Source: Clostridiales bacterium
GTDB taxonomy: Bacteria > Bacillota > Clostridia > Christensenellales > CAG-314
Direction: 5' to 3'
DNA: 64,000 nucleotides
Assembly: GCA_022508345.1 (NCBI GenBank)
Contig: JAFLVK010000002.1
Coordinates: 151,510 to 215,509, forward strand
Shown here: positions 1 through 64,000 of the stretch, in pieces
Numbering within the stretch: position 1 is the first letter of the stretch
Layout of the letters: the number at the start of each line of letters is the position of its first letter
Made by a program: the position numbers and the translations under genes
The notes under the pieces: generated by a model
The model's input: only the letters and a program-made list of their open reading frames with translations
Told to the model about the DNA's origin: nothing
Database searches by the model: none

Positions 1-364
1 AGATTAGCGCTCGCAAAAACATCTCTCGCGCCCTGAACAGTTTGCGGTACACCGTCGAACGGGAAATATGGTACTTTTTCGCCAGTTCCTCTTTGGATGT
101 ATTTTTGAAATAAACCGTTGCAAGCAATGCGCTGTATCCCTTGGGGAGCATGAGCAATGCTTTTTCCACCGCGTTGTAAAATGCAAGGCACTCGTCAATC
201 TGCGCGGATATATTTGATATCGCTTCCACCTGCCCCATCGTACCGTTACGCCAATTAAATGTGTCGTAGGATTTCATTGCAACAAGCGTCAACTGTTTTG
301 AAAGAATATTGGCTGTTTTTTTCATGCGAACAGCGTTTTTTAACATTAGTAATTCGTAATTCAT
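1..364 (-). CDS. Sigma-70 region-4-like / HTH DNA-binding protein, 3' end runs off the window; not in the ORF track
   Basis: Manual translation from ATG 364: MNYELLMLKNAVRMKK...ALLMLPKGYSALLATVYFKNTSKEELAKKYHISRSTVYRKLFRAREMF. The C-terminal part fits the sigma4 HTH pattern. RBS GGGGGTGAG lies upstream. Confidence 0.7.
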   Translation of the reverse strand, partial: MNYELLMLKNAVRMKKTANILSKQLTLVAMKSYDTFNWRNGTMGQVEAISNISAQIDECLAFYNAVEKALLMLPKGYSALLATVYFKNTSKEELAKKYHISRSTVYRKLFRAREMFLRALI

Positions 365-390
365 TTTGCTCACCCCCTTTTTGGATATGT

Positions 391-404
391 CGAACATTTG
401 TTCT
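391..404. promoter_or_regulatory. LexA (Cheo/SOS) box
   Basis: CGAACATTTGTTCT matches the Firmicute consensus CGAAC-N4-GTTCG; it sits between the promoter and RBS of the gene starting at 364. Confidence 0.75.
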
Positions 405-412
405 ATTTGCGA

Positions 413-450
413 ATATGATATCACATTAAATATGACAACAGTTTGTCAGT
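413..450 (-). promoter_or_regulatory. Promoter with TGACA-N6-TGTCA palindrome (putative WYL box) and extended -10
   Basis: Minus strand ACTGACAAACTGTTGTCATATTTAATGTGATATCATAT; 30/38 identical to 23853-23890. Confidence 0.6.
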
Positions 451-697
451 TTTTCGGAAATTTTACTGTTATTTTTATAAATATTTTTTAAAATTTTGCT
501 TAACTTTTCGAACGGAAAATAGGTATATAAAATTTACAAATATAGGAAAATATAGATAATAATTAAATATATTGTTATATTTTGATGTAAACTGTTGAAA
601 ATTAGTCTTTGTTTTGGTATAATGTATAATACCTATTTATGTGATGTTAATCGCAACACCACTGTACACAAGCTCATTACAATCCAACGAGGAACAC

Positions 698-2491
698 ATG
701 AAAAAATTACTTGGTATTTGCATATGTATACTGTTAATTTGCGCAGCAATTGTCCCGACGGTTGTTTTTGCAGAAACATATACGACGGATGATATAATTC
801 ATTTTATGAGCCCCACTGCTTTGACAGTTGAGGGTGACTCTCTTTATGTTGCTGATAACATTGAAGACGGAAAAGGCGTAATACATATTTTTGATTTATC
901 CGCAAACACCCCTCGCTACGTTAACACCATGGAACTGAATACAAATATTTCCAATATTTCCATTTCAGAAGGCGTTTTGTATGCGATGGCGGGTAGCAGA
1001 GTTTTTGAAATAACAGTCGCAACCAATAAAATTACAGAATTGGAATTAGAAAAGTCATTAGGTTCAATAGTTGACGTTGCTGTTTACAAGAACAGTCTCA
1101 TTTTATTTGCAGAAACAGGATTGTATATAAATGGCGCAGGATATGCTGACCAAGCCACGAAAAACGCTATTGCTTGCGTTGCTTCAGGCGAATACGTATA
1201 TTATCTGTACGGACAAAATTCCAACAGCGCGCAACGCCGCAAACAATCTTCCGGCGGACTTACAGCAGAGGCCAATGATCGTTTCAATGACAATCTCCAA
1301 TGGAGTTCAGGGTTTGCTGCAATAGGTATGTTTGCTTGGGATAACAATGAAGTTGCTATATTTGGCGAGCACACTATTTACTACTCAGTAAATGCAGGTT
1401 CTCAGTACAATTTGGACCAACTGGTAACATTTGACGATTTCGTTATCAGGGATGCGGACATGGCAAACAACAGGTTGTACGTACTAACACGTAATAATCA
1501 GGTTAAGATATACGGTATAGGCGAAAACAACAACCTAACGGATCTTGACATCACTATCGGCAGTGATACACTCAATCAAGATGTTCCTACTGAATACACA
1601 TCATTTACATTGGTAAAAAGCCAGGGCTACCCCACCAATATCGTATTCAAAACAACGGGCGACAACAGTATTGTTGATATAATCACCGACGCAACCGAAT
1701 ACATTGTAATCGGATATGACGGAGATGAGAACAGCAACTTCTACTACGTTTTGTTGGGCGACAAGTTCGGCTGGGTTAAAAAGAGCGAAAATGCCAGCTC
1801 CGTAGAAAAAGACGACAAGCTACAGGTTTTAAATACAAATGTAAGCGACGACAACTTTACTACCAGGGCGAAGTTTGTTTCCCTACATGCAGTGTATGTA
1901 TCACCGCTACCAAGACAATTCTTCTACGACAATGAAAATTACCGCAAGACATTCACTCAGTCGTCAAGCAACAGAATAGATGTTGTAGTATTGCAAAAAT
2001 TTAGCGAGGGCGACAAGGTTTGGTACTACGTTTCCTTCGAAGTGAACGGCGAACCACACAGCGGCTTTGTTCCCCAAGACGCACTTGGTCAATTTAACAT
2101 CTCGGGCAGCTTAGAGGGCGTTAGGGTTGTAGGACAACGCAAGGTTAACTCCACTCTATTCTCCACCGTAAAGGTGTACGACGAAACGATGACGGACAGC
2201 GCTTACGATTCCGACGGAAATCAAATCAAACCACTGACATCGGGTACACGCGTAACACTCATCAGGGAACAAGACGGCGTTGCATTTATCCAGATACAGT
2301 ACAACAACGGTAACGTCGCTTACGGATACGTTTATGCCGACCGCTTGATTGGCGAACACCAAATCACCACCAATGCCGCAGTTGGTATAACGCTGCTTTC
2401 CATTGCCGCAGCGCTAGGCGTAGCGCTCACGGTTGTACTCCTCAGGCGCAGACGTCGCAACAAAGGCACCACTGCCAGCAAGGAAAACTAA
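698..2491 (+). CDS. Secreted, membrane-anchored surface protein (beta-propeller-like N-terminus, SH3b-like C-terminal domains)
   Basis: Signal peptide MKKLLGICICILL...VFA; SH3-like motifs (KVWYYVSF..GFVP, AYGYVYADRL); C-terminal TM followed by RRRRR stop-transfer; RBS GAGG before 698. Confidence 0.65.
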   Translation: MKKLLGICICILLICAAIVPTVVFAETYTTDDIIHFMSPTALTVEGDSLYVADNIEDGKGVIHIFDLSANTPRYVNTMELNTNISNISISEGVLYAMAGSRVFEITVATNKITELELEKSLGSIVDVAVYKNSLILFAETGLYINGAGYADQATKNAIACVASGEYVYYLYGQNSNSAQRRKQSSGGLTAEANDRFNDNLQWSSGFAAIGMFAWDNNEVAIFGEHTIYYSVNAGSQYNLDQLVTFDDFVIRDADMANNRLYVLTRNNQVKIYGIGENNNLTDLDITIGSDTLNQDVPTEYTSFTLVKSQGYPTNIVFKTTGDNSIVDIITDATEYIVIGYDGDENSNFYYVLLGDKFGWVKKSENASSVEKDDKLQVLNTNVSDDNFTTRAKFVSLHAVYVSPLPRQFFYDNENYRKTFTQSSSNRIDVVVLQKFSEGDKVWYYVSFEVNGEPHSGFVPQDALGQFNISGSLEGVRVVGQRKVNSTLFSTVKVYDETMTDSAYDSDGNQIKPLTSGTRVTLIREQDGVAFIQIQYNNGNVAYGYVYADRLIGEHQITTNAAVGITLLSIAAALGVALTVVLLRRRRRNKGTTASKEN

Positions 2492-2505
2492 TTTTATTTG
2501 AACAA

Positions 2506-2541
2506 CAAAAAAGACTCTCCTGTAAACGGTGAGTCTTTTTC
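2506..2541. terminator. Bidirectional intrinsic terminator
   Basis: AAAAAAGACTC-N-GAGTCTTTTT hairpin between convergent genes. Confidence 0.7.
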
Positions 2542-2554
2542 TGTTTATTTCAAT

Positions 2555-3199
2555 TTATTTCAATTCATTCACTAACTTGGGTTCGTCGTCTGCCAGCACT
2601 GTTATCTTGCTTACCGACACCTCATATGCCGTGCGCGTTACTACCGTTTCGTCGTCAAGCTTCTTTTGGTAGTTGCGCGATTGCACACGCCCCACCACGT
2701 TTATGTGCTCGCCAACGGACAGCGACCCGGCAAAGCGCGCATTGCGTCCCCACACAATGCAGGGGATGTAATCGCTCTTGTTGTACTGGCGGTTGACAGC
2801 AATCAGTACGTCGCAAATCTCGCGGTTGAAGGGCGTTGTACGGTAAATTGGTGGCTTGCATATGTAACCCGTCAGCTCCAGCGTGTTGGGGTTTATCGTT
2901 TCGTCGTAAGGCAACACGTCGCGAACAAACACCGTCAGCATCAGCTTGCTCTTTTCCCCTACCGTCTTGTTGTAGCTGCGAAACTGTCCCGATACAGTTA
3001 CCATGTTGCCGTCGTGGAAAGTGTCGGACATCAGATGCTCGGAAACGGATATGGGCAGAAAGTCGTCCATACCGGAAAGCCGCTTGACGGACAGCGTTAC
3101 TTCGTAAAACTTTTCGCCGTAGATTTCGTGTGAGTAAACAGGCTCGCCCAAAACCGTGCCGGAAAGCGTAACACTGTTGTTGTGTAAATTTTCGCTCAT
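2555..3199 (-). CDS. ssb: Single-stranded DNA-binding protein, clostridial tandem double-OB type
   Basis: Two OB repeats: NNSVTLSG..GQFRSYN and NTLELTGYICK..DYIPCIVWGRNA..GRVQSRNY. Confidence 0.85.
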   Translation of the reverse strand: MSENLHNNSVTLSGTVLGEPVYSHEIYGEKFYEVTLSVKRLSGMDDFLPISVSEHLMSDTFHDGNMVTVSGQFRSYNKTVGEKSKLMLTVFVRDVLPYDETINPNTLELTGYICKPPIYRTTPFNREICDVLIAVNRQYNKSDYIPCIVWGRNARFAGSLSVGEHINVVGRVQSRNYQKKLDDETVVTRTAYEVSVSKITVLADDEPKLVNELK

Positions 3200-3247
3200 A
3201 GCTAAAACCTCTCTTGTGCTTTAATTTATTTCTATACTTTGATGCGG

Positions 3248-3997
3248 TTAAATTACGTTTGCCGCAGTTTTATCCAGTATTTGTTTGCCGGTGTTGTCGA
3301 TGTAGTAGTTGTCCTTGTATATCAGCTCGCCAATGGGGCAAAACGTAAGCCCCTTTAGCTTTAGCGCCTCAAATATTAGCGGCAACGCCTCGACAATGTG
3401 ATCGCTGTTGTTGTGGCAAAGTATTATATCCCCACTACCGGACTTTTGAACGCGCTCGGCAATTTCGCGGGCGGACAGTCCTTTCCAGTCCAAGCTGTCA
3501 ACGCTCCACTGTATTGTGTACAGCCCCAGCCCCTTGGCAACGCTTAGTAGCTGATTGTTGTAGTCGCCAAACGGCGGACGGAAAAGCGTAACAGGCTTGC
3601 CGGTGATTTCGAATATTTTTTTGCTGCTACTTGTCAGCTCTTCGCGAACCTGGGCTTCGCTTAGCTTGCTCATTTGAGGGTGCGTTGCGCTGTGTGTGCC
3701 TATCTCAAAGCCGCGTGAGGAAATTTCCGCAACCATCTCGGGATATTTGTCTATCCAAAAGCCCACCAAAAAGAAGGTCGCTTTCACGCCGTACTCGTCG
3801 CACACGTTCATTATCTCACGCGTTTTGTCTGCGCCCCAAGCGGCATCGAAGCTGATGGAAACGTAGTTGTCCTGTCGGTCCACGCTGTAAATGGGTACTT
3901 CGCGCTTGTTTGCAAATGCAGCGGCATATCCGCCCATGCCACACACAAGCAACACGCATATTAGCGTTACTGATACTGCAATCAATGTCTGTTTCAT
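3248..3997 (-). CDS. Polysaccharide deacetylase (NodB/PdaB-like)
   Basis: ISFDAAWG, HSATHP, FRPPFG, WSVDSLDW and IILCH motifs; N-terminal anchor. Confidence 0.9.
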   Translation of the reverse strand: MKQTLIAVSVTLICVLLVCGMGGYAAAFANKREVPIYSVDRQDNYVSISFDAAWGADKTREIMNVCDEYGVKATFFLVGFWIDKYPEMVAEISSRGFEIGTHSATHPQMSKLSEAQVREELTSSSKKIFEITGKPVTLFRPPFGDYNNQLLSVAKGLGLYTIQWSVDSLDWKGLSAREIAERVQKSGSGDIILCHNNSDHIVEALPLIFEALKLKGLTFCPIGELIYKDNYYIDNTGKQILDKTAANVI

Positions 3998-4216
3998 TTT
4001 ACCACACACTACTCTGTCGAAAATTAGCTTTAAAACTCAGTTTTTTACAATTATATTCACAAATTGTTGAAATAGAACAAAGGCTCGTGTATTCCGTCCA
4101 AAACGGCTTCCGCTACTATCGCAAATATTGAAAGAATACAGTGATATGTTAAGTGAAAATGAAATTGAAACTGTCCAAAAAATTTTGAATGAATTACAAT
4201 AACAAACGATAAGTAA

Positions 4217-4248
4217 AGAGGCTCGCCCTTATATTAGGGCGAGCCTTT
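4217..4248. terminator. Intrinsic terminator hairpin
   Basis: AGGCTCGCCCT-TATATT-AGGGCGAGCCT. Confidence 0.65.
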
Positions 4249-4279
4249 GTTAATTGAAAAAATAAAAAAAATATGAAGA

Positions 4280-4403
4280 TTTTAGGCGGCAGATGCGAGG
4301 CAGGCGAGGCGCGCGTGGCTTTTGCGAGGGAGTGTACTAAGAGTACATGACCGAGCAAAAACGCAAGCGCAACAAAGCATACCGTCGCATATCCCGTCTC
4401 AAA
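4280..4403. repeat. ERIC-like hairpin repeat, family A copy 1
   Basis: Termini TTTTAGGCGG / CCGTCTCAAA; core GGAGTGTAC-TAAGA-GTACATGACC; related copies at 13609, 24195 and 28221. Confidence 0.65.
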
Positions 4404-5339
4404 TCAATAGCCTTTTGAAAGGTCAACGACGTTGCGCGGCGGTTGTCCGTTAATGTAACCAAGTACGTTGTCCAGTACGTCCATGACGTATTTGTCGTGC
4501 CCGTCGGCAACCTGCATGGCTTTGTGCGGTGAAAGTAGCACGTTGTTTAGCTTCTCAAAATGCTTTTTCGACGGGAACAGCTTGGTTTCGCTTTTACTCT
4601 TCAATCGCCAGGTATCAATTGCCGCACCGGAAAGCTCTCCCTTTTCGAGGGATTGATAAAGTGCCTCCTCGTCGATACAGTTGCCTCGTCCCACGTTGAC
4701 TATGTATTTGCCCTTGAGGTGGGCAAATATTTCCGCATTGAACATATCGTTTGTTTCGGGTGTTTTGGGCAGGGACAAAATTAGCAAATCTGTCGCCTCG
4801 CACAGCTCTATCAGCGTGTCAACGGTGTTTATGTCCTCATACGTTTTGCCACGGCTCAATGTGTAGGTCTGTATTCCGTTAGCCTTCAGTAGTTTGTGTA
4901 TTTCCTTGCCGATACCGCCGTAACCGACCAAGCCCACCTTCATGTTGAACAGGCTCTTCCAGTTTAGCTGCGGCGACCAATTGCCTTGACGGAGATTTTT
5001 GTCAAACTCCACCACGCGCGCCGTCAATGCCAGTGCCAATGCAAAAGCATACTGCGCAATGTATGTGGAATTGGCATGCGAATTGCACAAGATTACCCCC
5101 ATGTCGCGCAATGTGTTCAACGCAAATTCGTCAACACCCGTTTTGTAGGTAAACACTGCTTTGAGTTTATTTGCCCATTTCAACTCCGCTTCACCCAGCT
5201 TTTTGCCGATAAATATGTCAACGTCCGTAAGGTCGTATCCGTCAAGCCCCACCACCGTGACGTTAGCAACTTCGTTTAGCGAACTGGCTAGCTTTTGAAA
5301 GGAGTCGTCCAGCTTGTCAACACTTAAAAGAATGTTCAT
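4404..5339 (-). CDS. D-isomer-specific 2-hydroxyacid dehydrogenase
   Basis: VGLVGYGGIG, VNVGRG, AAIDTW and LSPHKA motifs. Confidence 0.9.
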   Translation of the reverse strand: MNILLSVDKLDDSFQKLASSLNEVANVTVVGLDGYDLTDVDIFIGKKLGEAELKWANKLKAVFTYKTGVDEFALNTLRDMGVILCNSHANSTYIAQYAFALALALTARVVEFDKNLRQGNWSPQLNWKSLFNMKVGLVGYGGIGKEIHKLLKANGIQTYTLSRGKTYEDINTVDTLIELCEATDLLILSLPKTPETNDMFNAEIFAHLKGKYIVNVGRGNCIDEEALYQSLEKGELSGAAIDTWRLKSKSETKLFPSKKHFEKLNNVLLSPHKAMQVADGHDKYVMDVLDNVLGYINGQPPRNVVDLSKGY

Positions 5340-6301
5340 TGTTGTTCTCCCAGTAAATTTGCAAGCTTGTGTATTTCACGTTCGCTTGCGGTAAATGTAT
5401 CCCCTGCTTGCCGGTGCTTCAGCATAAAACCCGCAACGCCAAACAAAGTTGCCTTGCGCAAATCGTACCCAGCAAGCAACGCGTGCAGCATGCAACCGTC
5501 GAAAGCGTCGCCTCCACCTATCTTTTCCGACACAGGGAATGGGGTTTGCTTGAAAACATAATTTTCCAATCCGTTTGCGGTTTTGGCAAGTGCCTTTACC
5601 TGTACACTGTGCTCCGTTGCGCTAAGCACCTTGCGGTCGCGAAGAATAAGGTACTTGCAGGGTAGCCTGTCAAAAACCTCACTGTCGCTCATCTGTAAAA
5701 AGGTGTCAAGGTCCAGCGTACTTGCTAGCAAGATATCGGCGTAGCTTGCCGCTTCCACCAGGTGCTTGCGTGCCTCTTCTACGCTCCACAGCTTTACGCG
5801 ATAGTTGAAGTCGAAGCTTACCTTTACTCCGCGCAAACGGGCCTCTTTACACAGCCTGTGTGCAAGGGCGCGCGAGCTGTCGGACAACGCAAAGGAAATA
5901 CCGCTGACGTGGAACAGCTCCACGTCTTTAAAAATCTTGTCGAAGTCAAAGTCCTTTTCACTGAGCCTTGTAAACTCCGAATACTTCCTCAGATACAATA
6001 CGTTTGATCCACGCGATGCCGTGCCGTCCTCCACAAAGTACATGCCCAGCACATCACCACGCGTAAGCACATCGCTTGTATCTATATTGAAGCGATGCAG
6101 GTGTCTCACCACCGCCTGCCCTAGTTCCGTATCGGGCAAGCCTGTAAGGTACTTACAAGAATGTCCCAAGCCGGACATACATGCAAGCACGTTTGCTTCA
6201 GTACCGCCGTAACATGCGTCGAAAACCGTACTGTCGCAAATTCTGCCACTTGACGCGTGAAGCCGCATCATGATTTCCCCAAATGCCAAAATCTTTTTCA
6301 T
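5336..6301 (-). CDS. PfkB-family sugar kinase (KdgK-like)
   Basis: FGEIMMRL, GGTEANV, SFDFNYR and IGGGDAF motifs. Confidence 0.85.
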   Translation of the reverse strand: MKKILAFGEIMMRLHASSGRICDSTVFDACYGGTEANVLACMSGLGHSCKYLTGLPDTELGQAVVRHLHRFNIDTSDVLTRGDVLGMYFVEDGTASRGSNVLYLRKYSEFTRLSEKDFDFDKIFKDVELFHVSGISFALSDSSRALAHRLCKEARLRGVKVSFDFNYRVKLWSVEEARKHLVEAASYADILLASTLDLDTFLQMSDSEVFDRLPCKYLILRDRKVLSATEHSVQVKALAKTANGLENYVFKQTPFPVSEKIGGGDAFDGCMLHALLAGYDLRKATLFGVAGFMLKHRQAGDTFTASEREIHKLANLLGEQQ

Positions 6302-7812
6302 AATGGTAACCTATCCTTACATACGTTTGCGTAGTACAGACATGCCAACAGCGCCTCACCGCACTCACGCTTTATGCTGCCGTTGAAGCGGCATTTCATG
6401 CGGTACACGTTGCCGTCCATTGCCGAACTGAAGCGACTTACGCGCGGATAATACAGCCTTTTTACAAAGATAACGTCACGCGCCCTTACGCTCAACTCGT
6501 AGTGGTAATTGATGGCTATGTCACTGTATTTGATGAGGTAGTAATCGCTGTCCAGCTTGTCAACGGGCAGCTTGGGTAGGTCACGGCGGTCTATCATTTC
6601 GTCAGTGCTTGATGCAAGTTTTGCCTTTTCTTCCAAAAACTTGTCCAGCTGCTGTGCAGTCATATTAACGGTTACATAGAAATACATGTTCGGCTTGCCA
6701 CCCTCAAGCAGGTCGCGGGCAATGCCAAACAGGTTTTGCGACAGATTAAATCCCACAATGTCTCTTTCCGTCAGCCCAAAGTTGCTTTTTATCGTGCCGA
6801 GAATTATTTTCTTGAACACATCTTCGGCGTCGTCGGCAATGGTACCGTCCTCGTTGAAACATTTTATGTCCGTCTTTTTCATAGCAAGGGATATGGGCTG
6901 GGCAAACTTGTTCTTCCAGGTGGTTTTGCGGTAACCCCTTTTTTCAACAAGCAAATAACCGTCGCTGGTGAGTATTATTCCGTTGATACCAATTTGATTA
7001 CCAAGCTGCGACTCGTAGAGAGGCGAAACCGTCGCCCCACTTTCGAACACGTCACGAACGGACACAAGGTCGTTAAGCTTGTAATCCATGCAACGGTTGG
7101 TCACAAGCATATCGAAGTACTGGCTTCGCCCTGTCTTGAGCGTCAGCTTGTTGTCCGCAAAATCAATGTCGTTTAGGCGGATTGTTACACCGTTGCTAAC
7201 ACTACTGCCCTTGTGCGCTTCCATCAGTGCCAGGGCGTTGTCACGCACGAAACGTGGCAAGTCATACTTTTCGGCACTGTCCGCTATTGCAACCTTGGTG
7301 TCGCCCAGGATATTGGCGTACACGTTTACACTGGGAAGATACAGCTTGCCGTTCATGTATGCGTCAATGTCATTTTTGCGTGTTTTGTATGCGCCTGAAT
7401 GCTCATCTTTTTCGGGGTTAGCAGGTCTGCGCCTTTTTGCAGGAACCTTGTCCAAATACATGAACGCACCGTTAGGTGTGAAAAAGTTGGCGTTTTGCTG
7501 CGGTTCCGTTTTGTCGTGCCCCGAATATTTACACGTAATCTTGTGATGATCGTCTTCGATTTTCAAAGATTCCTCCAGCTTGTGACGTGTCCTGATGGCA
7601 ATGCTGGCAACCAGTAACGTAGCAATGGCTACCACCACAATGGAGATTGTATCGCCGCTGGTAACAAAATCTTTGACAATAGCCCAAAATGCTTCAAATG
7701 AAGAAAAACCTCCAGCCAAAGCAAGGATGCCGGCAATTACCAACAAAAGCCCGATAAGCTGCACCCAAAAATTAGAAAATAACTTTATGAGAACCTGCAA
7801 AAACTTTTTCAT
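6298..7812 (-). CDS. 2-TM membrane protein with degenerate Nudix-like C-terminal domain
   Basis: Two N-terminal hydrophobic helices; IGINGIILTSDGYLLVEKRG resembles the Nudix beta-strands; no canonical Nudix box. Confidence 0.5.
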   Translation of the reverse strand: MKKFLQVLIKLFSNFWVQLIGLLLVIAGILALAGGFSSFEAFWAIVKDFVTSGDTISIVVVAIATLLVASIAIRTRHKLEESLKIEDDHHKITCKYSGHDKTEPQQNANFFTPNGAFMYLDKVPAKRRRPANPEKDEHSGAYKTRKNDIDAYMNGKLYLPSVNVYANILGDTKVAIADSAEKYDLPRFVRDNALALMEAHKGSSVSNGVTIRLNDIDFADNKLTLKTGRSQYFDMLVTNRCMDYKLNDLVSVRDVFESGATVSPLYESQLGNQIGINGIILTSDGYLLVEKRGYRKTTWKNKFAQPISLAMKKTDIKCFNEDGTIADDAEDVFKKIILGTIKSNFGLTERDIVGFNLSQNLFGIARDLLEGGKPNMYFYVTVNMTAQQLDKFLEEKAKLASSTDEMIDRRDLPKLPVDKLDSDYYLIKYSDIAINYHYELSVRARDVIFVKRLYYPRVSRFSSAMDGNVYRMKCRFNGSIKRECGEALLACLYYANVCKDRLPL

Positions 7813-7917
7813 AGCTTCTCCTAGTTGTAATAATATTTAAGTTTATCATATAAGCGCAAAAACAGTCAATAGAAAAACGCTTGCCTTAATTATTCGTGAA
7901 AACTTGCTGTAAAATAA

Positions 7918-7946
7918 TTGACAAACTTGTGCGTAGGTGGTAATAT
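7918..7946 (+). promoter_or_regulatory. SigA promoter of tRNA-Asn
   Basis: TTGACA-17 nt-TAATAT with TG extension. Confidence 0.75.
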
Positions 7947-7964
7947 ACAAAGGCAATTGAATAT

Positions 7965-8039
7965 TCCTCGTTAGCTCAGCGGCAGAGCATCCGGCTGTTA
8001 ACCGGAGGGTCGTTGGTTCAAACCCAACACGGGGAGCCA
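7965..8039 (+). tRNA. tRNA-Asn(GTT)
   Basis: Acceptor stem TCCTCGT/ACGGGGA; anticodon arm TCCGG-CTGTTAA-CCGGA; GGTTCAAA T-loop; encoded CCA. Confidence 0.97.
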
Positions 8040-8040
8040 C

Positions 8041-8069
8041 AGCGTCTACAGTATGTAGGCGCTTTTTTT
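8041..8069 (+). terminator. tRNA terminator
   Basis: AGCGTCTACA-GTA-TGTAGGCGCT followed by a T-run. Confidence 0.75.
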
Positions 8070-8237
8070 ATACCGTGTTGTGTTTGAACGAGTTCTTGCC
8101 CACGCTTCGAGCATAGCTCTCGCGCGCTTTGGCTATCCAAGCCACACTGTGGCTTGTCTTACGCGTCGCGCCCAACACGCGGAGCCAAAAAAAGGAAGCT
8201 TTATTGATAGCTTCCCTTATTCATTGTTATGTGCGGT

Positions 8238-8768
8238 TCATTTAATTCCATATTTGGCGGCATAGTCGCAGACAATGTTTCTGAATTTTTCGTGCTTGAA
8301 GCTGTTTTTTACGTCCGTCAGGTCCACATATGCACCATTCATGATGTTTTGAATTGTCACCTCAGCAACAAACACTTCAAATATATAGTCGTCGGTAAAT
8401 GCGCCCTCTATTTCGGTATTCATTTTCTCGTTTATTCCACTAATTGCCGAGCGATAAAGCAAATTGTCCTTTCCAAGCAATTCGCCCATCTTTTTCAAGC
8501 AATTTATTCCTTGTATCATGTCGGACATGGCGATTTTACCCTTGTAGTTTATCGAAGCCTTGCCACCTGACAAAATACTGTCCACTGTTGTTTCCAATAC
8601 ATCTGCTAGGTCAAGCAAAATTGCAGTATCAGGCAGTGTTTCGCCACGTTCCCATTTACTCACGGCTTGAAATGTTACGGACAGGCGTTCCCCAAGCTCG
8701 TTTTGCGTAAGCCCCTTTGCCTTGCGTAGTTCGGCAATCACGTTGCCTACACTTTTTGTATCTATCAT
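8238..8768 (-). CDS. XRE-family HTH transcriptional regulator
   Basis: LRKAKGLTQNELGERLSVTFQAVSKWERGETLPD; RBS GAGGTG. Confidence 0.85.
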   Translation of the reverse strand: MIDTKSVGNVIAELRKAKGLTQNELGERLSVTFQAVSKWERGETLPDTAILLDLADVLETTVDSILSGGKASINYKGKIAMSDMIQGINCLKKMGELLGKDNLLYRSAISGINEKMNTEIEGAFTDDYIFEVFVAEVTIQNIMNGAYVDLTDVKNSFKHEKFRNIVCDYAAKYGIK

Positions 8769-9037
8769 AATGCACCTCACTATTATTTTTTGCGCTAGCA
8801 CTGATATTATTATAACCCGGCATCACAGCGTTTACAATAACTGCCTGTTTGAGTTAATTTGCAATTTTATAAATTGATAATTGAATATGTAACAAAATTG
8901 TTTGCTAAAATATTATAATAAACTAGCAAAATTATTATTTTTTTATAAATTACGTTCAAATAATTGGTAAAAAACGTAAATATATGGTAAAATAAACAAT
9001 AAACAATCTTTTTTACGGTAACAAAGAGGTAAAAAAC

Positions 9038-11164
9038 ATGCAACAGGTTGTAAGACGTTTGAATGAAGCAAAAAAACGCAAAGGCTACACGTTAAAGCAG
9101 TTGTCGGAGCAAAGCGGGTTAACGCTGGGCACCGTAAACAAAATAATGAGCGGAGAATTGCAAAAAATAAAACCGGACAAGCTCAATAAGCTTGCTTTGG
9201 CGCTTGACGTTTCTACGGAATATCTGCTGAACGGCAGTGGGAACACCGCTACCGCAAACGTAAAAAGCGGATACATGGGAATTGTCAAGATTGCATGTAT
9301 TTCCCCCGAAGTGCGCGTTGGCGATTGCGCCTTTAATGCAAACGATATAATTTCTCGCGCGAAAACAGCATACAGCGAAGGCGTTAAAATTGCAATTTTC
9401 CCCGAGCTGTGCTTGACGGGTTACACCTGCGGAGATTTGTTTTTCCAGCAAACACTGCGCAACGCAGCAATTCAATCACTTGAAAGGATTTGCGCAGAGC
9501 TTGCCGATATGGATATGGTGGCCTTAATTGGCTTGCCCATTTGCAGCTTGGGCAAGATGTACAATGCTGCAGCTGTAATATACCACGGGCAAGTACTGGG
9601 TGTTGTACCCAAGAAAAATCTGCCCAACTACAACGAATTTATGGAAAAGCGCCTGTTTTGCGCTTACAACGGCGACAACACCACCATTAACATCGGAGGG
9701 CGCGAAGTTCCGTTTGGAAACAGGCTCCTGTTCGTAAACACTTTGCACCTCGACGTGCGCTTTGCATTGGAAATATGCGAGGACGTGTGGGTTGCCGATT
9801 CGCCGTCAGTGCTGCACTCCTTTGCGGGGGCAAACGCTGTGTTTAACCTGTCCGCAAGCAACGAAACAATTGTAAAAAGCGATTTCCGCAAAAAAATGAT
9901 AGAAATGCAATCTGCTAAATGCAGCGTAATTTACGCATATTGCTCATCTGCTCCGTCGGAATCCACGTCGCAAACTGTTTTTTCCGCGCACAACATAATC
10001 TGCGAAAATGGCGAGTGTCTTGCGGAGGCTGTGCCCTTTACCACAGGATACGCCGAGGCAGCTGTTGACTTTGGCTTTATCGAAAATGAAAGGGCGCGGC
10101 TAGATCACTCCGAATTTCCGCAAGGCTACACCACAGTTGAATTTGCACTGCCGCTAAACGGCTGCGCTCGTGTGTACAAAAGTACGCCATTTGTTCCTAC
10201 AAACCTTGAAGAGCGCAACGCCGTATGTGAAAAGGCGCTTACAATACTTGCCTACGGGCTGAAAAAACGCGTTGAACACGTCAAAGCCAACAAGCTTGTG
10301 CTGGGAATATCCGGCGGAAGCGACAGCACATTGGCGCTTGTAATCTGTGCAAAAGCCTTGAAGCTACTGGGCCGCCCTGCAAGTGATATCCTTGCAATCA
10401 CAATGCCCTGCTTTGGCACCAGCAAGCGAACATTAAACAACAGTATCGCCCTTGCAAACGCTTTTGGCGCAACGCTCAAGCAAATTGATATAACCCAGTC
10501 GGTCACACAACACCTAAAGGACATCAACCACGACTTTACGCCCAACACCACCTACGAAAATGCGCAAGCACGTGAACGCACACAGGTATTGATGGACATT
10601 GCCAACGACGTAAACGGGCTTGTTGTGGGAACGGGCGACATGTCGGAAGCAGCCCTGGGCTGGGCAACCTTTAACGGCGATCAGATGTCAATGTACGCCG
10701 CAAACGCTGCTGTCCCCAAAACATTGGTGAAAGCAATATTGCGCTACGTTGCCGACACCAACGGCAAGGCAGTACACGACGTCATAACGGACATACTGGA
10801 CACACCCGTCTCCCCCGAACTGCTACCGCTTAGTACCGATGGCGAGATTGCACAAATAACGGAGGACGTGGTAGGTCCGTACGAACTGCACGATTACTTC
10901 CTGTTCATGATGGTACGCAAGGGCTTCACTCCTGCCAAGGTTTACCAATTGGCTAAGCTGTCATTTCAAGGCAAGTACGACAGCGAAACAATCTTGAAAT
11001 GGTTGAAGTTCTTTACACGTCGGTTCTTCACACAACAGTTCAAACGCAGCTGCGCGCCCGACAGCGTGCGCCTTGGCTCGGTGGACATCTCCAAGATGGG
11101 ACTGCGCATTCCCAGTGATGCAAGCTATGAAGTGTGGTTATCCGAATTAGACAATTTAGAATAG
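9038..11164 (+). CDS. nadE: Glutamine-dependent NAD+ synthetase with N-terminal XRE HTH fusion
   Basis: Nitrilase triad (FPELCLTGY, PKKNLPNY, EICEDVW); synthetase motifs GISGGSDS, ENAQARERT, FKRSC; residues 1-65 form an XRE HTH. Confidence 0.9.
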   Translation: MQQVVRRLNEAKKRKGYTLKQLSEQSGLTLGTVNKIMSGELQKIKPDKLNKLALALDVSTEYLLNGSGNTATANVKSGYMGIVKIACISPEVRVGDCAFNANDIISRAKTAYSEGVKIAIFPELCLTGYTCGDLFFQQTLRNAAIQSLERICAELADMDMVALIGLPICSLGKMYNAAAVIYHGQVLGVVPKKNLPNYNEFMEKRLFCAYNGDNTTINIGGREVPFGNRLLFVNTLHLDVRFALEICEDVWVADSPSVLHSFAGANAVFNLSASNETIVKSDFRKKMIEMQSAKCSVIYAYCSSAPSESTSQTVFSAHNIICENGECLAEAVPFTTGYAEAAVDFGFIENERARLDHSEFPQGYTTVEFALPLNGCARVYKSTPFVPTNLEERNAVCEKALTILAYGLKKRVEHVKANKLVLGISGGSDSTLALVICAKALKLLGRPASDILAITMPCFGTSKRTLNNSIALANAFGATLKQIDITQSVTQHLKDINHDFTPNTTYENAQARERTQVLMDIANDVNGLVVGTGDMSEAALGWATFNGDQMSMYAANAAVPKTLVKAILRYVADTNGKAVHDVITDILDTPVSPELLPLSTDGEIAQITEDVVGPYELHDYFLFMMVRKGFTPAKVYQLAKLSFQGKYDSETILKWLKFFTRRFFTQQFKRSCAPDSVRLGSVDISKMGLRIPSDASYEVWLSELDNLE

Positions 11165-11227
11165 AAAGATAGTAAAAAAACAACCGCAACAATGTATTGC
11201 AGACCGAAATACAGGAGGTGAAGCGAC

Positions 11228-11911
11228 ATGCGAATGAGATTGAAGAAACACTTGGACGAACGAATTGCCGATTGCTCCACCATCTTGCTGGCACGAGAAG
11301 GCGACGAATTCTACAAGCTGAGTGAAAGTGAAAAGCAACAGTTTATGCAACAGCTGCACACCGTTTTTGACGGAGAACGAAGCAAGCTTCCATTGACGCT
11401 TGAAATAGGTTGTGGCAAGGGGGTATGGGCAATACAGTCGGCTAGGCTGCACCCCGACATCAACTACATAGGCGTGGAAAAGCTCAGCAACGTGATTGTC
11501 GTTGCATGCGAAAATGCTCAGGAACTAAATTTACCGAACTTGAAATTTTTGAATGTTCGCGCAGAAAATCTAGGTTACTACTTGCCACCGCATTCGGTAG
11601 ATACAATCGCGCTCAACTTCTCCTGCCCTTTCCCCAAAAAGACGTACGCCAACAGACGGCTGACAAGCAGGAACTTCCTGAGCCTGTACAAACGGCTGTT
11701 GAAAGAAGAGGGCGTAATCTGTCAAAAAACCGACGACTTGAATTTCTTTGAATGGTCTGTTGAAAGCCTAAAGGAAAACGGCTACGAGGTGTACAACGTC
11801 TGCTACGACCTACCCGCTGATGCCTGCGGAAATATCGTAACGGAATACGAAGCAAAGTTCCGCTCTATCGGAAAACCCATCTATTCATTGAATGCCAAAG
11901 TAAAAAAATAA
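11228..11911 (+). CDS. trmB: tRNA (guanine-N7)-methyltransferase
   Basis: LEIGCGKG, LNFSCPFPKK..RRLT, KTDD and TEYEAKF motifs. Confidence 0.93.
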   Translation: MRMRLKKHLDERIADCSTILLAREGDEFYKLSESEKQQFMQQLHTVFDGERSKLPLTLEIGCGKGVWAIQSARLHPDINYIGVEKLSNVIVVACENAQELNLPNLKFLNVRAENLGYYLPPHSVDTIALNFSCPFPKKTYANRRLTSRNFLSLYKRLLKEEGVICQKTDDLNFFEWSVESLKENGYEVYNVCYDLPADACGNIVTEYEAKFRSIGKPIYSLNAKVKK

Positions 11912-11936
11912 CAACACTTTACTCAATAAAAGATTA

Positions 11937-11968
11937 AGCACTGCAAAATGTTTTGCAGTGCTTTTTTT
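11937..11968 (+). terminator. Intrinsic terminator
   Basis: AAGCACTGCAAAA-TG-TTTTGCAGTGCTT followed by a T-run. Confidence 0.75.
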
Positions 11969-12081
11969 GCCAAAATACGCAAAATATAATGTTTTTATAT
12001 CATAATTTCAATATTATGCCTGTAATAGTATGCTATTTTTAGTTAAATTTTCAAGTAATTGGGTGTTTTTTCAGTTTTATG

Positions 12082-12948
12082 TTAAAACAGCCCTATCTCC
12101 TGAAGGACGTTCCGTGTTGTAACACCGTCAGGCAGTGAGTAGCGCAACTGATGCATTGTAAAGGGAAGAACACTACCATCGGTTAGCTTGATTAAGCGGT
12201 AATTTACACGAAGCCGCTCCGCATTGTCCACAATTGAAGCGCGAACAGACGGCTTTGAAATACTGTTGGCATTTGCCAAAATACCGTCCAACGAACCATA
12301 CTGACGGAGCAAGCTTGCTGCAGTTTTGGGGCCAACCTTTGGCGCGCCCTTTATGTTGTCCGCAACGTCGCCCACCATTGCCTTGAAGTCGGCATACTGT
12401 TGCGGCTCGATACCGAACCTGTTGCGAACAAAATCGGGAGTACAAATATAACTGTTCTTACCGCGGTAACGAAGTACCGAAACCTTGTCGTTAATAAGCT
12501 GGAAAAAGTCACTGTCAAATGAAGAAATTACAATTTCAATTTCTTCTTTATTTTCTTGTTGTCCTGCACCACGCGTTAAAGCGTAGGCTGCTATCCAGTC
12601 GTCTGTTTCGCAGCAGGTTGTTTCGGCGTGCTTTATCCCAAGATAGTCCAACGCCATGTAAATTCCGTCAAGCTGGGAAAAGGGATTGTCGCCCTCCTCC
12701 ACCTGGCTGTAATCGGGACGGTTAGCCTTGTACTCATCTAGGAGTGCACTGCGCTCATTTGCACACTCACCGTCGAACAGCACAGCAACATGAGTCGGGG
12801 CCACCATTCGTATGATTTTCAGTAGCGCCCCCACAAAGCCCATTACGCCATGCACAGGCTTGCCGTTGCTGTCCATTATCCGCGCGGGCATGCCGTAAAA
12901 CATTTGAAATAGCAAATTGCTTCCGTCAACTAGCAATAACTTGTCCAT
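12082..12948 (-). CDS. Stand-alone 5'-3' exonuclease / flap endonuclease (PolA N-terminal family)
   Basis: LLVDGSNL, ETDDWI, SFDSDFFQL and GDVADNIKGAPKVGPKTA (H3TH) motifs. Confidence 0.9.
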   Translation of the reverse strand: MDKLLLVDGSNLLFQMFYGMPARIMDSNGKPVHGVMGFVGALLKIIRMVAPTHVAVLFDGECANERSALLDEYKANRPDYSQVEEGDNPFSQLDGIYMALDYLGIKHAETTCCETDDWIAAYALTRGAGQQENKEEIEIVISSFDSDFFQLINDKVSVLRYRGKNSYICTPDFVRNRFGIEPQQYADFKAMVGDVADNIKGAPKVGPKTAASLLRQYGSLDGILANANSISKPSVRASIVDNAERLRVNYRLIKLTDGSVLPFTMHQLRYSLPDGVTTRNVLQEIGLF

Positions 12949-12951
12949 AAA

Positions 12952-13152
12952 CTAAATATCCGATAAACCCAACAGATAGTCGGCTGAGCAATCGAAATAT
13001 TTGCATAACTCAGCAATCTGCGATGCCTTGGGTTCGTTCGCACCACTGCACCAGTTTACAACCGTTTGTTTGCTTAGCTTCAATTCCTTGGCTAGTCGAT
13101 ACATTGTAATATTGTTTTGTTTCAACTCATTTTTTAATCTTTCTGCAAACAT
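12952..13152 (-). CDS. Small XRE HTH regulator
   Basis: FAERLKNEL..MYRLAKELKLSKQTVVNW..ADYLLG. Confidence 0.85.
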   Translation of the reverse strand: MFAERLKNELKQNNITMYRLAKELKLSKQTVVNWCSGANEPKASQIAELCKYFDCSADYLLGLSDI

Positions 13153-13173
13153 ATAACACCTTCTGCAACTATT

Positions 13174-13250
13174 ATACTAAAAAGTTGGACTAAACTCTTG
13201 ACAAGTCCAACAATTTGGACTATTGTATTATTAGTCCAATATATTAGACT
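13174..13250. promoter_or_regulatory. Three 18-bp operators (AGTCCAA-N4-TTGGACT) overlapping divergent promoters
   Basis: 13204-13221 is perfect; 13233-13250 is AGTCCAA-TATA-TTAGACT; 13174-13191 is ATACTAA-AAAG-TTGGACT; TTGACA at 13198. Confidence 0.75.
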
Positions 13251-13291
13251 GTATACAACATAATTTTCATTTTAGGAGGTTTTATTAGCAG

Positions 13292-13525
13292 ATGAATGAG
13301 AAAACAAAAGAGAGATTTAGAGAGCTGGTAGATAGTACGGAATTAACAAAAACTGAATGTGCCAGACAAATTGGAATATCCTACACCACTTTTAATAAAA
13401 TTTACAGCTATGGAAAATTAACGCGAATTCGTATAGCTTTTCTAGTTGCAAACTATTTTAATATATCCCTAGATTATCTCGCAGGACACACAGACGACAA
13501 AGAAATAAAAAGCCACCGACATTAA
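13292..13525 (+). CDS. Small XRE/Cro-like HTH regulator
   Basis: LTKTECARQIGISYTTF..VANYFNISLDYLAG; RBS AGGAGG. Confidence 0.8.
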   Translation: MNEKTKERFRELVDSTELTKTECARQIGISYTTFNKIYSYGKLTRIRIAFLVANYFNISLDYLAGHTDDKEIKSHRH

Positions 13526-13608
13526 AGTCGATGGCACCTCGCCGGTGAGGCAAGTTAAATAATTCAGTATAAAATTTCCGACAAAAATTATATAAAATTT
13601 TTCGTAGG

Positions 13609-13785
13609 TTTGAGGCTGTCAGAAGCAAGCAAGACGAGGCAAGCGCGCAAGAGCTATGCTCGCAGCGGGGAACTGTATTTAGCGTACATACTCCACTTCG
13701 TTCCGTGGCGTTCGCTTCGCTCGGCTGAGGACCCGCAGGAAAGCGGAGCTTAACATAGTATTGCGTAGCTTATCACCGTCTCAAA
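13609..13785. repeat. ERIC-like hairpin repeat, family A copy 2 (with internal insert)
   Basis: Terminal inverted repeats TTTGAGGCTGTCAGAAGC / GCTTATCACCGTCTCAAA. Confidence 0.65.
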
Positions 13786-16284
13786 CTATTCTTTGTCGGA
13801 GGAAGTGCAATACCGTAATACCTTTGCTACGGCTATACCACCGCGTTTGCCTTGCGGAAGCTTGCCCTTGTGGTTTTTGCCCTCAACACTTACGTCACCG
13901 CTGTCCACTACAAGGGTAGACGCTTTGTCGTAGATTGCAATCTTAAACGGTGTGCCGTTCATGTAGCTTGCAAAGGCAATGTCCGAGCCGTTGTTGCCGA
14001 ACTCGATACCCTTTGCACCCTTACAGTTGCGGGCGTGCTTGGTGATTTCCGTGACGGGAAGGCGTTTCATAAAGCCCTTGTTGGTCACCATCAGCGCTTC
14101 GCCCTTGTCCTTGACAACCTGTCCACCAAACACGATATATTCGGCATCGCCAAGATTGATACAGCGTACACCGCCTGCAACCCTGCCCTGAAGCGGAATT
14201 TCGCTCACGTCAAAGCGTGTGCAGCCACCGCGGTTGGTAACGTAGAAAATTTCAGTATTGGGCTTGATTACTTCTACCTTGAACACTTCGTCGCCGTCCT
14301 TGCCCTTGTAGCCTTGGAACACCGACTTCAGCAGTTGGTATTCGCTCCACTCCGAGCGCTTGATGTAGCCCTGGCGTGTGTAGATGAGCAGTTCGCCTCT
14401 TGGTTCTTCGTCCTTGCCCAATACAAATGCGGAAACGGGAATTTCACCCTTTTGCGCCTCGGGGAACACCTGCGACAGGCTAAGTCCTGCATCGCGGTAT
14501 CTAATTTCCGGCAGCTCCCCAACAGTGATACGGAAGCAGTTACCCAAGTTACTGAAGAACATAACTTTGGCGTCCGTTTGAGCCTCCACTGCACGCGTGA
14601 GCAGGTCTGCCGTGGTGGAACCGATAGCATCCTTTTGCGACAGGTTGAAGTTTTTCAACGGGATACGCTTGATTGTGTAATCTGCAGCAATACCCACCAC
14701 AACCGTTTCAACGGGTTTCTCGTCCGTTTCGCTGGGAACAACAACGTCCTCAACAGATTTGCATATTTCCGTTTGGCGCGGAGTTTTGTAGTTGCGCTTG
14801 AGGGTGGACAGCTCCGACTTGATAAGCTCCATTTGTTCGTGCTTGCTGTTAATGATAACATTCAAGCGTGCAATTGTCCTTTCCAGTTCCTGCAGTTCGT
14901 TGACAAGCTTGTTTACTTCCAGCTTGGTGATACGTGCAAGACGTAAATCCAGTATTGCCTGCGCCTGACGTTCACTTAGCTCGAAGCGCGCACGAAGCTT
15001 AGCCCTTGCATCCGACGTTGAGGACGCGTTTTTGATGATTTGTACCACTTCGTCGATGTTTTGTACGGCGATAACCAAGCCTTGAACGATATGAGCGCGT
15101 TCCTTGGCTTCTTCCAGCTCGAACTTGCTGCGGCGAAGAATTACGTCACGTTGATAGGAAACGTAGTAGGCAATGATGTCCAGTAGCCCCATAAGCTGCG
15201 GTTTGCCGTCCGCAATTGCCACCATGTTGATACCGTAGGTCATCTCCAGCTGCGAGTATTTGAGCAGATTTTTTATCATGATGTTTACGTCACAGTCCTT
15301 GCGCAGCTTGATTACGGCGCGCAATCCTTCCTTGTCGCTTTCGTCCACTATTTCGGAAATGCCCTGGAACATCTCCTTCTTTTCGTCCTTGAGTGCGGCA
15401 ATCTTTATCAGCATATCCGCTTTGTTCACGCCGTAGGGAATTTCCGTAATGACAATGTTACGTCTGTCGGCATTGCCCACTTCAACGTGCATCTTGGCGC
15501 GGATTGTAATCTTGCCTTTGCCCGTTTCGTACGCCTGTAGCAGCCCTTCACCGGGGATAACGTGTCCGCCGGTGGGGAAATCGGGCCCCTTGATGATCTT
15601 CATCATGGCGTTCAAGCTAATACGGTTGTTGTCGATAAATGCTATTGTTCCGTCGATAACCTCGGCGAAATTGTGAGGCGGAATGTTGGTAGCAAGCCCT
15701 ACCGCAATACCCGTTGCGCCGTTTACCAACAGATTGGGGAAGCGCCCCGGCAGCATATCCGGTTCCTTGGTTGTGTCGTCGAAGTTGCGCGACCAACGTA
15801 CGGTGTCCTTTTCGATGTCACGCAGCAGCTCTATCGCTACGGGTGACAGCTTAGCCTCGGTGTAACGCATTGCCGCAGCGGAATCGCCGTCGATGTTACC
15901 GAAGTTACCTTGACCTACAATCAAGGGCACATTCATAGAAAATGGCTGAGCCATGCGCACCATTGCATCGTAAATGGAGCTGTCGCCGTGCGGGTGGTAA
16001 CGTCCCATGCAGTCACCCACAATACGCGCAGATTTGCGTGTGGGCTTTTCGGGAGTGTTGCCCTGCTCGTACATGGAGTACAGTATACGGCGCTGTACAG
16101 GCTTCAAGCCGTCCTCTACGCGCGGAAGGGCACGGTCCAGTATAACGTGCTCTGCGTAAGGCATCATGGATTCGTGCATGACTACTTCCATAGGTCTGGT
16201 AAGCAGATTGGAGCCGTCCTCCATTTTTTCTATTTCGCTACGCGCCATATAATTGAATAAATCTTCTTGATTATCGTGCTTCAT
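13786..16284 (-). CDS. parC: Type IIA topoisomerase subunit A (probably Topo IV ParC)
   Basis: [22 protein letters not shown] and AAAMRYTE motifs; no GyrA-box visible at the first CTD blade; not near dnaA in this window. Confidence 0.75.
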
Positions 16285-16301
16285 TTGCCTTTTCCCCCGC
16301 G

Positions 16302-18281
16302 TTAAACAAGTTTGTCAAAGAGAGCGTCGCTATCTTTGTTGAAGTCGGCGTTTTCCGTGATGTACGCCTTGCGCGCGTCAATCTGGTCGCCCATGAGCGT
16401 GGTTACCATACGTTCCGCTTCGGAGAAGTTTTCGATTGTAACACGCATGAGGGTACGAGTTTCGGGATTCATTGTTGTTTCCCACAGCTGTTCGGCGTTC
16501 ATTTCGCCCAAACCCTTGTAACGCTGAAGGTCATATCCTCTGCCAAATTCCTGCACTACTTCCTGAAGCTCAGCGTCGTCGTAAGCATAGCGCACCTTGT
16601 CCTTTTTGGAAATCTTGTACAGCGGCGGCATGCCGATATAAACGTGCCCCTCAGTGATTAGCTCGCGCATATAGCGGAAGAAGAATGTGAGCAGTATTGC
16701 CCTGATGTGTGCGCCGTCTTGGTCGGCATCGGACAGTATGATTATCTTGTCGTATTTGAGGTCGTTAATGTTGAAGTCCTCTTCGCCGATACCCGTATCA
16801 AGTGCGGAAATGAGCGAACGTATTTCCTCATTTGCAAGCACCTGGTCTATCCGTTTACGTTCGGCGTTCAAGGGTTTTCCGCGAAGGGGCAAAATTGCCT
16901 GGAAACGGCGATTGCGCGCCTGCTTTGCGGAGCCACCTGCCGAGTCGCCCTCTACGATAAACAGCTCGTTTTTGGAGGGGTCCTTGCCCGTACTGCTTGC
17001 CAGCTTACCGACAAGAGTTGAGTTGAAAATGCTGTTCTTTTGGCGGGTGACTTCCTTTGCCTTGCGGGCAGCCTCACGCACCTTAGCAGATTGTATCGAT
17101 TTTTTGATAATAGCCTCTGCTACGTCAATGTTGTTGTTTAGCAGCTCGTTAAATGCTTCCGTTGCCAACGCCTCGCAGGCAATACGCGCTTCGACGTTAC
17201 CCAGCTTTGTCTTGGTCTGTCCCTCGAACTGAACATTTGCCATCTTGACGGACATAACAAGGGTAATACCCTCGCGGAAGTCTTCACCGATAAGGTTCTC
17301 CTCTTTGGCTTTCAGGAAGTTTTTGCTACGGGCGTAGTCGTTCATAACCTTGGTCATGGCGGTCTTTAAGCCCGTTTCGTGCATACCGCCCTCACCCGTC
17401 GGGATGTTGTTGACGTAGGAAATGAGATTTTCCGTGTAGCTTGATGTGTATTGGAAGGCAAACTCCAGCTGCAAAACATCGTTTTTGCCACTCCAGTACA
17501 TTGTCTTCAAGTGTAGCGGCGTTTTGTTTTCGTTGAGATACTGCACGAAGTCGACAAGTCCGCCCTCGTAGCAGAAAGTTTCGGTCTTGACGTTGCCGTC
17601 GTCATCCTGACCGCGTTCGTCTGTGAGAATAAACGTGATGCCCTTGTTGAGGAAAGCAAGCTCCTTGATACGCTTGTGTATCACTTCGTAGTCCATTTGG
17701 ATATTTTTGAACACACGGCTGTCGGCAAGGAACGTGATAGTAGAGCCATGCTCCTTGGTGGGTCCAACCTGTGTAAGCTTGTCCATGGGTACACCGCTAA
17801 GCACCTTTTTGGTTTCGGGGTCCTGCGGGCTGTGGAAATGCTGCACATATTCAAAACCACCCTTCTTTACCGTTACGGTCAGCCAAGCGGAAAGCGCGTT
17901 GGTAACGCTTGCGCCTACGCCGTGCAGTCCGCCGGAATACGCGTAGTTGTCGTTGTTGAATTTGCCGCCTGCGTGAAGTTGCGTAAATACAACTTCCACA
18001 CCGGAAATTTTCAACTGCGGATGCTCGTCAACAGGGATACCGCGCCCGTTGTCTGATACCGTTACGCTACCGTCGCGGTGCAAGGTTATCTCAACGCGAT
18101 CGGCGAAGCCGTTTGTAGCTTCGTCAACAGCGTTGTCTACTATCTCCCACAACAGGTGATGAAGTCCGTTTCTGCCCGTTGTACCGATGTACATACCGGG
18201 ACGCATACGCACCGCGTCCAGCCCCTCCAACACCTGGATATCTTTTGCTTCGTAAGATTTGCTCACTTGTTTTTCCTCCAT
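16302..18281 (-). CDS. parE: Type IIA topoisomerase subunit B (probably ParE)
   Basis: [31 protein letters not shown] and DADQDG motifs. Confidence 0.75.
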
Positions 18282-18544
18282 ACCTCGCCGCGTACACCGC
18301 CGATGAGGCAACTAGTATAATGTATAATGATATTTAATTATATACATATATACTATATCATAAACCGTTTGCATTTGCAAGCAAAATTTTTATATTTATA
18401 CACTGAATTTAAGCCTTTTTTTGTGTTAAAAATGATTATACAGAATTATTTGCATAAATATCATTTTTTACGCATAAATATACACACTGTATGCATATTT
18501 ATTCACATATGCATATGTATCGCACAGGTAATTTGCAACAAAGA

Positions 18545-18571
18545 AGCCTCCCCAGTAAAAGGGAAGGCTTT
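18545..18571 (-). terminator. Intrinsic terminator
   Basis: AAGCCT-CCC...GGG-AAGGCTT hairpin after the 18589 stop. Confidence 0.5.
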
Positions 18572-18588
18572 GTTAACTTGTGTAGAGG

Positions 18589-20766
18589 CTAAGTGCGCGG
18601 TACAATTTTGTACCCGTTGTGGGTGAGTAACCAGTAGGCATCGTCCATAAGTTGATAGTCGTACTTGATTACGTCCTTGTCCAATTCGCTTGCGTTGTCG
18701 CGCTTGGACACAAGCTTGCGAAATTCCACCAGCCCGTCAAATGTGGTCAGATTGCCGTGCCTGCGCAATTGGTAGCTTTTGCCGTTGGTGTACTTTTGCT
18801 CGCCGTCAACAACCGTTGTTTCGCCCACTATTTGCGCTATCGTTGCCGGTATCATGCCCTTGCTTATCATAAAGGAATTCCAACGGTAATGCTCAAGTAT
18901 TGCTAGGTTTTTGCGTAGCGACTCGGGGAAATGCAGGGTGTATTTGACTACCTTTTTGTCCAAGATGTCGCTACTTGTCATGTACTCCACAGCGTCGTTT
19001 GTAGCATAGCGCTTGAGATACTCCTCTTCGCTAAGCGCTTTGCGTTCGTCATTCACTTCGCAGTACTCTAAGCCTATCATGTTTAGCTTGGAGCGCAGGC
19101 TCAAACAGCCGTACAGGTTTGATTCGCGCTCGATTTGGTTTTTCTGTTGGAACCAATCTCTATTTGCCTGATATTTTGTGGTGAGATACAAATCTAAATC
19201 TAACGCTTTGCCGCTTGTTATCTGATATTCCAGTGCGTAAATTTCGTTGCGCATGTGAGCCATGCGGAATATCTTGTCGCGCACAATTTCGTCGATGTTG
19301 TATACGTCCGTTTTCTCGTCGCCGAAAACAAAGCAGTTTTCATCATTGAGTAAATGCTCGTCCTTTTTCCAGTCCTTTACGCGAACAAATATCACAAGGT
19401 TGGTAATACCCCACTCGCGACGTTTGGCAATCAGCTTCTGTGCCATGTCGATATTTTCCAAGTCCGACCCAAAGGCAATAATTGCGAAATTGACGTCCGC
19501 CTCACTTCTGCTGACCACACTGCGAATATTGTTGTAAAATTGCGTATCGTTTATATCCAGGTGATAGTACTGCTCGCTTGCGGGCAGCTCGGGCATGGGC
19601 AAGTAATCTTTTGCATTGACGTCGCCGCACTCGTTGCGCAAACGGTAGTAGCTGTGATTTAAATTCTTGTTGTTTTCGGCGGAAACTCTGTCAAAGATGT
19701 GGTACCTAACGGGCTTGAGCTGGGCGCCGTTACCGCCCTCGGTAATAAATTGATTGTTGGCAACGGACGTTAAGAAAATCTGTTGGTTAGTCTTGCCGAA
19801 GCCAATCATACACACGTTGATGTCCACGCCTGCCTTTACGCACGCCGTGCTGTAATCGATGTGGCGCTCGTCCATAAATTTCGTAAATGGGTAGCGGTCG
19901 ATAAAGCCTATTGCTACCTTTTGATATCTGTTTATGTAGCGGATACAGCCGTTGCTTCGCTCGACAATATCGTTGTAGATATCGGCATATTGCGGATTGC
20001 CGAATACGCAAATACGCAAGCGGTTGTACAAATCTCTGCGCTGCCCGTCCTCAATGGACTTAATTTGGTCGATAAACGCATTGCACAAGGATATGTTTTT
20101 GTCGTCGTTCTCGGTGTTGACAATCACCGTATGCACGACAGCCTTTTTGCTGACACTTGCAAGTATTTGCACGATTAGCGCATTGAAGTTTCTGCAACAG
20201 TTGTAGTAGATCTTGCGCACATACATTGCATAGCAATCGGCATCCGTAATGTTATCGGCAATCAACTTGCTGCACTGGCTGTCACTTTGGTAGATGTTAA
20301 CGCTGTTGGCGTTGTAGCCAAATATGTACAGCTTATCTTTCTTGGAAAAGCGTGCCTTGACAGTTTGCCTCCACTGCCAAAAACGCTGCCCAATAAGCGA
20401 TACAGTAAACATAAACGCATTTACCGCAACTAGCACAAAGCAGTAGTAAATGGTAATTTTGTAAAAGACGTTCGCCTGCATCAAGGCATCTATCGTTTCA
20501 ACGGAATACTTGAGCACAACAAGGTTTACAACCTGCCCAAACGTACTCATTGCAGCATTGACAACATTTGCCCCACTGTACAAATATCCCATGAAGTACA
20601 ACGGCAACGCCGATATAAATATTACGATACATTTTCCCTTTTTGAAGCTGCGTATGTATGCGATACGCTCCGCCCTGCCTTTAACAACAAGACTTACCGC
20701 GACGAAAACAACCTCCGCGGTAAGCAAGGCAAAACAAAGCGCAATAAATATGTCGTAAATTAACAT
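18589..20766 (-). CDS. Membrane protein with RCK/TrkA-N-like Rossmann domains and C-terminal RyR-repeat-like domain
   Basis: About three N-terminal TMs; YIFGY and MIGFGKT Rossmann-like starts; LAILEHYRWNSFM..RRHGNLTTFDGL..KDVIKYD matches the RyR-domain pattern. Confidence 0.6.
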   Translation of the reverse strand: MLIYDIFIALCFALLTAEVVFVAVSLVVKGRAERIAYIRSFKKGKCIVIFISALPLYFMGYLYSGANVVNAAMSTFGQVVNLVVLKYSVETIDALMQANVFYKITIYYCFVLVAVNAFMFTVSLIGQRFWQWRQTVKARFSKKDKLYIFGYNANSVNIYQSDSQCSKLIADNITDADCYAMYVRKIYYNCCRNFNALIVQILASVSKKAVVHTVIVNTENDDKNISLCNAFIDQIKSIEDGQRRDLYNRLRICVFGNPQYADIYNDIVERSNGCIRYINRYQKVAIGFIDRYPFTKFMDERHIDYSTACVKAGVDINVCMIGFGKTNQQIFLTSVANNQFITEGGNGAQLKPVRYHIFDRVSAENNKNLNHSYYRLRNECGDVNAKDYLPMPELPASEQYYHLDINDTQFYNNIRSVVSRSEADVNFAIIAFGSDLENIDMAQKLIAKRREWGITNLVIFVRVKDWKKDEHLLNDENCFVFGDEKTDVYNIDEIVRDKIFRMAHMRNEIYALEYQITSGKALDLDLYLTTKYQANRDWFQQKNQIERESNLYGCLSLRSKLNMIGLEYCEVNDERKALSEEEYLKRYATNDAVEYMTSSDILDKKVVKYTLHFPESLRKNLAILEHYRWNSFMISKGMIPATIAQIVGETTVVDGEQKYTNGKSYQLRRHGNLTTFDGLVEFRKLVSKRDNASELDKDVIKYDYQLMDDAYWLLTHNGYKIVPRT

Positions 20767-20781
20767 ATATTTCTCCCGAAA

Positions 20782-21684
20782 TTATCCTAAGTATCTATCT
20801 AACCATTCCACCACGTCGTCGTAAACCTGCTGCTTGCAACGCTCGTTGAGTATTTCGTGACGTGCGCCGTCGTACAAATGCAGCGTGACGTCCTTTGAAC
20901 CCACCTTGTCGCAATAGAACTTGTGCAGCTTCTTTACGCCCTTTCCGTAGCTGCCTACAGGGTCGTCGCCGCCTGCAATAAGCAGCAATGGCTTGTCCGT
21001 ATCTATCTGTGAGTAAAATTCGTTTCTGTACAGGTTCCTGATTCCGTTCATGAAGCTGCGGTAAAAGTTAGCCGAGCAAACAAAGCCGGACATTTCGTCG
21101 TCGTTGTACTTTTTCACTTCCGCCTCTTCACGGTTGAGCCAAGCATTTTCACCGGGGAACTTCTTTTCGTACATCTTGAAGGACAGGTTTACAATTAGCT
21201 GTGCGGGGTATCTGCCACCCTTGTGCCTGCACATACTGCTGGCAATCACGCGGCACAGGCTGAAGCTTGCGCCCTTCATGAAGTTGGAACCGCATACGAT
21301 AAAGCCGGCAACATCAGGATGCTCCTCTATCACCGCCTGGGTGATGAAGCTACCGTAGCTGTGCCCCATCATGAACAGGGGCAAATGCCACTTCTCACGG
21401 CAGTAGTCCAGTATTGCAAGCTGGTCCTTGACGTTGTTCGTCCACATGTCTCCTTCTTCGTAGCCAAGGCTGTCCTTGGCAGCGGTGAGGCCGTGTCCGC
21501 GGTGATCGTTCATTACTACAATGTAGCCGCGCGAATTGAGATACTGCGCAAAGTCGTCATATCTAGCGGAGTGCTCTGCCATGCCGTGAGCAATCTTTAC
21601 AACTGCCTTGGGCTTGGTGACGTTGTCCCAAACGTAAAGCTGTACTTCTCTGCCATCGTGAGACGTGAAACGGGATAAATTCAT
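20782..21684 (-). CDS. Alpha/beta hydrolase (lysophospholipase/monoacylglycerol lipase-like)
   Basis: AHGMAEH, DHRGHG, GHSYG and ARHEILNE motifs. Confidence 0.9.
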   Translation of the reverse strand: MNLSRFTSHDGREVQLYVWDNVTKPKAVVKIAHGMAEHSARYDDFAQYLNSRGYIVVMNDHRGHGLTAAKDSLGYEEGDMWTNNVKDQLAILDYCREKWHLPLFMMGHSYGSFITQAVIEEHPDVAGFIVCGSNFMKGASFSLCRVIASSMCRHKGGRYPAQLIVNLSFKMYEKKFPGENAWLNREEAEVKKYNDDEMSGFVCSANFYRSFMNGIRNLYRNEFYSQIDTDKPLLLIAGGDDPVGSYGKGVKKLHKFYCDKVGSKDVTLHLYDGARHEILNERCKQQVYDDVVEWLDRYLG

Positions 21685-21813
21685 AGTTGCACCACCTTGT
21701 ATAAAGTTAGTTTAATTGTACGATATAAGCGTCCAAAAGTCAAGAGCCGATATTGGCAAGCGCGAATGTTATTCGCCATAATATTATGTAGCCAAACTAC
21801 ATACAATATGTCT

Positions 21814-22836
21814 ATGAAGATAGTATTTAGCGGAGGCGGCACGGCAGGTCACGTCACGCCCAATTTAGCGCTCATCGAGCAACTTTCAACGGAAGAAATC
21901 TACTACATCGGCACCAACGGAATGGAAAAGGAACTGACCGCATCTTATGTGGAAAAGGGAAAGATAAAAGAGTATCGCGAGATATCCGCGCACAAGCTGC
22001 AACGCAAGCTTACGCTCAGCAATCTTGCGCTACCCTTCAGGCTGGTAAGGAGCGTACGCGAAGCAAAAAAGCAGCTTCGTGAAATTCGCCCCGACGTAAT
22101 TTTCAGCAAGGGCGGTTACGTTGGGCTGCCCGTAATTATTGCAGGCAAACAACTCAAGATTCCCACTGTCATTCACGAAAGCGACATGTCGCTTGGCTTG
22201 GCAAACAAGATATGTGCACACTTTGCCAACGACTTTTTGGCAGCATTTCCTTGCGACAAACGCGCAAATGTTGTGGGGCTGATAATCCGCGACGAGATAC
22301 TGCACGGCGACAAGCAAAAAGGACTGCACACAATGGGGTTTGACGGAAGCAAGCCCGTTCTGCTTGTTACAGGGGGAAGCCTGGGCGCAAAGGCGCTAAA
22401 CGACGCCATCTGCAATTGCCCACAGTTAGCCGACCGCTTTGATATTTTCGTCATCACAGGCAAAAACAAACGCATAGACTGCGAATTTGTAAAACAGACG
22501 GAATTTGTTACCAACATGAACGATTTGTACGCGGCAACGGACGTATGTCTTACGCGGGCAGGCTCCAATACGCTTGCGGAGCTGACGTTAGCGGAGGTTC
22601 CCTTTGTAACAGTACCCCTCACAAAGCAATCGCGCGGGGAACAGGTCAAGAATGCGCAATGGTTTGCAGAAAGAGGTTGCGGCTTGAAGCTATCGGAAGA
22701 AAACCTTGCCGAAAAATTGCCAAAGGCAATCAACACCGCATACGACAACCGCACTGCTATCCAAACCAAACAGCGCGCGCAAAAAGCGCTTTACGGCACA
22801 GACAAAACAGTAGCGGAAATTTTGAAATACAAATAA
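21814..22836 (+). CDS. murG: Undecaprenyl-PP-MurNAc-pentapeptide GlcNAc transferase
   Basis: GGGTAGHVTP, KGGYVG, HESD, GGSLGA and QVKNA motifs; start could be 21808 or 21814. Confidence 0.93.
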   Translation: MKIVFSGGGTAGHVTPNLALIEQLSTEEIYYIGTNGMEKELTASYVEKGKIKEYREISAHKLQRKLTLSNLALPFRLVRSVREAKKQLREIRPDVIFSKGGYVGLPVIIAGKQLKIPTVIHESDMSLGLANKICAHFANDFLAAFPCDKRANVVGLIIRDEILHGDKQKGLHTMGFDGSKPVLLVTGGSLGAKALNDAICNCPQLADRFDIFVITGKNKRIDCEFVKQTEFVTNMNDLYAATDVCLTRAGSNTLAELTLAEVPFVTVPLTKQSRGEQVKNAQWFAERGCGLKLSEENLAEKLPKAINTAYDNRTAIQTKQRAQKALYGTDKTVAEILKYK

Positions 22837-22837
22837 A

Positions 22838-23755
22838 CTACTCTTCTCTGTTTACGCTTTGTATGCTTTTGCAGCGTTCAATAACGGCAAGGCGCAAACG
22901 CTGGGGCTTTTCCACGCGAACGCCGTCGCCAAGGGAGAGAATGCGGTTGACAAGAATTTCGTCATACGGTAGGGTTGCGCGCGCAAGGTAGTTTTCCCCC
23001 ATCTTGACAACGGAGTTGATACCCAACCACTCTTCACAGGCGGAAAGCGCACTGTTTTCCACCGTGAGTATCACCTCGCACATTTCCTTGCCCTTCAGTA
23101 CGTCCGTTTTGATTACACTACTGTCCGCCTGGAACTGTCTACCGCTAAAGCGTTCACCTATATCCAGCTTGACAATGCGGGACACCTTGAAATATCTGAA
23201 GCCCTTTCTAAGCCGGCAAAAGCTGTACACGTACCAAGCGCCATCCTTCAAAATGAGGCAGTACGGCTCAATGACACGTACGCTATCGGCGCCGTCCTTG
23301 GAGTGGTACTCAATGTGGCACAGCTTTTTTTGCGCTATGCAGTCGGAAATAAGGCTGACCATGTCTCCCACTGCCGTATCGCCGCCGTCCACAATGAACT
23401 GCTCGCTTTTCAACACTGTTGCATTGCTGTGCGAACGGTACAGCCCTTTCAGCTTTTGTGTGGCTTGGCGCGTGACGTCGTCCTGTATTGAATTACTTTG
23501 CAGGCTAAACACAAGGCGCTCGTACTCCTCCTGCGTGAAGTAGGTAGCTTTTAGCTTGTAGTTTTCCACTATCCGCCAACCGCCACCGCGACCAAGGCAG
23601 CTTTCGATTGGCACACCGCCCTCCGACAGCATCGCCATGTACCTGTACACGGAGCGAACGGAAATTTCGTATTTTTGCGCAAGCTCTTCGGCGCGGACAA
23701 GATTGTCGGCAGAAAGCAACGTGGACAACATACCTACAAGAATGGGAATTTGCAT
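22838..23755 (-). CDS. YafY-family HTH-WYL-WCX transcriptional regulator
   Basis: AEELAQKYEISVRSVYR..GRGGGW HTH; RVIEPYCL..WYVYSFCRLRKGFRYFKVSRI WYL domain. Confidence 0.92.
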   Translation of the reverse strand: MQIPILVGMLSTLLSADNLVRAEELAQKYEISVRSVYRYMAMLSEGGVPIESCLGRGGGWRIVENYKLKATYFTQEEYERLVFSLQSNSIQDDVTRQATQKLKGLYRSHSNATVLKSEQFIVDGGDTAVGDMVSLISDCIAQKKLCHIEYHSKDGADSVRVIEPYCLILKDGAWYVYSFCRLRKGFRYFKVSRIVKLDIGERFSGRQFQADSSVIKTDVLKGKEMCEVILTVENSALSACEEWLGINSVVKMGENYLARATLPYDEILVNRILSLGDGVRVEKPQRLRLAVIERCKSIQSVNREE

Positions 23756-23800
23756 TTACTACACCTTCCAATATATTTTGGTAAATTTATTGTAAAACAC

Positions 23801-23893
23801 TGACATAATATTGTCAAGTTAATGCTAAAAAATATCGAAAAAAGTTATAATAACTGACATATAGTTGGCATATTTAGTGTGCTACAATATAAT
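23801..23893. promoter_or_regulatory. Two putative WYL-regulator boxes and divergent promoter
   Basis: TGACA-TAATAT-TGTCA (23801-23816); TGACA-TATAGT-TGGCA (23855-23870); TGcTACAAT/TATAAT at 23880-23893. Confidence 0.7.
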
Positions 23894-23922
23894 CACAAAA
23901 ACAAGAAAAGGAGTAAAGAACC

Positions 23923-24096
23923 GTGAAATACAACTGCGAAAAGGAATTTGATTTGAAAGAGATATATCGCAAGCTGACAAGCTCCACAGCTCCGCAAATG
24001 GTAAAAGCAAGCAATTTCTTTGCTCCCGTTACCTTTGAACAATTTCAAGAACAAATGGAGCTTGCCATGCTCAAGCGCAAGCAAACCACAAATTAA
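23923..24096 (+). CDS. 57-aa hypothetical protein divergent from the WYL gene (below the ORF-track cutoff)
   Basis: AAGGAG RBS and GTG start: MKYNCEKEFDLKEIYRKLTSSTAPQMVKASNFFAPVTFEQFQEQMELAMLKRKQTTN; followed by the hairpin ACCCCCT/AGGGGGT. Confidence 0.7.
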   Translation: MKYNCEKEFDLKEIYRKLTSSTAPQMVKASNFFAPVTFEQFQEQMELAMLKRKQTTN

Positions 24097-24194
24097 ACAT
24101 TTCTCCATTCGGTAGACAGCAGAAAACCCCCTTTACACGAGGGGGTACGCATTTTTAAACAAGGATAATATTTAAATATATAAGGAAATATTCC

Positions 24195-24222
24195 GTATTG
24201 CGAAGCTTATCACCGCCTCAAA
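24195..24222. repeat. Family A repeat, right-end remnant
   Basis: GTATTGCGAAGCTTATCACCGCCTCAAA, 26/28 identical to 13758-13785. Confidence 0.7.
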
Positions 24223-25308
24223 TTATTTTTTCTTAATTCCGTTGCCCCCATTCAGCACCCCCGATTCGAAGGTATATACACGCTGTTGAAGTTCACGGTA
24301 ATCGGCAATTGCCTGTTCCACAAGCGCTTCGCCGTATTGAGTGCGCGAGTAGCTTGCTTCCCACAGCCCGTAAGCTAACGAGCCGGGGGTTGTGTTTATT
24401 TCATTTACGTACAGCTTGCCCGTAGTTTTGTCGTACAGATAGTCCACGCGTATCACCCCACCGAAATTGAGCTTTGTGTAAATTTCCGAAGTCAACCGCT
24501 TCACTTCCTGAATGATCTTGTCCTCTACCGTTATTTTCTCCCGTTCGTACGCTTCGTTTGCTATGTATTTGTCGGCAAAGGTCAACACGTCGTGTATAGT
24601 TACGGGGCAATCAACTATGCTTGTGTGAACACCGCCTTGGGTCTTGAATGCTGCACAGTTAAGTTCGAAAAAGTCCGTCAGCGCCTCTTCACACAGCACC
24701 TTGCTGTCGTAGCGCAATGCGTGTTGTAACGCTTGCTGCAGTTCGTTCACATCGTGCGCAACTTCAACGCCAATGCTCGAGCCCAACATTGAGGGCTTGA
24801 CGATAATGGGAAAACCAATACCACCGCAATCCTTCATAAATTCCGACACGGAGTCCTTGGTCACCTCTACGCCGTATACGACAGGCATGTTGATATCCTT
24901 GAGCACCCTCTTGGTCAGCACCTTGTCCATTGCAATTGCGCTGGAGGTAATGTCCGAGCCCACAAGCGGAATACACGCCATTTGGCATAACGCAGCTATG
25001 CAGCCGTCCTCACCGCTCATGCCGTGGCAACAGTTGACGGCAACGTCGATAGCAACTTGCTCCACCGAGAACCTGCCTTTGCGGATGGCAATTTTCCCTT
25101 CGCCCAACAAAAAAGTAACTTTCTTTGTCAGCTTTTTCGTGATATGGTCGCGTGGTGTCCAGTCGTTGCCTGCAAGGTATGCGCAGTTGTTTTTGTCAAG
25201 GTAAACGCTGTAAATGTTGCCCTTGAAGTATCCCTTGGCAAGACATGCGGTAATGATGGAAATGTCATGCTCACAGCTTCTGCCACCGTAGACAATCAAA
25301 ATATTCAT
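24223..25308 (-). CDS. ddl: D-alanine--D-alanine ligase family
   Basis: YGGRSCEHDIS, HGMSGEDG, GSSIGV and NEINTTPG motifs. Confidence 0.88.
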   Translation of the reverse strand: MNILIVYGGRSCEHDISIITACLAKGYFKGNIYSVYLDKNNCAYLAGNDWTPRDHITKKLTKKVTFLLGEGKIAIRKGRFSVEQVAIDVAVNCCHGMSGEDGCIAALCQMACIPLVGSDITSSAIAMDKVLTKRVLKDINMPVVYGVEVTKDSVSEFMKDCGGIGFPIIVKPSMLGSSIGVEVAHDVNELQQALQHALRYDSKVLCEEALTDFFELNCAAFKTQGGVHTSIVDCPVTIHDVLTFADKYIANEAYEREKITVEDKIIQEVKRLTSEIYTKLNFGGVIRVDYLYDKTTGKLYVNEINTTPGSLAYGLWEASYSRTQYGEALVEQAIADYRELQQRVYTFESGVLNGGNGIKKK

Positions 25309-25319
25309 TTATTCACTCC

Positions 25320-26786
25320 TTATATGTTCACAGTATCAGGCAGGTCGTTTTGGAATAGCAGTATTCCACCGTTAACATGTTGTGTTGCAAGCGACACCGC
25401 CTGTTTGAGGTCCTTTGCGTAAATCACCGTGCACGAGGTGTGTTTCAGCCCCTCTGCTAAGCTCTTGGCGTTGCGCCCCAACACCACGGCAACACTGCAC
25501 ACACTGCCCAGCAGCTTGCCACACTGCACGTTCATTGCTTGGCGCTCTTTGCCGCACTCTACCAAGCCTTGCGTAATGACCACCTTGCAGCAGCTAAATT
25601 GCGCAAGCGTTTTGGTGCAGCTTGTTACGCCCACGATACTGCCGTTATAGCTGTCGTCCAGTATGTAACAGTTTGCGCCCTTTACAAGCTCCATGCGGTG
25701 TGGCGTTTGCTTGACGCGCGACACACATGCCAGGGTATCTTTCAGGCTTTGATTAAGCCGCAACACCGTTTGCAAGCACATTGCAAATGTGTCCCTTACG
25801 TAATCGGATATCTGGGGCAGCGTGACATCTGCTATTTCGTTTTCAATTTTTACTTCAAGGTGCGTTCCCTGCAAATCGACACTTGATACAGCAATCTGCA
25901 AGCCGTCATAGGACAGATATTTAGCGCAACTGCCCGCAGCGACATACTTTGACACAATTTCGTCCGCGCCGTTAAGCACACAAAAGCCATCGGCAGGAAT
26001 ATGCTCCACCAGCTCGCGTTTTGTCGCGACAATGATATCCAAGCTTTTGAATGTGGACAGATGCTGCGCGCACACGCCTGTAACAATTCCGTATTGAGGT
26101 TTGTACAGCTTGCACAGTTGAGCAATGTCACCGCGCCTACGCGCTCCAAATTCCAGTATTAGATATTTAGCTGTTGTCAAGTCCGTCCTGTTGATATAGG
26201 CGGCTATCCCAAGCGGAGTGTTGCAACTGCCTGTAGGCGTAATGCTGTCCATTAGCAAAGCTGACAGCATATCCTTGACGGAGGTTTTGCCGTAGCTACC
26301 CGTGATAGCAACAACTGTTACACCGCTTTTACACAGCTTGTCGCATGCAAGCTTCAGGTAATGTCGAGCAACTGCGGCATCAATCGGCAAACATATCACC
26401 CAGGACACAAGCGTAAACATGGGTATCAACCACACGAAAAAGCTACTGTCCAGCAACACGCACAGCGCAATCAGGACGACCGCTTCCACAGCCAACATTC
26501 GCCAAATGCGCTTGGTAAGCTTGAGCGGACACTTGCGCTTTACCACGCAAACAGCTACTGCCAACACAGCATACAGCGCAAGGTTTATGTAGTAGTAACA
26601 ATCCACATAAACATACAACAGTGTTGCAGCCAACTGTACCGCTACAAGCAACAGAAAGTACACGGACTTGTATATTTTGAAATATCCGCGCTGAGGACGG
26701 TAGCTTGCCGATTGCAACACCCTGAAACACTCGACGGACATCACTGTCAGGCACAGCGCAGAAATAACATCAACTGCTATTTGCAA
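25320..26786 (-). CDS. murF: MurF-like Mur ligase with N-terminal membrane domain
   Basis: ITGSYGKTSVK, NTPLG, DDSYN and LFQNDLPD motifs; hydrophobic N-terminus. Confidence 0.8.
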   Translation of the reverse strand: MQIAVDVISALCLTVMSVECFRVLQSASYRPQRGYFKIYKSVYFLLLVAVQLAATLLYVYVDCYYYINLALYAVLAVAVCVVKRKCPLKLTKRIWRMLAVEAVVLIALCVLLDSSFFVWLIPMFTLVSWVICLPIDAAVARHYLKLACDKLCKSGVTVVAITGSYGKTSVKDMLSALLMDSITPTGSCNTPLGIAAYINRTDLTTAKYLILEFGARRRGDIAQLCKLYKPQYGIVTGVCAQHLSTFKSLDIIVATKRELVEHIPADGFCVLNGADEIVSKYVAAGSCAKYLSYDGLQIAVSSVDLQGTHLEVKIENEIADVTLPQISDYVRDTFAMCLQTVLRLNQSLKDTLACVSRVKQTPHRMELVKGANCYILDDSYNGSIVGVTSCTKTLAQFSCCKVVITQGLVECGKERQAMNVQCGKLLGSVCSVAVVLGRNAKSLAEGLKHTSCTVIYAKDLKQAVSLATQHVNGGILLFQNDLPDTVNI

Positions 26787-26790
26787 AATG

Positions 26791-27489
26791 CTACTCCACG
26801 AAATTTTTTACAGTATTGGCAAAGGCAACAGGCGCACGGAAAAACGCGAAGTGATCCCCATCAATTGGAACAAGGCTACTGTTTTTAATGAGCTTGTTTA
26901 GCCGCTTTGCATGTGTCAGTGGCGTTGCCGTGTCCTCTCGCCCGTTGACGATAAGTACAGGGCACCTAACACGCTTGGCGTAGCATGACAAATCGGCATT
27001 TATCACCTTGACAAATGTGGCACGCATCGAGGCAGAACAGCTGGCGTAATCAACGCTTGCGTACTTGGCGACGGGCTCGGTTTTTCTCAGCTTGGCAAGC
27101 AGCTTTGACATCTTGTACAATCTCACCTTCCACCACCGCGAAAGAGAAAATTTTCTAAGTCCGGCAGGCGAAACTAACAGCATTCGGGATACCATCTCGG
27201 GGTGCTCTGCGGCAAGCACCAATGCAACACGACCTCCGAAGCTGTGCCCCACAAGGGTTACCCGTGTCAAATTGTGCTCCAATAAAAATTCTCTTAGCTT
27301 TGCTGCGTAATCCTCCACCGTAAAGCCTGCTGCGGGTGGCTGCTCACTTTTACCAAAGCCTGCAAAGTCCACCATGTAATTGGAGTAATTGGGAAGCTGC
27401 TTAACTACAGGTAAAAAGATACTTCCGTCACATCCCCATCCGTGCAAATACACTACGGGCTCGCCCTCTCCAAATTGCTCGAAATACAT
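26791..27489 (-). CDS. Alpha/beta hydrolase
   Basis: LHGWG, GHSFGG and GDHFAF motifs. Confidence 0.88.
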   Translation of the reverse strand: MYFEQFGEGEPVVYLHGWGCDGSIFLPVVKQLPNYSNYMVDFAGFGKSEQPPAAGFTVEDYAAKLREFLLEHNLTRVTLVGHSFGGRVALVLAAEHPEMVSRMLLVSPAGLRKFSLSRWWKVRLYKMSKLLAKLRKTEPVAKYASVDYASCSASMRATFVKVINADLSCYAKRVRCPVLIVNGREDTATPLTHAKRLNKLIKNSSLVPIDGDHFAFFRAPVAFANTVKNFVE

Positions 27490-27729
27490 AAATCGCCCAA
27501 ACCTCTTGCACTTGATATTGTATGAACAGAAACGCGCAATTGTGATGTTCTTCGACAATAATTTACAAATAATTTATTTGAAGATTGCACTTTACGCATA
27601 CAGTAAAAAAATGTGACCAAACAAAAAAATAAAGAAAACGCTCTATTTTAGAGCGTTTTTACATGAAAAATGAATATTATGTCTGTAATAGTAATCGATT
27701 ATACAGTATATTTGTGACTAATTTGACAT

Positions 27730-28200
27730 TTACTCGTTTGACAGAAGCGTTTTCACCATCGTGTAGGCATCGCGTGACGAGTACCTAGTGCGTCGGTAAA
27801 AGTTAACGCGTGTACCTTCAATTTCGTAACCGTTCTTTTTGTACATTTCAATAGCAGGCGTGTTGGCGACGTTTACCTCCAGCTCGCAGCGTTCGCAATC
27901 ACTGTTTTTTGCAAGCTCGGCAACAGCTTCAAGCAGCCTTGTAGCAATGCCCTGCCTGCGATAGTCGGGCAACACTGCAATATTGCATATCTGCGCTTCT
28001 TCATACATCGTACGCACGCAAGCATATCCAACAATTTTGCCGTCCACTACTTCACCAAAAATGTGGGAGTAGTCATTGTGAAACTCTCCGACAATATTAT
28101 TTATCGTCCAGGCATCCTTGCCGAAACATACCTTTTCGATGTTGTGCAACTGAAATACAATAGGCATACTAAACTCTAGCTTTTTAATCAATTGAACCAA
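27730..28200 (-). CDS. rimI: Ribosomal-protein alanine N-acetyltransferase (GNAT)
   Basis: NIAVLPDYRRQGIA, LEVNVAN and NFY motifs; follows tsaE-tsaB; AGGAGG RBS with TTG start. Confidence 0.85.
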   Translation of the reverse strand: MVQLIKKLEFSMPIVFQLHNIEKVCFGKDAWTINNIVGEFHNDYSHIFGEVVDGKIVGYACVRTMYEEAQICNIAVLPDYRRQGIATRLLEAVAELAKNSDCERCELEVNVANTPAIEMYKKNGYEIEGTRVNFYRRTRYSSRDAYTMVKTLLSNE

Positions 28201-28220
28201 CTTCCTCCTATAACAAATTG

Positions 28221-28348
28221 TTTGAAAGTGCAGATGCGTGGTAGGTGGGCAACTGGTGGCAGTTGTCCGAAGGGAACGTACTTAAGCGTACGTGACTAAG
28301 GCAATCTGACGCACGTAGCCCGCATTACACGATGGCTGTGCTTTCAAA
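28221..28348. repeat. ERIC-like hairpin repeat, family A copy 3 (128 bp, overlaps the tsaB 3' end)
   Basis: Termini TTTGAAAGTGCAG / CTGTGCTTTCAAA; core GGAACGTAC-TTAAGC-GTACGTGAC. Confidence 0.6.
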
Positions 28349-28915
28349 CTTCTCCTCCGCTTGTGAGCGCCGTATGTACAACGGCGTAAGACTACCGTCG
28401 AACTGACCGCTACTAAAACGCTTGCGTATTAACTCTACTGCCCCGTCGAAGTAGTCCACGGCGCTATCCGCCCGCCCTGCATGAGAGACCCGCTCGTCAT
28501 CGTAACTGACGAGGCAAGGGGCAACTCCGTTAGCGTAATCGGCGAAGTAGTAGCCGTTACCCGCGTCGACAATTGCGCTTCTGCGCGCGCCACATTTGCT
28601 GGATACAGAGATAGCCTCCAAGCAGTTTACGCCGATCACAGGCAATTCTACGGCCGTACAGTAGCCCTTGACCGTTGACACGCCTATGCGAATGCCCGTA
28701 AAACTACCTGGACCTATCGCACATGCGTATGCAGACAAATCAGCAAATTTTACGTTTGCCTTGTGTAACGCTTCCGTCACTTTGTCACACAACATCTCGC
28801 TGTGATGCACACCGACAGCCTTTGCTGTTACGTCAGTTATTTTATTGTCCTCCACTACTGCAACTACCAAATCGGGCGTAGTGGTATCAATGTACAGTAT
28901 TTTCATTTTTGTCAT
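28325..28915 (-). CDS. tsaB: tRNA t6A biosynthesis protein TsaB
   Basis: ILYIDTT, HSEML, GPGSFTGIRIG and PLYIRRSQAE motifs. Confidence 0.93.
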   Translation of the reverse strand: MTKMKILYIDTTTPDLVVAVVEDNKITDVTAKAVGVHHSEMLCDKVTEALHKANVKFADLSAYACAIGPGSFTGIRIGVSTVKGYCTAVELPVIGVNCLEAISVSSKCGARRSAIVDAGNGYYFADYANGVAPCLVSYDDERVSHAGRADSAVDYFDGAVELIRKRFSSGQFDGSLTPLYIRRSQAEEKFESTAIV

Positions 28916-29331
28916 TTAACAGTTATTTTTCGCCTGTTTTCGTCCAGCTTATCGATGGTAACGGAAATGCAGTTTCTCGGGAGCAAAGGCTTGATATTCT
29001 CACTCCACTCTATTGCAGAAACGGCGTGCAAGTCGTAGAAAAATTCGTCCAGCCCAAGTATCGCCACTTCTTCACTGTCCTCAATGCGGTAAAAGTCAAA
29101 GTGATTGAGTGTGAGACGTCCGTCGTAACTGTTGTGTAGCGCAAAGGTCGGGCTGGTGACAACATCGTCTACGTTGAGCCCCCTTGCAAGCCCCTTGACA
29201 AAATGCGTCTTGCCTGCGCCAAGATCACCGTGCAGCAAAAGCACTTCCCCGCCGCTAAAGCTTGCAGCAAGCTGCTCGGCGTAACTTTCCGTCTCCGCCA
29301 CACTATTGGAAATAAATTCACGCTGTTCCAT
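28912..29331 (-). CDS. tsaE: tRNA t6A biosynthesis ATPase TsaE
   Basis: [21 protein letters not shown] and IEWSE motifs. Confidence 0.95.
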
Positions 29332-29445
29332 ACGACAATATTGTACACCAAAATATAAAGATAATCAAGTGTGTAGCATTAAAGCTTTGTTGCAAATATT
29401 TAGTGTATTGCTCATTCAATCTAGCAATCACACTAGCAATCACGA

Positions 29446-29478
29446 AAAACACCTTACCGCAGTTTCGGTAAGGTGTTT
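29446..29478 (-). terminator. Intrinsic terminator
   Basis: AAACACCTTACCG-N-CGGTAAGGTGTTT. Confidence 0.7.
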
Positions 29479-29527
29479 CTATTTACTTTATTGTTATTTT
29501 TTCCTGTTTATCAACGGTATCTACTTG

Positions 29528-30286
29528 CTATTCATCCTGCGGTTCTTCCTCTGACGTACTTGCAACGGCTACCGATGATTTTTTGCGGGCGCCAAATTCC
29601 CAGTGCATAATGCGGGACAGTGGCTTGTAGATAAAGTATGTCAGTAGACATGTCAGCACGGTCTTAATTACGTTGAACAGAAGTGTCCACCACAGCATTG
29701 GCATCATTGCTTCAATATCCTTAATACCGAACATTGGCAACAGCATGTACTGGTTACAGAACCACATTGCGATACAAAATGCTACACTGCTTACAATCAA
29801 AGATATTACCGCACCAAGTCTACCGCGACGGATAAGGTAAATCAAGCCTGCAATACCGGCGTAAAGAGTACCGCTGATAAAGTTTGACAGGTCGCCTACA
29901 AAGCCCGTGCTAGTGCCTCTCAAAAGCAGGCAAACACCGATTTTTGCTGCATTTATAACAATGCCTGTTATCGGTCCAAACATAAATGAGCCAAGTAATG
30001 TGGGCACATCTGATATGTTAAGTTTCAAATGCGGTACAGCCGGCAACAGGGGGAACTCAATGTACAGCAATACCACTGCAAGTGCTGTCAACATGCTAAC
30101 TTTTGTAAGATATGTAAGAGACTTGAATGTAACCTCTTGCGCATTTTCGCCCTTTACACTAAACTTACTACGCTTTTTGCCAACGATAAAGTAGATTGCT
30201 ACACCAATTCCTATTGCAGCCAATACAACCGCAGCAGAAACAATCCATTCAATAGCAATTGTGCTCAGTGCCATCAGATTTAACAT
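29528..30286 (-). CDS. ribU: ECF transporter S component, riboflavin (RibU-like) with an extra N-terminal TM
   Basis: IEFPLLP..LKLNISDVP..FGP..GDLSNF..FNVIK; lies downstream of the FMN riboswitch. Confidence 0.85.
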   Translation of the reverse strand: MLNLMALSTIAIEWIVSAAVVLAAIGIGVAIYFIVGKKRSKFSVKGENAQEVTFKSLTYLTKVSMLTALAVVLLYIEFPLLPAVPHLKLNISDVPTLLGSFMFGPITGIVINAAKIGVCLLLRGTSTGFVGDLSNFISGTLYAGIAGLIYLIRRGRLGAVISLIVSSVAFCIAMWFCNQYMLLPMFGIKDIEAMMPMLWWTLLFNVIKTVLTCLLTYFIYKPLSRIMHWEFGARKKSSVAVASTSEEEPQDE

Positions 30287-30325
30287 AATATTTTACCTCC
30301 GTTTATTTAAACAAATGTTCTTTGA

Positions 30326-30358
30326 AACGAAAAGCCCCTGGGCATGACCCAAGGGCGT
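30326..30358 (-). terminator. Expression-platform terminator of the FMN riboswitch
   Basis: GCCCTTGGG-TCATG-CCCAGGGGC-TTTTCGTTT on the minus strand. Confidence 0.75.
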
Positions 30359-30384
30359 AAAATATCCTGAAATTAAGATACTTC

Positions 30385-30509
30385 AATTCTTTTCTCATCC
30401 GGACTATACCGTCGGCTCGGGAATTTCACCCGATCGGCGCAACAAGTTTTTATGTTGCGTTCATAGGCTTTAACTATCGGTGTGGATTTGCACCACGCCC
30501 CAAAGAATT
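30385..30509 (-). ncRNA. FMN (RFN) riboswitch
   Basis: Minus strand GGGGCGTGGTGCAAATCCACACCG...GATCGGGTGAAATTCCCGAGCCGACGGTATAGTCCGGATGAGAAAAGAATT. Confidence 0.95.
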
Positions 30510-30565
30510 TATTTATTTGTGATTTAATTATACTACTGCTTTGTGATACTTGCAACTGTTTTGTA

Positions 30566-31561
30566 TCAATATTTGGAAAGATTATTTGCTAGTTCGTACA
30601 AAGCTACGTTTAGCCCCTTGGTTTTAGCAAGGGCTTCCACTATGTCTTCGTCGAAGATGGCGTCGTTGTGGACACCGATTGCGCGATTGGTAAGCCCATT
30701 CGCAAGGCACTGTACAGCGTGCGCACCCATGCGTATGCCTAGCAATCTGTCCTGCACGGTTGCGTCTCCGCTACGTTGCAGGTGTCCAAGCACCATCGAA
30801 CGGATGTTAATTTTCGGCATGCGAGTCAGGATATCCTCCATGATATAGTCGGCTTCCTTGCCCTTTACAAGCTCGCCACGGCTGCGAATACCCTCCGCAA
30901 CAAGAATGATATTGTCCAGCTTGCCCTTCTTGGCGTTGGCCTTTAGACGAGCAACAAGAGCTTCGGCATCGTAGCTGACTTCAGGCGTTAACACAGCCTC
31001 TGCACCGCACACAAGCCCTGCGTACACTGCAATATCTCCGCAACGGTTACCCATAACTTCCACAACGCAAGTGCGGTCGTTACAGCTCATTGTATCCCTC
31101 AAATCCTTTACAGCATTTGCAACAATTGTTACCGCTGTGTCGAAGCCAAGGGTGTAATCTGTGTATGCAAGGTCGTTGTCGATGGTTCCGGGGATACCTA
31201 TCGTCTTTATTCCGTACTGCGTGGACAAGGTTTTTGCACCTGCAAAGCTACCGTCGCCACCAATTACTACAAGCCCCTCAATGCCGTGCTTGTTTAGTGT
31301 TGCAACGGCACGTTGTTGCCCTTCCACCGTTTTCATTTCCAAGCAACGGGCAGTGCCAAGCACTGTACCGCCACGGTGAGCAATGCCTTCCACGCTCTTT
31401 GCCGTGAGCTTGATGATGTCATCATTCATAAGGCCTTTGTAGCCGTTACGTATGCCGTAAACCTCAAAGCCATGTTGTAAACCGTATCTGACTGTAGCGT
31501 AAATTGCGGCATTCATGCCTTGAGAGTCGCCACCGCTTGTCAAAACACCGATTCTTTTCAT
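30566..31561 (-). CDS. pfkA: 6-phosphofructokinase
   Basis: TSGGDSQGMN, GGDGS, TIDND, EVMG and LGHLQR motifs. Confidence 0.95.
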   Translation of the reverse strand: MKRIGVLTSGGDSQGMNAAIYATVRYGLQHGFEVYGIRNGYKGLMNDDIIKLTAKSVEGIAHRGGTVLGTARCLEMKTVEGQQRAVATLNKHGIEGLVVIGGDGSFAGAKTLSTQYGIKTIGIPGTIDNDLAYTDYTLGFDTAVTIVANAVKDLRDTMSCNDRTCVVEVMGNRCGDIAVYAGLVCGAEAVLTPEVSYDAEALVARLKANAKKGKLDNIILVAEGIRSRGELVKGKEADYIMEDILTRMPKINIRSMVLGHLQRSGDATVQDRLLGIRMGAHAVQCLANGLTNRAIGVHNDAIFDEDIVEALAKTKGLNVALYELANNLSKY

Positions 31562-31573
31562 AAAGTAATTCTC

Positions 31574-33127
31574 CTAATTTTCATATTGCTTGTTTTTGCT
31601 AAATTCCACGTCGGAATCGCGACGGAAAAACTTGCGTACCGTTGTTGCTCTCCCCACGGGCTTGCGCAGACGCTTGTTGTAGGTAAGACCAAGCTTGTCA
31701 TAAAGCTCAAGGCGGCGAGTAACACGCTTGAAAAAGCCCTTTTTGCGCGATCCCCATGCCACTTCGGAAAGCGCGTCCAGTCGGGGTAGCAATTGGAAAA
31801 ACAACCTGTCAGGGCAGGAAACGTATTCCGTCCAAAGCGTACCCTCCACGCCCAAAACATTTTTGCGGGCATGTTTAGCCACACCCCTGTACGGGTTGAA
31901 CTTGAGCGTTTTTCTTAACGGAGTCAGCGCGTATGGGTAATCGAAATACAATCTAAAGCAGGGGGAAAGAATAACCTTTCTGCCGCGCTTGGTTTGCTTG
32001 ATTGCCTTTTTGCGCTTAAACGGCGTCCAAACCTGGCTAACGATATCTAAATCGGTGGCTTGCTTTACGCCGTCGTTCCAGCAGATAACCTTTTTGCCCT
32101 TGGCTTCAAGGTGCTTGCGGAACACCTCCACCATGTGCGCTTGCAGCTCATCGTAGCTGTTCAGCTTCAACTCCGCCATACGCTCTCGGCACAGCTTGCA
32201 GTTGCACCATCTATCCTTGGGAACCTCGTCGCCACCCAAGTGAATGTACTCGGACGGGAACATCTCCGCTATTTCGTCCAAAATGTTTTTTACAAACTCG
32301 TAGCTTTCGTCATTGCCCGCGCACAAAATGTCTTTGGAAATGCCCCAGCTCTTTCTAACCTCGGATACCTGGTGTGTACAGCTGTATTCGGGGTAAGCCG
32401 CCAATGCAGCTACAAAGTGTCCCGGCAAATCCACCTCGGGGATAATCTCGATATTGCGCTCAGCAGCGTAGCTTACAAGCTCGGCAATGTCGTTTTTAGT
32501 GAGGAAACCTCCGTGTGGCTCGTCGTCAACGTAGCGTTTGCCGTCCTTTACCACTTCCGAGCCTTGGCGTACGCTTCCTATCTCCGTTAAAAGGGGATAT
32601 TTGTCTATCTGAACGCGGAAGCCTTGATCGTCCGTCAGGTGCAAATGCAGCTTGTTGAGCTTCACCTGCGACATAAGCTCGACAATTTGTTTCAAAGTGT
32701 CCACACCGTAAAAATGGCGACAAATGTCCACCATTAGTCCGCGGTGATAAAACCTCGGCTTATCCTCGATGTAGCAGTTTGCGCAGGTAATTTCTTCCTG
32801 CTTTGTATCCAGGTTGAACACCTGTCTCAGCGTTTCCACGGCGTAAAAACAGCCCTCTACAGTGGACGCATTTACTGTTACTACACCTTGGGAAATCATT
32901 AGTATATATCCCTCGGGGTCCGTCTTGTCGCTGTTGGCAAATATTATTTGCGCTTCTTCTATTACATCGGTAAACTGTAAAAATTTGCCGCAGCTTTCGT
33001 ACACCAAATCTGCAAGACGTTCCGCCTGCGTTAAAAATGCGCTGTCGCAAAAAATCTTGGAGTTTTCCGCTATACTGAAGCTGCCCGACAGTTTTTCGGT
33101 TTTGTAAGGGTTTGGTAAAATATTCAT
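31574..33127 (-). CDS. Beta-N-acetylhexosaminidase (GH20)
   Basis: RGLMVDICRHF, HLTDDQG, HLGGDE, LYFDY and LWTE motifs. Confidence 0.92.
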   Translation of the reverse strand: MNILPNPYKTEKLSGSFSIAENSKIFCDSAFLTQAERLADLVYESCGKFLQFTDVIEEAQIIFANSDKTDPEGYILMISQGVVTVNASTVEGCFYAVETLRQVFNLDTKQEEITCANCYIEDKPRFYHRGLMVDICRHFYGVDTLKQIVELMSQVKLNKLHLHLTDDQGFRVQIDKYPLLTEIGSVRQGSEVVKDGKRYVDDEPHGGFLTKNDIAELVSYAAERNIEIIPEVDLPGHFVAALAAYPEYSCTHQVSEVRKSWGISKDILCAGNDESYEFVKNILDEIAEMFPSEYIHLGGDEVPKDRWCNCKLCRERMAELKLNSYDELQAHMVEVFRKHLEAKGKKVICWNDGVKQATDLDIVSQVWTPFKRKKAIKQTKRGRKVILSPCFRLYFDYPYALTPLRKTLKFNPYRGVAKHARKNVLGVEGTLWTEYVSCPDRLFFQLLPRLDALSEVAWGSRKKGFFKRVTRRLELYDKLGLTYNKRLRKPVGRATTVRKFFRRDSDVEFSKNKQYEN

Positions 33128-33313
33128 ATCGTCACTCGGGTATTCCGCCCAAAACGGCGCAATTAGCATTATATATTATTATTTTAACACAATGTTTATA
33201 TAAATACAAGTTTATGAACTGTTTTTGTATTGTACCGCACAAAAAAGGCCCCTTTGTACGAGGAGCCTCTTGTAATTTTATTCCATTTTGGACATACACA
33301 CAGCAAGTCAACT

Positions 33314-34972
33314 TCACTCAGTTAGTTGTTTTGCGGGGGAAGTGACAGTGTGGCTTCTCCACCGCTTCAAGCCTATCACTGCGAACAGCACTCCTAATGC
33401 CACAGCAACAGCAAGCGCCGTCCAGCCTAGCAAGGGCAATGCGGATACACCTGCCGAGCGCGCGTAGTTCCACATGGTTACAACCTTTTTGTTGTTCGCG
33501 CCAAAGTCCTGCATGATACCAAACGAATTGAGATCGCGGTTGACGCTACCCTCTTTGATTACAAACGGATAACGCCAGTTACTGTCGTCCATTTCGTCAA
33601 AGTCATCATCGTCGCCGCCGAAAAAGTAATGTTCAAATTCTTCCCAGCTGTCGAAGTCGAATTCGGTAACGGCCTTACCGTCCTTGTCCAGGCGCTCCCA
33701 GTAGTCGCAATTTACAGTGTAGCCTTCCGCAAGCACCGCGCGCGCGTCACTGTCAGTGCGAACCAGGTCGCGGTCAACCGCCGATGTGTAGCCGATTTCC
33801 AGCATGTTTTCCGCTGCAATCTCAGCTTTATTGAGGAAGTTAATGAAGATTTTTATAGCTTCCATATGGTCGGGGTTGTATGTTTTGGGCACAACCCAAC
33901 CGTCAAACCAGATGTTACCTGCGCCGTTAGGAACGTAGTACGCAAGCTCGTAATCGTCCAGTTCGTCGCTCCAGCTTTCCTCCACGGCGTACAGCGCGTC
34001 ACCACTCCAAGCAAGGTCGACAATGGCGTTACCCTGCAAAAGGTCATCCTTGCCGAAGTCCACTTCGTAACCGAAAAGCTGACTTTTCTGCTCGGTGAGC
34101 ACCTTTCTGCACAGCTCCAGCAGTTGGTCGTCCACAGCATTTATAAGTTGTCCTATGGGCAAGCTTGTGTACAAATCTCCGTTTTCGTTTCGCAACCCAT
34201 CAAGACGGCCGCTTTCCTTCAAGTAGAATATTGTTGCCGCGTAGCTGTCGCGGATACTGTCTTTCATCAGTATGTTGCCGGTAAGCCCGGGGGACAGGAT
34301 ATCGTCTTCGCCGTTGTCGTTAAACAAAATGCCCCAGTTGGCTTTGTTCATGATTTCCTTGTCGTAGATATCCAAGTCCATGAAAGCGTACTTGTTGTAC
34401 AAAATACCCAGCGTGCCGTACATATAGGGCACAAAGTAATCAATCATGCTTACTGTTTCGCCCGTTTCTTCTATAACCAGCTTGCCAAACGTATCCTCGT
34501 CGGACACCTTTTCGATGATGCCCCATTCGATGTTGCCGCTGTCCACTACCACACCGTTGTCGTCGCAATCGCCGCCGTTGAAAAACTCCTCGAATTGCTC
34601 GTCGGACATGCTCAGCCCCTTGCGGTACTCCGACTTTTTGAAATAGTTCAACGGCACAAGCATATTGCTTTCGATAAGCTTTTGTATTGCGTACTCGCTC
34701 GGGCACACCACGTCGACGTTGCTGTCGCCCTGCATAAGGCGCGTCAGCATGGTTTCGTTGGTGTCGAAGGTGACGTAGGTAATTTCAATATCTTTACCGG
34801 TTAAATCTTTGTAGTAACTTTTAAAATCGGTAAGCTTGGTGTCGTAGATGTAGTCCGCCCAGTTGTATATTACAAGCTGGTCTGTTTCGCCGTTTTTTCC
34901 ACACGCAGCAACGGTAAATATAACCGTCAACAGAAGCACAACGCATGAAAGGATTGATACTACTCTTTTCAT
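33314..34972 (-). CDS. potD: Polyamine ABC substrate-binding lipoprotein with C-terminal TM
   Basis: Lipobox VAAC; YNWADYI, FDTNE, PSEY, WSGDA and WFDGW motifs. Confidence 0.85.
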   Translation of the reverse strand: MKRVVSILSCVVLLLTVIFTVAACGKNGETDQLVIYNWADYIYDTKLTDFKSYYKDLTGKDIEITYVTFDTNETMLTRLMQGDSNVDVVCPSEYAIQKLIESNMLVPLNYFKKSEYRKGLSMSDEQFEEFFNGGDCDDNGVVVDSGNIEWGIIEKVSDEDTFGKLVIEETGETVSMIDYFVPYMYGTLGILYNKYAFMDLDIYDKEIMNKANWGILFNDNGEDDILSPGLTGNILMKDSIRDSYAATIFYLKESGRLDGLRNENGDLYTSLPIGQLINAVDDQLLELCRKVLTEQKSQLFGYEVDFGKDDLLQGNAIVDLAWSGDALYAVEESWSDELDDYELAYYVPNGAGNIWFDGWVVPKTYNPDHMEAIKIFINFLNKAEIAAENMLEIGYTSAVDRDLVRTDSDARAVLAEGYTVNCDYWERLDKDGKAVTEFDFDSWEEFEHYFFGGDDDDFDEMDDSNWRYPFVIKEGSVNRDLNSFGIMQDFGANNKKVVTMWNYARSAGVSALPLLGWTALAVAVALGVLFAVIGLKRWRSHTVTSPAKQLTE

Positions 34973-35793
34973 CTTTTTGCCTCCTTTGCGGTAGCGCCGT
35001 TACGCTTGATGTTGACAAGCAACAATAGCGTAAACATAACCACGAAAAAGATAGAAAACACAGCAAACCAGAAAGGCTCCAAGCTCTTTACACGCGCGTC
35101 CTCGTAGATGTAGGTGGACAGCGTTTCGATACCGGTGTCGCCCTTGTTAAATTGCGTGATGATGAAGTCGTCCAGCGACAGCGTAAACGCCATTGCAAAG
35201 CCGGACACAATCCCCGGCATGATGTAGGGGAACACCACCTTGAACATTGCCGTCACGGGGTTTGCACCAAGGTCCAGCGCCGCTTCGTACATGTTGGGGT
35301 CCATACGCTGAAGTCTCGGCAAAATTGACAGCACAACATAAGGTGTACAAAATGCAACGTGGGAAATTATCAGGCGCGTCATACCCTGCGGGAAAATGAA
35401 GCTAAACGCCGCAAAGAACACCATCAGCGACACCGCCATGACAATTTCGCTGTTAATCATGGGCAGTTGATTGACGGTAAGCGTAATTTTCTTCCAGCGT
35501 TTACCCAGGGCATAGATACCGATTGTGGAGAAAGCCCCCAGTACTGTGGAAATTACACTTGCGGACAGCGCTAGGATTGCTGTATATTTCAAGGCGTTCA
35601 AAAGCCCTGCCGACTGTTCGCTGTCAAACAGCGCAGCGTACGAATGGAAATTGAAGCCGCCCTTGAAGCTAAAATAGCTGTTGCCCGAAAAACTGAAAAT
35701 GATAATTAGCAAAATGGGCAAATACAACAGCGCCAGCACCAACCCAAGATACCCGTCGGCGCAAATGCGGGAGATAAGATTTTTCTTTTTCAT
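34969..35793 (-). CDS. potC: Polyamine ABC permease
   Basis: LYLPI..FSF, EAALDLGA and FTLSLDDF motifs. Confidence 0.9.
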   Translation of the reverse strand: MKKKNLISRICADGYLGLVLALLYLPILLIIIFSFSGNSYFSFKGGFNFHSYAALFDSEQSAGLLNALKYTAILALSASVISTVLGAFSTIGIYALGKRWKKITLTVNQLPMINSEIVMAVSLMVFFAAFSFIFPQGMTRLIISHVAFCTPYVVLSILPRLQRMDPNMYEAALDLGANPVTAMFKVVFPYIMPGIVSGFAMAFTLSLDDFIITQFNKGDTGIETLSTYIYEDARVKSLEPFWFAVFSIFFVVMFTLLLLVNIKRNGATAKEAKR

Positions 35794-36593
35794 AGTACAC
35801 TACTTACCTCCTCGTCCTTACTTGTTAGGTTGACAACGACGTTAGCAACTACAACCAGCACCAGCATAACAAGGCTCATCACACTACCCACGCCGAAGCT
35901 GTTGGTAGTTTTGCTAAAGTGCATGTTGATTGCGTCGCCGAACAGGAAAATTTTGCTACTTGACAAAATTTCCGAAATTGCAAAGGTTGATATTGCGGGA
36001 ATAAACGTCATTGTGATACCGCTGATAATTCCGGAAAGCGACAGCGGCAAAACAGTCTTCAAAAACACCGTAAGTTTGTCTGCGCCAAGGTCCTCTGCAG
36101 CCTCTATGTAGCTGTGGTCGATGGACACAAGCGTTGTGTGCAGAGGCAGTATCATATAGGGCAGGTAGTTGTACACCATGCCGAACAGCACCGTTCCCAT
36201 GCCCAGCTTTACGTTCAACGCCATAAATATAGCCTTGGTGGAAAGCGTACGGATAAGGAAGTTAACCCACATGGGCAGTATGAACAGCAACACAAGCACA
36301 CGGCTGCTCGCGTGATACTTGGCAAGCAGGTACGCACACGGATAGCCTATCACAAGGCAAATAAGCGTTGTAACTGCGCCGATTATTAACGAATTACCAA
36401 GCACCGTCAAGCCACCGCCTGCATCGCTGAAGAACTCTACAAAGTGCTCAAATGTCAGGCTTTGTCCGTCGTCGGTTAAAAAGGCGTTTACAAGGATAAT
36501 CACCAACGGCACCACCACGAACAGTAGCAAAAAAATCATGTACGGGTAAGCAAATGCCCTGCGGTTAAAGCGAAAGTTAATCTTTTTCAACAT
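35790..36593 (-). CDS. potB: Polyamine ABC permease
   Basis: [20 protein letters not shown] and EAAEDLGA motifs. Confidence 0.9.
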
Positions 36594-38034
36594 CTTTCAC
36601 CTCGTCGATAATTATCTTGTCGGGGGCAATCTTGATGCCTACGCGGTCGCCGATGGACCACTCGTAGTCGTTATCTACAAAAAAGTCGTAGTAGCTGTCG
36701 GTACGCACAATGTATTGCCAATAGCTTCCCTTGTAAATGGATGAGATTATCGTTGCGCCGATTGTACCGTCGTCCTCGTCGTCGGTAAGCTCCACGTCGT
36801 CGAAGTCCACCTGAATATGCACCTTGGTGCCCTCGGGTAGCGATGTGTTGCATTCAAAACGTCCATCGCAGAACTCAACAACATTTTCTTCGTAAATTTC
36901 GCCATCAATTTCGTTGATAAGACGGCTCTTGTGCATGATGTGGAAGTCAAAGGGCTTGATGTACAGCCCGATTTTGTCCCCTGCCTTTACCTCTACATTG
37001 TCGTGAATGATAATTTCGTTACGCTCGTCGCCATACGTCAACGCCGTCACCTGGTAGTGATCGCCTTTGAACACGCAGGTCAACACGTCCGCCTCAATTA
37101 GGCAATTTTTGTCCTTTACGTCAACGATATGTATATCTTCGGGGCGGATAATTACGTCGATAGGCTCGTCGTACTTAAAGCCACTGTCCACACACTCGAA
37201 TTTGTGTCCGGAAATATCCACGCAAAAGTCCTTCACCATGGTACCTGACAGAATGTTCGATTCCCCGATAAAGTCGGCTACAAAGGCGTTTGCCGGCTCG
37301 TCGTACACCTTGGTAGGTGTGCCGATTTGCTGAATTTCGCCGTTTTTCATTACCACAATAGTATCGGACATGGTTAGCGCCTCTTCCTGGTCGTGAGTAA
37401 CGTACACGAAAGTAATGCCAAGCTGCTTGTGCATTTGCATGAGCTCCAGCTGCATGTCCTTGCGCATCTTGAGGTCCAATGCGCCCAGCGGCTCGTCCAG
37501 TAACAACACCTGCGGTTCGTTAACAAGTGCGCGCGCAATGGCAACGCGTTGTTGCTGTCCGCCGGAAAGGGAGTTGACAGCGCGGTGACCGTAGTCCTCA
37601 AGGTCCACCATTTTGAGGGCGTTGTTCACCTTTTCGGCAATTTCCGCCTTGGTCAGATGGCGCATTTTTTGCACTGTGTTGCCCTTTTTGTCCACGGTAG
37701 GCTCCCCGTCGGGTACTGTTTTCATTTTAAGTCCAAATGCGATGTTTCCAAACACATTCAAATGCGGAAACAGCGCGTACTTTTGGAAAACTGTGTTGAT
37801 GTTGCGCTTGTGCGGAGGCAAGGTTGTGATGTCTTCACCGTTGAAGAGAATGGTTCCGCTTGTGGGCTGTTCAAAGCCTGCAATCATCCTTAGCGTTGTA
37901 GTTTTTCCGCAGCCGGACGGTCCCAAAAGTGTAACAAACTCGCCACGTTTGATGGTGAGCGACACATTTTTTACAACGGGCTTGTCGCCGTAAGATTTAT
38001 TTACGTTTTTAATTTCAATAATTCTGTCGTCCAT
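36577..38034 (-). CDS. potA: Polyamine ABC ATPase with extended TOBE tail
   Basis: [17 protein letters not shown] and [11 protein letters not shown] motifs. Confidence 0.92.
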
Positions 38035-38043
38035 GGTTGCCTC

Positions 38044-38580
38044 CTAAAAGTTTGATGGGGTAGTTACCCACAAAACCGTACTTTCGCCTTTGTTAGTATT
38101 TTTGATTGTGTGCTGACGCGTGCCGTTGATGGAAAACGATTCGCCTGCCTTAAGCTTGTAACGGTCGGCACCTGCTACAATCTCCACTTCGCCCGTTAGC
38201 ACGTAGCCGAACTCTTCCCCCTCAAACGGGTAGCGCTCCTCCGAGCTTGCCCCCTTTGGCAACGTGAGAATGATCGGTTCCATTTCCTTTATTTGCGAAT
38301 TGGGTATTAGCCAAGTGCTACTGCCACTGCCGTTTTTCGACGTGAAATAATCGGCTTGCGTGTACACTACCTGCTCGAACTTCGGCTCGGTAAAAAATTC
38401 CTGCAAGCTTACACCAAGAATATTCAATATGTCCTGTAGCGTTGCAATGGATGGGGAACACAGGTCGTTCTCCAATTGAGAGATGTAACCCTTGGTTAAC
38501 TCTGTACGCTGAGCAAGCTCCTCCTGCGTAAGATCCAGCTGCAATCGGTATTGCTTTATTTTTCTGCCTATTTCTACCAT
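38044..38580 (-). CDS. XRE-cupin regulator (PuuR/PotR-like)
   Basis: N-terminal XRE HTH; GEEFGYV cupin motif; heads the pot operon. Confidence 0.88.
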   Translation of the reverse strand: MVEIGRKIKQYRLQLDLTQEELAQRTELTKGYISQLENDLCSPSIATLQDILNILGVSLQEFFTEPKFEQVVYTQADYFTSKNGSGSSTWLIPNSQIKEMEPIILTLPKGASSEERYPFEGEEFGYVLTGEVEIVAGADRYKLKAGESFSINGTRQHTIKNTNKGESTVLWVTTPSNF

Positions 38581-38683
38581 ATTTCCCCCTTAGACAAAAT
38601 TCGAGTTTTTCACAAAAAAATAGCCCAACGACAAACACATTTTTTATACAATAAAGAATTTGTTTGCCTTGGGCAACGGTACA

Positions 38684-38761
38684 AGTATAGAATATATATT
38701 AAGTAATGTCAAACGATTTAATTACTTTTACTAAACTTTTTTTATTTTTACTAAACTTTTT
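38684..38761 (-). promoter_or_regulatory. pot operon promoter with upstream direct repeats
   Basis: TTGACA-17-TATACT on the minus strand; TTTTACTAAACTTTTT at 38726 and 38746. Confidence 0.65.
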
Positions 38762-38799
38762 GTTCAATCGCTTGGGTACCAACCCGAACACCCTCACTG

Positions 38800-40014
38800 C
38801 TACAGTACAAGGGCGCCTACGCTGCGCATGCGAAGCGGATACACGCGGTTGCCGTAGATTTCCGTTACTTTAGCAACGAAATCATTTGCGTACTCGGTTG
38901 GAACAACGCAAAGTACCGTCCCTGCAAAGCCACCGCCGTGAACTCTCACGCCACAGGGGCAAAGTTTACGCGCAGTTTTTACAATGTCGGCTATTGCAGT
39001 GTCGTATTCGTCCACAGCGCAATTTTGCAGCTGCGTAAGGCTACTGTCGCCGGAGCTGTTGACTAGCTCCACTACCTTGGCAGTGTCTCCCCTGCTCAAC
39101 GCCAACTGAACCTCGTCCACACGGTGATTTTCTTCAAAGAAATGCTTGGCGCGCAATGCAGGACGTAGCCCCAGTGCATGTACAACCTCGTCGTATTTGC
39201 TGTAAAACAGTTCTTCGTCCACTTCGACAAGCCGTTGCTTGTGGAAGAATGCTGCTACTGCTTTCATTTCGGCAGGAATTGTCGCATAAAGTGGCGAAAG
39301 GTTACCGTGACTTGTTCCCGTGTTGATAAGTACAAGCTGAATTTTGCTGAAATCTGCCTGCAAGCGAGTGTAATGCAGCTCGTCGGCAAAGTCCAACGCC
39401 ACCGCACCTCCAACAACTACCACGCTTTGATCAAGCAGTCCACATGGCTTGTCGAAGTACTCGTTTTCGGCGAATTGCCCCGCTTTGGCAATTTGTTCTG
39501 CAGGTATCTGCCCGTTATTGAAAAGTTCGTTCAATATTGTGGCAATTACCGTCTCAAAAGCCGCACTACTGGACACCCCCGCACCTGCAGGTATGGTTGA
39601 GTCGGTGTAGGCGTCAAAGCCGCCCACTTTGTACCCCTGCCCCTTGAGATAAGCGACAACCCCCTTGCACAGGCTAGCGCTACCGCTGGTTTTCTCCAGG
39701 TCGTGAATACTGAAGCGGACAGGACGACGGTCCTTGCCTTGAATGTTGATAATATCCGTGCCATTGGGGAGGAATGCTGCAACGATATCAAGACTGATGG
39801 TACACGCCAGTACACGCCCACCGTTGTGGTCGGTGTGATTACCCACAAATTCCACCCGTCCGCTTGCGGAACACAGATAGGCTGATGTACATGAATACAG
39901 CTGTTTGAATTGAGTTAAAAGTGCCTTGTAGCGATCCAGTTCCTTTACGTTCTTCCGTCCGTACAAACTGTCGAGATAAGGTAAAATCTCTGTTGCATTG
40001 CTAAACTTTCGCAT
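38800..40014 (-). CDS. galK: Galactokinase
   Basis: GRVEFVGNHTDHNGG, PAGAGVSSSAA, CGLLDQ and HGGGFAG motifs. Confidence 0.88.
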   Translation of the reverse strand: MRKFSNATEILPYLDSLYGRKNVKELDRYKALLTQFKQLYSCTSAYLCSASGRVEFVGNHTDHNGGRVLACTISLDIVAAFLPNGTDIINIQGKDRRPVRFSIHDLEKTSGSASLCKGVVAYLKGQGYKVGGFDAYTDSTIPAGAGVSSSAAFETVIATILNELFNNGQIPAEQIAKAGQFAENEYFDKPCGLLDQSVVVVGGAVALDFADELHYTRLQADFSKIQLVLINTGTSHGNLSPLYATIPAEMKAVAAFFHKQRLVEVDEELFYSKYDEVVHALGLRPALRAKHFFEENHRVDEVQLALSRGDTAKVVELVNSSGDSSLTQLQNCAVDEYDTAIADIVKTARKLCPCGVRVHGGGFAGTVLCVVPTEYANDFVAKVTEIYGNRVYPLRMRSVGALVL

Positions 40015-40148
40015 AACTTACCTTGTTGTGAAAAAACTGGTATTATAATACCACATTATTTCATAAAAGACAAGATTTTAATGGACAGTCCATCAGTCTG
40101 CCACGCATACACCTCCCCTTACACTGAGTAGCTTATTTACAGTCATAA

Positions 40149-40183
40149 CAAAAGAACCAAGTCGAAATGACTTGGTTCTTTGT
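40149..40183 (-). terminator. Intrinsic terminator ending the ABC/nuclease cluster
   Basis: CAAAGAACCAAGTC-GAAAT-GACTTGGTTCTTTG. Confidence 0.75.
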
Positions 40184-40235
40184 TGTTAAATTAAACTTTT
40201 AACAGTTTAGTTATTTATTTGTGACTTACAAAATC

Positions 40236-41735
40236 TTAGTCAGCGGAGGGCATAAGACGCATAGCCCACTCACCGGAAACGTCAAGGTTGTCTTGATTCA
40301 TCTTGGACCAAGTAGCGCCACCGATACTGGTGTACGTACCTTGTGAGTTCAAGTAGTACTTGTTTTCATTAATTTCCATATAAGGAATTCTCAACGTCGT
40401 ATCCATCTTAAACACACCATTTGCAGGAGTTTCAGTCGTAAGCTTTGCATTTACGTACGTACCGCTCAAAATGATTGTAACGTAAGTCTTGGTGCCGGAG
40501 CTGTTCATGAAATAAATATAGAAACCGTCGCCAGACTTCTCGATAAAGCAATCAACACCGTTGTCTTTAACCTTAACCGTGTTTAGATAATACTCTTGCG
40601 ATTGCGTAGCGCCGTTGAAGTACAGAGTTTCAGATCCCTTGTAAACTGCAAGTTTGTAAGCTGTGCCTTCAACGGGATTAGCCTCGAATTGGCCTCTGAT
40701 CTTAGCAAGTTCGTCACTATCTACTACTATTCCGCCGTATTGGTTGAAGTCTTCGTCGCCAACAAGTCTTGCAACAAATTGCGTGCTGTCGATGTTAGCA
40801 GAGTTAGAGCCTGTGAGATAATACGAGCTTGTTGCAGAAATTGTCGTATATCCGGGACGAGAACCAAGATAGAAATCATTTTCGCCAAGGTCACCGCAAA
40901 CGATGGTTGCTTTCAGTGAGTTGTTCATAGATGTATCAACAGAAAATACGGTTGTGGGTTCTTCCGTGATACTGCAGTCGCCGTAAGGAGTTGCCTTACC
41001 GGTGGAGCTTGTTCCTGCTCTACCTGTGAATGTCAAATACTTCTTTGTTGCGCCGTCCATGAAGGAGATGTAGAAACCACCCTCAGCTGCTTCCAACTTA
41101 ACTTTAACAGATGCAGAACGCTCTTTATTCAGTCCAAAATAGTTACCGCTCATTTTACCCGTGAAATAATACACGTAGTTTACGTCACCAAAGTACACAC
41201 TAAGGTTGTATTCCGTGCCCATAGCAGGGCTGGCAATTGTTGCGGGCAAATAATGTTGAAGCAATTCGTTGTCGCCACCAAGACGGGTAACCGTGCGGTT
41301 GAAGCTTACTGTGTAGGTTGCGTTTTCGTCGCCGTTGTAACCCTTGTATGCTTCACCCTTGTCGTCTACCAATGTTCCCTTAAGTGTGTAGGAAATACTA
41401 TCAGTCAAAGTTGCAGGATCGGGTACGTTAACTGTGTAGTTGCCGTTAGAATCCTTGTCAGCGCTTACTGTAACTTTGTCTGTACCTTCGATTGTCCATT
41501 TAATAGCGCACTTGATAGGCTCTTTGTCAGCATTGATACCGGTAATTTCGCCAAGTACTTTATAGCTCTCGGCTTTCTCAGCTGCATCCTCTCTGTACTG
41601 GTTGAACAAGTTGGAGCGCAATATTTTGAGTTCATTGTCGGAGAGAGCGCCATTACCATTGCACGCAGCAAACACAGTAAGCATACTGATTGCCACTAGC
41701 ACAAGACAGCATATTAATGCAATTTTCTTTTTCAT
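40236..41735 (-). CDS. Lipoprotein with two repeated beta-rich domains, function unknown
   Basis: Lipobox FAAC; internal repeat YYFTG..GGFYISFM..KKYLT and LYFNG..DGFYIYFM..KTYVT. Confidence 0.65.
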   Translation of the reverse strand: MKKKIALICCLVLVAISMLTVFAACNGNGALSDNELKILRSNLFNQYREDAAEKAESYKVLGEITGINADKEPIKCAIKWTIEGTDKVTVSADKDSNGNYTVNVPDPATLTDSISYTLKGTLVDDKGEAYKGYNGDENATYTVSFNRTVTRLGGDNELLQHYLPATIASPAMGTEYNLSVYFGDVNYVYYFTGKMSGNYFGLNKERSASVKVKLEAAEGGFYISFMDGATKKYLTFTGRAGTSSTGKATPYGDCSITEEPTTVFSVDTSMNNSLKATIVCGDLGENDFYLGSRPGYTTISATSSYYLTGSNSANIDSTQFVARLVGDEDFNQYGGIVVDSDELAKIRGQFEANPVEGTAYKLAVYKGSETLYFNGATQSQEYYLNTVKVKDNGVDCFIEKSGDGFYIYFMNSSGTKTYVTIILSGTYVNAKLTTETPANGVFKMDTTLRIPYMEINENKYYLNSQGTYTSIGGATWSKMNQDNLDVSGEWAMRLMPSAD

Positions 41736-41837
41736 TTTTGTCTCCTTTTAAATTATTTTATAAGTATCACTTATACGCGAATGGTTTGCCACTCGCAAAA
41801 CAACGCAAAACGCTGTTTACAGTCATTACATATCACA

Positions 41838-43370
41838 TTAGCCGACAAATGTGAAATTTGCAAGGCTGAATACATTGATTTGATAGGGGCTGTTGCCGTA
41901 CTTATCGTCGTCATCTGTGCTGTAATAGCCTACTACACCCTTTACGTTAAAGGTCTTGCCTTCAAAGAATCCTTTCAAAACAACGCCTGAGGGCAAATCG
42001 GAACCGTCCGAAATGAACTGAGAGGGAACAATGCCGTTAGGATCCGTCAAGACGCCTGTACGGATAACAATTTCCCTGCCGGAGCCTTCCTGTGTGCAAG
42101 TGATAGACATTGCACCACGGGATGAACTAGCCGGATTGGTTGTTGTAAAAATGGACTTAACCTTCAAGTTGGTCATGTAAATAGATGTCGCTTGTGCAAA
42201 TGCAGCGTAATCCTTGGTAACTACCTGGTCCTCATGCTGGTCATCGCCAATGATAGTTACCTGTATTTGTTTGTAGAAATCGTCCACTGATACTTCTTCC
42301 CAACGTGGGTCACGAGTTTCGTTATCCACTATTTTGGTGTTGTTGGGATCGTCGGGATGCAGTTCACGATAAGCGAGACCGGACACTTGATAAGATCCGC
42401 TAAACAGAGTTACGTTACCTACTACACGAACATGGTTACCAACCAACAGGGCGTCTCTCAACGCGCCGTTTTTGGTAAAGCCGTAGTAACAATACATACC
42501 AAAGCTGATTCCACTTATTTCGTCGTATTCCTCAACGTAAACACCGTTGTTGTTATCCAACACTACATAGCCTTCAAATGCAACCTTTTTGCCGTTGTAG
42601 TCCTCAATGTTACTGCGCAACTCCTTGAGTGTGAGTGGGATAGCATCACCGTAATAAAAGGTTTCGTCAGGCACGCTGTCATCGTGAACACGGTAGTTAA
42701 GCGCTTGCGCTTGTCTTAGTGCTTTACCGCAAATTTCACCGTAGCAGTTACCTTCGGAATTGGATGCTCTACCCAAGCCTTCCTGCAACAGCTCCAGGTT
42801 GAGGTTGCGGTACTCACCACCACTAGCAGGCTTGTACCAAACCCAAACTGTGTAACGAGTACTTGTGGAGTCCTTGTTCCAATTGTCGTTGTCTGATTCC
42901 AAAATTATTTCTGAAGCACTGGAAAGCTTTTCCTTGGTAAAGTTGGATGCAACCTTGCCGTAGGGCTCAACCTGACCGGTTGATTCGGGAGTGTTTACAG
43001 CAAGATATCTTGCTTTCAACAAACCTACGTCAACAACTGAACTGGGAACGGTAAAGTGAGTTGTATCGCCGTCAATGTAATTCTTGACGGTTGCCTTTGT
43101 CCAGTTTCTGCCGGAGTTTTCGTTAAATGTCAGTTCGGAAACATAGTCCACGAAGTCGGCATTGGCAGTTTCGTCGTAGATACAAACGCCATTGTGCCAA
43201 GTGTGACTACCGGTTATGTCGCACTTTTTTTCATTGCAAAGCTTGCATACGCCGTCTTTATCAAACTCATGCTCACATTCCTTGTTGCATGCAATCAAGC
43301 AGCTGTAAGACACTGCAAAAATCATGACAAGAACCAGCATCAAGCATAAAACTTTAATGGTTTTTTTCAT
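41838..43370 (-). CDS. Thermonuclease (SNase)-family secreted/lipoprotein with OB-fold-like domains
   Basis: IDGDT, ARYLAVNTPES, EPYGKVAS, RYTVWVW and NLELLQEGLG motifs; signal peptide. Confidence 0.8.
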   Translation of the reverse strand: MKKTIKVLCLMLVLVMIFAVSYSCLIACNKECEHEFDKDGVCKLCNEKKCDITGSHTWHNGVCIYDETANADFVDYVSELTFNENSGRNWTKATVKNYIDGDTTHFTVPSSVVDVGLLKARYLAVNTPESTGQVEPYGKVASNFTKEKLSSASEIILESDNDNWNKDSTSTRYTVWVWYKPASGGEYRNLNLELLQEGLGRASNSEGNCYGEICGKALRQAQALNYRVHDDSVPDETFYYGDAIPLTLKELRSNIEDYNGKKVAFEGYVVLDNNNGVYVEEYDEISGISFGMYCYYGFTKNGALRDALLVGNHVRVVGNVTLFSGSYQVSGLAYRELHPDDPNNTKIVDNETRDPRWEEVSVDDFYKQIQVTIIGDDQHEDQVVTKDYAAFAQATSIYMTNLKVKSIFTTTNPASSSRGAMSITCTQEGSGREIVIRTGVLTDPNGIVPSQFISDGSDLPSGVVLKGFFEGKTFNVKGVVGYYSTDDDDKYGNSPYQINVFSLANFTFVG

Positions 43371-43446
43371 AATTTACCATCCTTATTATTATTTGTGTTT
43401 TGCCACGGCAGTTAACTGCCGTGGCGATATTGTTGTTTACAAATTA

Positions 43447-44967
43447 TTAAGCAGCTGCATTACCGTATTCGCACTCGTTGATGGCATTAACAAATGCTGT
43501 TCTGATAATTGCGTCAACATCGGTGCCCTTGTTACTGATACAAGCAACTAACAAACGTCCTACTTGGTCACGAGCGGTAGAAGAACCGGGGAATGCGGGG
43601 GAAGTGAAGAAGCTCTTGTAATTGCGACCGTCTTCAGCCATGCCCAAGCAAACCTTTTGAGACAGATAGGAAATTCTGTCGCCACCGTTTGCGTTTTTCA
43701 TATTTTGAATGTACAGCTTTACAGCAGGAATAGTATCTATAAGCTTTTCGTCAGACAAAGACTTGATAGGAGGTACGTATCCGCCGATGTTGGTAAATTC
43801 ATATTGGAATCCGTGGTTGGTAAGCAAGAACTTCAAGAACAGCCAGCTTGCCACAACTTCTTGCGGATTTTCTCTGTTAAACAGACATACGTTGGGACCT
43901 TGCGAAATTGCTACGGCATTGTTGGGATCCATTTGCGGAATGGTTGTAATACCAACGTCAAATGGGTACTTACCTGTATTTGAGTCCTTGTCGGGGCGCT
44001 GGTTACCCGCACCTGCCGACGAACCAATTGTCATGTAACTTCTGGTTTTAGCATTTTTGCCCGTGAACAAAGCGCTTGTGTATCCGCTGTCAGAGCCTGT
44101 ATTGTACAGCGTGCCTGTTGTGAAGTAACCTGCTTGATACCATTCACGAAGCTTCTTCATCAGATTTTGCGCTTCGGGAGTGTTAAATTGGTAGTGATTA
44201 CCGTCTAGTGAAGTATAGGGATATCCTGCTTGTTCCATAAGGGTAATGAACCAGTTGGATTCACTGTCATATCCGAAAGGTGTGCAGGTGGGATCCAATT
44301 GCTTAAGTCTTGCGCAAACATATTCCATACTGGTGTGCTCTGCATCCAATCCTGTCTGACCGTTAGTTGGGAACCAGTGATCGGGAAGTTCAAGACCCCA
44401 TTCGCTGAACTTGTCTTTGTTGTAGAACAGCACTTCAGTGGACTTAGCAAAGGGAAGGGTGTACATCTTGCCGTCTTCAAATTGCTTACCTTCGTTCCAG
44501 AATGTCTCGTAGAAGTCTGCCTTTTGTTCTGCCGTAAAGCCCAGTCTTTCCTTGCTGCCGTCAGCTCTTGTAATCTCGATGTCGCTGTCAATCAAGCTGT
44601 CAAGAGTAACAACCTTACCAAATTGATTGTATAAAGCAACGTGGTCGGGATAGCAATACGCCATATTTGGGTAATCGCTACCGGTCAATTCGGTTTTGAT
44701 TTTGTTACGAACATCGTCGTATTTACCTTCGGCGCTGTGCTCAATGGTGATGTTGGGATACAGCTTGTTGAACTCTGCTACGTAGTAGTCCAAAGTCGTT
44801 CTGTATTCCTGACCCATGATGTGGTAGAACTTGACTGTGACTTTGCTTCCGTCATATCCGCCTTCGGGAATTTCGAAATCGCCAAGATTATTGTTGCAAC
44901 CCGCAAATACTACAATCAAAGACGTAGCCAAAGCAAGCGCAAGTATAAGCGCAATTAGTTTCTTCAT
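43447..44967 (-). CDS. ABC substrate-binding lipoprotein (CUT1/UgpB-like)
   Basis: Lipobox FAGC; YPDHV, LPFAKSTE and QGPN motifs. Confidence 0.85.
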   Translation of the reverse strand: MKKLIALILALALATSLIVVFAGCNNNLGDFEIPEGGYDGSKVTVKFYHIMGQEYRTTLDYYVAEFNKLYPNITIEHSAEGKYDDVRNKIKTELTGSDYPNMAYCYPDHVALYNQFGKVVTLDSLIDSDIEITRADGSKERLGFTAEQKADFYETFWNEGKQFEDGKMYTLPFAKSTEVLFYNKDKFSEWGLELPDHWFPTNGQTGLDAEHTSMEYVCARLKQLDPTCTPFGYDSESNWFITLMEQAGYPYTSLDGNHYQFNTPEAQNLMKKLREWYQAGYFTTGTLYNTGSDSGYTSALFTGKNAKTRSYMTIGSSAGAGNQRPDKDSNTGKYPFDVGITTIPQMDPNNAVAISQGPNVCLFNRENPQEVVASWLFLKFLLTNHGFQYEFTNIGGYVPPIKSLSDEKLIDTIPAVKLYIQNMKNANGGDRISYLSQKVCLGMAEDGRNYKSFFTSPAFPGSSTARDQVGRLLVACISNKGTDVDAIIRTAFVNAINECEYGNAAA

Positions 44968-45076
44968 AGTTTTCCTCCAATATTTTTGCTAAAAATTAGC
45001 TATTTTACACGCCAAGACAACATTTAATTGTTGCCTCGGCAATTTGTAACGATTTACAAGTGTTTGTCATTCAGTG

Positions 45077-46171
45077 TTAACCCTTCAATCCACTGCGGCT
45101 GACACCCTTCATGATGTACTTGCGCAGGAATATGAACACAAGGAACAGCGGGAAAGACACCATCGCAACCGCCGCCATCTGCACGGGATAGTTGACTTGG
45201 TCGGTCAACGGAGTACCGTTGGCATCGTAAACGTAGAACGTCGCTCCTCTCAGACCGTTTGTGATAAGCTTGTGTGCGTCGTCGTTGGCAACCAAGCGCG
45301 GCCAAATGTAGCTGTTCCACGAACCCATCATTTTGAGTATCGTAATGGAAATGATTGTGGGCAATGCCAGGGGAATCATAACCTTCCACAAATATTTCAA
45401 GTCGCTTGTTCCGTCTACCTTTGCAGCGTAGTACAGCTCGTCGGGAATTTGTTTGAAGTTTTGACGAAGCAGGTAAACATAAAACACGCTAACCAAAAAC
45501 GGTACGATAAGCGCAGTGTAAGTTCCACCCCACTTCAAATATTGTGTAACGGTTCCGTAGTTGGTAATTGTGAACAATTCGCCCGGGATCATCATTGTTG
45601 CAAGTAAGCCTGCAAACAGTGCGTTTTTACCGCGGAACTCCAACCTTGCGAAAGCGAATGCAGCAAGCACTGTGATAATGAGCGACAATATCGTTGAAAC
45701 AATACCTACGAACACTGTATTTACAAACAACGTGCCGAGATTTGCCGTGTCAAACGCTTGTGCGTAGTTGCTCCACAAAATTTCGTGAGGGAAGAATGTT
45801 GGCGGATTTTGTTGATATTCGCTCCAACTCTTCAACGACGAAATAATCATCCAGTAGAATGGGAACAGTACGCTTATTGCAATAGCAACAAGAAATACGT
45901 ATGTCAAAATTTTCACACAAATCTTGACGACCTTTTGAACCTTTTTTACACGTTCAATGTTGCGTTCCTTCATTACGCCCTTGCCAAGAGCCTCAGCATC
46001 ACCCAATGACACTGTGGTAAGTGCAGGCTCCGACACCATTTCCGTAGCCATTTCGTCCATAGGCGTAGATTCCGTATTATTGACAACGGATGCCGTTTCG
46101 GCAAGTGTTTGTTCGAGATTTTCAAGTACGTCTACAACCGGAGTTGCGTTTTCAATTTTTTTCTTAGCCAT
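45077..46171 (-). CDS. Carbohydrate-type ABC permease
   Basis: FPFYWM, AAKVDG and WNSYIWP motifs. Confidence 0.88.
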   Translation of the reverse strand: MAKKKIENATPVVDVLENLEQTLAETASVVNNTESTPMDEMATEMVSEPALTTVSLGDAEALGKGVMKERNIERVKKVQKVVKICVKILTYVFLVAIAISVLFPFYWMIISSLKSWSEYQQNPPTFFPHEILWSNYAQAFDTANLGTLFVNTVFVGIVSTILSLIITVLAAFAFARLEFRGKNALFAGLLATMMIPGELFTITNYGTVTQYLKWGGTYTALIVPFLVSVFYVYLLRQNFKQIPDELYYAAKVDGTSDLKYLWKVMIPLALPTIISITILKMMGSWNSYIWPRLVANDDAHKLITNGLRGATFYVYDANGTPLTDQVNYPVQMAAVAMVSFPLFLVFIFLRKYIMKGVSRSGLKG

Positions 46172-46187
46172 TGTTTTCGCCCTCCTC

Positions 46188-47144
46188 TTAGTAGTGAACT
46201 TTCTTTTTGCTGACGTACATATTCAGCATTGTTACAGCAAATATAATTGCAAACAAGATTAGCGCCGCGGCGCTTGCCTTGCCTTCATGCGCATTTGAGT
46301 CCATGATGTTACGGTTGATAAAACCAACCATAGTGTCCATTTGATACCAGTTGTCGGCAGGTCCCATTTTGTCGCCAAATACACCTACGATACTGCTGTA
46401 TTCCTTGAAGCCGCCGATAAAACCGGTGATTACAACGTATGCAAGCATAGGGCTGAGCATTGGAACTGTAATGCGGAAGAAGGTACGTGTACGGCTTGTT
46501 CCGTCTACCTTGGCTGCGTCGTAGTACTGCTTGTTGACGCTTTGCAGTCCTCCAAGCAGTATCAGTATCTTGAATGGCAACGCATTCCACACTATGTACA
46601 CTACCATGACGAACATGTTTGCGCTCCAGCTAGAGCCTTCGTTTACCCAGTTGATTGCTTTTCCGCCGAATAACTCGATAACATTGTTGATAATACCTGA
46701 CGTTGTAATAATCGGGTTTTCCGTAGTAAGACCAACGCCGACCATACTGAACATTGTGGAGAATACAAGTCCAATTGCGATTGTGTTGGTAACGTAAGGC
46801 AGGAAATAGATTGTTTGAAGCAATCTATTAAATGCCTTGATTGAGTTCAAACACACTGCAATTAGCAACGCTAAAAATGTTGATATGGGAACGGTAATTA
46901 CCGTCAAGAGTAACGTGTTCTTCAAGCCCGTCATGAAGCCCTGATACCCAAGAACCATCTTGAAGTTATCTATACCAAAGCCCTTGTAAAAAAGACCCTG
47001 TCGGCTACCAATCGCCAATATGTAGTCGTTGGAAAACGCCATCATGAGGGTGTTTACAATAGGATAAACGGTAAACACCAATGTTAATATGATGACGGGT
47101 GACAGGTACAACCACGCCTTCCATTGTTTTTTGCTATCTACCAT
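46188..47144 (-). CDS. Carbohydrate-type ABC permease
   Basis: YFLPYVT, DAAKVDG and ITVPMLSP motifs. Confidence 0.88.
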   Translation of the reverse strand: MVDSKKQWKAWLYLSPVIILTLVFTVYPIVNTLMMAFSNDYILAIGSRQGLFYKGFGIDNFKMVLGYQGFMTGLKNTLLLTVITVPISTFLALLIAVCLNSIKAFNRLLQTIYFLPYVTNTIAIGLVFSTMFSMVGVGLTTENPIITTSGIINNVIELFGGKAINWVNEGSSWSANMFVMVVYIVWNALPFKILILLGGLQSVNKQYYDAAKVDGTSRTRTFFRITVPMLSPMLAYVVITGFIGGFKEYSSIVGVFGDKMGPADNWYQMDTMVGFINRNIMDSNAHEGKASAAALILFAIIFAVTMLNMYVSKKKVHY

Positions 47145-47149
47145 TGTTA

Positions 47150-48418
47150 TTACTCCTTGCTAGTCGCCTTTTTGGTGGTCTTTTTCGGAGCTGCTGCCGT
47201 CTTCGAAGCTGATTTTTTCGCCGTTGTTGCCGCAGTCGATTTCTTGGTTGATTTCGCTGCTGTTGACTTCTTAGCTGGTGTAGCCTTTGTCGACTTAGTT
47301 GCTTTTGAGTTTTCCTCAGCCACAACCTCGAAACGAAGTCTTTCTTCCGTTTCCTTGTTGAAAATGAACACCTTGTGAGGCTTCAATGAGAATGAAACTG
47401 TTTCCGATGCTGTATTTATCTTGTTATCGGCATCCACTATCGAACGGATAATGGGGTTGACAGACGCTTCGTTAGTGGAAACAATGGAAACGTCACGTCC
47501 CATAACCTCCAGGTTACGTAGAGCACAGTGCATTGGACCTTCTTCGTCATAAATGAAGCCTTCAGGACGGATACCGATGTAAACGTCTTGATCTTCAACG
47601 CCTGTGATATTTAGCACGGTGTCCTTACCGATAATCAGCTTGCCTTTCTTCACCTTACCTTCGAATACGTTGATGGGCGGTGTACCAAGGAACTTAGCAA
47701 CAAACAAATTGATAGGATCGTCGTACACGTCCTGCGGTTTGCCAATTTGCTGTACAATACCCAGCTTCATAACGACAATCATGTCGGAAATGGACATTGC
47801 TTCTTCTTGGTCGTGCGTTACGAACACTGTTGTAATGCCCGTTTCGCGTTGAATACGCTTGATTTCCTCACGAGTTTGAAGTCTCAAACGTGCGTCCAAG
47901 TTGGACAAGGGTTCGTCCAGAAGCAACACTCTGGGCATCTTGACAAGAGCACGGGCAATTGCAACACGCTGTTGTTGACCGCCGGAAAGCTCGCTGGGTT
48001 TACGCTCCATAAGTTCGTCAATCTGCACCAGCTTTGCTACGTGATATGCGCGTTCAAGCATTTCCGACTTTGTAAGCTTGTCGGCACCCTTGAAGTTTTG
48101 CAGTGGGAACAAAATGTTTTGCTTTACCGTCATGTGCGGATACAGCGCGTAGTTTTGGAAAACCAATCCTACACCGCGATTTTCCGGTGAAAGCTCGGTA
48201 ACGTCGTCCTCGCCAAAGAAAATTTTACCGCTTGACGGTTTTTGCAATCCGCAAATCATGTACAATGTAGTACTTTTGCCACAACCCGAAGGTCCAAGCA
48301 AACCGATAAGTTTGCCATCAGGAATTTCGAAATCGAATTTGTTAACTGCGACTACTTCTTGCCCCTTTTTGTTTCTGCTAGGGAAGATTTTTGTCAGTTC
48401 CTGCAACACAACTTTCAT
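47150..48418 (-). CDS. ABC ATPase (MalK-like) with Lys/Ala/Thr-rich tail
   Basis: [27 protein letters not shown] and LLLDEPLSNLD motifs. Confidence 0.9.
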   Translation of the reverse strand: MKVVLQELTKIFPSRNKKGQEVVAVNKFDFEIPDGKLIGLLGPSGCGKSTTLYMICGLQKPSSGKIFFGEDDVTELSPENRGVGLVFQNYALYPHMTVKQNILFPLQNFKGADKLTKSEMLERAYHVAKLVQIDELMERKPSELSGGQQQRVAIARALVKMPRVLLLDEPLSNLDARLRLQTREEIKRIQRETGITTVFVTHDQEEAMSISDMIVVMKLGIVQQIGKPQDVYDDPINLFVAKFLGTPPINVFEGKVKKGKLIIGKDTVLNITGVEDQDVYIGIRPEGFIYDEEGPMHCALRNLEVMGRDVSIVSTNEASVNPIIRSIVDADNKINTASETVSFSLKPHKVFIFNKETEERLRFEVVAEENSKATKSTKATPAKKSTAAKSTKKSTAATTAKKSASKTAAAPKKTTKKATSKE

Positions 48419-48478
48419 AAAAATTTTTCCGTCCTTGTTTTATTTTGTTAATATACTTAATAAATTTACTTAACTAAT

Positions 48479-49309
48479 TTAATCCTCTTTAATAACTGCC
48501 ACGAGCACAGTGTTGGCGACTTGAGCGACAACGGAAACGTAGCTTAAAACGAGTGTTACAATCATTGTTGCCTCTGACATAGCCAGTTCTTTAGCCTTGG
48601 CAACGCCTGCTTTTCTAAATTCATCCAACTTGCCCAGATAGTATGTATCCATCGTTTGGAACAGGTGTATGTATACAACAAAGCCTATGCCCAATGCAAT
48701 ACCAAGCGCCTTGAAAAGATACATTATTGCGGGCTTTTCATTGAAATTTGCCGACAGGAAAAACAGTATCGCGCTGCCAAAGGATAACAGCACCGAAACA
48801 ATTAACCTGCTTGCAGTGTTGTTGAAAGCCAAATCTGCCATCAACAAGTAGAACACTGCAGCAACAAACATAGTCAATGCACCAATAAACAGGGTGAGCT
48901 TTTGCGGTGTTTCGTTAGGCATTTTCACAATATCTGTGACAACGCCCGTCATTGCGCAAAAACCGTTGGCATAAGCCTCGCCTTCCGGCAAATTTTGTAA
49001 AGCGGAAACAACTTCCGGGTCTACTTCTTTGTGCTCGGCAACTTTGATAAAGGTACAACCGTTACCAAATTCCAACACGCCAGCGCGATTTCTCAATTCG
49101 CCACGAACAGTGATTTCCTCGCCCATTTCCAATTTCTCGTCACCCTTCAAGCGGATACACTGAATATCCAAGGATTTATCCTTATCCTTGACTGTTATGG
49201 TGACCTTTTTGAAAAAGACTTTTCCCGTCACTGCTTTTTTCTTTTCTTTTTTGGGCTTTTGAGCTTCTTCCGTGACTTGCACTTCTTCTACTTGTTTTAC
49301 TTCTTCCAT
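48479..49309 (-). CDS. Membrane protein, 4 TM with OB-fold-like N-terminus
   Basis: Four C-terminal hydrophobic helices; GEEITVRGELRN resembles an OB strand. Confidence 0.55.
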   Translation of the reverse strand: MEEVKQVEEVQVTEEAQKPKKEKKKAVTGKVFFKKVTITVKDKDKSLDIQCIRLKGDEKLEMGEEITVRGELRNRAGVLEFGNGCTFIKVAEHKEVDPEVVSALQNLPEGEAYANGFCAMTGVVTDIVKMPNETPQKLTLFIGALTMFVAAVFYLLMADLAFNNTASRLIVSVLLSFGSAILFFLSANFNEKPAIMYLFKALGIALGIGFVVYIHLFQTMDTYYLGKLDEFRKAGVAKAKELAMSEATMIVTLVLSYVSVVAQVANTVLVAVIKED

Positions 49310-49340
49310 TACTAACCCCCAATATTAGTATTACTTCCTT

Positions 49341-50105
49341 CTAGTATTCTTTCTTTTCCGCTTCGAGCTTGCTCATTTCTTCCTTGTAGGAGATGAGCGA
49401 TGCAGTCGAATCGAAAATCATTTGACTTTGCATATCCACTACTACGGTGTTTGCCAATGTATCGTGCACAAAAGAATTTGTTTTGGTTACAATCAGCAAC
49501 ACAACCTGCAAAATAAACAGTGCCGCAACCAAAATAAATGCCAAAATGCCCATTTGCTGATACAAAACCAACATTATCAGCAACACGGGAAACATTGTTT
49601 CGATGGTATATTTACCCAGTATAGCGCGCACAAACAATGCGAAATTGGAAATACGAACGCTGTTGGTGAACACCACGCCCAAGCCGAAAACCTTTTTGCC
49701 CACGGTTTGACCGTTTTTCAGGCACAGAGGAATGATAAACTCGAACACCACGTACGACAGCAGCACGCTGATTGTGGTGATAAGCATGGGCAACGCAATG
49801 GACATGTTGTACGCTTTCACAGCGTCGGGATTTTCATTAAATATAGCGGAATACGCCTCTTGGTATAAATCCTTTTCTTCTTGAGTGAGATTGTCGTAAT
49901 CTTCAACAGAGATATTGAAATCTACGCCGTACTTTTCGCCGTATTCTTCGTAGTACGACTGGATTGTTTTGGTGTAGTTGTCAATTCCCGTTATCCAAGC
50001 CAAAAGGAACGCAAAACCGCTCGTCAAAACGCACAGTAAAATAAAATCCAACAAAAACGCAGAAAATCTTTTTAATAAACTGGCTTTTTGAATGTCGTAT
50101 ATCAT
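49341..50105 (-). CDS. RDD-family membrane protein
   Basis: KRFSAFLLD, GQTVGKK..L.VV and HDTLANTVVV motifs. Confidence 0.85.
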   Translation of the reverse strand: MIYDIQKASLLKRFSAFLLDFILLCVLTSGFAFLLAWITGIDNYTKTIQSYYEEYGEKYGVDFNISVEDYDNLTQEEKDLYQEAYSAIFNENPDAVKAYNMSIALPMLITTISVLLSYVVFEFIIPLCLKNGQTVGKKVFGLGVVFTNSVRISNFALFVRAILGKYTIETMFPVLLIMLVLYQQMGILAFILVAALFILQVVLLIVTKTNSFVHDTLANTVVVDMQSQMIFDSTASLISYKEEMSKLEAEKKEY

Positions 50106-50253
50106 GCGATCCTCACTGTTTCTGTTGGTTAAATGGGCATACTTCTGCTAGGATAAGTATATCACTTGCACTTGAAAATTGCAATACCCTTTTTAAAATT
50201 ATTCCGTTAACAAAAAACAAGCGCCGTTAAAATGCGCTTGTTTAGTTAGTAGT

Positions 50254-50340
50254 TTATAAAATGTACACGCAAAAGCACGTCTGTGTAGACGGCAAAAACG
50301 TGAGATAGTTTTGGTTAGTTATGTTTGATTGATTGGACAT
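50254..50340 (-). CDS. Possible 28-aa small protein (or sRNA) in its own transcription unit
   Basis: TTGACA-17-TACCAT promoter (50357-50385); GGTGAG RBS; MSNQSNITNQNYLTFLPSTQTCFCVYIL; terminator at about 50212-50242. Confidence 0.4.
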   Translation of the reverse strand: MSNQSNITNQNYLTFLPSTQTCFCVYIL

Positions 50341-50432
50341 TTGCTCACCGTTTTTTATGGTAATATATTTGCGTTCAATTGTCAAACAATTTGACTGTCT
50401 TTGTCGAATAATGACTATAGTTTATATATATG

Positions 50433-52211
50433 TTATTCTACTGTGACCGATTTAGCAAGGTTGCGCGGTTTGTCCACGTCACGCCCCAAACGCTTTGCAA
50501 CGTAATAGGCAAGTAACTGCAATGGCACTACCGACACTATGCCGTAAAGCGCAGTGTGCACCTTTGGCAAGGTTATGCACAAGGCGTCCTGGAAAGTGTA
50601 CGGGCTAACGCTAACAACATCAGCGCCGCGCGTTGCAACCTCGTTCATAGAGGAGGACATTTTCTCCTTAAGCTCGCCGTCGGTGGATATTGCAACCACA
50701 GTTACACCCTTTTCCATAAGTGCAAGCGTGCCGTGCTTCAGTTCCCCTGCCGGGTACGCTTCGGAGTGAATGTAGCTTATTTCCTTTAGCTTCAAGCTGC
50801 CCTCGCATGCCGTGGGATAGTCGCAGGTTCTTCCGATGTAAAATACCGCCGAGCTATCCTTGACCTTTTCGGCAATGGTTGCAATTTCGTAGCTGTTACT
50901 CAATATTTGTTCAATAGCCATGGGCAACGCATCAAGCCCATCCACTATTTCCGCGTACACTTTGTCGTCTAGCGTTTGGCGAATGCGCGCAATATCCAGC
51001 ATCAACAGCAGGAGTGTCACAAGCTGACAGTTGTACGCCTTGGTGCTTGCCACGGCAAACTCTCCGCCTGCGTAAATGTTTGCCACCTTGTTGCACACAA
51101 AGGACAGCTGTGACGTTTTGGTATTTGTTACTGCGTATGTGTAACCGCCAAGCTTACGCACCTTTTCTGCCGCGCGGATAGTATCTGCCGTTTCCCCGCT
51201 TTGACTGATAAACAGCGCCAGCGTGTCGGTTCCGCACGGATAGCTGTCGTAAATGAACTCACTTGCAATGACGGGCAAGATGTCGATGTCTATTAGCTTC
51301 CGTGCAACTGCGGCAATTTGCAAACCGCTGTTGTAGGCAGTACCGCAACCGATAAGATATATCCGCGTAAACCGCCTTACGGTTTCGCTGTCTATGTTCA
51401 AGCCGCCATCTTTAAAGTAGCCTTCCTTGGCAAGGCGAATTTTGGTTGGCACTTCGTATATTTCCTTCAGCATGAAGTCGCCGTCCACCTGCTCCATTTC
51501 CTCCGCCGCGTCCGTGGTGAAAAATGACACCTCTTTCATCTTGCCTTCAAAGTCGAAAAAGTACACACCCTTGTCGCCCACAACCACCACCGTTTCGTCA
51601 GGTGTGACAGCCACCTTTTCCGCCCAGTGTGATACGCAACGTATGTCCGAGCACAGATACACGCATTTCCCCGAAACGCCCACTACAAGCGGACTTTTGT
51701 TTTTGATTGCGTACAGATTGCTGTCATATGTAGAGGTAACCGCAATGGCAAAGGAACCGACAAGGCTGTTAGCCGTTGCCAGCACTGTGCCCAGCACATT
51801 GCCCGAGTAGTTGCTTTGCAACAAGTGCGCCACCGTTTCGCTGTCCGTTTGCGAGCTGAACTTCGCCCCGCGCGCACTAAGTTGCGACTTCAACGTCAAG
51901 TAGTTTTCGATAATTCCGTTGTGCACCACTGCAAAATGCTTATTCGGCGAGTAAAACGGATGCGCGTTTTCCGTAGACACGGCTCCGTGTGTAGCCCAAC
52001 GCGTGTGCCCTATTGCTATGTTGCTTTCCACTCCCTTGGGCAGCAGTCTTTCGAGGTTTTGTATACGTCCTGCCGATTTGTATATATGTATTTCGTCGCC
52101 CACCCTTGCCGCAACGCCTGCCGAGTCGTACCCGCGATATTCCAAGTACTTCAACGCCTGCAACGTGTTGCCGACAGCGTTTGCGCCAATCATGCCAAAA
52201 ATTCCGCACAT
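50433..52211 (-). CDS. glmS: Glutamine--fructose-6-phosphate aminotransferase
   Basis: MCGIFG, YRGYDSAG, GHTRWATHG, SQSGETADT and PRNLAKSVTVE motifs. Confidence 0.97.
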   Translation of the reverse strand: MCGIFGMIGANAVGNTLQALKYLEYRGYDSAGVAARVGDEIHIYKSAGRIQNLERLLPKGVESNIAIGHTRWATHGAVSTENAHPFYSPNKHFAVVHNGIIENYLTLKSQLSARGAKFSSQTDSETVAHLLQSNYSGNVLGTVLATANSLVGSFAIAVTSTYDSNLYAIKNKSPLVVGVSGKCVYLCSDIRCVSHWAEKVAVTPDETVVVVGDKGVYFFDFEGKMKEVSFFTTDAAEEMEQVDGDFMLKEIYEVPTKIRLAKEGYFKDGGLNIDSETVRRFTRIYLIGCGTAYNSGLQIAAVARKLIDIDILPVIASEFIYDSYPCGTDTLALFISQSGETADTIRAAEKVRKLGGYTYAVTNTKTSQLSFVCNKVANIYAGGEFAVASTKAYNCQLVTLLLLMLDIARIRQTLDDKVYAEIVDGLDALPMAIEQILSNSYEIATIAEKVKDSSAVFYIGRTCDYPTACEGSLKLKEISYIHSEAYPAGELKHGTLALMEKGVTVVAISTDGELKEKMSSSMNEVATRGADVVSVSPYTFQDALCITLPKVHTALYGIVSVVPLQLLAYYVAKRLGRDVDKPRNLAKSVTVE

Positions 52212-52409
52212 TATTTCTCTCCTTTGTTACGGTGTTAATATATGAAAAAGTCCGACCAAACGTGCACACCGCGACTGTGAGGCAACCGTATTACATCAAT
52301 ATGTTAGTTAGTTTGGAGTGTTTTTGTTTGACTACAATAAATTATAGTTGTATAATCTAAAGGTTGATTTTAGGTAAAAACTGTCAAAATTATTGACAGA
52401 GGAGCACAT

Positions 52410-54233
<1,824 letters not shown>

Positions 54234-54448
54234 CCCGACCAAGCGCGCGTGGGCTCGGTTGACAGCGGCTCACGCCTTGCAACCTTGCACATTGTGTGCT
54301 ACGCACCCACGCGGTCGGACTACTTAGGAAGGACACTCTGTGTCCTTTTCATTTTACACTGCAGGGGGAGATGACCGCCGCTCTCCCCTCTGCACCCCCT
54401 CACGCAAGGAAAAAACCTCGGTACACGCCCGAGGTTTTTAACATATTT
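54234..54448 (+). repeat. Structured repeat family B copy 1 (starts at the typA stop)
   Basis: Homologous to the reverse complement of 57912-58109; 31-nt identical core; covarying stems. Confidence 0.8.
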
Positions 54449-54534
54449 TCGCATTTATGCGTTCAGTCCTGCTCCGCGTCCTTTCACGCGCTCAAATATG
54501 TTCATTAGTTTTAATAATCTACTACTTAAACACA

Positions 54535-55794
54535 CTAATCAATCTCAACAAGTCGCGTGTATTCCCTTAGCGGGTACGTTCCGTCGTGAGCCTCACCGAA
54601 AAATGTTCGCGACAAGTCGCCGTTGGTCACGCGCACCACTCCCGCACAAATTAGCCGCTCGGCAAGTTCTTGCCGTTCGGTAATGTCCGATAGCAGTCCG
54701 CAAGTTTGCAAATATCCTTTTTGCTTTTTGAGCGCCTTTACAATTTCGTTACGCGGCAACGCTTTGACCCACACGTTACGGAAGGTATAAGACAATTCCA
54801 GTTCGGAATCCTCCTTCACCACAACCGACACGCCATCCTCACTCAATATTAGCGGATATTTGTTTTCCAATCTGTCGTTGTATAACTGAACGCTGTTTCG
54901 TCCGCGCATTGCCATGTCAGCTTTGCCGAAACGCTTGTTTTCCTGCTTGAATATTTCAAAAAAGCGCCTGGCAAAGCCTTGCAATTCTTCTTTGCTGTCG
55001 GTGTCGTAAAATATTCCTTGACAGGATGAACACAACACCTGTTCCGTTGCGCATATGTGGCGGGCAAGTTCGCCTAGCTGTTCATCCGTTGCCTTTTGTG
55101 TAGCGTAGGCAAAAGACAACTTGTGCCCCCACGGGATGATTTTCGTAGTTACGTCGCACATGTCACGCGCTGCACGTTGAGCCATGTCTCCACCCCACAC
55201 TACTACGCCGTCGGCAAGTTTTGCAAGGCGTTTCAGCGTTTCGAATTCCGTTGACGGCACGTCGAAAACGTAGATATAATCCGCCAGGCTCGGTTCTTCC
55301 GCAATGAGGTCGGACAGCAGCTTTACCGACAAGCCCGAATCGCCCGACGGCAGCTTCAAAATGTTGATATTACCGCTCAGCAGCCCCTCGGCAACGCTGT
55401 ACGCAGGCAGGCCGTCCACGTTACCTGCCGCAACGTGAAATAGTACGCCCAAAGGCGCAATTTTGCGCACTGTACCGCTTGAAAGCGGAGGCAGATTATC
55501 CCAGTTGCTACCCAGTTCAATTTCGCACTTGTAGCGCAGCACTTCCGCCGAAAATGCTTTCGCCATCGCCTGATAGCGCTCGTAACTTACGCCAAATTGG
55601 TTCAAAAGGGGGACGGCGATACTGTCGTAGTAGCCGTTTGCAGCCTTTTGGTACATCTTTTCGCTTGCGGCAATCACCGCTTCGGTTGTGAGCCGTTGCG
55701 GTTTGGACAATGTGTCAACAATGTCACTTTCAAGGCTTGTTATCAACTCGTCCTGTTTACTGTCCGGATATATATGTCCTTTATATAAAATCAT
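54535..55794 (-). CDS. Acyl-CoA reductase (LuxC-like)
   Basis: PLGVLFHVAAGNV, NILKLPS, VWGG, WGHKLS and QVLCSSCQ motifs. Confidence 0.85.
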   Translation of the reverse strand: MILYKGHIYPDSKQDELITSLESDIVDTLSKPQRLTTEAVIAASEKMYQKAANGYYDSIAVPLLNQFGVSYERYQAMAKAFSAEVLRYKCEIELGSNWDNLPPLSSGTVRKIAPLGVLFHVAAGNVDGLPAYSVAEGLLSGNINILKLPSGDSGLSVKLLSDLIAEEPSLADYIYVFDVPSTEFETLKRLAKLADGVVVWGGDMAQRAARDMCDVTTKIIPWGHKLSFAYATQKATDEQLGELARHICATEQVLCSSCQGIFYDTDSKEELQGFARRFFEIFKQENKRFGKADMAMRGRNSVQLYNDRLENKYPLILSEDGVSVVVKEDSELELSYTFRNVWVKALPRNEIVKALKKQKGYLQTCGLLSDITERQELAERLICAGVVRVTNGDLSRTFFGEAHDGTYPLREYTRLVEID

Positions 55795-55850
55795 AAGATT
55801 ACAATCCTCTCAAAACATGCAATTTACCTTAAATACAGCACATCCGAGCT

Positions 55851-56969
55851 TCACTTTATCAAATCTTTTAGCATTTCTTCAGCGCCCTGAGCGCAGGTTA
55901 CAACGTCTTTCACGCCTACGCGACCGAGTATTTCCAAATACGGCGATTTTTCCCCACACGCACAAGGAGTGTCGTGAAGTACGCCTATGTCGTCGGTAAG
56001 TATGCTAAGCATTGGCGCGCTGTCAAATATGGGAGTCAACAAGTTTACAAGCCCAGGTTGCCCGTTTGGCACAGGCTCGAACGTGTCAACATCTCGTATT
56101 ATTACCCTGCTGTACACAGGTACGTGAAAATGATGCTCGCGACAGTCGGTGTACAGTATCGGGTGCTCCACCGCTCCGAAAAACTCAATGACGTGCTTGT
56201 CGTCCACGCCCAACACTTCGTAGGCAAGCTTGTAGAAGTCCTGCTTGCTCACCTGTTCGGCGTAAAACTGTTTCCAACCGCCGCCAAGGCATATCAATGA
56301 GCCTTTGGGGAGCTTTACGGACAGCCCTTCTTCTTTCATCTGTCTAAGCAGGAAATACGTGTACGCGGGGAAACCCATCGTGCGTACAGGCATATGTCCC
56401 TTGGAATACTTGACAAGCTTGTTTTTGATATTGTCCAGGTCCAGTTGATATTTGCCGTTCTTCCAATCCAGCGCATACACTCTTGATGCCGCAGGTGCAA
56501 AAAAGGTAAATCCCCACGCCGACTTGGATGCGCCCAGGCTGTTACTTTTCTTTGGACGGTAACCGAAAATGACGTAACGGGTGAGCCGCGCCGACCACAG
56601 CTTGTGGTACTTGGCAACATTTACCACCATTTTAAACGCGTTCCACATCGAGCGCCAGTTGAAGCCAACAAATGATTTCACACCGCCTGTGCCGCTGGAC
56701 GTAACCTTGATGGGCATGCGACGCGTCGACATGGACAATATGCGGTGCCGTTTGAGGTACAACGTGGGCAAAAAGGGCAGCCGCTCCAAATCTTTAGCCG
56801 TCTTGATGTCGTCGGGCGAAAAGCCCGCCTTGTCCAGTATTTCTCGGTACTCTGTGCAGTGTTTGTAGTGAAAACGACAATTGTCTCGCATTGCCTTTAC
56901 AAACAGCTGCTCATTCTTTTCAATTTTGTACGGCTTTCGCGCCGCAAACAGTCTATCTACACTTGACAT
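55851..56969 (-). CDS. Acyl-protein synthetase (LuxE-like)
   Basis: TSSGTGG, GGGWK, FGAVEH, SILTDDIG and ILGRVG..TC motifs. Confidence 0.85.
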   Translation of the reverse strand: MSSVDRLFAARKPYKIEKNEQLFVKAMRDNCRFHYKHCTEYREILDKAGFSPDDIKTAKDLERLPFLPTLYLKRHRILSMSTRRMPIKVTSSGTGGVKSFVGFNWRSMWNAFKMVVNVAKYHKLWSARLTRYVIFGYRPKKSNSLGASKSAWGFTFFAPAASRVYALDWKNGKYQLDLDNIKNKLVKYSKGHMPVRTMGFPAYTYFLLRQMKEEGLSVKLPKGSLICLGGGWKQFYAEQVSKQDFYKLAYEVLGVDDKHVIEFFGAVEHPILYTDCREHHFHVPVYSRVIIRDVDTFEPVPNGQPGLVNLLTPIFDSAPMLSILTDDIGVLHDTPCACGEKSPYLEILGRVGVKDVVTCAQGAEEMLKDLIK

Positions 56970-57030
56970 ATTTAAATTGTAACATCTAAACTGCAAATTG
57001 GCAATACACTACTTTATGTTCTACCTAAAC

Positions 57031-57062
57031 AAAAAGCCGACAGAAAATCTGTCAGCTTTTTT
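57031..57062 (-). terminator. Intrinsic terminator
   Basis: AAAAAGCCGACAGA-AAA-TCTGTCAGCTTTTT. Confidence 0.65.
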
Positions 57063-57072
57063 AATATCAATA

Positions 57073-57588
57073 TTATTGCCAGTCCAATTGTTTTAAAATT
57101 TCACCGTTCACAAGTTTTAGCGTTATGCCCTGTTCGTCAATTGTCATGTAGCTGGGGGCACTGTCGCGCGGACGGGATAAGGACCCGACGTTAGCAATGT
57201 ACAAGCCGTTGTAAAGCTGCAAGCGTCCAACGTGGGTGTGTCCGTGCACCAGTACGTCACCCGTGTGTAGCATTGGCGGGATACGCATACTGTTGTAACG
57301 GTCGCCATGAGTGAAAAATAGGGTTCTTCCAAAGTGATACATAATCGCACTATCTTCCATTCCGCAAGGGAGAAAGCTCTCTGCAGTTGCGTAGTCGTTG
57401 TTCCCCTTTACTAGGTACAGCACGCCGTCAAGCTCTGCCACAAGTTCGGCAACCTGCTGGGGACTGCTCCACCCAAACAAATCACCGCACACCACCGTTT
57501 TGTCGGGGTGTTCGCGACGGGATATATCTATCGCCTGTTGCAAGCTATTTACATTGCCATGAAAGTCAGCAAATACAAGAATTTTCAA
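57073..57588 (-). CDS. Metallophosphoesterase (YfcE-like)
   Basis: ADFHG, GD, GNND, THG, GHTH and NVGS motifs; likely TTG start. Confidence 0.88.
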   Translation of the reverse strand: MKILVFADFHGNVNSLQQAIDISRREHPDKTVVCGDLFGWSSPQQVAELVAELDGVLYLVKGNNDYATAESFLPCGMEDSAIMYHFGRTLFFTHGDRYNSMRIPPMLHTGDVLVHGHTHVGRLQLYNGLYIANVGSLSRPRDSAPSYMTIDEQGITLKLVNGEILKQLDWQ

Positions 57589-57598
57589 TACATGAGCC

Positions 57599-57892
57599 TC
57601 ACAGTTGAATGTGTTCAATGCCCTCTTTGTCGCTACGCTTGTACACTACAAAGCGGTTGCCTATTGCCAGCACAGGCTCGCACTTCAGCAATTCGCACAC
57701 CTCAGCGCACATTGTCTTAGCAGTTAAATCGCAGCTTTTGAGCGCAGCCACCTTTACCAACTCGTGGTGGTAAAGCGCAACTTCAATTTCCTTTACAATA
57801 TTTTCCGTAAGCTCACCTTTGCCCACTATCACTGCGGGCTTCAAGGTATTAGCCAATGCCTTTAATTTACTTCTTTGTTTTGTCGTTATCAT
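57599..57892 (-). CDS. yhbY: RNA-binding protein YhbY (CRM)
   Basis: KQRSKLKALA..LKP..VGKG..HELVKV..IG..VYK. Confidence 0.92.
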   Translation of the reverse strand: MITTKQRSKLKALANTLKPAVIVGKGELTENIVKEIEVALYHHELVKVAALKSCDLTAKTMCAEVCELLKCEPVLAIGNRFVVYKRSDKEGIEHIQL

Positions 57893-57911
57893 AAATGTTT
57901 CCTTTGCTTTC

Positions 57912-58109
57912 AAATATGTTCCGAAAAACCACGGACCTGCGCCGAGGTTTTTCACCTTGCGGGGGATGCTGGGGCATGCGACTCCCCAGCTAAGTCAAAT
58001 CAGACAAGGATGCGGGAGCATCCTTCCACAGTAGTCCGACCGCGTGGGTGCGTAGCACACGCTAGTGCAAGGTCGCATAGTCGACCAAGTCCACGCGCGT
58101 TTGGTCGGG
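57912..58109 (-). repeat. Structured repeat family B copy 2 (starts at the obgE stop)
   Basis: Minus strand CCCGACCAAACGCGCGTGG...CCCACGCGGTCGGACTACT...AAAAACCTCGG..CCGTGGTTTTT. Confidence 0.8.
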
Positions 58110-59372
58110 TCAATCTACAAATTCAAATTCTATATCACCGACAATTACAGTGCTGCCGTCGTGCGCGCCACGTTTGCGAAGCTCGGCAATTACACCGCGC
58201 TCCTTCAACACGCGTTGGAAGTAACGGAAGCTGTCGTAGTCGTCTATGTTTACCTTGCGGGCAAGCATCGTTACCAATCCGCCCGTAACCTCGAATACGT
58301 CTTCTTCAAGCATATCAATTGCAAAGTCGTCCGTTTCCTCTTTTTGTAGCTTGACGGGGGTAAACTGCAACGGTTCAAGAGGTGGCAATGTTTCAAGCAG
58401 TTTCGCAACCGCTACAATAAGCTCGTCCACACCCTCGTGAATGATTGTCGTCATGGGAATGACCTGATACTTCTTGCCGTATTTTTTCTTGAAACGCTGC
58501 AAATTTTCCTCTGAAGAGGGCATGTCCATTTTGTTGGCGACAACAATCATGGGCAGCTCCTTGAGGCTATCGTCGTAGCTGTAAATTTCGTTGTTGATAA
58601 GTTCAAAGTCAGCTAATGGGTCGCGATCTTCACTACCGCTGATATCCAGCACATGCACCAGCAAACGCGTGCGCTCAATGTGGCGCAAAAAGCTGTGTCC
58701 CAAGCCTGCTCCCTCACTTGCGCCCTCAATAAGCCCGGGGATATCCGCCATGACAAATGTTGTGTCGTAGTACTTTACCACACCGAGATTGGGTGAAAGC
58801 GTTGTAAAGTGGTAATTGGCAATCTTGGGCTTGGCGTCGGACACAACGGACAGCAGCGTGCTTTTGCCAACATTGGGGAAGCCCACCAAGCCGACGTCTG
58901 CGATGGTTTTCAGTTCCAACGTAACTTCGTACTGCTCGGTCTTCACGCCATGCTCGGCAAACGCAGGGGATTGCCTCCTGGATGTTTTGAAGTGCCAGTT
59001 GCCTCTTCCGCCCTTACCGCCGGTGAGTATCACTTCGCGCTGTCCGTCCTCGAACATATCCGCAACAATATCTCCGTCGGCATTTTTGACAACGGTACCC
59101 ACAGGCACCTTGACAATGATGTCTGCGCCCTGCTTGCCGAAGGAGCGTTGTCTACCGCCGTTTTCGCCGTTGCCCGCGCGGAAATGCTTTTGGTAATGAA
59201 AGGCATTCAAGGTGTTTTCCGATGTGGTTGCAACAAATACAACGTCGCCACCTTTACCGCCGTCGCCACCGTCGGGTCCACCATTGGGAACGTATTTTTC
59301 CGTGTGCAGACTTGCCGAGCCGTTTCCGCCGTCGCCTGCCTTGATGTAAATTTTTACTTTGTCGATAAACAT
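58110..59372 (-). CDS. obgE: GTPase ObgE/CgtA
   Basis: GGPDGGDGG, GFPNVGKST, YHFTTL, DIPG and NKMD motifs; C-terminal OCT domain. Confidence 0.97.
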   Translation of the reverse strand: MFIDKVKIYIKAGDGGNGSASLHTEKYVPNGGPDGGDGGKGGDVVFVATTSENTLNAFHYQKHFRAGNGENGGRQRSFGKQGADIIVKVPVGTVVKNADGDIVADMFEDGQREVILTGGKGGRGNWHFKTSRRQSPAFAEHGVKTEQYEVTLELKTIADVGLVGFPNVGKSTLLSVVSDAKPKIANYHFTTLSPNLGVVKYYDTTFVMADIPGLIEGASEGAGLGHSFLRHIERTRLLVHVLDISGSEDRDPLADFELINNEIYSYDDSLKELPMIVVANKMDMPSSEENLQRFKKKYGKKYQVIPMTTIIHEGVDELIVAVAKLLETLPPLEPLQFTPVKLQKEETDDFAIDMLEEDVFEVTGGLVTMLARKVNIDDYDSFRYFQRVLKERGVIAELRKRGAHDGSTVIVGDIEFEFVD

Positions 59373-59399
59373 TGTGTAATTTTCCTTAAACAATTGTTG

Positions 59400-60653
59400 T
59401 TAGCGGGATTTGGTGTATTGTTTTACAATTGCGTGGGCAGCTTTTAGTCCGTCTGCCACAGCATTAGCCACAGTGCTTGCGCCTAGAGCGTCGCCGCCGA
59501 CGTACAGGTTAAGCCTGGGGTTAGTGGGGTTGTGACCGTCAATAAGCGATGCATAAAAAGCACCGTAAATGTTGTCCACATCGAATTTGCTGCCCAATGC
59601 GGCAACAACTGTGTCACACTCCACAACGGATGTTTCGTCTGTTACCGTCAGCTTACCTCTGCCCTCGCTTACAGTTTTGGCAAGCGTAAGCTGCAGCTTG
59701 CCGTCAATTTTTTGTAGCCTTACAGGTGCAACATTGTAGACAAATTCCACACCTTCGCTGTAAGAGTCGTCAATCTCTTTGGAAAAGGCAGGCATATCCA
59801 GTCGGGTGCGACGGTATGCAACGGTAGCGTTACCGCCACTGCGTTTTGCAAGCCGTGCACAGTCCATTGCAGTGTTTCCACCGCCGATAACTACCACGTC
59901 GCCACTGATACTTTTGCTTTTCAAAAATTCGTCATATGGCATTGCAAGCTCACTGCCCTCTATTCCCAGCCCGTACAACACGCTTGCGCCTGTTGCAACG
60001 TACACGGCGTCGTAGCTATCGGTAAGCTGTAACGCATCCTTGTGCTTTGCGCGCTGTTGATTTGTTTGCCAGGGGTATATCTTGCGCACAAATATGTCTT
60101 CAAAGTTTACGTCCTTTTTTACCACGGTGAATTTGCCGTCAATAGCTTTCAGTACTCTTTCTATTGCCTCCCGCGGCAAACGGAAATCGGGAATTAGCTT
60201 CAATGTTGACAGCAGTTCATCACGCTCGAATATCGTCACGTCGGCGCCCTGCTCGTACAGCTTGACGGCAAGCGTAATACCGCTGACACCGCCGCCCACA
60301 ACTGCAACCTTAAGTCCGTCGCTTTTGCTACCCGGGCGAACTTTACGTTCCACCTTGTAGGGATACGCTGCAAATACTGCGCGCTCCACTTCGCCCATTT
60401 TGACAGACTGCCCGTTTTTACTCAGCACGCAGCTGCCCTGACAATGCTTGTCGTGCGGGCAAACGTAGCCGCATATTTCGCCGAATGGGTGCCCTATGAC
60501 ATTTACCGCAGTGCCGTACTCTCCGTCTGCAACATGCCGCAAAAAGGTGGGAATGTCGCAACCAACAGGGCAAGCGTCCTTGCAGTGCGGGACCCTGCAC
60601 CCAAGGCAGCGCTTACATTCGATATCTAAGTTGTGAGTTACACCGTTACTCAA
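59400..60653 (-). CDS. FAD/NAD(P)H oxidoreductase, GltD/NfnB-like with N-terminal Fe-S cysteines
   Basis: RCLGC..C..ACP, CGYVCP..CQGSC, VGGG and IGGGNTAMD motifs. Confidence 0.82.
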   Translation of the reverse strand: MSNGVTHNLDIECKRCLGCRVPHCKDACPVGCDIPTFLRHVADGEYGTAVNVIGHPFGEICGYVCPHDKHCQGSCVLSKNGQSVKMGEVERAVFAAYPYKVERKVRPGSKSDGLKVAVVGGGVSGITLAVKLYEQGADVTIFERDELLSTLKLIPDFRLPREAIERVLKAIDGKFTVVKKDVNFEDIFVRKIYPWQTNQQRAKHKDALQLTDSYDAVYVATGASVLYGLGIEGSELAMPYDEFLKSKSISGDVVVIGGGNTAMDCARLAKRSGGNATVAYRRTRLDMPAFSKEIDDSYSEGVEFVYNVAPVRLQKIDGKLQLTLAKTVSEGRGKLTVTDETSVVECDTVVAALGSKFDVDNIYGAFYASLIDGHNPTNPRLNLYVGGDALGASTVANAVADGLKAAHAIVKQYTKSR

Positions 60654-61278
60654 CGTGATTCTCCTTATAGTATTTGCATAAATGGCTCACGTGACACTCA
60701 CCGCACATTGGACGTTGCGACTTGCAAACGTATCTGCCGTGAAGCAAAATGTAGTGATGACTGTCCGCCCACTGATCTGACGGTATTGCTTGCATAAGCT
60801 GTTTTTCCGTGTCCAGTACGTTTGTGGCGTTTGCAATGCCCAGTCGGTTGGACACGCGGAAAACGTGCGTATCCACTGCAATAGCTTGTCCACCGAATGC
60901 AACCGCGTACACGACGTTAGCGGTTTTTCTGCCTACGCCTGCAAGCGTCCGCAGCTCCTCCAGCGTCGATGGTACAACACCGCCATAGCGCGTTACTATA
61001 TCCGTTGACATTTGCTTCAAGTAGGTTGCCTTGCTGTGGTAAAAACCGCAAGAGCGGATAAGCTCCTCTATTGTTTCCAGTGGCAATGCCGACATGGCTT
61101 GTGGAGTGGGCGCAACTGCAAACAGCGCTGGCGTAACCTGATTTACGCGCTTGTCTGTGCATTGCGCGGAAAGTATCACTGCTGTAAGCAACTCAAAGGG
61201 CGAGTTGAAAACCAACTCGCTCTTAGCGTTGGGGAAATCTTGTGATAGTATTTCTAAAATAGCTTTTGTATCTGCCAT
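60646..61278 (-). CDS. nth: Endonuclease III
   Basis: LSAQCTDKRVN, LAGVGRKTANV, VDTHV and C-X6-C-X2-C-X5-C motifs. Confidence 0.96.
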   Translation of the reverse strand: MADTKAILEILSQDFPNAKSELVFNSPFELLTAVILSAQCTDKRVNQVTPALFAVAPTPQAMSALPLETIEELIRSCGFYHSKATYLKQMSTDIVTRYGGVVPSTLEELRTLAGVGRKTANVVYAVAFGGQAIAVDTHVFRVSNRLGIANATNVLDTEKQLMQAIPSDQWADSHHYILLHGRYVCKSQRPMCGECHVSHLCKYYKENHVE

Positions 61279-61402
61279 ATGTCACTCGGGTATTCGTCTT
61301 GGAGCCTAGCGCAAGCGATGTCTGCAATCCGAACACCCTCGCTCCTGCATATATAGTATTTAAACTATATCATATTTGACAGTTTTTATCAACAGTTTGC
61401 AA

Positions 61403-61654
61403 CTAAATACGCGCCACCGTTGTACCGTACCCGGTGTTTCTCACAACGAAAAATCCAACAAATGTTTCGCCGCTTGCAAGCGCCTGACGGACGTGTGGGA
61501 AAACACTTTTGTCGAATTTCACAGACAGCCCGCAGCCGACGTTTGCGCTTCTCGGTGTGGACACAAGCGCGCACGTTACGCCGTTACCAAGCAAAAAATT
61601 GTACGCCCTGATTGAAACGCTCCTTGACCTGTAAACAGCAATTATATATTCCAT
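61403..61654 (-). CDS. Small DUF3343-like protein
   Basis: YRSRS..L..LVSTPR...GCGLSV pattern; GGAG RBS. Confidence 0.65.
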   Translation of the reverse strand: MEYIIAVYRSRSVSIRAYNFLLGNGVTCALVSTPRSANVGCGLSVKFDKSVFPHVRQALASGETFVGFFVVRNTGYGTTVARI

Positions 61655-61768
61655 AATATTCTCCTATGTAAAAGCGATACAATCTATGCTATGTAGTAGC
61701 ATACCATTGAATTATCCCCATAAAATATACTATTATCTTATGATTAAAAAAGTGTATGGAGAAGCAGA

Positions 61769-62902
61769 ATGATTTATCTCGACAACGCCGCAACCACCAA
61801 TTACAAGCCGCAGGAAGTAATTGATACTGTTACGGAATGTTTGACAAAGTATCCCTATAACCCCAACCGTAGCGGCAACAAGCTATCCTTGCAACTACAG
61901 CAAAAGCTGTACGACGCGCGGAGGAAGCTGCACCTGCTTTTGAGTAACGACAGCGAAATGCACGTTGCCTTTACAGGCGGTTGCACCGCTGCGCTGAATT
62001 TGGCAATTCTCGGCACGGCGTCCAAGGGGCACATAATAATTACCGCAACGGAACACAACTCGGTACTGCGCCCCGTTATGCAGCTCAAAAAGAAAGGCTA
62101 CGTTGATGTGTCGTTGGTACAACCGGACGAAAACGGGCAAATTTCCGCGCAGGAAATTGAGCGGTTGATACGACCCGACACGTACCTTATTTGTGTGTCG
62201 CACGCAAGTAATGTTACCGGCACGGCACAAAAAGTTGCGGATATTGGTGCCCTGGCACGGCGCAAGGACATCAAGCTACTGGTGGACTGTGCGCAAAGCA
62301 TAGGCTACTTCCCGTTGGATATGCTCAAATGCAACGTAGACATGGTAGCTATCGCCGCGCACAAGGGGTTGCACGCAATGCAAGGCGCAGGGGCGTTGAT
62401 ATTTTCCGAACGCGCCATTCCGCGCCCCATCAACTACGGCGGAACAGGCAGCGAAAGTCATTTGTACTACCAACCCAGCACCATTCCCGACAGCCTTGAA
62501 TCGGGCACCCTTCCCTGCCCTGCAATACTGGCAATGAACGCTGGTGTGGACTGGTGGCTGAAGAACTGGCAACCAAACCGCGACAATGTTGTGGAAATGC
62601 AGTCGACAATACTCAACGGGCTGAAAACAATCAAGAATGTCAAGGTCTACTCGCACGAAAACAAAAGCGGAATAGTTGCATTTAACATTGGCAACCGAGA
62701 CAGCACGGAGGTGAGCGACATTCTGTCAGAGCGCTACGACATTGCAGTACGCGGTGGGCTTCAATGCGCACCATTGATGCACAAGTATCTGGGCACGCTG
62801 GAACAGGGTGTTGTGCGCGCGTCGGTATCGTGCATCACAACAAAACAGGAATGCTACTCACTGCTCAACGCCGTGGAGCTTATCGCCAAAACCACAAACT
62901 GA
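61769..62902 (+). CDS. Cysteine desulfurase family (class V PLP enzyme)
   Basis: IYLDNAATT, EHNSV, DCAQS, AHKG, GT and RGGLQCAP motifs. Confidence 0.88.
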   Translation: MIYLDNAATTNYKPQEVIDTVTECLTKYPYNPNRSGNKLSLQLQQKLYDARRKLHLLLSNDSEMHVAFTGGCTAALNLAILGTASKGHIIITATEHNSVLRPVMQLKKKGYVDVSLVQPDENGQISAQEIERLIRPDTYLICVSHASNVTGTAQKVADIGALARRKDIKLLVDCAQSIGYFPLDMLKCNVDMVAIAAHKGLHAMQGAGALIFSERAIPRPINYGGTGSESHLYYQPSTIPDSLESGTLPCPAILAMNAGVDWWLKNWQPNRDNVVEMQSTILNGLKTIKNVKVYSHENKSGIVAFNIGNRDSTEVSDILSERYDIAVRGGLQCAPLMHKYLGTLEQGVVRASVSCITTKQECYSLLNAVELIAKTTN

Positions 62903-62924
62903 CAAAAGCACATTTGCAAAATAA

Positions 62925-62954
62925 AAAGCACTCTCTCAATTGAAAGAGTGCTTT
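62925..62954. terminator. Bidirectional terminator
   Basis: AAGCACTCT..AGAGTGCTT between convergent genes. Confidence 0.7.
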
Positions 62955-63001
62955 TGTTTACATTTTAAATATGTAGCCGTTTTGTTTTAGGCAACGGTAA
63001 A

Positions 63002-64000
63002 TTACTTCCTCAATGTACGAACAACCGTTCCGCCCACAAGTTCAATTTTCTGTACTGCTTCTTCCGAGAAGTCGTCTGCTTCCACTGTCAAGGGCATTTG
63101 AAGTACACCACGGGCAAGTACCTTGATGTATGTAACTCTTTGGTCGAAGCACGGAACGCGATTTTTAATTCTGGCAAGGGTTACCTTTTCGCCTGCATTG
63201 AAGTGGCGCGACAGTGTGTCAAGGTTGATAATGCCCGTTCTGGTTTTATCAACGTAACGGGGAGAGTCGTCCTCAACTTCTTCAACCACCTTTACTACAA
63301 CAGGCTTTGCAGGTTTTACAACAGGCTTCACAACAGGTTTTTCTTCTACCTTTTCTTCCACCTTTTCAACAGGTTCTTCTACTTTTTCCTCAACGGGTTC
63401 CTCTACGGGTTCTTCAACAGGCTCTTCTGCCGGTTCCTCTACAGGTTCTTCGATAACCTCTTCGGGTTCCTCTGCCATCAAAGCTTGAATTTCCTCTTCC
63501 GTAATTTCCTTTATGGGTTCCTCTTTACCTTTTGCACCAATCCTGCTGTACACAAGCTTGATGAGCTCGCGAGCAATCAGGTTTTCTGTGGTGTCGTACG
63601 GATATTCGTCGCTGAACTTAACAGGCTTTTTGTCCTGCTTTACTGCTTGTTGAGCGCTCATTACCGTAGCAATGAGATCCTTCGCGTAAAGGGAACGACG
63701 GTCGTTTTTGATAGCGTAAGCGCATGGCGTTTCAGCGTTAGCCTTTACGTTGCTCACGTCGTCCACCTTGTATTTGGTGTCAACGTAGTCGTTTGCGTTA
63801 AGGGGCAAATAAATACTAATGTGCTTACCGCGAATTTTAAGCAATGCAACAAGGACTTTACCTATACGGAAGCTTTCATGCTTCCATGATATACGCGACT
63901 TCACTCCCTTGTAGGAAAGAAGTTCGTTTTTAAGGCTGTCGTAGTATGCTCTCAGTTCGCTTTCACCTTGAATAACACGTGCCGTAAAGCTCTTGTCGTA
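63002..64000 (-). CDS. Large protein (5' part outside the window) with E/P/V-rich linker and C-terminal uL15-like domain
   Basis: Frame is open to the window edge (YDKSFTARVIQ..LKNELLSYKGVKSRISW); EEPV repeats; INLDTL..IKVLARG..LTVEADDFS..A..KIELVGG. Confidence 0.7.
   Translation of the reverse strand, partial: YDKSFTARVIQGESELRAYYDSLKNELLSYKGVKSRISWKHESFRIGKVLVALLKIRGKHISIYLPLNANDYVDTKYKVDDVSNVKANAETPCAYAIKNDRRSLYAKDLIATVMSAQQAVKQDKKPVKFSDEYPYDTTENLIARELIKLVYSRIGAKGKEEPIKEITEEEIQALMAEEPEEVIEEPVEEPAEEPVEEPVEEPVEEKVEEPVEKVEEKVEEKPVVKPVVKPAKPVVVKVVEEVEDDSPRYVDKTRTGIINLDTLSRHFNAGEKVTLARIKNRVPCFDQRVTYIKVLARGVLQMPLTVEADDFSEEAVQKIELVGGTVVRTLRK

Follow-up and report, generated by a model that had tools for sequence, protein, structure and literature searches.

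Does a WYL-family regulator of the Clostridia act at promoters that lack a -35 element, and if so, does it switch them on or off? The question is raised by a stretch of 64,000 nucleotides (the window) in which a gene for a WYL protein and a short divergent open reading frame have a bidirectional promoter in common. WYL regulators that sense single-stranded DNA (ssDNA) are emerging as a second DNA-damage system beside LexA, and the characterised WYL activators are PafBC and SiwR of the Actinobacteria, DriD of the Alphaproteobacteria and DdaA of Acinetobacter. Neither a WYL damage activator from a Firmicute nor a WYL link to a phage-derived particle cluster was found in our literature searches. 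A first-pass annotation of the window had described two TGACA-N6-TG(T/G)CA boxes ahead of the divergent frame and a resemblance between the second box with its surroundings and a distant stretch. Both the coordinates and the count were confirmed: the 38-mers at 23853-23890 (plus strand) and 450..413 (minus strand) are identical at 30 of 38 positions, and the pattern is present at the three places named boxes 1, 2 and 3 in Table 1. The corresponding promoters are referred to as P_wyl, P_small and P_sigma.

Table 1. Positions of the boxes, promoter elements and genes in the window.
Feature	Position	Strand	Remarks
Box 1, perfect palindrome TGACATAATATTGTCA	23801-23816		Read as an autoregulatory operator
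Box 2, TGACATATAGTTGGCA	23855-23870		Putative operator of P_small; spans about -40 to -25
Box 3, perfect palindrome TGACAAACTGTTGTCA	433-448	minus	In P_sigma, promoter of the sigma-like gene
P_wyl, canonical sigma-A promoter	23789..23817	minus	TTGACA 23817..23812, 17 nt, TACAAT 23794..23789
TGn-extended -10 (TGcTACAAT) of P_small	23880..23888	plus	12 nt after box 2; no -35 at 16-18 nt
57-aa gene, GTG start, AAAGGAG ribosome-binding site	23923..24096	plus	tblastn, alignment, codon entropy
Terminator-like hairpin and T-run	24126..24155	plus	Predicted end of the small transcript
Extended -10 TGTGATATCAT of P_sigma	415..425	minus	12 nt after box 3
LexA (Cheo-type) box TAGAACAAATGTTCGA	390..405	minus	Just downstream of the P_sigma -10
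Sigma-70-region-4-like regulator, 151 aa	1..364	minus	First 121 codons; runs off the window start; heads the head cluster
305-aa wHTH-WYL-WCX regulator gene	22838..23755	minus	Pfam, PADLOC, family orthologs

A total of six strand-matches to TGACAN6TGKCA were found in the window, compared to a mean of 0.45 after shuffling, and none of the 100 shuffles reached six. A match at 7228-7243 falls inside a 504-aa open reading frame and looks like chance. Perfect TGACA-N6-TGTCA palindromes occur only four times genome-wide; the two besides boxes 1 and 3 are located on contig C1 and were treated as chance because their matrix scores are below 12 and they lie in G+C-rich stretches. The matrix was derived from 67 sites of relatives, with the sites of this genome left out, and in a scan of the 1.4-Mb genome it recovered exactly three sites, which are boxes 1 to 3, with scores of 36.8 (box 3, the best), 31.4 and 27.8. 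The next match, at C1:635839, was rejected as borderline, as its score of 18.6 is near the maximum of 17.3 in five shuffled genomes and it has neither half-site. Among 82 genomes of the family the combination box-N12-TAnnnT was found 109 times, against 7 for a reversed control. A chance origin of the boxes was rejected on the strength of the window shuffles, the matrix scan and this census. The motif-matrix scan proposed in the first-pass annotation gave three strong sites and no further ones in this genome, and the multi-locus regulon expected there shrinks to two loci with three promoters between them. A cas3 gene and an Eco57I-type methylase gene were seen to be preceded by this box in relatives.

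The box is present in the divergent promoter region of the WYL gene in all 25 loci of the genus and in 24 of the 31 loci from 17 other genera. The genus also retains box 1, and in 22 of the 25 loci it is separated from box 2 by 53-55 nt. By tblastn, the divergent frame of 57 aa lies beside the WYL gene in all but one of the 25 genus loci, and it is coding, as shown by the concentration of its variation at third codon positions (codon-position entropy 11.5/6.8/21.3). Judged by this synteny and codon pattern, the unannotated frame is a real conserved gene, as had been suspected. Its product has 59 relatives among 1.84 billion proteins, matches no known family in Pfam, PHROG, NCBIfam or PADLOC, and is predicted to fold into three short helices (pLDDT 84.6, pTM 0.36). 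Throughout the family the box is retained along with the WYL gene and its divergent 57-aa neighbour, in agreement with the earlier assignment of the boxes to the WYL protein.

In P_small the half-site TTG(T/G)CA of box 2 is followed, after 12 nt, by TGcTACAAT (23880-23888), and in P_sigma the same half-site of box 3 is followed, after the same distance, by TGaTATCAT (423..415, minus strand). All 25 genus loci of P_small have TAnnnT after the box, at a distance of 12 nt in 16 loci and of 11 nt in the other 9; TGn is found in 21 of the 25, and the best -35 match is 1-3 out of 6. For P_sigma, 29 of 30 genus loci have the box, and TAnnnT follows at exactly 12 nt in 28 of these 29; the -10 is mostly extended by TGn or TGTGn, as judged by eye, and the best -35 match is 0-2 out of 6 in 26 loci. 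TAnnnT lies 11 or 12 nt after the box in 19 of 24 loci from other genera, where the spacer sequence is variable, and eight of these nineteen promoters are also without TGn, leaving the -10 hexamer alone. Over all 67 box promoters the best -35 match at 16-18 nt is 0-3 out of 6, while P_wyl, used as the control, gives 6 out of 6 in 22 of 22 loci. A distance of 11-12 nt between box and -10, with no -35, is by these alignments a conserved geometry, and the shortened spacing first noticed in two promoters is thereby upheld. The position of the box is fixed at 11-12 nt whereas the LexA box in the same promoters varies from 11 to 19 nt. This geometry places the proximal TGTCA at about -29 to -25, and the likeness to PafBC promoters that had been pointed out holds in this respect, as PafBC contacts -23 to -28 at promoters with a canonical -10 and no -35, through an HTH that reads a GTC triplet (PMC8635444).

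The additional element of P_sigma is a GAAC-N4-GTTC-like box, which was found in 28 of the 29 genus loci at 11, 12, 13, 14, 17 or 19 nt after the -10. The LexA operator of Firmicutes is the Cheo box, with the consensus CGAAC-N4-GTTCG. A lexA gene is present in the genome and is itself preceded by a one-mismatch copy of the LexA box (AGAACAAAAGTTTT), and the LexA-type motif also occurs (CGAACATTTGTTCG) before a gene which we take to be UvrB-like from the first residues of its translation. A DNA-damage link of the box promoters, as proposed in the first-pass annotation, is plausible because the distant promoter carries this conserved LexA box. The target behind it is not the repair or defence gene that had been anticipated but a sigma-region-4-like regulator (Pfam Sigma70_r4_2, E 3.5e-8; PHROG transcriptional regulator or sigma factor), which was found in 45 of 46 other genomes of the genus. 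Terminase, portal, scaffold and capsid genes lie downstream of it, together with four genes that have no assigned function, and the recognisable head module measures about 10 kb.

Box 1 is no further activating site: it overlaps the WYL gene's own perfect -35, and both the -35 and the spacer of P_wyl fall inside it. The promoter scan gave P_wyl 11 of 12 matches, and across the genus its full -35 is accompanied by a -10 of 5-6 out of 6 at 17 nt. The overlap of box 1 with this -35 implies that the box would be an autoregulatory operator through which the WYL gene is self-repressed. Where a genus has just one box, P_wyl and P_small lie back to back and overlap, so that the unbound state would be expected to favour the consensus P_wyl.

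The WYL protein contains the Pfam domains HTH_11 (10-57), WYL (133-197) and WCX (227-297), all above the cut-offs, and its best match in PADLOC is a CRISPR-associated WYL model (E 2e-46). Orthologs were found in 80 of 82 family genomes, with one match per genome. The neighbouring genes are presumably cell-wall genes (MurG-, Ddl- and MurF-like in our own reading of the translations); no defence operon adjoins the WYL gene in this genome, and the divergent 57-aa frame has no PADLOC hit. The HTH is the most conserved domain across genera, with 41-61% identity in 19 of 20 sequences, compared to 12-55% for the other domains. Its predicted recognition helix contains an invariant R34-x3-R38, and the half-site contains GTC. 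In DriD and PafB, the guanines of the GTC/GAC core are read by Arg37/Arg41 and R46/R50 respectively (PMC8635444, PMC13004042, PMC10853764, PMC9186387). The correspondence between these arginine pairs is one of position in a predicted helix only, and neither DriD nor PafB could be aligned when the HTH by itself was searched against PDB sequences. A cross-genus comparison of helix and box indicates that the recognition helix is conserved even in genera where no box was found. In the WYL domain, W174-Y175-V176 as well as R183, R187 and R193 are invariant in 25 orthologs, which is compatible with ligand binding and no more.

PafBC is the best PDB match of the WYL protein both by sequence and by fold, and phmmer did not find DriD at E below 0.01. 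PafBC, DriD, CapW and BrxR were all found by the fold search at E 1e-12 to 1e-7; in the Foldseek ranking PafBC and DriD came first (1e-12 to 1e-11), followed by CapW (3e-10) and BrxR (7e-9), with a query model of mediocre quality (pLDDT 69). Activator and repressor classes are separated neither by whole-protein PDB similarity nor by this ranking. From the conservation patterns described above, the palindrome is very probably the operator of the adjacent WYL protein, and the three promoters its regulon.

Several known systems can be compared with this one. DriD, the SOS-independent damage activator of Caulobacter crescentus, is likewise a single-chain wHTH-WYL-WCX protein with a palindromic site and a GAC...GTC core. 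Its sites extend over the -35 position, keep a constant distance to the -10 and occur in promoters without a -35 (PMC13004042), just as the boxes do here. DriD recognizes ATACGAC-N7-GTCGTAT, binds its own promoter, as would the present protein at box 1, and regulates promoters that include those of bapE and of didA, the gene of a cell division inhibitor (PMC13004042, PMC10853764, PMC9186387). The present system differs from it in the half-sites and their spacing (TGACA-N6-TGTCA), in its occurrence in Firmicutes and not in Alphaproteobacteria, in the -10, which is often TGn-extended, and in the main target, which is the regulator of a phage-derived capsid cluster and not a set of repair genes. 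As for the two DriD targets named, LexA also controls bapE, and DidA is a small protein.

The mycobacterial PafBC, with its -26 element, belongs to the same family and also acts without a -35. However, PafBC combines two WYL proteins, as a heterodimer or by fusion, and reads the DNA with one HTH, its element is not palindromic, and it controls about 150 genes (PMC8635444) compared to three promoters here. Neither a second WYL-type subunit nor a fusion was found at this locus. Because the regulator is a single 305-aa chain and its site is palindromic, the homodimeric DriD is a closer model than the heterodimeric PafBC; the parallel with PafBC drawn in the first-pass annotation is retained for the -26-type geometry and gives way to DriD in these two features. 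SiwR binds a palindrome between -35 and -10 (PMC10693628). CapW of CBASS and BrxR of BREX are repressors that sense ssDNA and DNA damage (PMC11662680); they have the same domain architecture and a palindrome in a shared bidirectional promoter, but no defence operon is adjacent here, and a fixed distance between box and -10 in promoters without a -35 is foreign to the repressor picture.

The boxes with their conservation, the promoter geometry and the genes present are observations. We infer from there that the WYL protein binds, which way it regulates, that ssDNA is its signal and what the head cluster and the small protein do, as follows. The WYL protein would bind as a homodimer to the 16-bp palindrome TGACA-N6-TGTCA at its three copies in the genome. 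On box 1 the dimer would cover the -35 and spacer of P_wyl and repress its own gene, while on boxes 2 and 3, at about -40 to -25, it would most likely stand in for the missing -35 contact and recruit the sigma-A RNA polymerase to P_small and P_sigma, in the manner of DriD and PafBC. If the protein behaves like all its characterised relatives, the trigger would be the binding of damage-generated ssDNA to the WYL domain. The outputs would be the cytoplasmic 57-aa protein and the sigma-region-4-like regulator that heads the family-wide head cluster. Since the LexA box lies just downstream of its -10, P_sigma would in this genus need both cleavage of LexA and an active WYL protein before it fires. 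The best reading of the locus, and one towards which we lean modestly, is a DriD/PafBC-like activator that takes the place of the -35 contact and acts as a repressor on its own gene, and we give activation by the WYL protein at boxes 2 and 3 a little better than an even chance. Activation is favoured over repression by the promoter geometry as it appears in the alignments. Within the family, the fixed spacing could partly reflect common descent.

The strongest competitor is a pure repressor similar to CapW and BrxR. Here the apo dimer on all three boxes would block the polymerase, ssDNA would release it, and the three genes would be derepressed, with a double lock together with LexA at P_sigma. 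TGn-extended -10 promoters in Firmicutes can work without a -35, so that such promoters, which include the 21 of 25 P_small promoters mentioned, could be constitutive and need only a repressor; on the other hand, the eight of nineteen promoters from other genera that have neither a -35 nor TGn should be too weak to need one. The perfect consensus of P_wyl calls for standing repression, and its strength suggests that the operator is occupied in unstressed cells, as it is with apo CapW/BrxR and unlike apo DriD, but in single-box genera derepression would favour this overlapping promoter over P_small. The box at -40 to -25 is inside the polymerase footprint, where a repressor could act, yet its distance to the -10 is invariant across genera whose regulators are 35-50% identical, while the position of the LexA site varies. 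Both the CRISPR-associated PADLOC match and the box before cas3 and Eco57I-type methylase genes in relatives, which are target kinds of CapW and BrxR, agree with repression, as does the position of the box in a bidirectional promoter region common with the regulator's own gene, a feature of CapW (PMC11662680). The WYL gene itself has no defence operon beside it; its neighbours are the presumed cell-wall genes. LexA already provides damage control at P_sigma, so a second repressor there would be as logical as an activator. We consider pure repression a possible but rather doubtful account of the three promoters.

It is improbable that the palindrome belongs to another factor, either the sigma-like regulator acting on itself or some other regulator, with the adjacency of the WYL gene being incidental. 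The sigma-like gene carries the box in its own promoter and positive autoregulation is conceivable, but the matrix scan of the genome found no box above background before the terminase or other head genes, the expected targets of a sigma-like protein, which makes the box unlikely as that protein's own site. The box is moreover present in the WYL gene's own promoter in every genus locus and in most other genera, and the GAC/GTC core of the palindrome suits the way in which WYL-family wHTH domains read DNA with their R-x3-R pair. The weakest alternative is that these are ordinary promoters with no special geometry and that the likeness of the 38-mers is due to chance or to a duplicated promoter; the scan does find a canonical TTGGCA-17-TATAAT with 11 of 12 matches in this genome, the promoter that the first-pass annotation had raised as a caveat, but we rejected this reading as highly improbable. 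Among the 25 genus loci, TAnnnT stands at 17 nt in a single one, the window's own, and at 11-12 nt in every one; at the distant copy, nothing that could serve as a -10 lies at 17 nt, and the enrichment statistics speak against chance.

With the activator reading preferred, the locus represents a compact three-promoter system with clean comparative support. It offers an internal contrast in which one operator is likely a repressor site at one promoter and likely an activator site at two, and it naturally combines a LexA operator and a WYL operator in one promoter. Joint control of a phage-derived cluster by a WYL box and a LexA box was not found in our literature searches. A wider and more tentative proposal is that a whole family of gut Clostridia, all uncultured, has retained a domesticated head cluster of podovirus-like type, a candidate for a gene transfer agent or for some other element that forms capsids, and has placed its sigma-like master regulator under two independent damage sensors at one promoter, namely a LexA roadblock at the transcription start and an ssDNA-sensing WYL activator that replaces the -35. 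The same activator might switch on a lineage-specific 57-aa effector and, through an operator that is either shared or duplicated, turn off the gene that encodes it, and resident mobile elements (DUF6291 genes in three genus genomes) might have copied the promoter to listen in.

Gene transfer agents and the PBSX-type defective prophage have sigma-like late activators, GafA/GafYZ and Xpf. The cluster described here, which is known from its genes alone, resembles them in being a phage-derived structural cluster with a small sigma-like regulator at its head, vertical inheritance and a damage link, and differs from them in that only the head module of about 10 kb is recognisable. The locus suggests that a whole family of abundant, uncultured gut bacteria holds a vertically inherited cluster of capsid genes, whether for gene transfer, defence or another purpose. 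A single copy of the capsid gene was found in each of the 47 genus genomes and in 81 of the 82 from the family, with 54-94% identity, and the nearest phage capsids have 27-31% identity to it; on this distribution, the phage-derived head cluster is vertically inherited and kept family-wide.

Two boxes with the pattern TGACA-N6-TG(T/G)CA lie between the WYL gene and the divergent 57-aa ORF, and a third is located near the start of the window. The first-pass annotation, whose interpretation is supported in part, had reported the two boxes and the resemblance between the 38-mers holding boxes 2 and 3, and both were confirmed, the coordinates agreeing and the 38-mers being identical at 30/38 positions. 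Within the window the pattern TGACAN6TGKCA has six strand-matches where 0.45 would be expected, a number reached in 0 of 100 shuffles. Only four perfect TGACA-N6-TGTCA palindromes occur in the whole genome (1.40-Mb assembly, 47 contigs, estimated 95% complete). A matrix made from 67 sites of relatives, with the genome's own sites left out, gave scores of 36.8, 31.4 and 27.8 for the three window sites, the next genome match scoring 18.6 and five block-shuffled genomes reaching maxima of 12.4-17.3. Since only three high sites were found, the regulon in this genome would consist of the promoters of the WYL gene (P_wyl), the 57-aa gene (P_small) and a sigma-like gene (P_sigma). The distant site of the proposed multi-locus regulon is real, with just three promoters genome-wide, and the anticipated enrichment ahead of repair genes is absent, as the genome-wide scan placed no matrix site ahead of repair genes or phage head genes. 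A loose match inside a 504-aa ORF, below the matrix threshold, is probably due to chance.

Positions of the features in the window, and of the head cluster adjoining it
Feature	Position	Strand	Sequence or remark
WYL gene	22838-23755	-	305-aa regulator
57-aa ORF	23923-24096	+	
Box 1	23801-23816		TGACATAATATTGTCA
Box 2	23855-23870		TGACATATAGTTGGCA
Box 3 (distant box)	448..433	-	TGACAAACTGTTGTCA
38-mer with box 2	23853-23890	+	
38-mer with box 3	450..413	-	
TTGACA of P_wyl	23817..23812	-	within box 1
Loose match	7228-7243		TGACAACGCCCTGGCA
ORF beside the gene pair	21697-22836		presumably MurG-like
ORF beside the gene pair	24223-25308		presumably D-Ala-D-Ala ligase-like
ORF beside the gene pair	25320-26786		presumably MurF-like
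Head-only cluster, ~10 kb	L001:8739-18874 (fetched locus, contig C12)		just upstream of window start; sigma-like gene first

The spacing between box 1 and box 2 is 53-55 nt in 22 of the 25 genus loci, the other three having degenerate or N7 variants. Box 2 is followed by TAnnnT at 12 nt (16 loci) or 11 nt (9 loci), hence in 25/25 loci, and TGn precedes this -10 element in 21 of them. No P_small -35 was recognised at 16-18 nt, where the best match to TTGACA is only 1-3/6. The alternative reading of this site as a canonical TTGGCA-17-TATAAT promoter can be set aside, because no copy but the window's own (1/25 loci) has TAnnnT at 17 nt; the shortened spacing described earlier is therefore the conserved promoter. 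On the other strand, the TTGACA of P_wyl is followed by TACAAT after 17 nt. Across the 22 genus loci in which the script paired the boxes, P_wyl has a 6/6 -35 in all and a -10 of 5-6/6 at 17 nt, with a perfect TTGACA-17-TATAAT in thirteen. A protein bound to box 1, as predicted, would cover both the -35 and the spacer of P_wyl.

The 305-aa protein contains HTH_11, WYL and WCX domains. Its closest solved relatives are PafBC (E 1e-7), BrxR and CapW by sequence and PafBC, DriD, CapW and BrxR by fold (predicted model, pLDDT 69). The gene is present in 24/24 same-genus genomes of the first draw (65-90% identity) and in 46/46 of the wider survey. The small ORF, previously unannotated, proved to be a real gene that always lies beside the regulator gene: tblastn (E up to 1e-3) places it there in 24 of the 25 genus loci, and in the 25th (L021) it was recovered by motif. 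It was not found in five loci of other families. In the alignment of 22 orthologs M1, E8, F9, K17, L18 and F33 are invariant, and over codons 2-19 of the 17 indel-free sequences (five orthologs dropped) the column entropy sums to 11.5, 6.8 and 21.3 at codon positions 1, 2 and 3, a coding signature. When 1.84 billion representatives were searched with a profile, 59 relatives emerged, all of 42-104 aa, so the family is narrow and made up of small stand-alone proteins; the 57-aa protein has no match in Pfam, PHROGs, NCBIfam or PADLOC. It is hydrophilic, with three short predicted helices (pLDDT 84.6). By analogy with DidA, a cell division inhibitor activated by DriD according to an excerpt of PMC9186387, it may, with low confidence, be a damage-induced checkpoint or modulator. 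The gene pair is surrounded by three ORFs that we take, by eye from their translations, to be cell-wall synthesis genes.

The ORF downstream of box 3 encodes a sigma-70 region-4 domain, is 151 aa long once completed from the genome, and is found in 45/46 other genus genomes. Of 30 fetched loci, 29 have the box and the 30th has merely 73 nt of upstream sequence. The script placed TAnnnT exactly 12 nt after the box in 28/29 loci; in the remaining one (L053) it chose another site, and the sequence listing shows the same layout. Downstream of the -10, 28/29 loci carry GAAC-N4-GTT(C/T) at 11 nt (17 loci), 12 (1), 13 (4), 14 (2), 17 (3) or 19 nt (1), a predicted LexA (Cheo) box of the Firmicute type. 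A lexA gene is present in the genome, with AGAACAAAAGTTTT ahead of it and CGAACATTTGTTCG ahead of a UvrB-like gene, presumably uvrB from the first residues of its translation; GAAC-N4-GTTC has 13 matches genome-wide.

At the family level, WYL orthologs were found in 80/82 genomes and 18/18 genera, the two misses being 72% and 76% complete. Of the regulator's domains the HTH is conserved best, with S-x-R-(S/T)-(V/I)-x-R-Y retained throughout. Among 31 upstream regions from 17 other genera, 24 contain the box with at most one mismatch, followed by TAnnnT at 12 nt in nineteen and at 11 nt in one further locus. TGn is absent from 8 of the 19 promoters, and none of these promoters has a -35 (best match 0-2/6). 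The promoter is followed by a ribosome-binding site and then a short ORF starting (K)YD(L)..I. In most of these genera there is just one box, located 20-100 nt from the start codon of the WYL gene; its right half, on the opposite strand, supplies the TTGACA of P_wyl, so that two divergent promoters overlap on one operator. In four loci (L083, L084, L086 and L088) the single box is just 19-20 nt from the start codon and the inferred P_wyl -10 stops about 6 nt short of the ATG, which would leave the regulator mRNA leaderless or nearly so.

Known wHTH-WYL-WCX regulators act in both directions. In excerpts of PMC11662680 the activators PafBC and DriD are promoter-bound when loaded with ssDNA, and the repressors CapW and BrxR are off DNA in that state. 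Excerpts of three further papers place DriD sites over the missing -35 position at a single distance from the -10 across all DriD promoters (PMC13004042), PafBC contacts at -23 to -28 of promoters without a -35 (PMC8635444) and SiwR binding between -35 and -10 (PMC10693628). Boxes 2 and 3 span about -40 to -25, likewise over a missing -35 at a fixed distance from the -10, and their proximal TGTCA (about -29 to -25) compares with the PafBC contact. We lean towards activation by the WYL protein at boxes 2 and 3, as the box-to-(-10) distance is invariant while the LexA site moves, the -35 is absent, eight promoters lack TGn as well, and the operator overlaps a consensus P_wyl. Pure repression at these boxes is a possible but rather doubtful reading; the frequent extended -10 and a P_wyl of consensus strength, suggestive of standing occupancy, point towards it, and the features listed for activation point away. 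The proposal of a WYL activator acting through shortened promoters is borne out in the conserved promoter geometry and tempered by these two features. Self-repression at box 1 is likely whether the protein activates or purely represses at the other two boxes. The two sets of hints would be reconciled by a MerR-like protein that is always bound and changes from repressor to activator. The locus would represent a new Firmicute member among the WYL damage regulators, closest in design to DriD.

An unexpected predicted target is the sigma-like regulator heading a phage-derived capsid cluster that occurs family-wide and is also under predicted LexA control. Downstream of the sigma-like gene are a large terminase, a possible small terminase, a P22/SU10-type portal, a scaffold-sized ORF, an SU10-type major capsid protein and four further ORFs (one is DUF7934), followed beyond the cluster by membrane proteins and housekeeping-looking genes that we read by eye as RNase J-, DapA- and DapB-like. 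Genes for an integrase, replication, a tail tape or lysis were not recognised at this locus. The capsid gene is single-copy in 47/47 genus and 81/82 family genomes, and at 54-94% identity is better conserved than the regulator (27-90%); its closest counterparts in a set of 50,697 phage records share 27-31% identity with it. The cluster is a vertically inherited element of phage origin, not a recent prophage, and may be a gene transfer agent or some other domesticated capsid element. In one same-genus genome (G049) the sigma-like gene, box and LexA box are intact and of the capsid gene only a 40-residue piece was located, on another contig, which may reflect cluster loss or an assembly gap.

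TGACAN6TGTCAN12TANNNT is matched 109 times, in 63/82 family genomes, compared with 7 times for the reversed control. Twenty sites away from the WYL locus were inspected. Five precede sigma-like genes in four other genera, four precede other or unknown ORFs, and four have no ORF by the rule applied. In five genomes of four other genera, the capsid gene shares its contig with a non-WYL site that lies 5.6-9 kb upstream of it. One site (L102, G075) lies ahead of a Cas3 gene with HD and DEAD helicase domains and another (L098, G067) about 380 nt upstream of an Eco57I/N6-type DNA methylase gene, both in other genera, which suggests that the regulon reaches defence genes in some relatives. The last five sites (L109-L113), in three genomes of the same genus (G009, G011 and G015), show the box, 12 nt, an extended -10 and a LexA-like box ahead of DUF6291-type genes, which are typical of mobile elements. 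G015 contains six identical copies of the 34-mer, one of them at the sigma-like gene of this genome. Mobile elements may have copied the damage-responsive promoter of the host.

Closely related MAGs come from the gut of rabbit, goat, roe deer and human and bear the label uncultured Clostridia bacterium, and one is labelled Candidatus Fimimonas sp. The NCBI taxonomy lists Candidatus Fimimonas under Myxococcaceae incertae sedis, and the related MAG records carrying the WYL gene are titled Clostridia. The window's genome has LexA boxes and promoters of the Firmicute type.

Follow-up and report, generated by a model that had tools for sequence, protein, structure and literature searches.

Small repeats at the ends of genes affect termination, the stability of the mRNA and even protein C-termini. 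Knowledge of such gene-end repeats comes almost entirely from the REP and BIME sequences of Proteobacteria and from a few Firmicute pathogens. The stalling of ribosomes by REPs that lie within 15 nt of stop codons is reportedly to be credited to Liang et al. 2015. The attC sites of integrons also reside directly behind ORFs in a fixed orientation; their outer stem is conserved, one strand has extrahelical bases, the inner stem keeps its pairing rather than its sequence, and the terminal structure varies widely in length.

REP and BIME sequences are multi-copy, extragenic and hairpin-forming, occur as mosaics and tandem pairs, and are co-transcribed at gene ends, often no more than 15 nt from the stop codon, where they affect translation and mRNA decay (PMC12306157, PMC2817692, PMC3733652). 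A REP carries a GTAG or CGTC tag at one end (PMC3733652). Other mosaic small repeats of Firmicutes and enterobacteria include BOX, RUP and ERIC/IRU, as reviewed by Delihas (PMC2229807).

Here we describe an element that lies behind two genes of a 64-kb stretch of DNA (hereafter, the window) and that recurs across an uncultured genus of gut Clostridia. It resembles the REP/BIME (REPIN) sequences of Proteobacteria in being multi-copy, extragenic and built of hairpins, in forming mosaics and tandem pairs, and in being placed near stop codons. However, REPs are simple palindromes of 20-40 bp, whereas this unit is no such palindrome, has no GTAG or CGTC tag at its ends, and consists of a bracket helix of 70-160 nt, bulged by 6 nt and branched inside, together with 2-4 further hairpins. 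Also, REPs are accompanied by a RAYT (TnpA-REP), none of which was found in the genome containing the window or beside a copy, the P1 motif being missing from six transposase loci examined, and their hosts are Proteobacteria, whereas the host here is a genus of Clostridia.

With BOX, RUP and ERIC/IRU, the element shares exchangeable hairpin boxes, tens of copies, probably transcribed intergenic sites and a noncoding character, but it has no sequence or Rfam-level likeness to them and lacks terminal inverted repeats. To our knowledge, neither the bracket-helix architecture nor anchoring at stop codons occurs in those families. Judged by the features tested, the element behaves like the REP/BIME and mosaic repeats, yet it falls outside REP, MITE, attC and all Rfam families. 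The architecture in this uncultured genus of gut Clostridia is a different one: the foot and bulge of the bracket helix are fixed, its inner stem varies freely, and no transposase is known for it.

The copies behind typA and obg

The original prediction held that the same element begins, in the sense orientation, at the first position after the stop codons of typA and obg, and both junctions read in this way. The typA gene (bipA; 52410-54233, plus strand; Pfam GTP_EFTU and BipA_C) ends in TAA (54231..54233), which is directly followed by CCCGACCAAGCGCGCGTGG, and the outer helix of the element begins 1 nt downstream. The obg gene (58110-59393, minus strand; Pfam GTP1_OBG) ends in TGA (58110..58112), and CCCGACCAAACGCGCGTGG lies directly 3' of this stop on the minus strand.

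The entire typA copy occupies approximately 269 nt (54234..54502, plus strand; nhmmer match C12:205744-206037) and consists of a P1 domain, H2, H3, a linker, H4 and H5, all on the plus strand. The P1 domain (54235..54318) is closed by an outer helix, CCGACC (54235-54240) with GGTCGG (54313-54318). Next come a bulge of 6 nt, AAGCGC (54241-54246), and an inner helix, GCGTGG (54247-54252) with CCACGC (54307-54312); two small hairpins lie within P1 (54257-54284 and 54287-54299). In H2 (54329..54347), which pairs AAGGACAC with GTGTCCTT, the purine-rich 5' strand GGAAG is kept, and the remaining stem covaries. H3 (54361-54393) is directly followed by the conserved C-rich linker ACCCCC..CGCAAGG (54394-54409), and the two together span 54361..54409. 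H4 (54411..54439) has the conserved loop GGTACACGCCC, A5 and T5 flanks and a score like that of an intrinsic terminator. The copy had been proposed to end at 54448, but a fifth hairpin, H5 (54440..54502, closing pair AACATATTT/AAATATGTT), is common to the copies behind ntpD and ypeB and extends it.

The obg copy (57912..58109, minus strand) contains the P1 domain, H2, H3, the linker, H4 and a short tail, lacks H5, and is followed by the start codon of yhbY (57890-57892, minus strand). Its P1 domain (58036..58108) reads CCGACC AAACGC GCGTGG ... CCACGC GGTCGG. Downstream on the same strand are H2 (58006..58025, AAGGATGC/GCATCCTT), H3 (57968-57990, GCTGGGG/CCCCAGC), the linker ATCCCCCGCAAGG (57955-57967; 57955..57990 with H3) and H4 (57924..57952), which pairs AAAAACCTCGG with CCGTGGTTTTT around the loop GGCGCAGGTCC. 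This H4 was not called by our terminator scan. It ends in a T-run, within the interval from the obg stop to the yhbY start (57890-58112, minus strand).

The predicted core of 31 nt, in which 54294-54324 equals the reverse complement of 58030-58060, is exact and is the longest word common to both copies. Both copies also contain the long stem that had been noted (CCGACC..GCGTGG / CCACGC GGTCGG) and three further hairpins whose stems have changed while remaining paired. The folds are more stable than those of shuffled sequences (z of -5.96 for the typA copy and -3.83 for the obg copy; 0 of 200 shuffles were as good). A small ORF of 70 codons lies within the typA copy (54296-54508), and copies vary by indels there. 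The sole Rfam matches within the 64-kb window are an FMN riboswitch (30383-30511, minus strand, 110.6 bits) and a tRNA gene (7965-8036, plus strand).

Structure and distribution of the family

BLAST and nhmmer searches of the draft genome containing the window (G000, 1.40 Mb) found five full copies, as well as variants and fragments. The full copies follow typA, obg, the genes for V-type ATPase subunit D (ntpD) and YpeB, and an unnamed ORF of 170 aa. All five start 0-3 nt past TAA or TGA on the sense strand, and a sixth, variant copy begins at the TAA of a 521-aa ORF. Therefore, the two copies originally seen are both real but are not a pair: the genome has at least five full copies, and the genus has approximately 180 matches to the covariance model described below. 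Modules have been exchanged within this genome, in that two types of H3 are swapped among copies, and two copies (those at ntpD and C1:42270) have an extra 45-nt hairpin in the P1 interior.

Smaller traces of the element were also observed. The last five codons (PTKRG) and the TGA of an L-serine dehydratase gene (G000 C1:282134-283339, minus strand) come from a 51-nt fragment of the 5' end of the element. A loose 12-mer scan of G000 for solo 5' stubs gave 33 matches, compared with approximately 43 expected by chance, so only the few with extended likeness were considered. One candidate stub (CCGACCAAACGTGC..), which may be a chance match to this loose 12-mer, lies in the spacer upstream of typA (approximately 52252 in the window; G000 C12:203761, plus strand).

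In the family as a whole, the repeat unit is modular and 200-270 nt in length, and consists of the P1 bracket helix and two to four downstream hairpins. The P1 unit (70-160 nt) has a constant outer stem of 6 bp, CCGACC/GGTCGG, and a constant 6-nt bulge, A-(A/C)-ACGC, on the 5' strand only. Its inner stem, of 6-14 bp, is free in sequence, but its pairing is always kept: subfamilies have GCGTGG/CCACGC, GTGCGG/CCGCAC, GAGGTGG/CCACCTC, AAGTCGG/CCGACTT, AATGCGA/TCGCATT or an A/T-rich stem of 14 bp. The P1 interior is dispensable and expandable, with two small hairpins in most copies, unrelated sequence in variant copies, and short forms of the element measuring 67-71 nt. Two copies in another genome of the genus (G005; L021 and L023) have repeats nested inside the P1 interior (130-300 nt) and inside H3. 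The P1 insertion point in G005 is also the one that the extra 45-nt hairpin occupies in G000, at ntpD and C1:42270.

On the 3' side of the helix, a conserved ACU..GGAAG opens H2, whose stem covaries and whose conserved GGAAG strand resembles a Shine-Dalgarno sequence. H2 is followed by H3, by the C-rich linker, by H4, whose loop is of one of two conserved types, and in many copies by H5. The ends of the element, CCGACCA.. and ..GGTCGGACT, are found in 110 of 110 copies at most positions. The H4 of the typA copy fits an intrinsic terminator. However, a terminator-like site occurs up to 230 nt after H2 in 28 of 107 copies and coincides with H4 in 9, so H4 is probably not a general terminator.

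To assess covariation in a larger alignment, a covariance model, R1, was built for the first domain and H2 from 15 copies, and 103 distinct copies were aligned to it. Standard pairs occupy 95.0% of the 2903 cells in this alignment, which is itself fitted to R1 and comprises related copies. Column shuffling gives 75.2% (0 of 500 shuffles are as high), and shifting the partners by 1-3 columns gives 26-44%. Changes on both sides were found for 26 of 32 pairs, including all 7 of the inner stem. The covariation is strong, in agreement with the original prediction, and despite these caveats the inner stems of the subfamilies, read directly in the sequences, leave no doubt as to the paired structure.

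The molecule in which this pairing matters is less clear from the substitutions. G-U pairs (30 cells) are not in excess of A-C combinations (48 cells) among the 2903, and wobble pairs are therefore not favored on the sense strand; from these counts, the sense-strand RNA cannot be picked out as the molecule under selection. Copying through a DNA hairpin would fit the wobble data at least as well as would a slowly evolving RNA. Covariation of this strength implies that the structure is either under selection or faithfully copied.

R1 matches (E<=0.01) are present in 21 of 47 genomes of the genus, with 1-25 copies each; a further 17 genera of the family, represented by 35 genomes, have none. Plain BLAST was positive for 2 of 24 other genomes of the same genus and for none of 16 that represent other families in the order. 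A pattern scan for the helix foot across the GTDB collection, with one genome for each of 185,579 species, returned 67 stretches: 64 whose titles give uncultured Clostridia MAGs of gut origin, one labeled as a myxobacterium, and two chance matches within coding DNA of GC-rich genomes. The myxobacterium-labeled contig (L241) has an element that matches R1 and a flank that reads like that of a locus in the genus (L041), and is probably mis-binned.

A scan of metagenomes for the element pattern gave 12 stretches, none positive for R1 at E<=0.01, and a scan for the 3' end of typA as a source of strain variants gave none. No public sequencing run was listed for the region. Three human-gut contigs share the architecture by eye. 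A human-gut subfamily (L251, L257, L260, L176 and L232) has the 14-bp A/T-rich inner stem, a different H2 and a degenerate 5' stub upstream; R1, run on the first three of these loci, misses them at this threshold and therefore undercounts the family.

Rfam 15 searched at gathering thresholds gave no match on the element in the window, and with E raised to 10 the best match was FsrA (E 0.014; 22.9 bits against a cut-off of 80). We therefore rejected a known RNA family, and novelty on that count stands. Carriage by phages or plasmids was also rejected, because neither collection has a blastn match to the element. In the literature on REP, BIME and small mobile sequences, we found no description of the family in the main texts, the scope of that search. 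The element thus appears to be an undescribed, genus-restricted, multi-copy repeat with a patchy distribution in uncultured gut Clostridia.

HDV-like and hatchet ribozymes cleave themselves at their 5' border. Given the sharp 5' border at the stop codon and the compact multi-helix fold, the element might likewise be a catalytic RNA that cuts at its own 5' border and frees a stable small RNA from the 3' UTR. Several features make this highly improbable. The searches with E up to 10 gave no Rfam ribozyme match. The P1 interior is dispensable and tolerates unrelated sequence, 130-300-nt insertions and reduction to the 67-71-nt forms. The one-sided bulge contributes the sole invariant unpaired bases, and the covariation is explained without a pseudoknot.

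Placement at stop codons and history of the sites

The 5' contexts of 110 pooled copies (104 matches and 6 near-duplicates) were classified, and a copy was called stop-adjacent if no more than 12 nt separate its start from the stop of an ORF with 80 or more codons. By this definition, 43 copies are stop-adjacent. Directly upstream of the others lie a distinct hairpin module of approximately 85 nt (26 copies), a T-tract (8), a stub of the element's own 5' end (5) or a 13-nt GCTCGGGCATT motif (5), and 23 copies lie elsewhere, including beside divergent gene starts. By rough ORF heuristics, about one fourth to one third of copies genus-wide are not behind a co-oriented gene. The ~85-nt module (GGCTCTATGGCAAATGTTGGGG ... 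CCCCAACATT.TGCCAT.AGAGCC), which abuts the 5' end of P1, was observed in loci of G002, G009, G019, G020 and G054 (for example, L052, L064, L088 and L111); it is mostly behind T-tracts, and behind a stop codon in 4 of 30 cases.

The stop-adjacent share is 5/5 in G000, 11/12 in G005 and 8/11 in G017, or 24 of 28 copies together, whereas only 4.6% of the choices of intergenic position and strand in G000 fall 0-12 nt behind a sense stop. This enrichment is large even when the non-independence of copies is allowed for. For E. coli REPs, the share near stops is given as 11-52% (PMC12306157); the present element lies within three bases of the stop far more consistently. There is no conserved word or target sequence in the 5' flank, which has a weak preference for T (approximately 48% at positions -1 and -2).

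Both hosts in the window are GTPase genes, and an association with GTPases had been raised. However, the 43 upstream ORFs match 69 Pfam families, in which Obg, prolyl-tRNA synthetase and DUF7934 each occur twice, and TypA, EF-Tu, DnaN, UvrC, thymidylate synthase, amylase and others once each. With Obg in 2 of 43 cases and otherwise unrelated hosts, we rejected a GTPase-specific element.

One explanation of the placement is that the element is an RNA of the 3' UTR that acts in cis, is dedicated to a role linked to translation termination, and is retained where it is useful. Starting under the terminating ribosome, the bracket helix would be melted in each round of termination, which would allow the RNA to sense or adjust how the preceding gene is translated (through stalling, tmRNA tagging or coupling to the next gene) or to set the half-life of the mRNA. 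The enrichment just described, the sense orientation of the stop-adjacent copies in the three genomes, and the conserved bulge and Shine-Dalgarno-like GGAAG strand all agree with such a role. So does the spacing, because the 5' end lies 0-3 nt from the stop even where 30-150 nt of free spacer is available on the 3' side. A precedent exists in E. coli, where REPs located up to 15 nt from a stop cause ribosome stalling and reduce expression (PMC12306157).

Nevertheless, we consider a dedicated 3'-UTR RNA unlikely. Within the genus, 26 of the 47 genomes lack the element, no sister genus that was searched has it, its host genes are unrelated, and 67 of 110 copies are not stop-adjacent, some adjoining divergent gene starts or T-tracts. 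The P1 interior and the downstream modules are freely lost, swapped and invaded, and the wobble counts do not point to RNA.

The history of the two sites bears on this question in both directions. Of 30 typA loci fetched, 28 were read, and six of these 28 species have the element in some form after typA: full copies occur in G000, G008 (two in tandem) and G019, a mini copy in G020, and 15-nt 5' stubs in G009 and G054. In the closest relatives of G000, typA is instead followed by a plain terminator at +1 (G017), a terminator approximately 20 nt past the stop (G047) or, in G046, another motif; the G011 contig breaks off four bases beyond the stop. The element follows obg in three of 29 species (29 of 30 loci were read), at the stop in G000 and G017 and 82 nt downstream in G013. 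Only 8-30 nt separate the obg stop from the start of yhbY in roughly a dozen other species, so the element splits in G000 and G017 a gene pair that is tight elsewhere. The recurrence after typA (6/28) and obg (3/29) exceeds what chance insertion would give, and some copies may be old and retained, perhaps for a use. A look for empty sites in relatives had been proposed, but no empty and filled pair at typA or obg across the genus is close enough to fix the boundaries of insertion.

In contrast to retention by site, likeness between copies follows the genome rather than the orthologous site, and this homogenization per genome argues against a dedicated 3'-UTR RNA. For example, the copy behind obg in G017 shares 92-96% identity with four further copies of that genome and 76% with the obg copy of G000, which suggests either within-genome homogenization or a site that was hit anew.

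Possible routes of spread

Likeness within genomes could also be accounted for by recombination of DNA. The bracket helix might fold in single-stranded DNA as the substrate of a site-specific recombinase, comparable to attC or a CTX-type attP, and a unit of the form a-b-a', where a is the first 14-18 nt, might collapse to a solo a and re-enter any solo a, so homogenizing copies. The element resembles attC in its conserved outer stem, one-sided bulge, covarying inner stem, variable interior and orientation behind ORFs. The Watson-Crick-only covariation would also suit a DNA substrate.

Further evidence comes from terminal redundancy. A direct repeat of a copy's own first 12 nt is found downstream in 19 of 110 copies, compared with 2 of 110 for a reverse-complement control; 18 of these repeats lie at 200-315 nt, just past the last module, and one at 436 nt. 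In G009 and G054, solo stubs follow typA, a site at which other species carry full copies; with these stubs, the redundancy suggests a putative a-b-a' unit that might collapse to a solo a. However, tandem pairs of the element occur, and some of the 19 repeats merely begin a tandem copy, while others are 14-18-nt stubs.

A recombination module of this kind nonetheless seems quite unlikely. No recombinase was linked to the element, and attC boxes (RYYYAAC / GTTRRRY) were not found, the outer stem in all copies being CCGACC/GGTCGG. The upstream genes are scattered core genes rather than cassettes in an array, and arrival at new gene ends would be left unexplained.

The reading that we favor, and regard as reasonably probable, is that of a non-autonomous modular repeat of the REP, BIME and mosaic kind, spread and homogenized within genomes and co-transcribed as part of 3' UTRs. 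This reading is favored by the genus-restricted and patchy distribution (21 of 47 genomes, 1-25 copies each), by mosaic modules and by within-genome likeness, and is supported in particular by module exchange, nested repeats, tandem pairs and the likeness of the G017 obg copy to its neighbors in that genome. As in REP and BIME families, there are many extragenic copies that form mosaics and tandem pairs near gene ends (1-25 per genome; 43 of 110 stop-adjacent). Of the two possibilities initially offered, a regulatory RNA or a mobile element targeting stop codons, the distribution thus favors a non-autonomous repeat at stops. The targeting part fared less well, given 67 of 110 copies that are not stop-adjacent and the lack of a conserved flank or target duplication; with 43 of 110 copies at stops, targeting is only a candidate property.

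Other results count against the favored reading. Transposition is not demonstrated by the ends of the element: the features of MITEs are missing, because the 5' CCGACC.. has no inverted 3' partner that would make terminal inverted repeats, the flanks are not duplicated, and the T-only preference of the flank is weak. A mobilizer is also missing from our search. The Y1 transposase domain of IS200 and RAYT enzymes (PF01797) has no match in G000. It was found in 17 of 47 genomes of the genus, being missing from 10 of 21 that bear the element and found in 6 of 26 that are free of it, although absence from draft MAGs is not proof. At six transposase loci, the P1 motif was never adjacent (0/6). With this distribution and these loci, a link to RAYT or IS200 is unsupported. 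Finally, the spacing of 0-3 nt at typA, despite an intergenic gap of approximately 300 nt, is not explained by tolerance alone.

We infer that a non-autonomous repeat of this type would multiply and homogenize within a genome through some enzyme or through recombination between copies, with the bracket helix as the likely recognition structure. Copies would persist mainly where they are tolerated and co-transcribed, on the sense strand directly behind a stop codon. As RNA, a very stable helix would then fall within the footprint of the terminating ribosome. Likely side effects include shielding of the mRNA 3' end and, in some copies such as that of typA, transcription termination; by analogy with E. 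coli REPs within 15 nt of stops, translation termination might be damped.

We also considered anchoring at stops as a mechanism rather than a by-product of tolerance. An excisable a-b-a' unit, possibly with a circular or more-than-unit-length intermediate, might be placed precisely where translation or transcription ends by a process that reads the end of a message, such as the terminating ribosome or the mRNA 3' end. The case for this proposal, which we regard as a long shot, rests on the presence in these genomes of two or more other repeat families, unrelated to this one, that also begin at stop codons. One G000 family, starting with GCTCGGG(C/T)ATT, has 4 of 8 copies located 1-2 nt behind stops of ORFs of 251-652 codons (C1:539899-, C1:302203-, C1:87497- and C12:325864-, outside the window). 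In G046, the closest relative, this motif was observed right after the typA and obg stops (L117 and L148), where G000 has the P1 element. If true, mechanistic anchoring at stops would be a form of mobile-element targeting not described in bacteria.

For annotation, our results imply that such elements are not to be taken for gene-specific regulators. For the genomes of this genus, the elements break both operons, such as obg-yhbY, and assemblies. The element also offers a clean natural test of the effect that a stable helix has when it lies under a terminating ribosome, and may provide a lead to a putative hairpin-recognizing enzyme.
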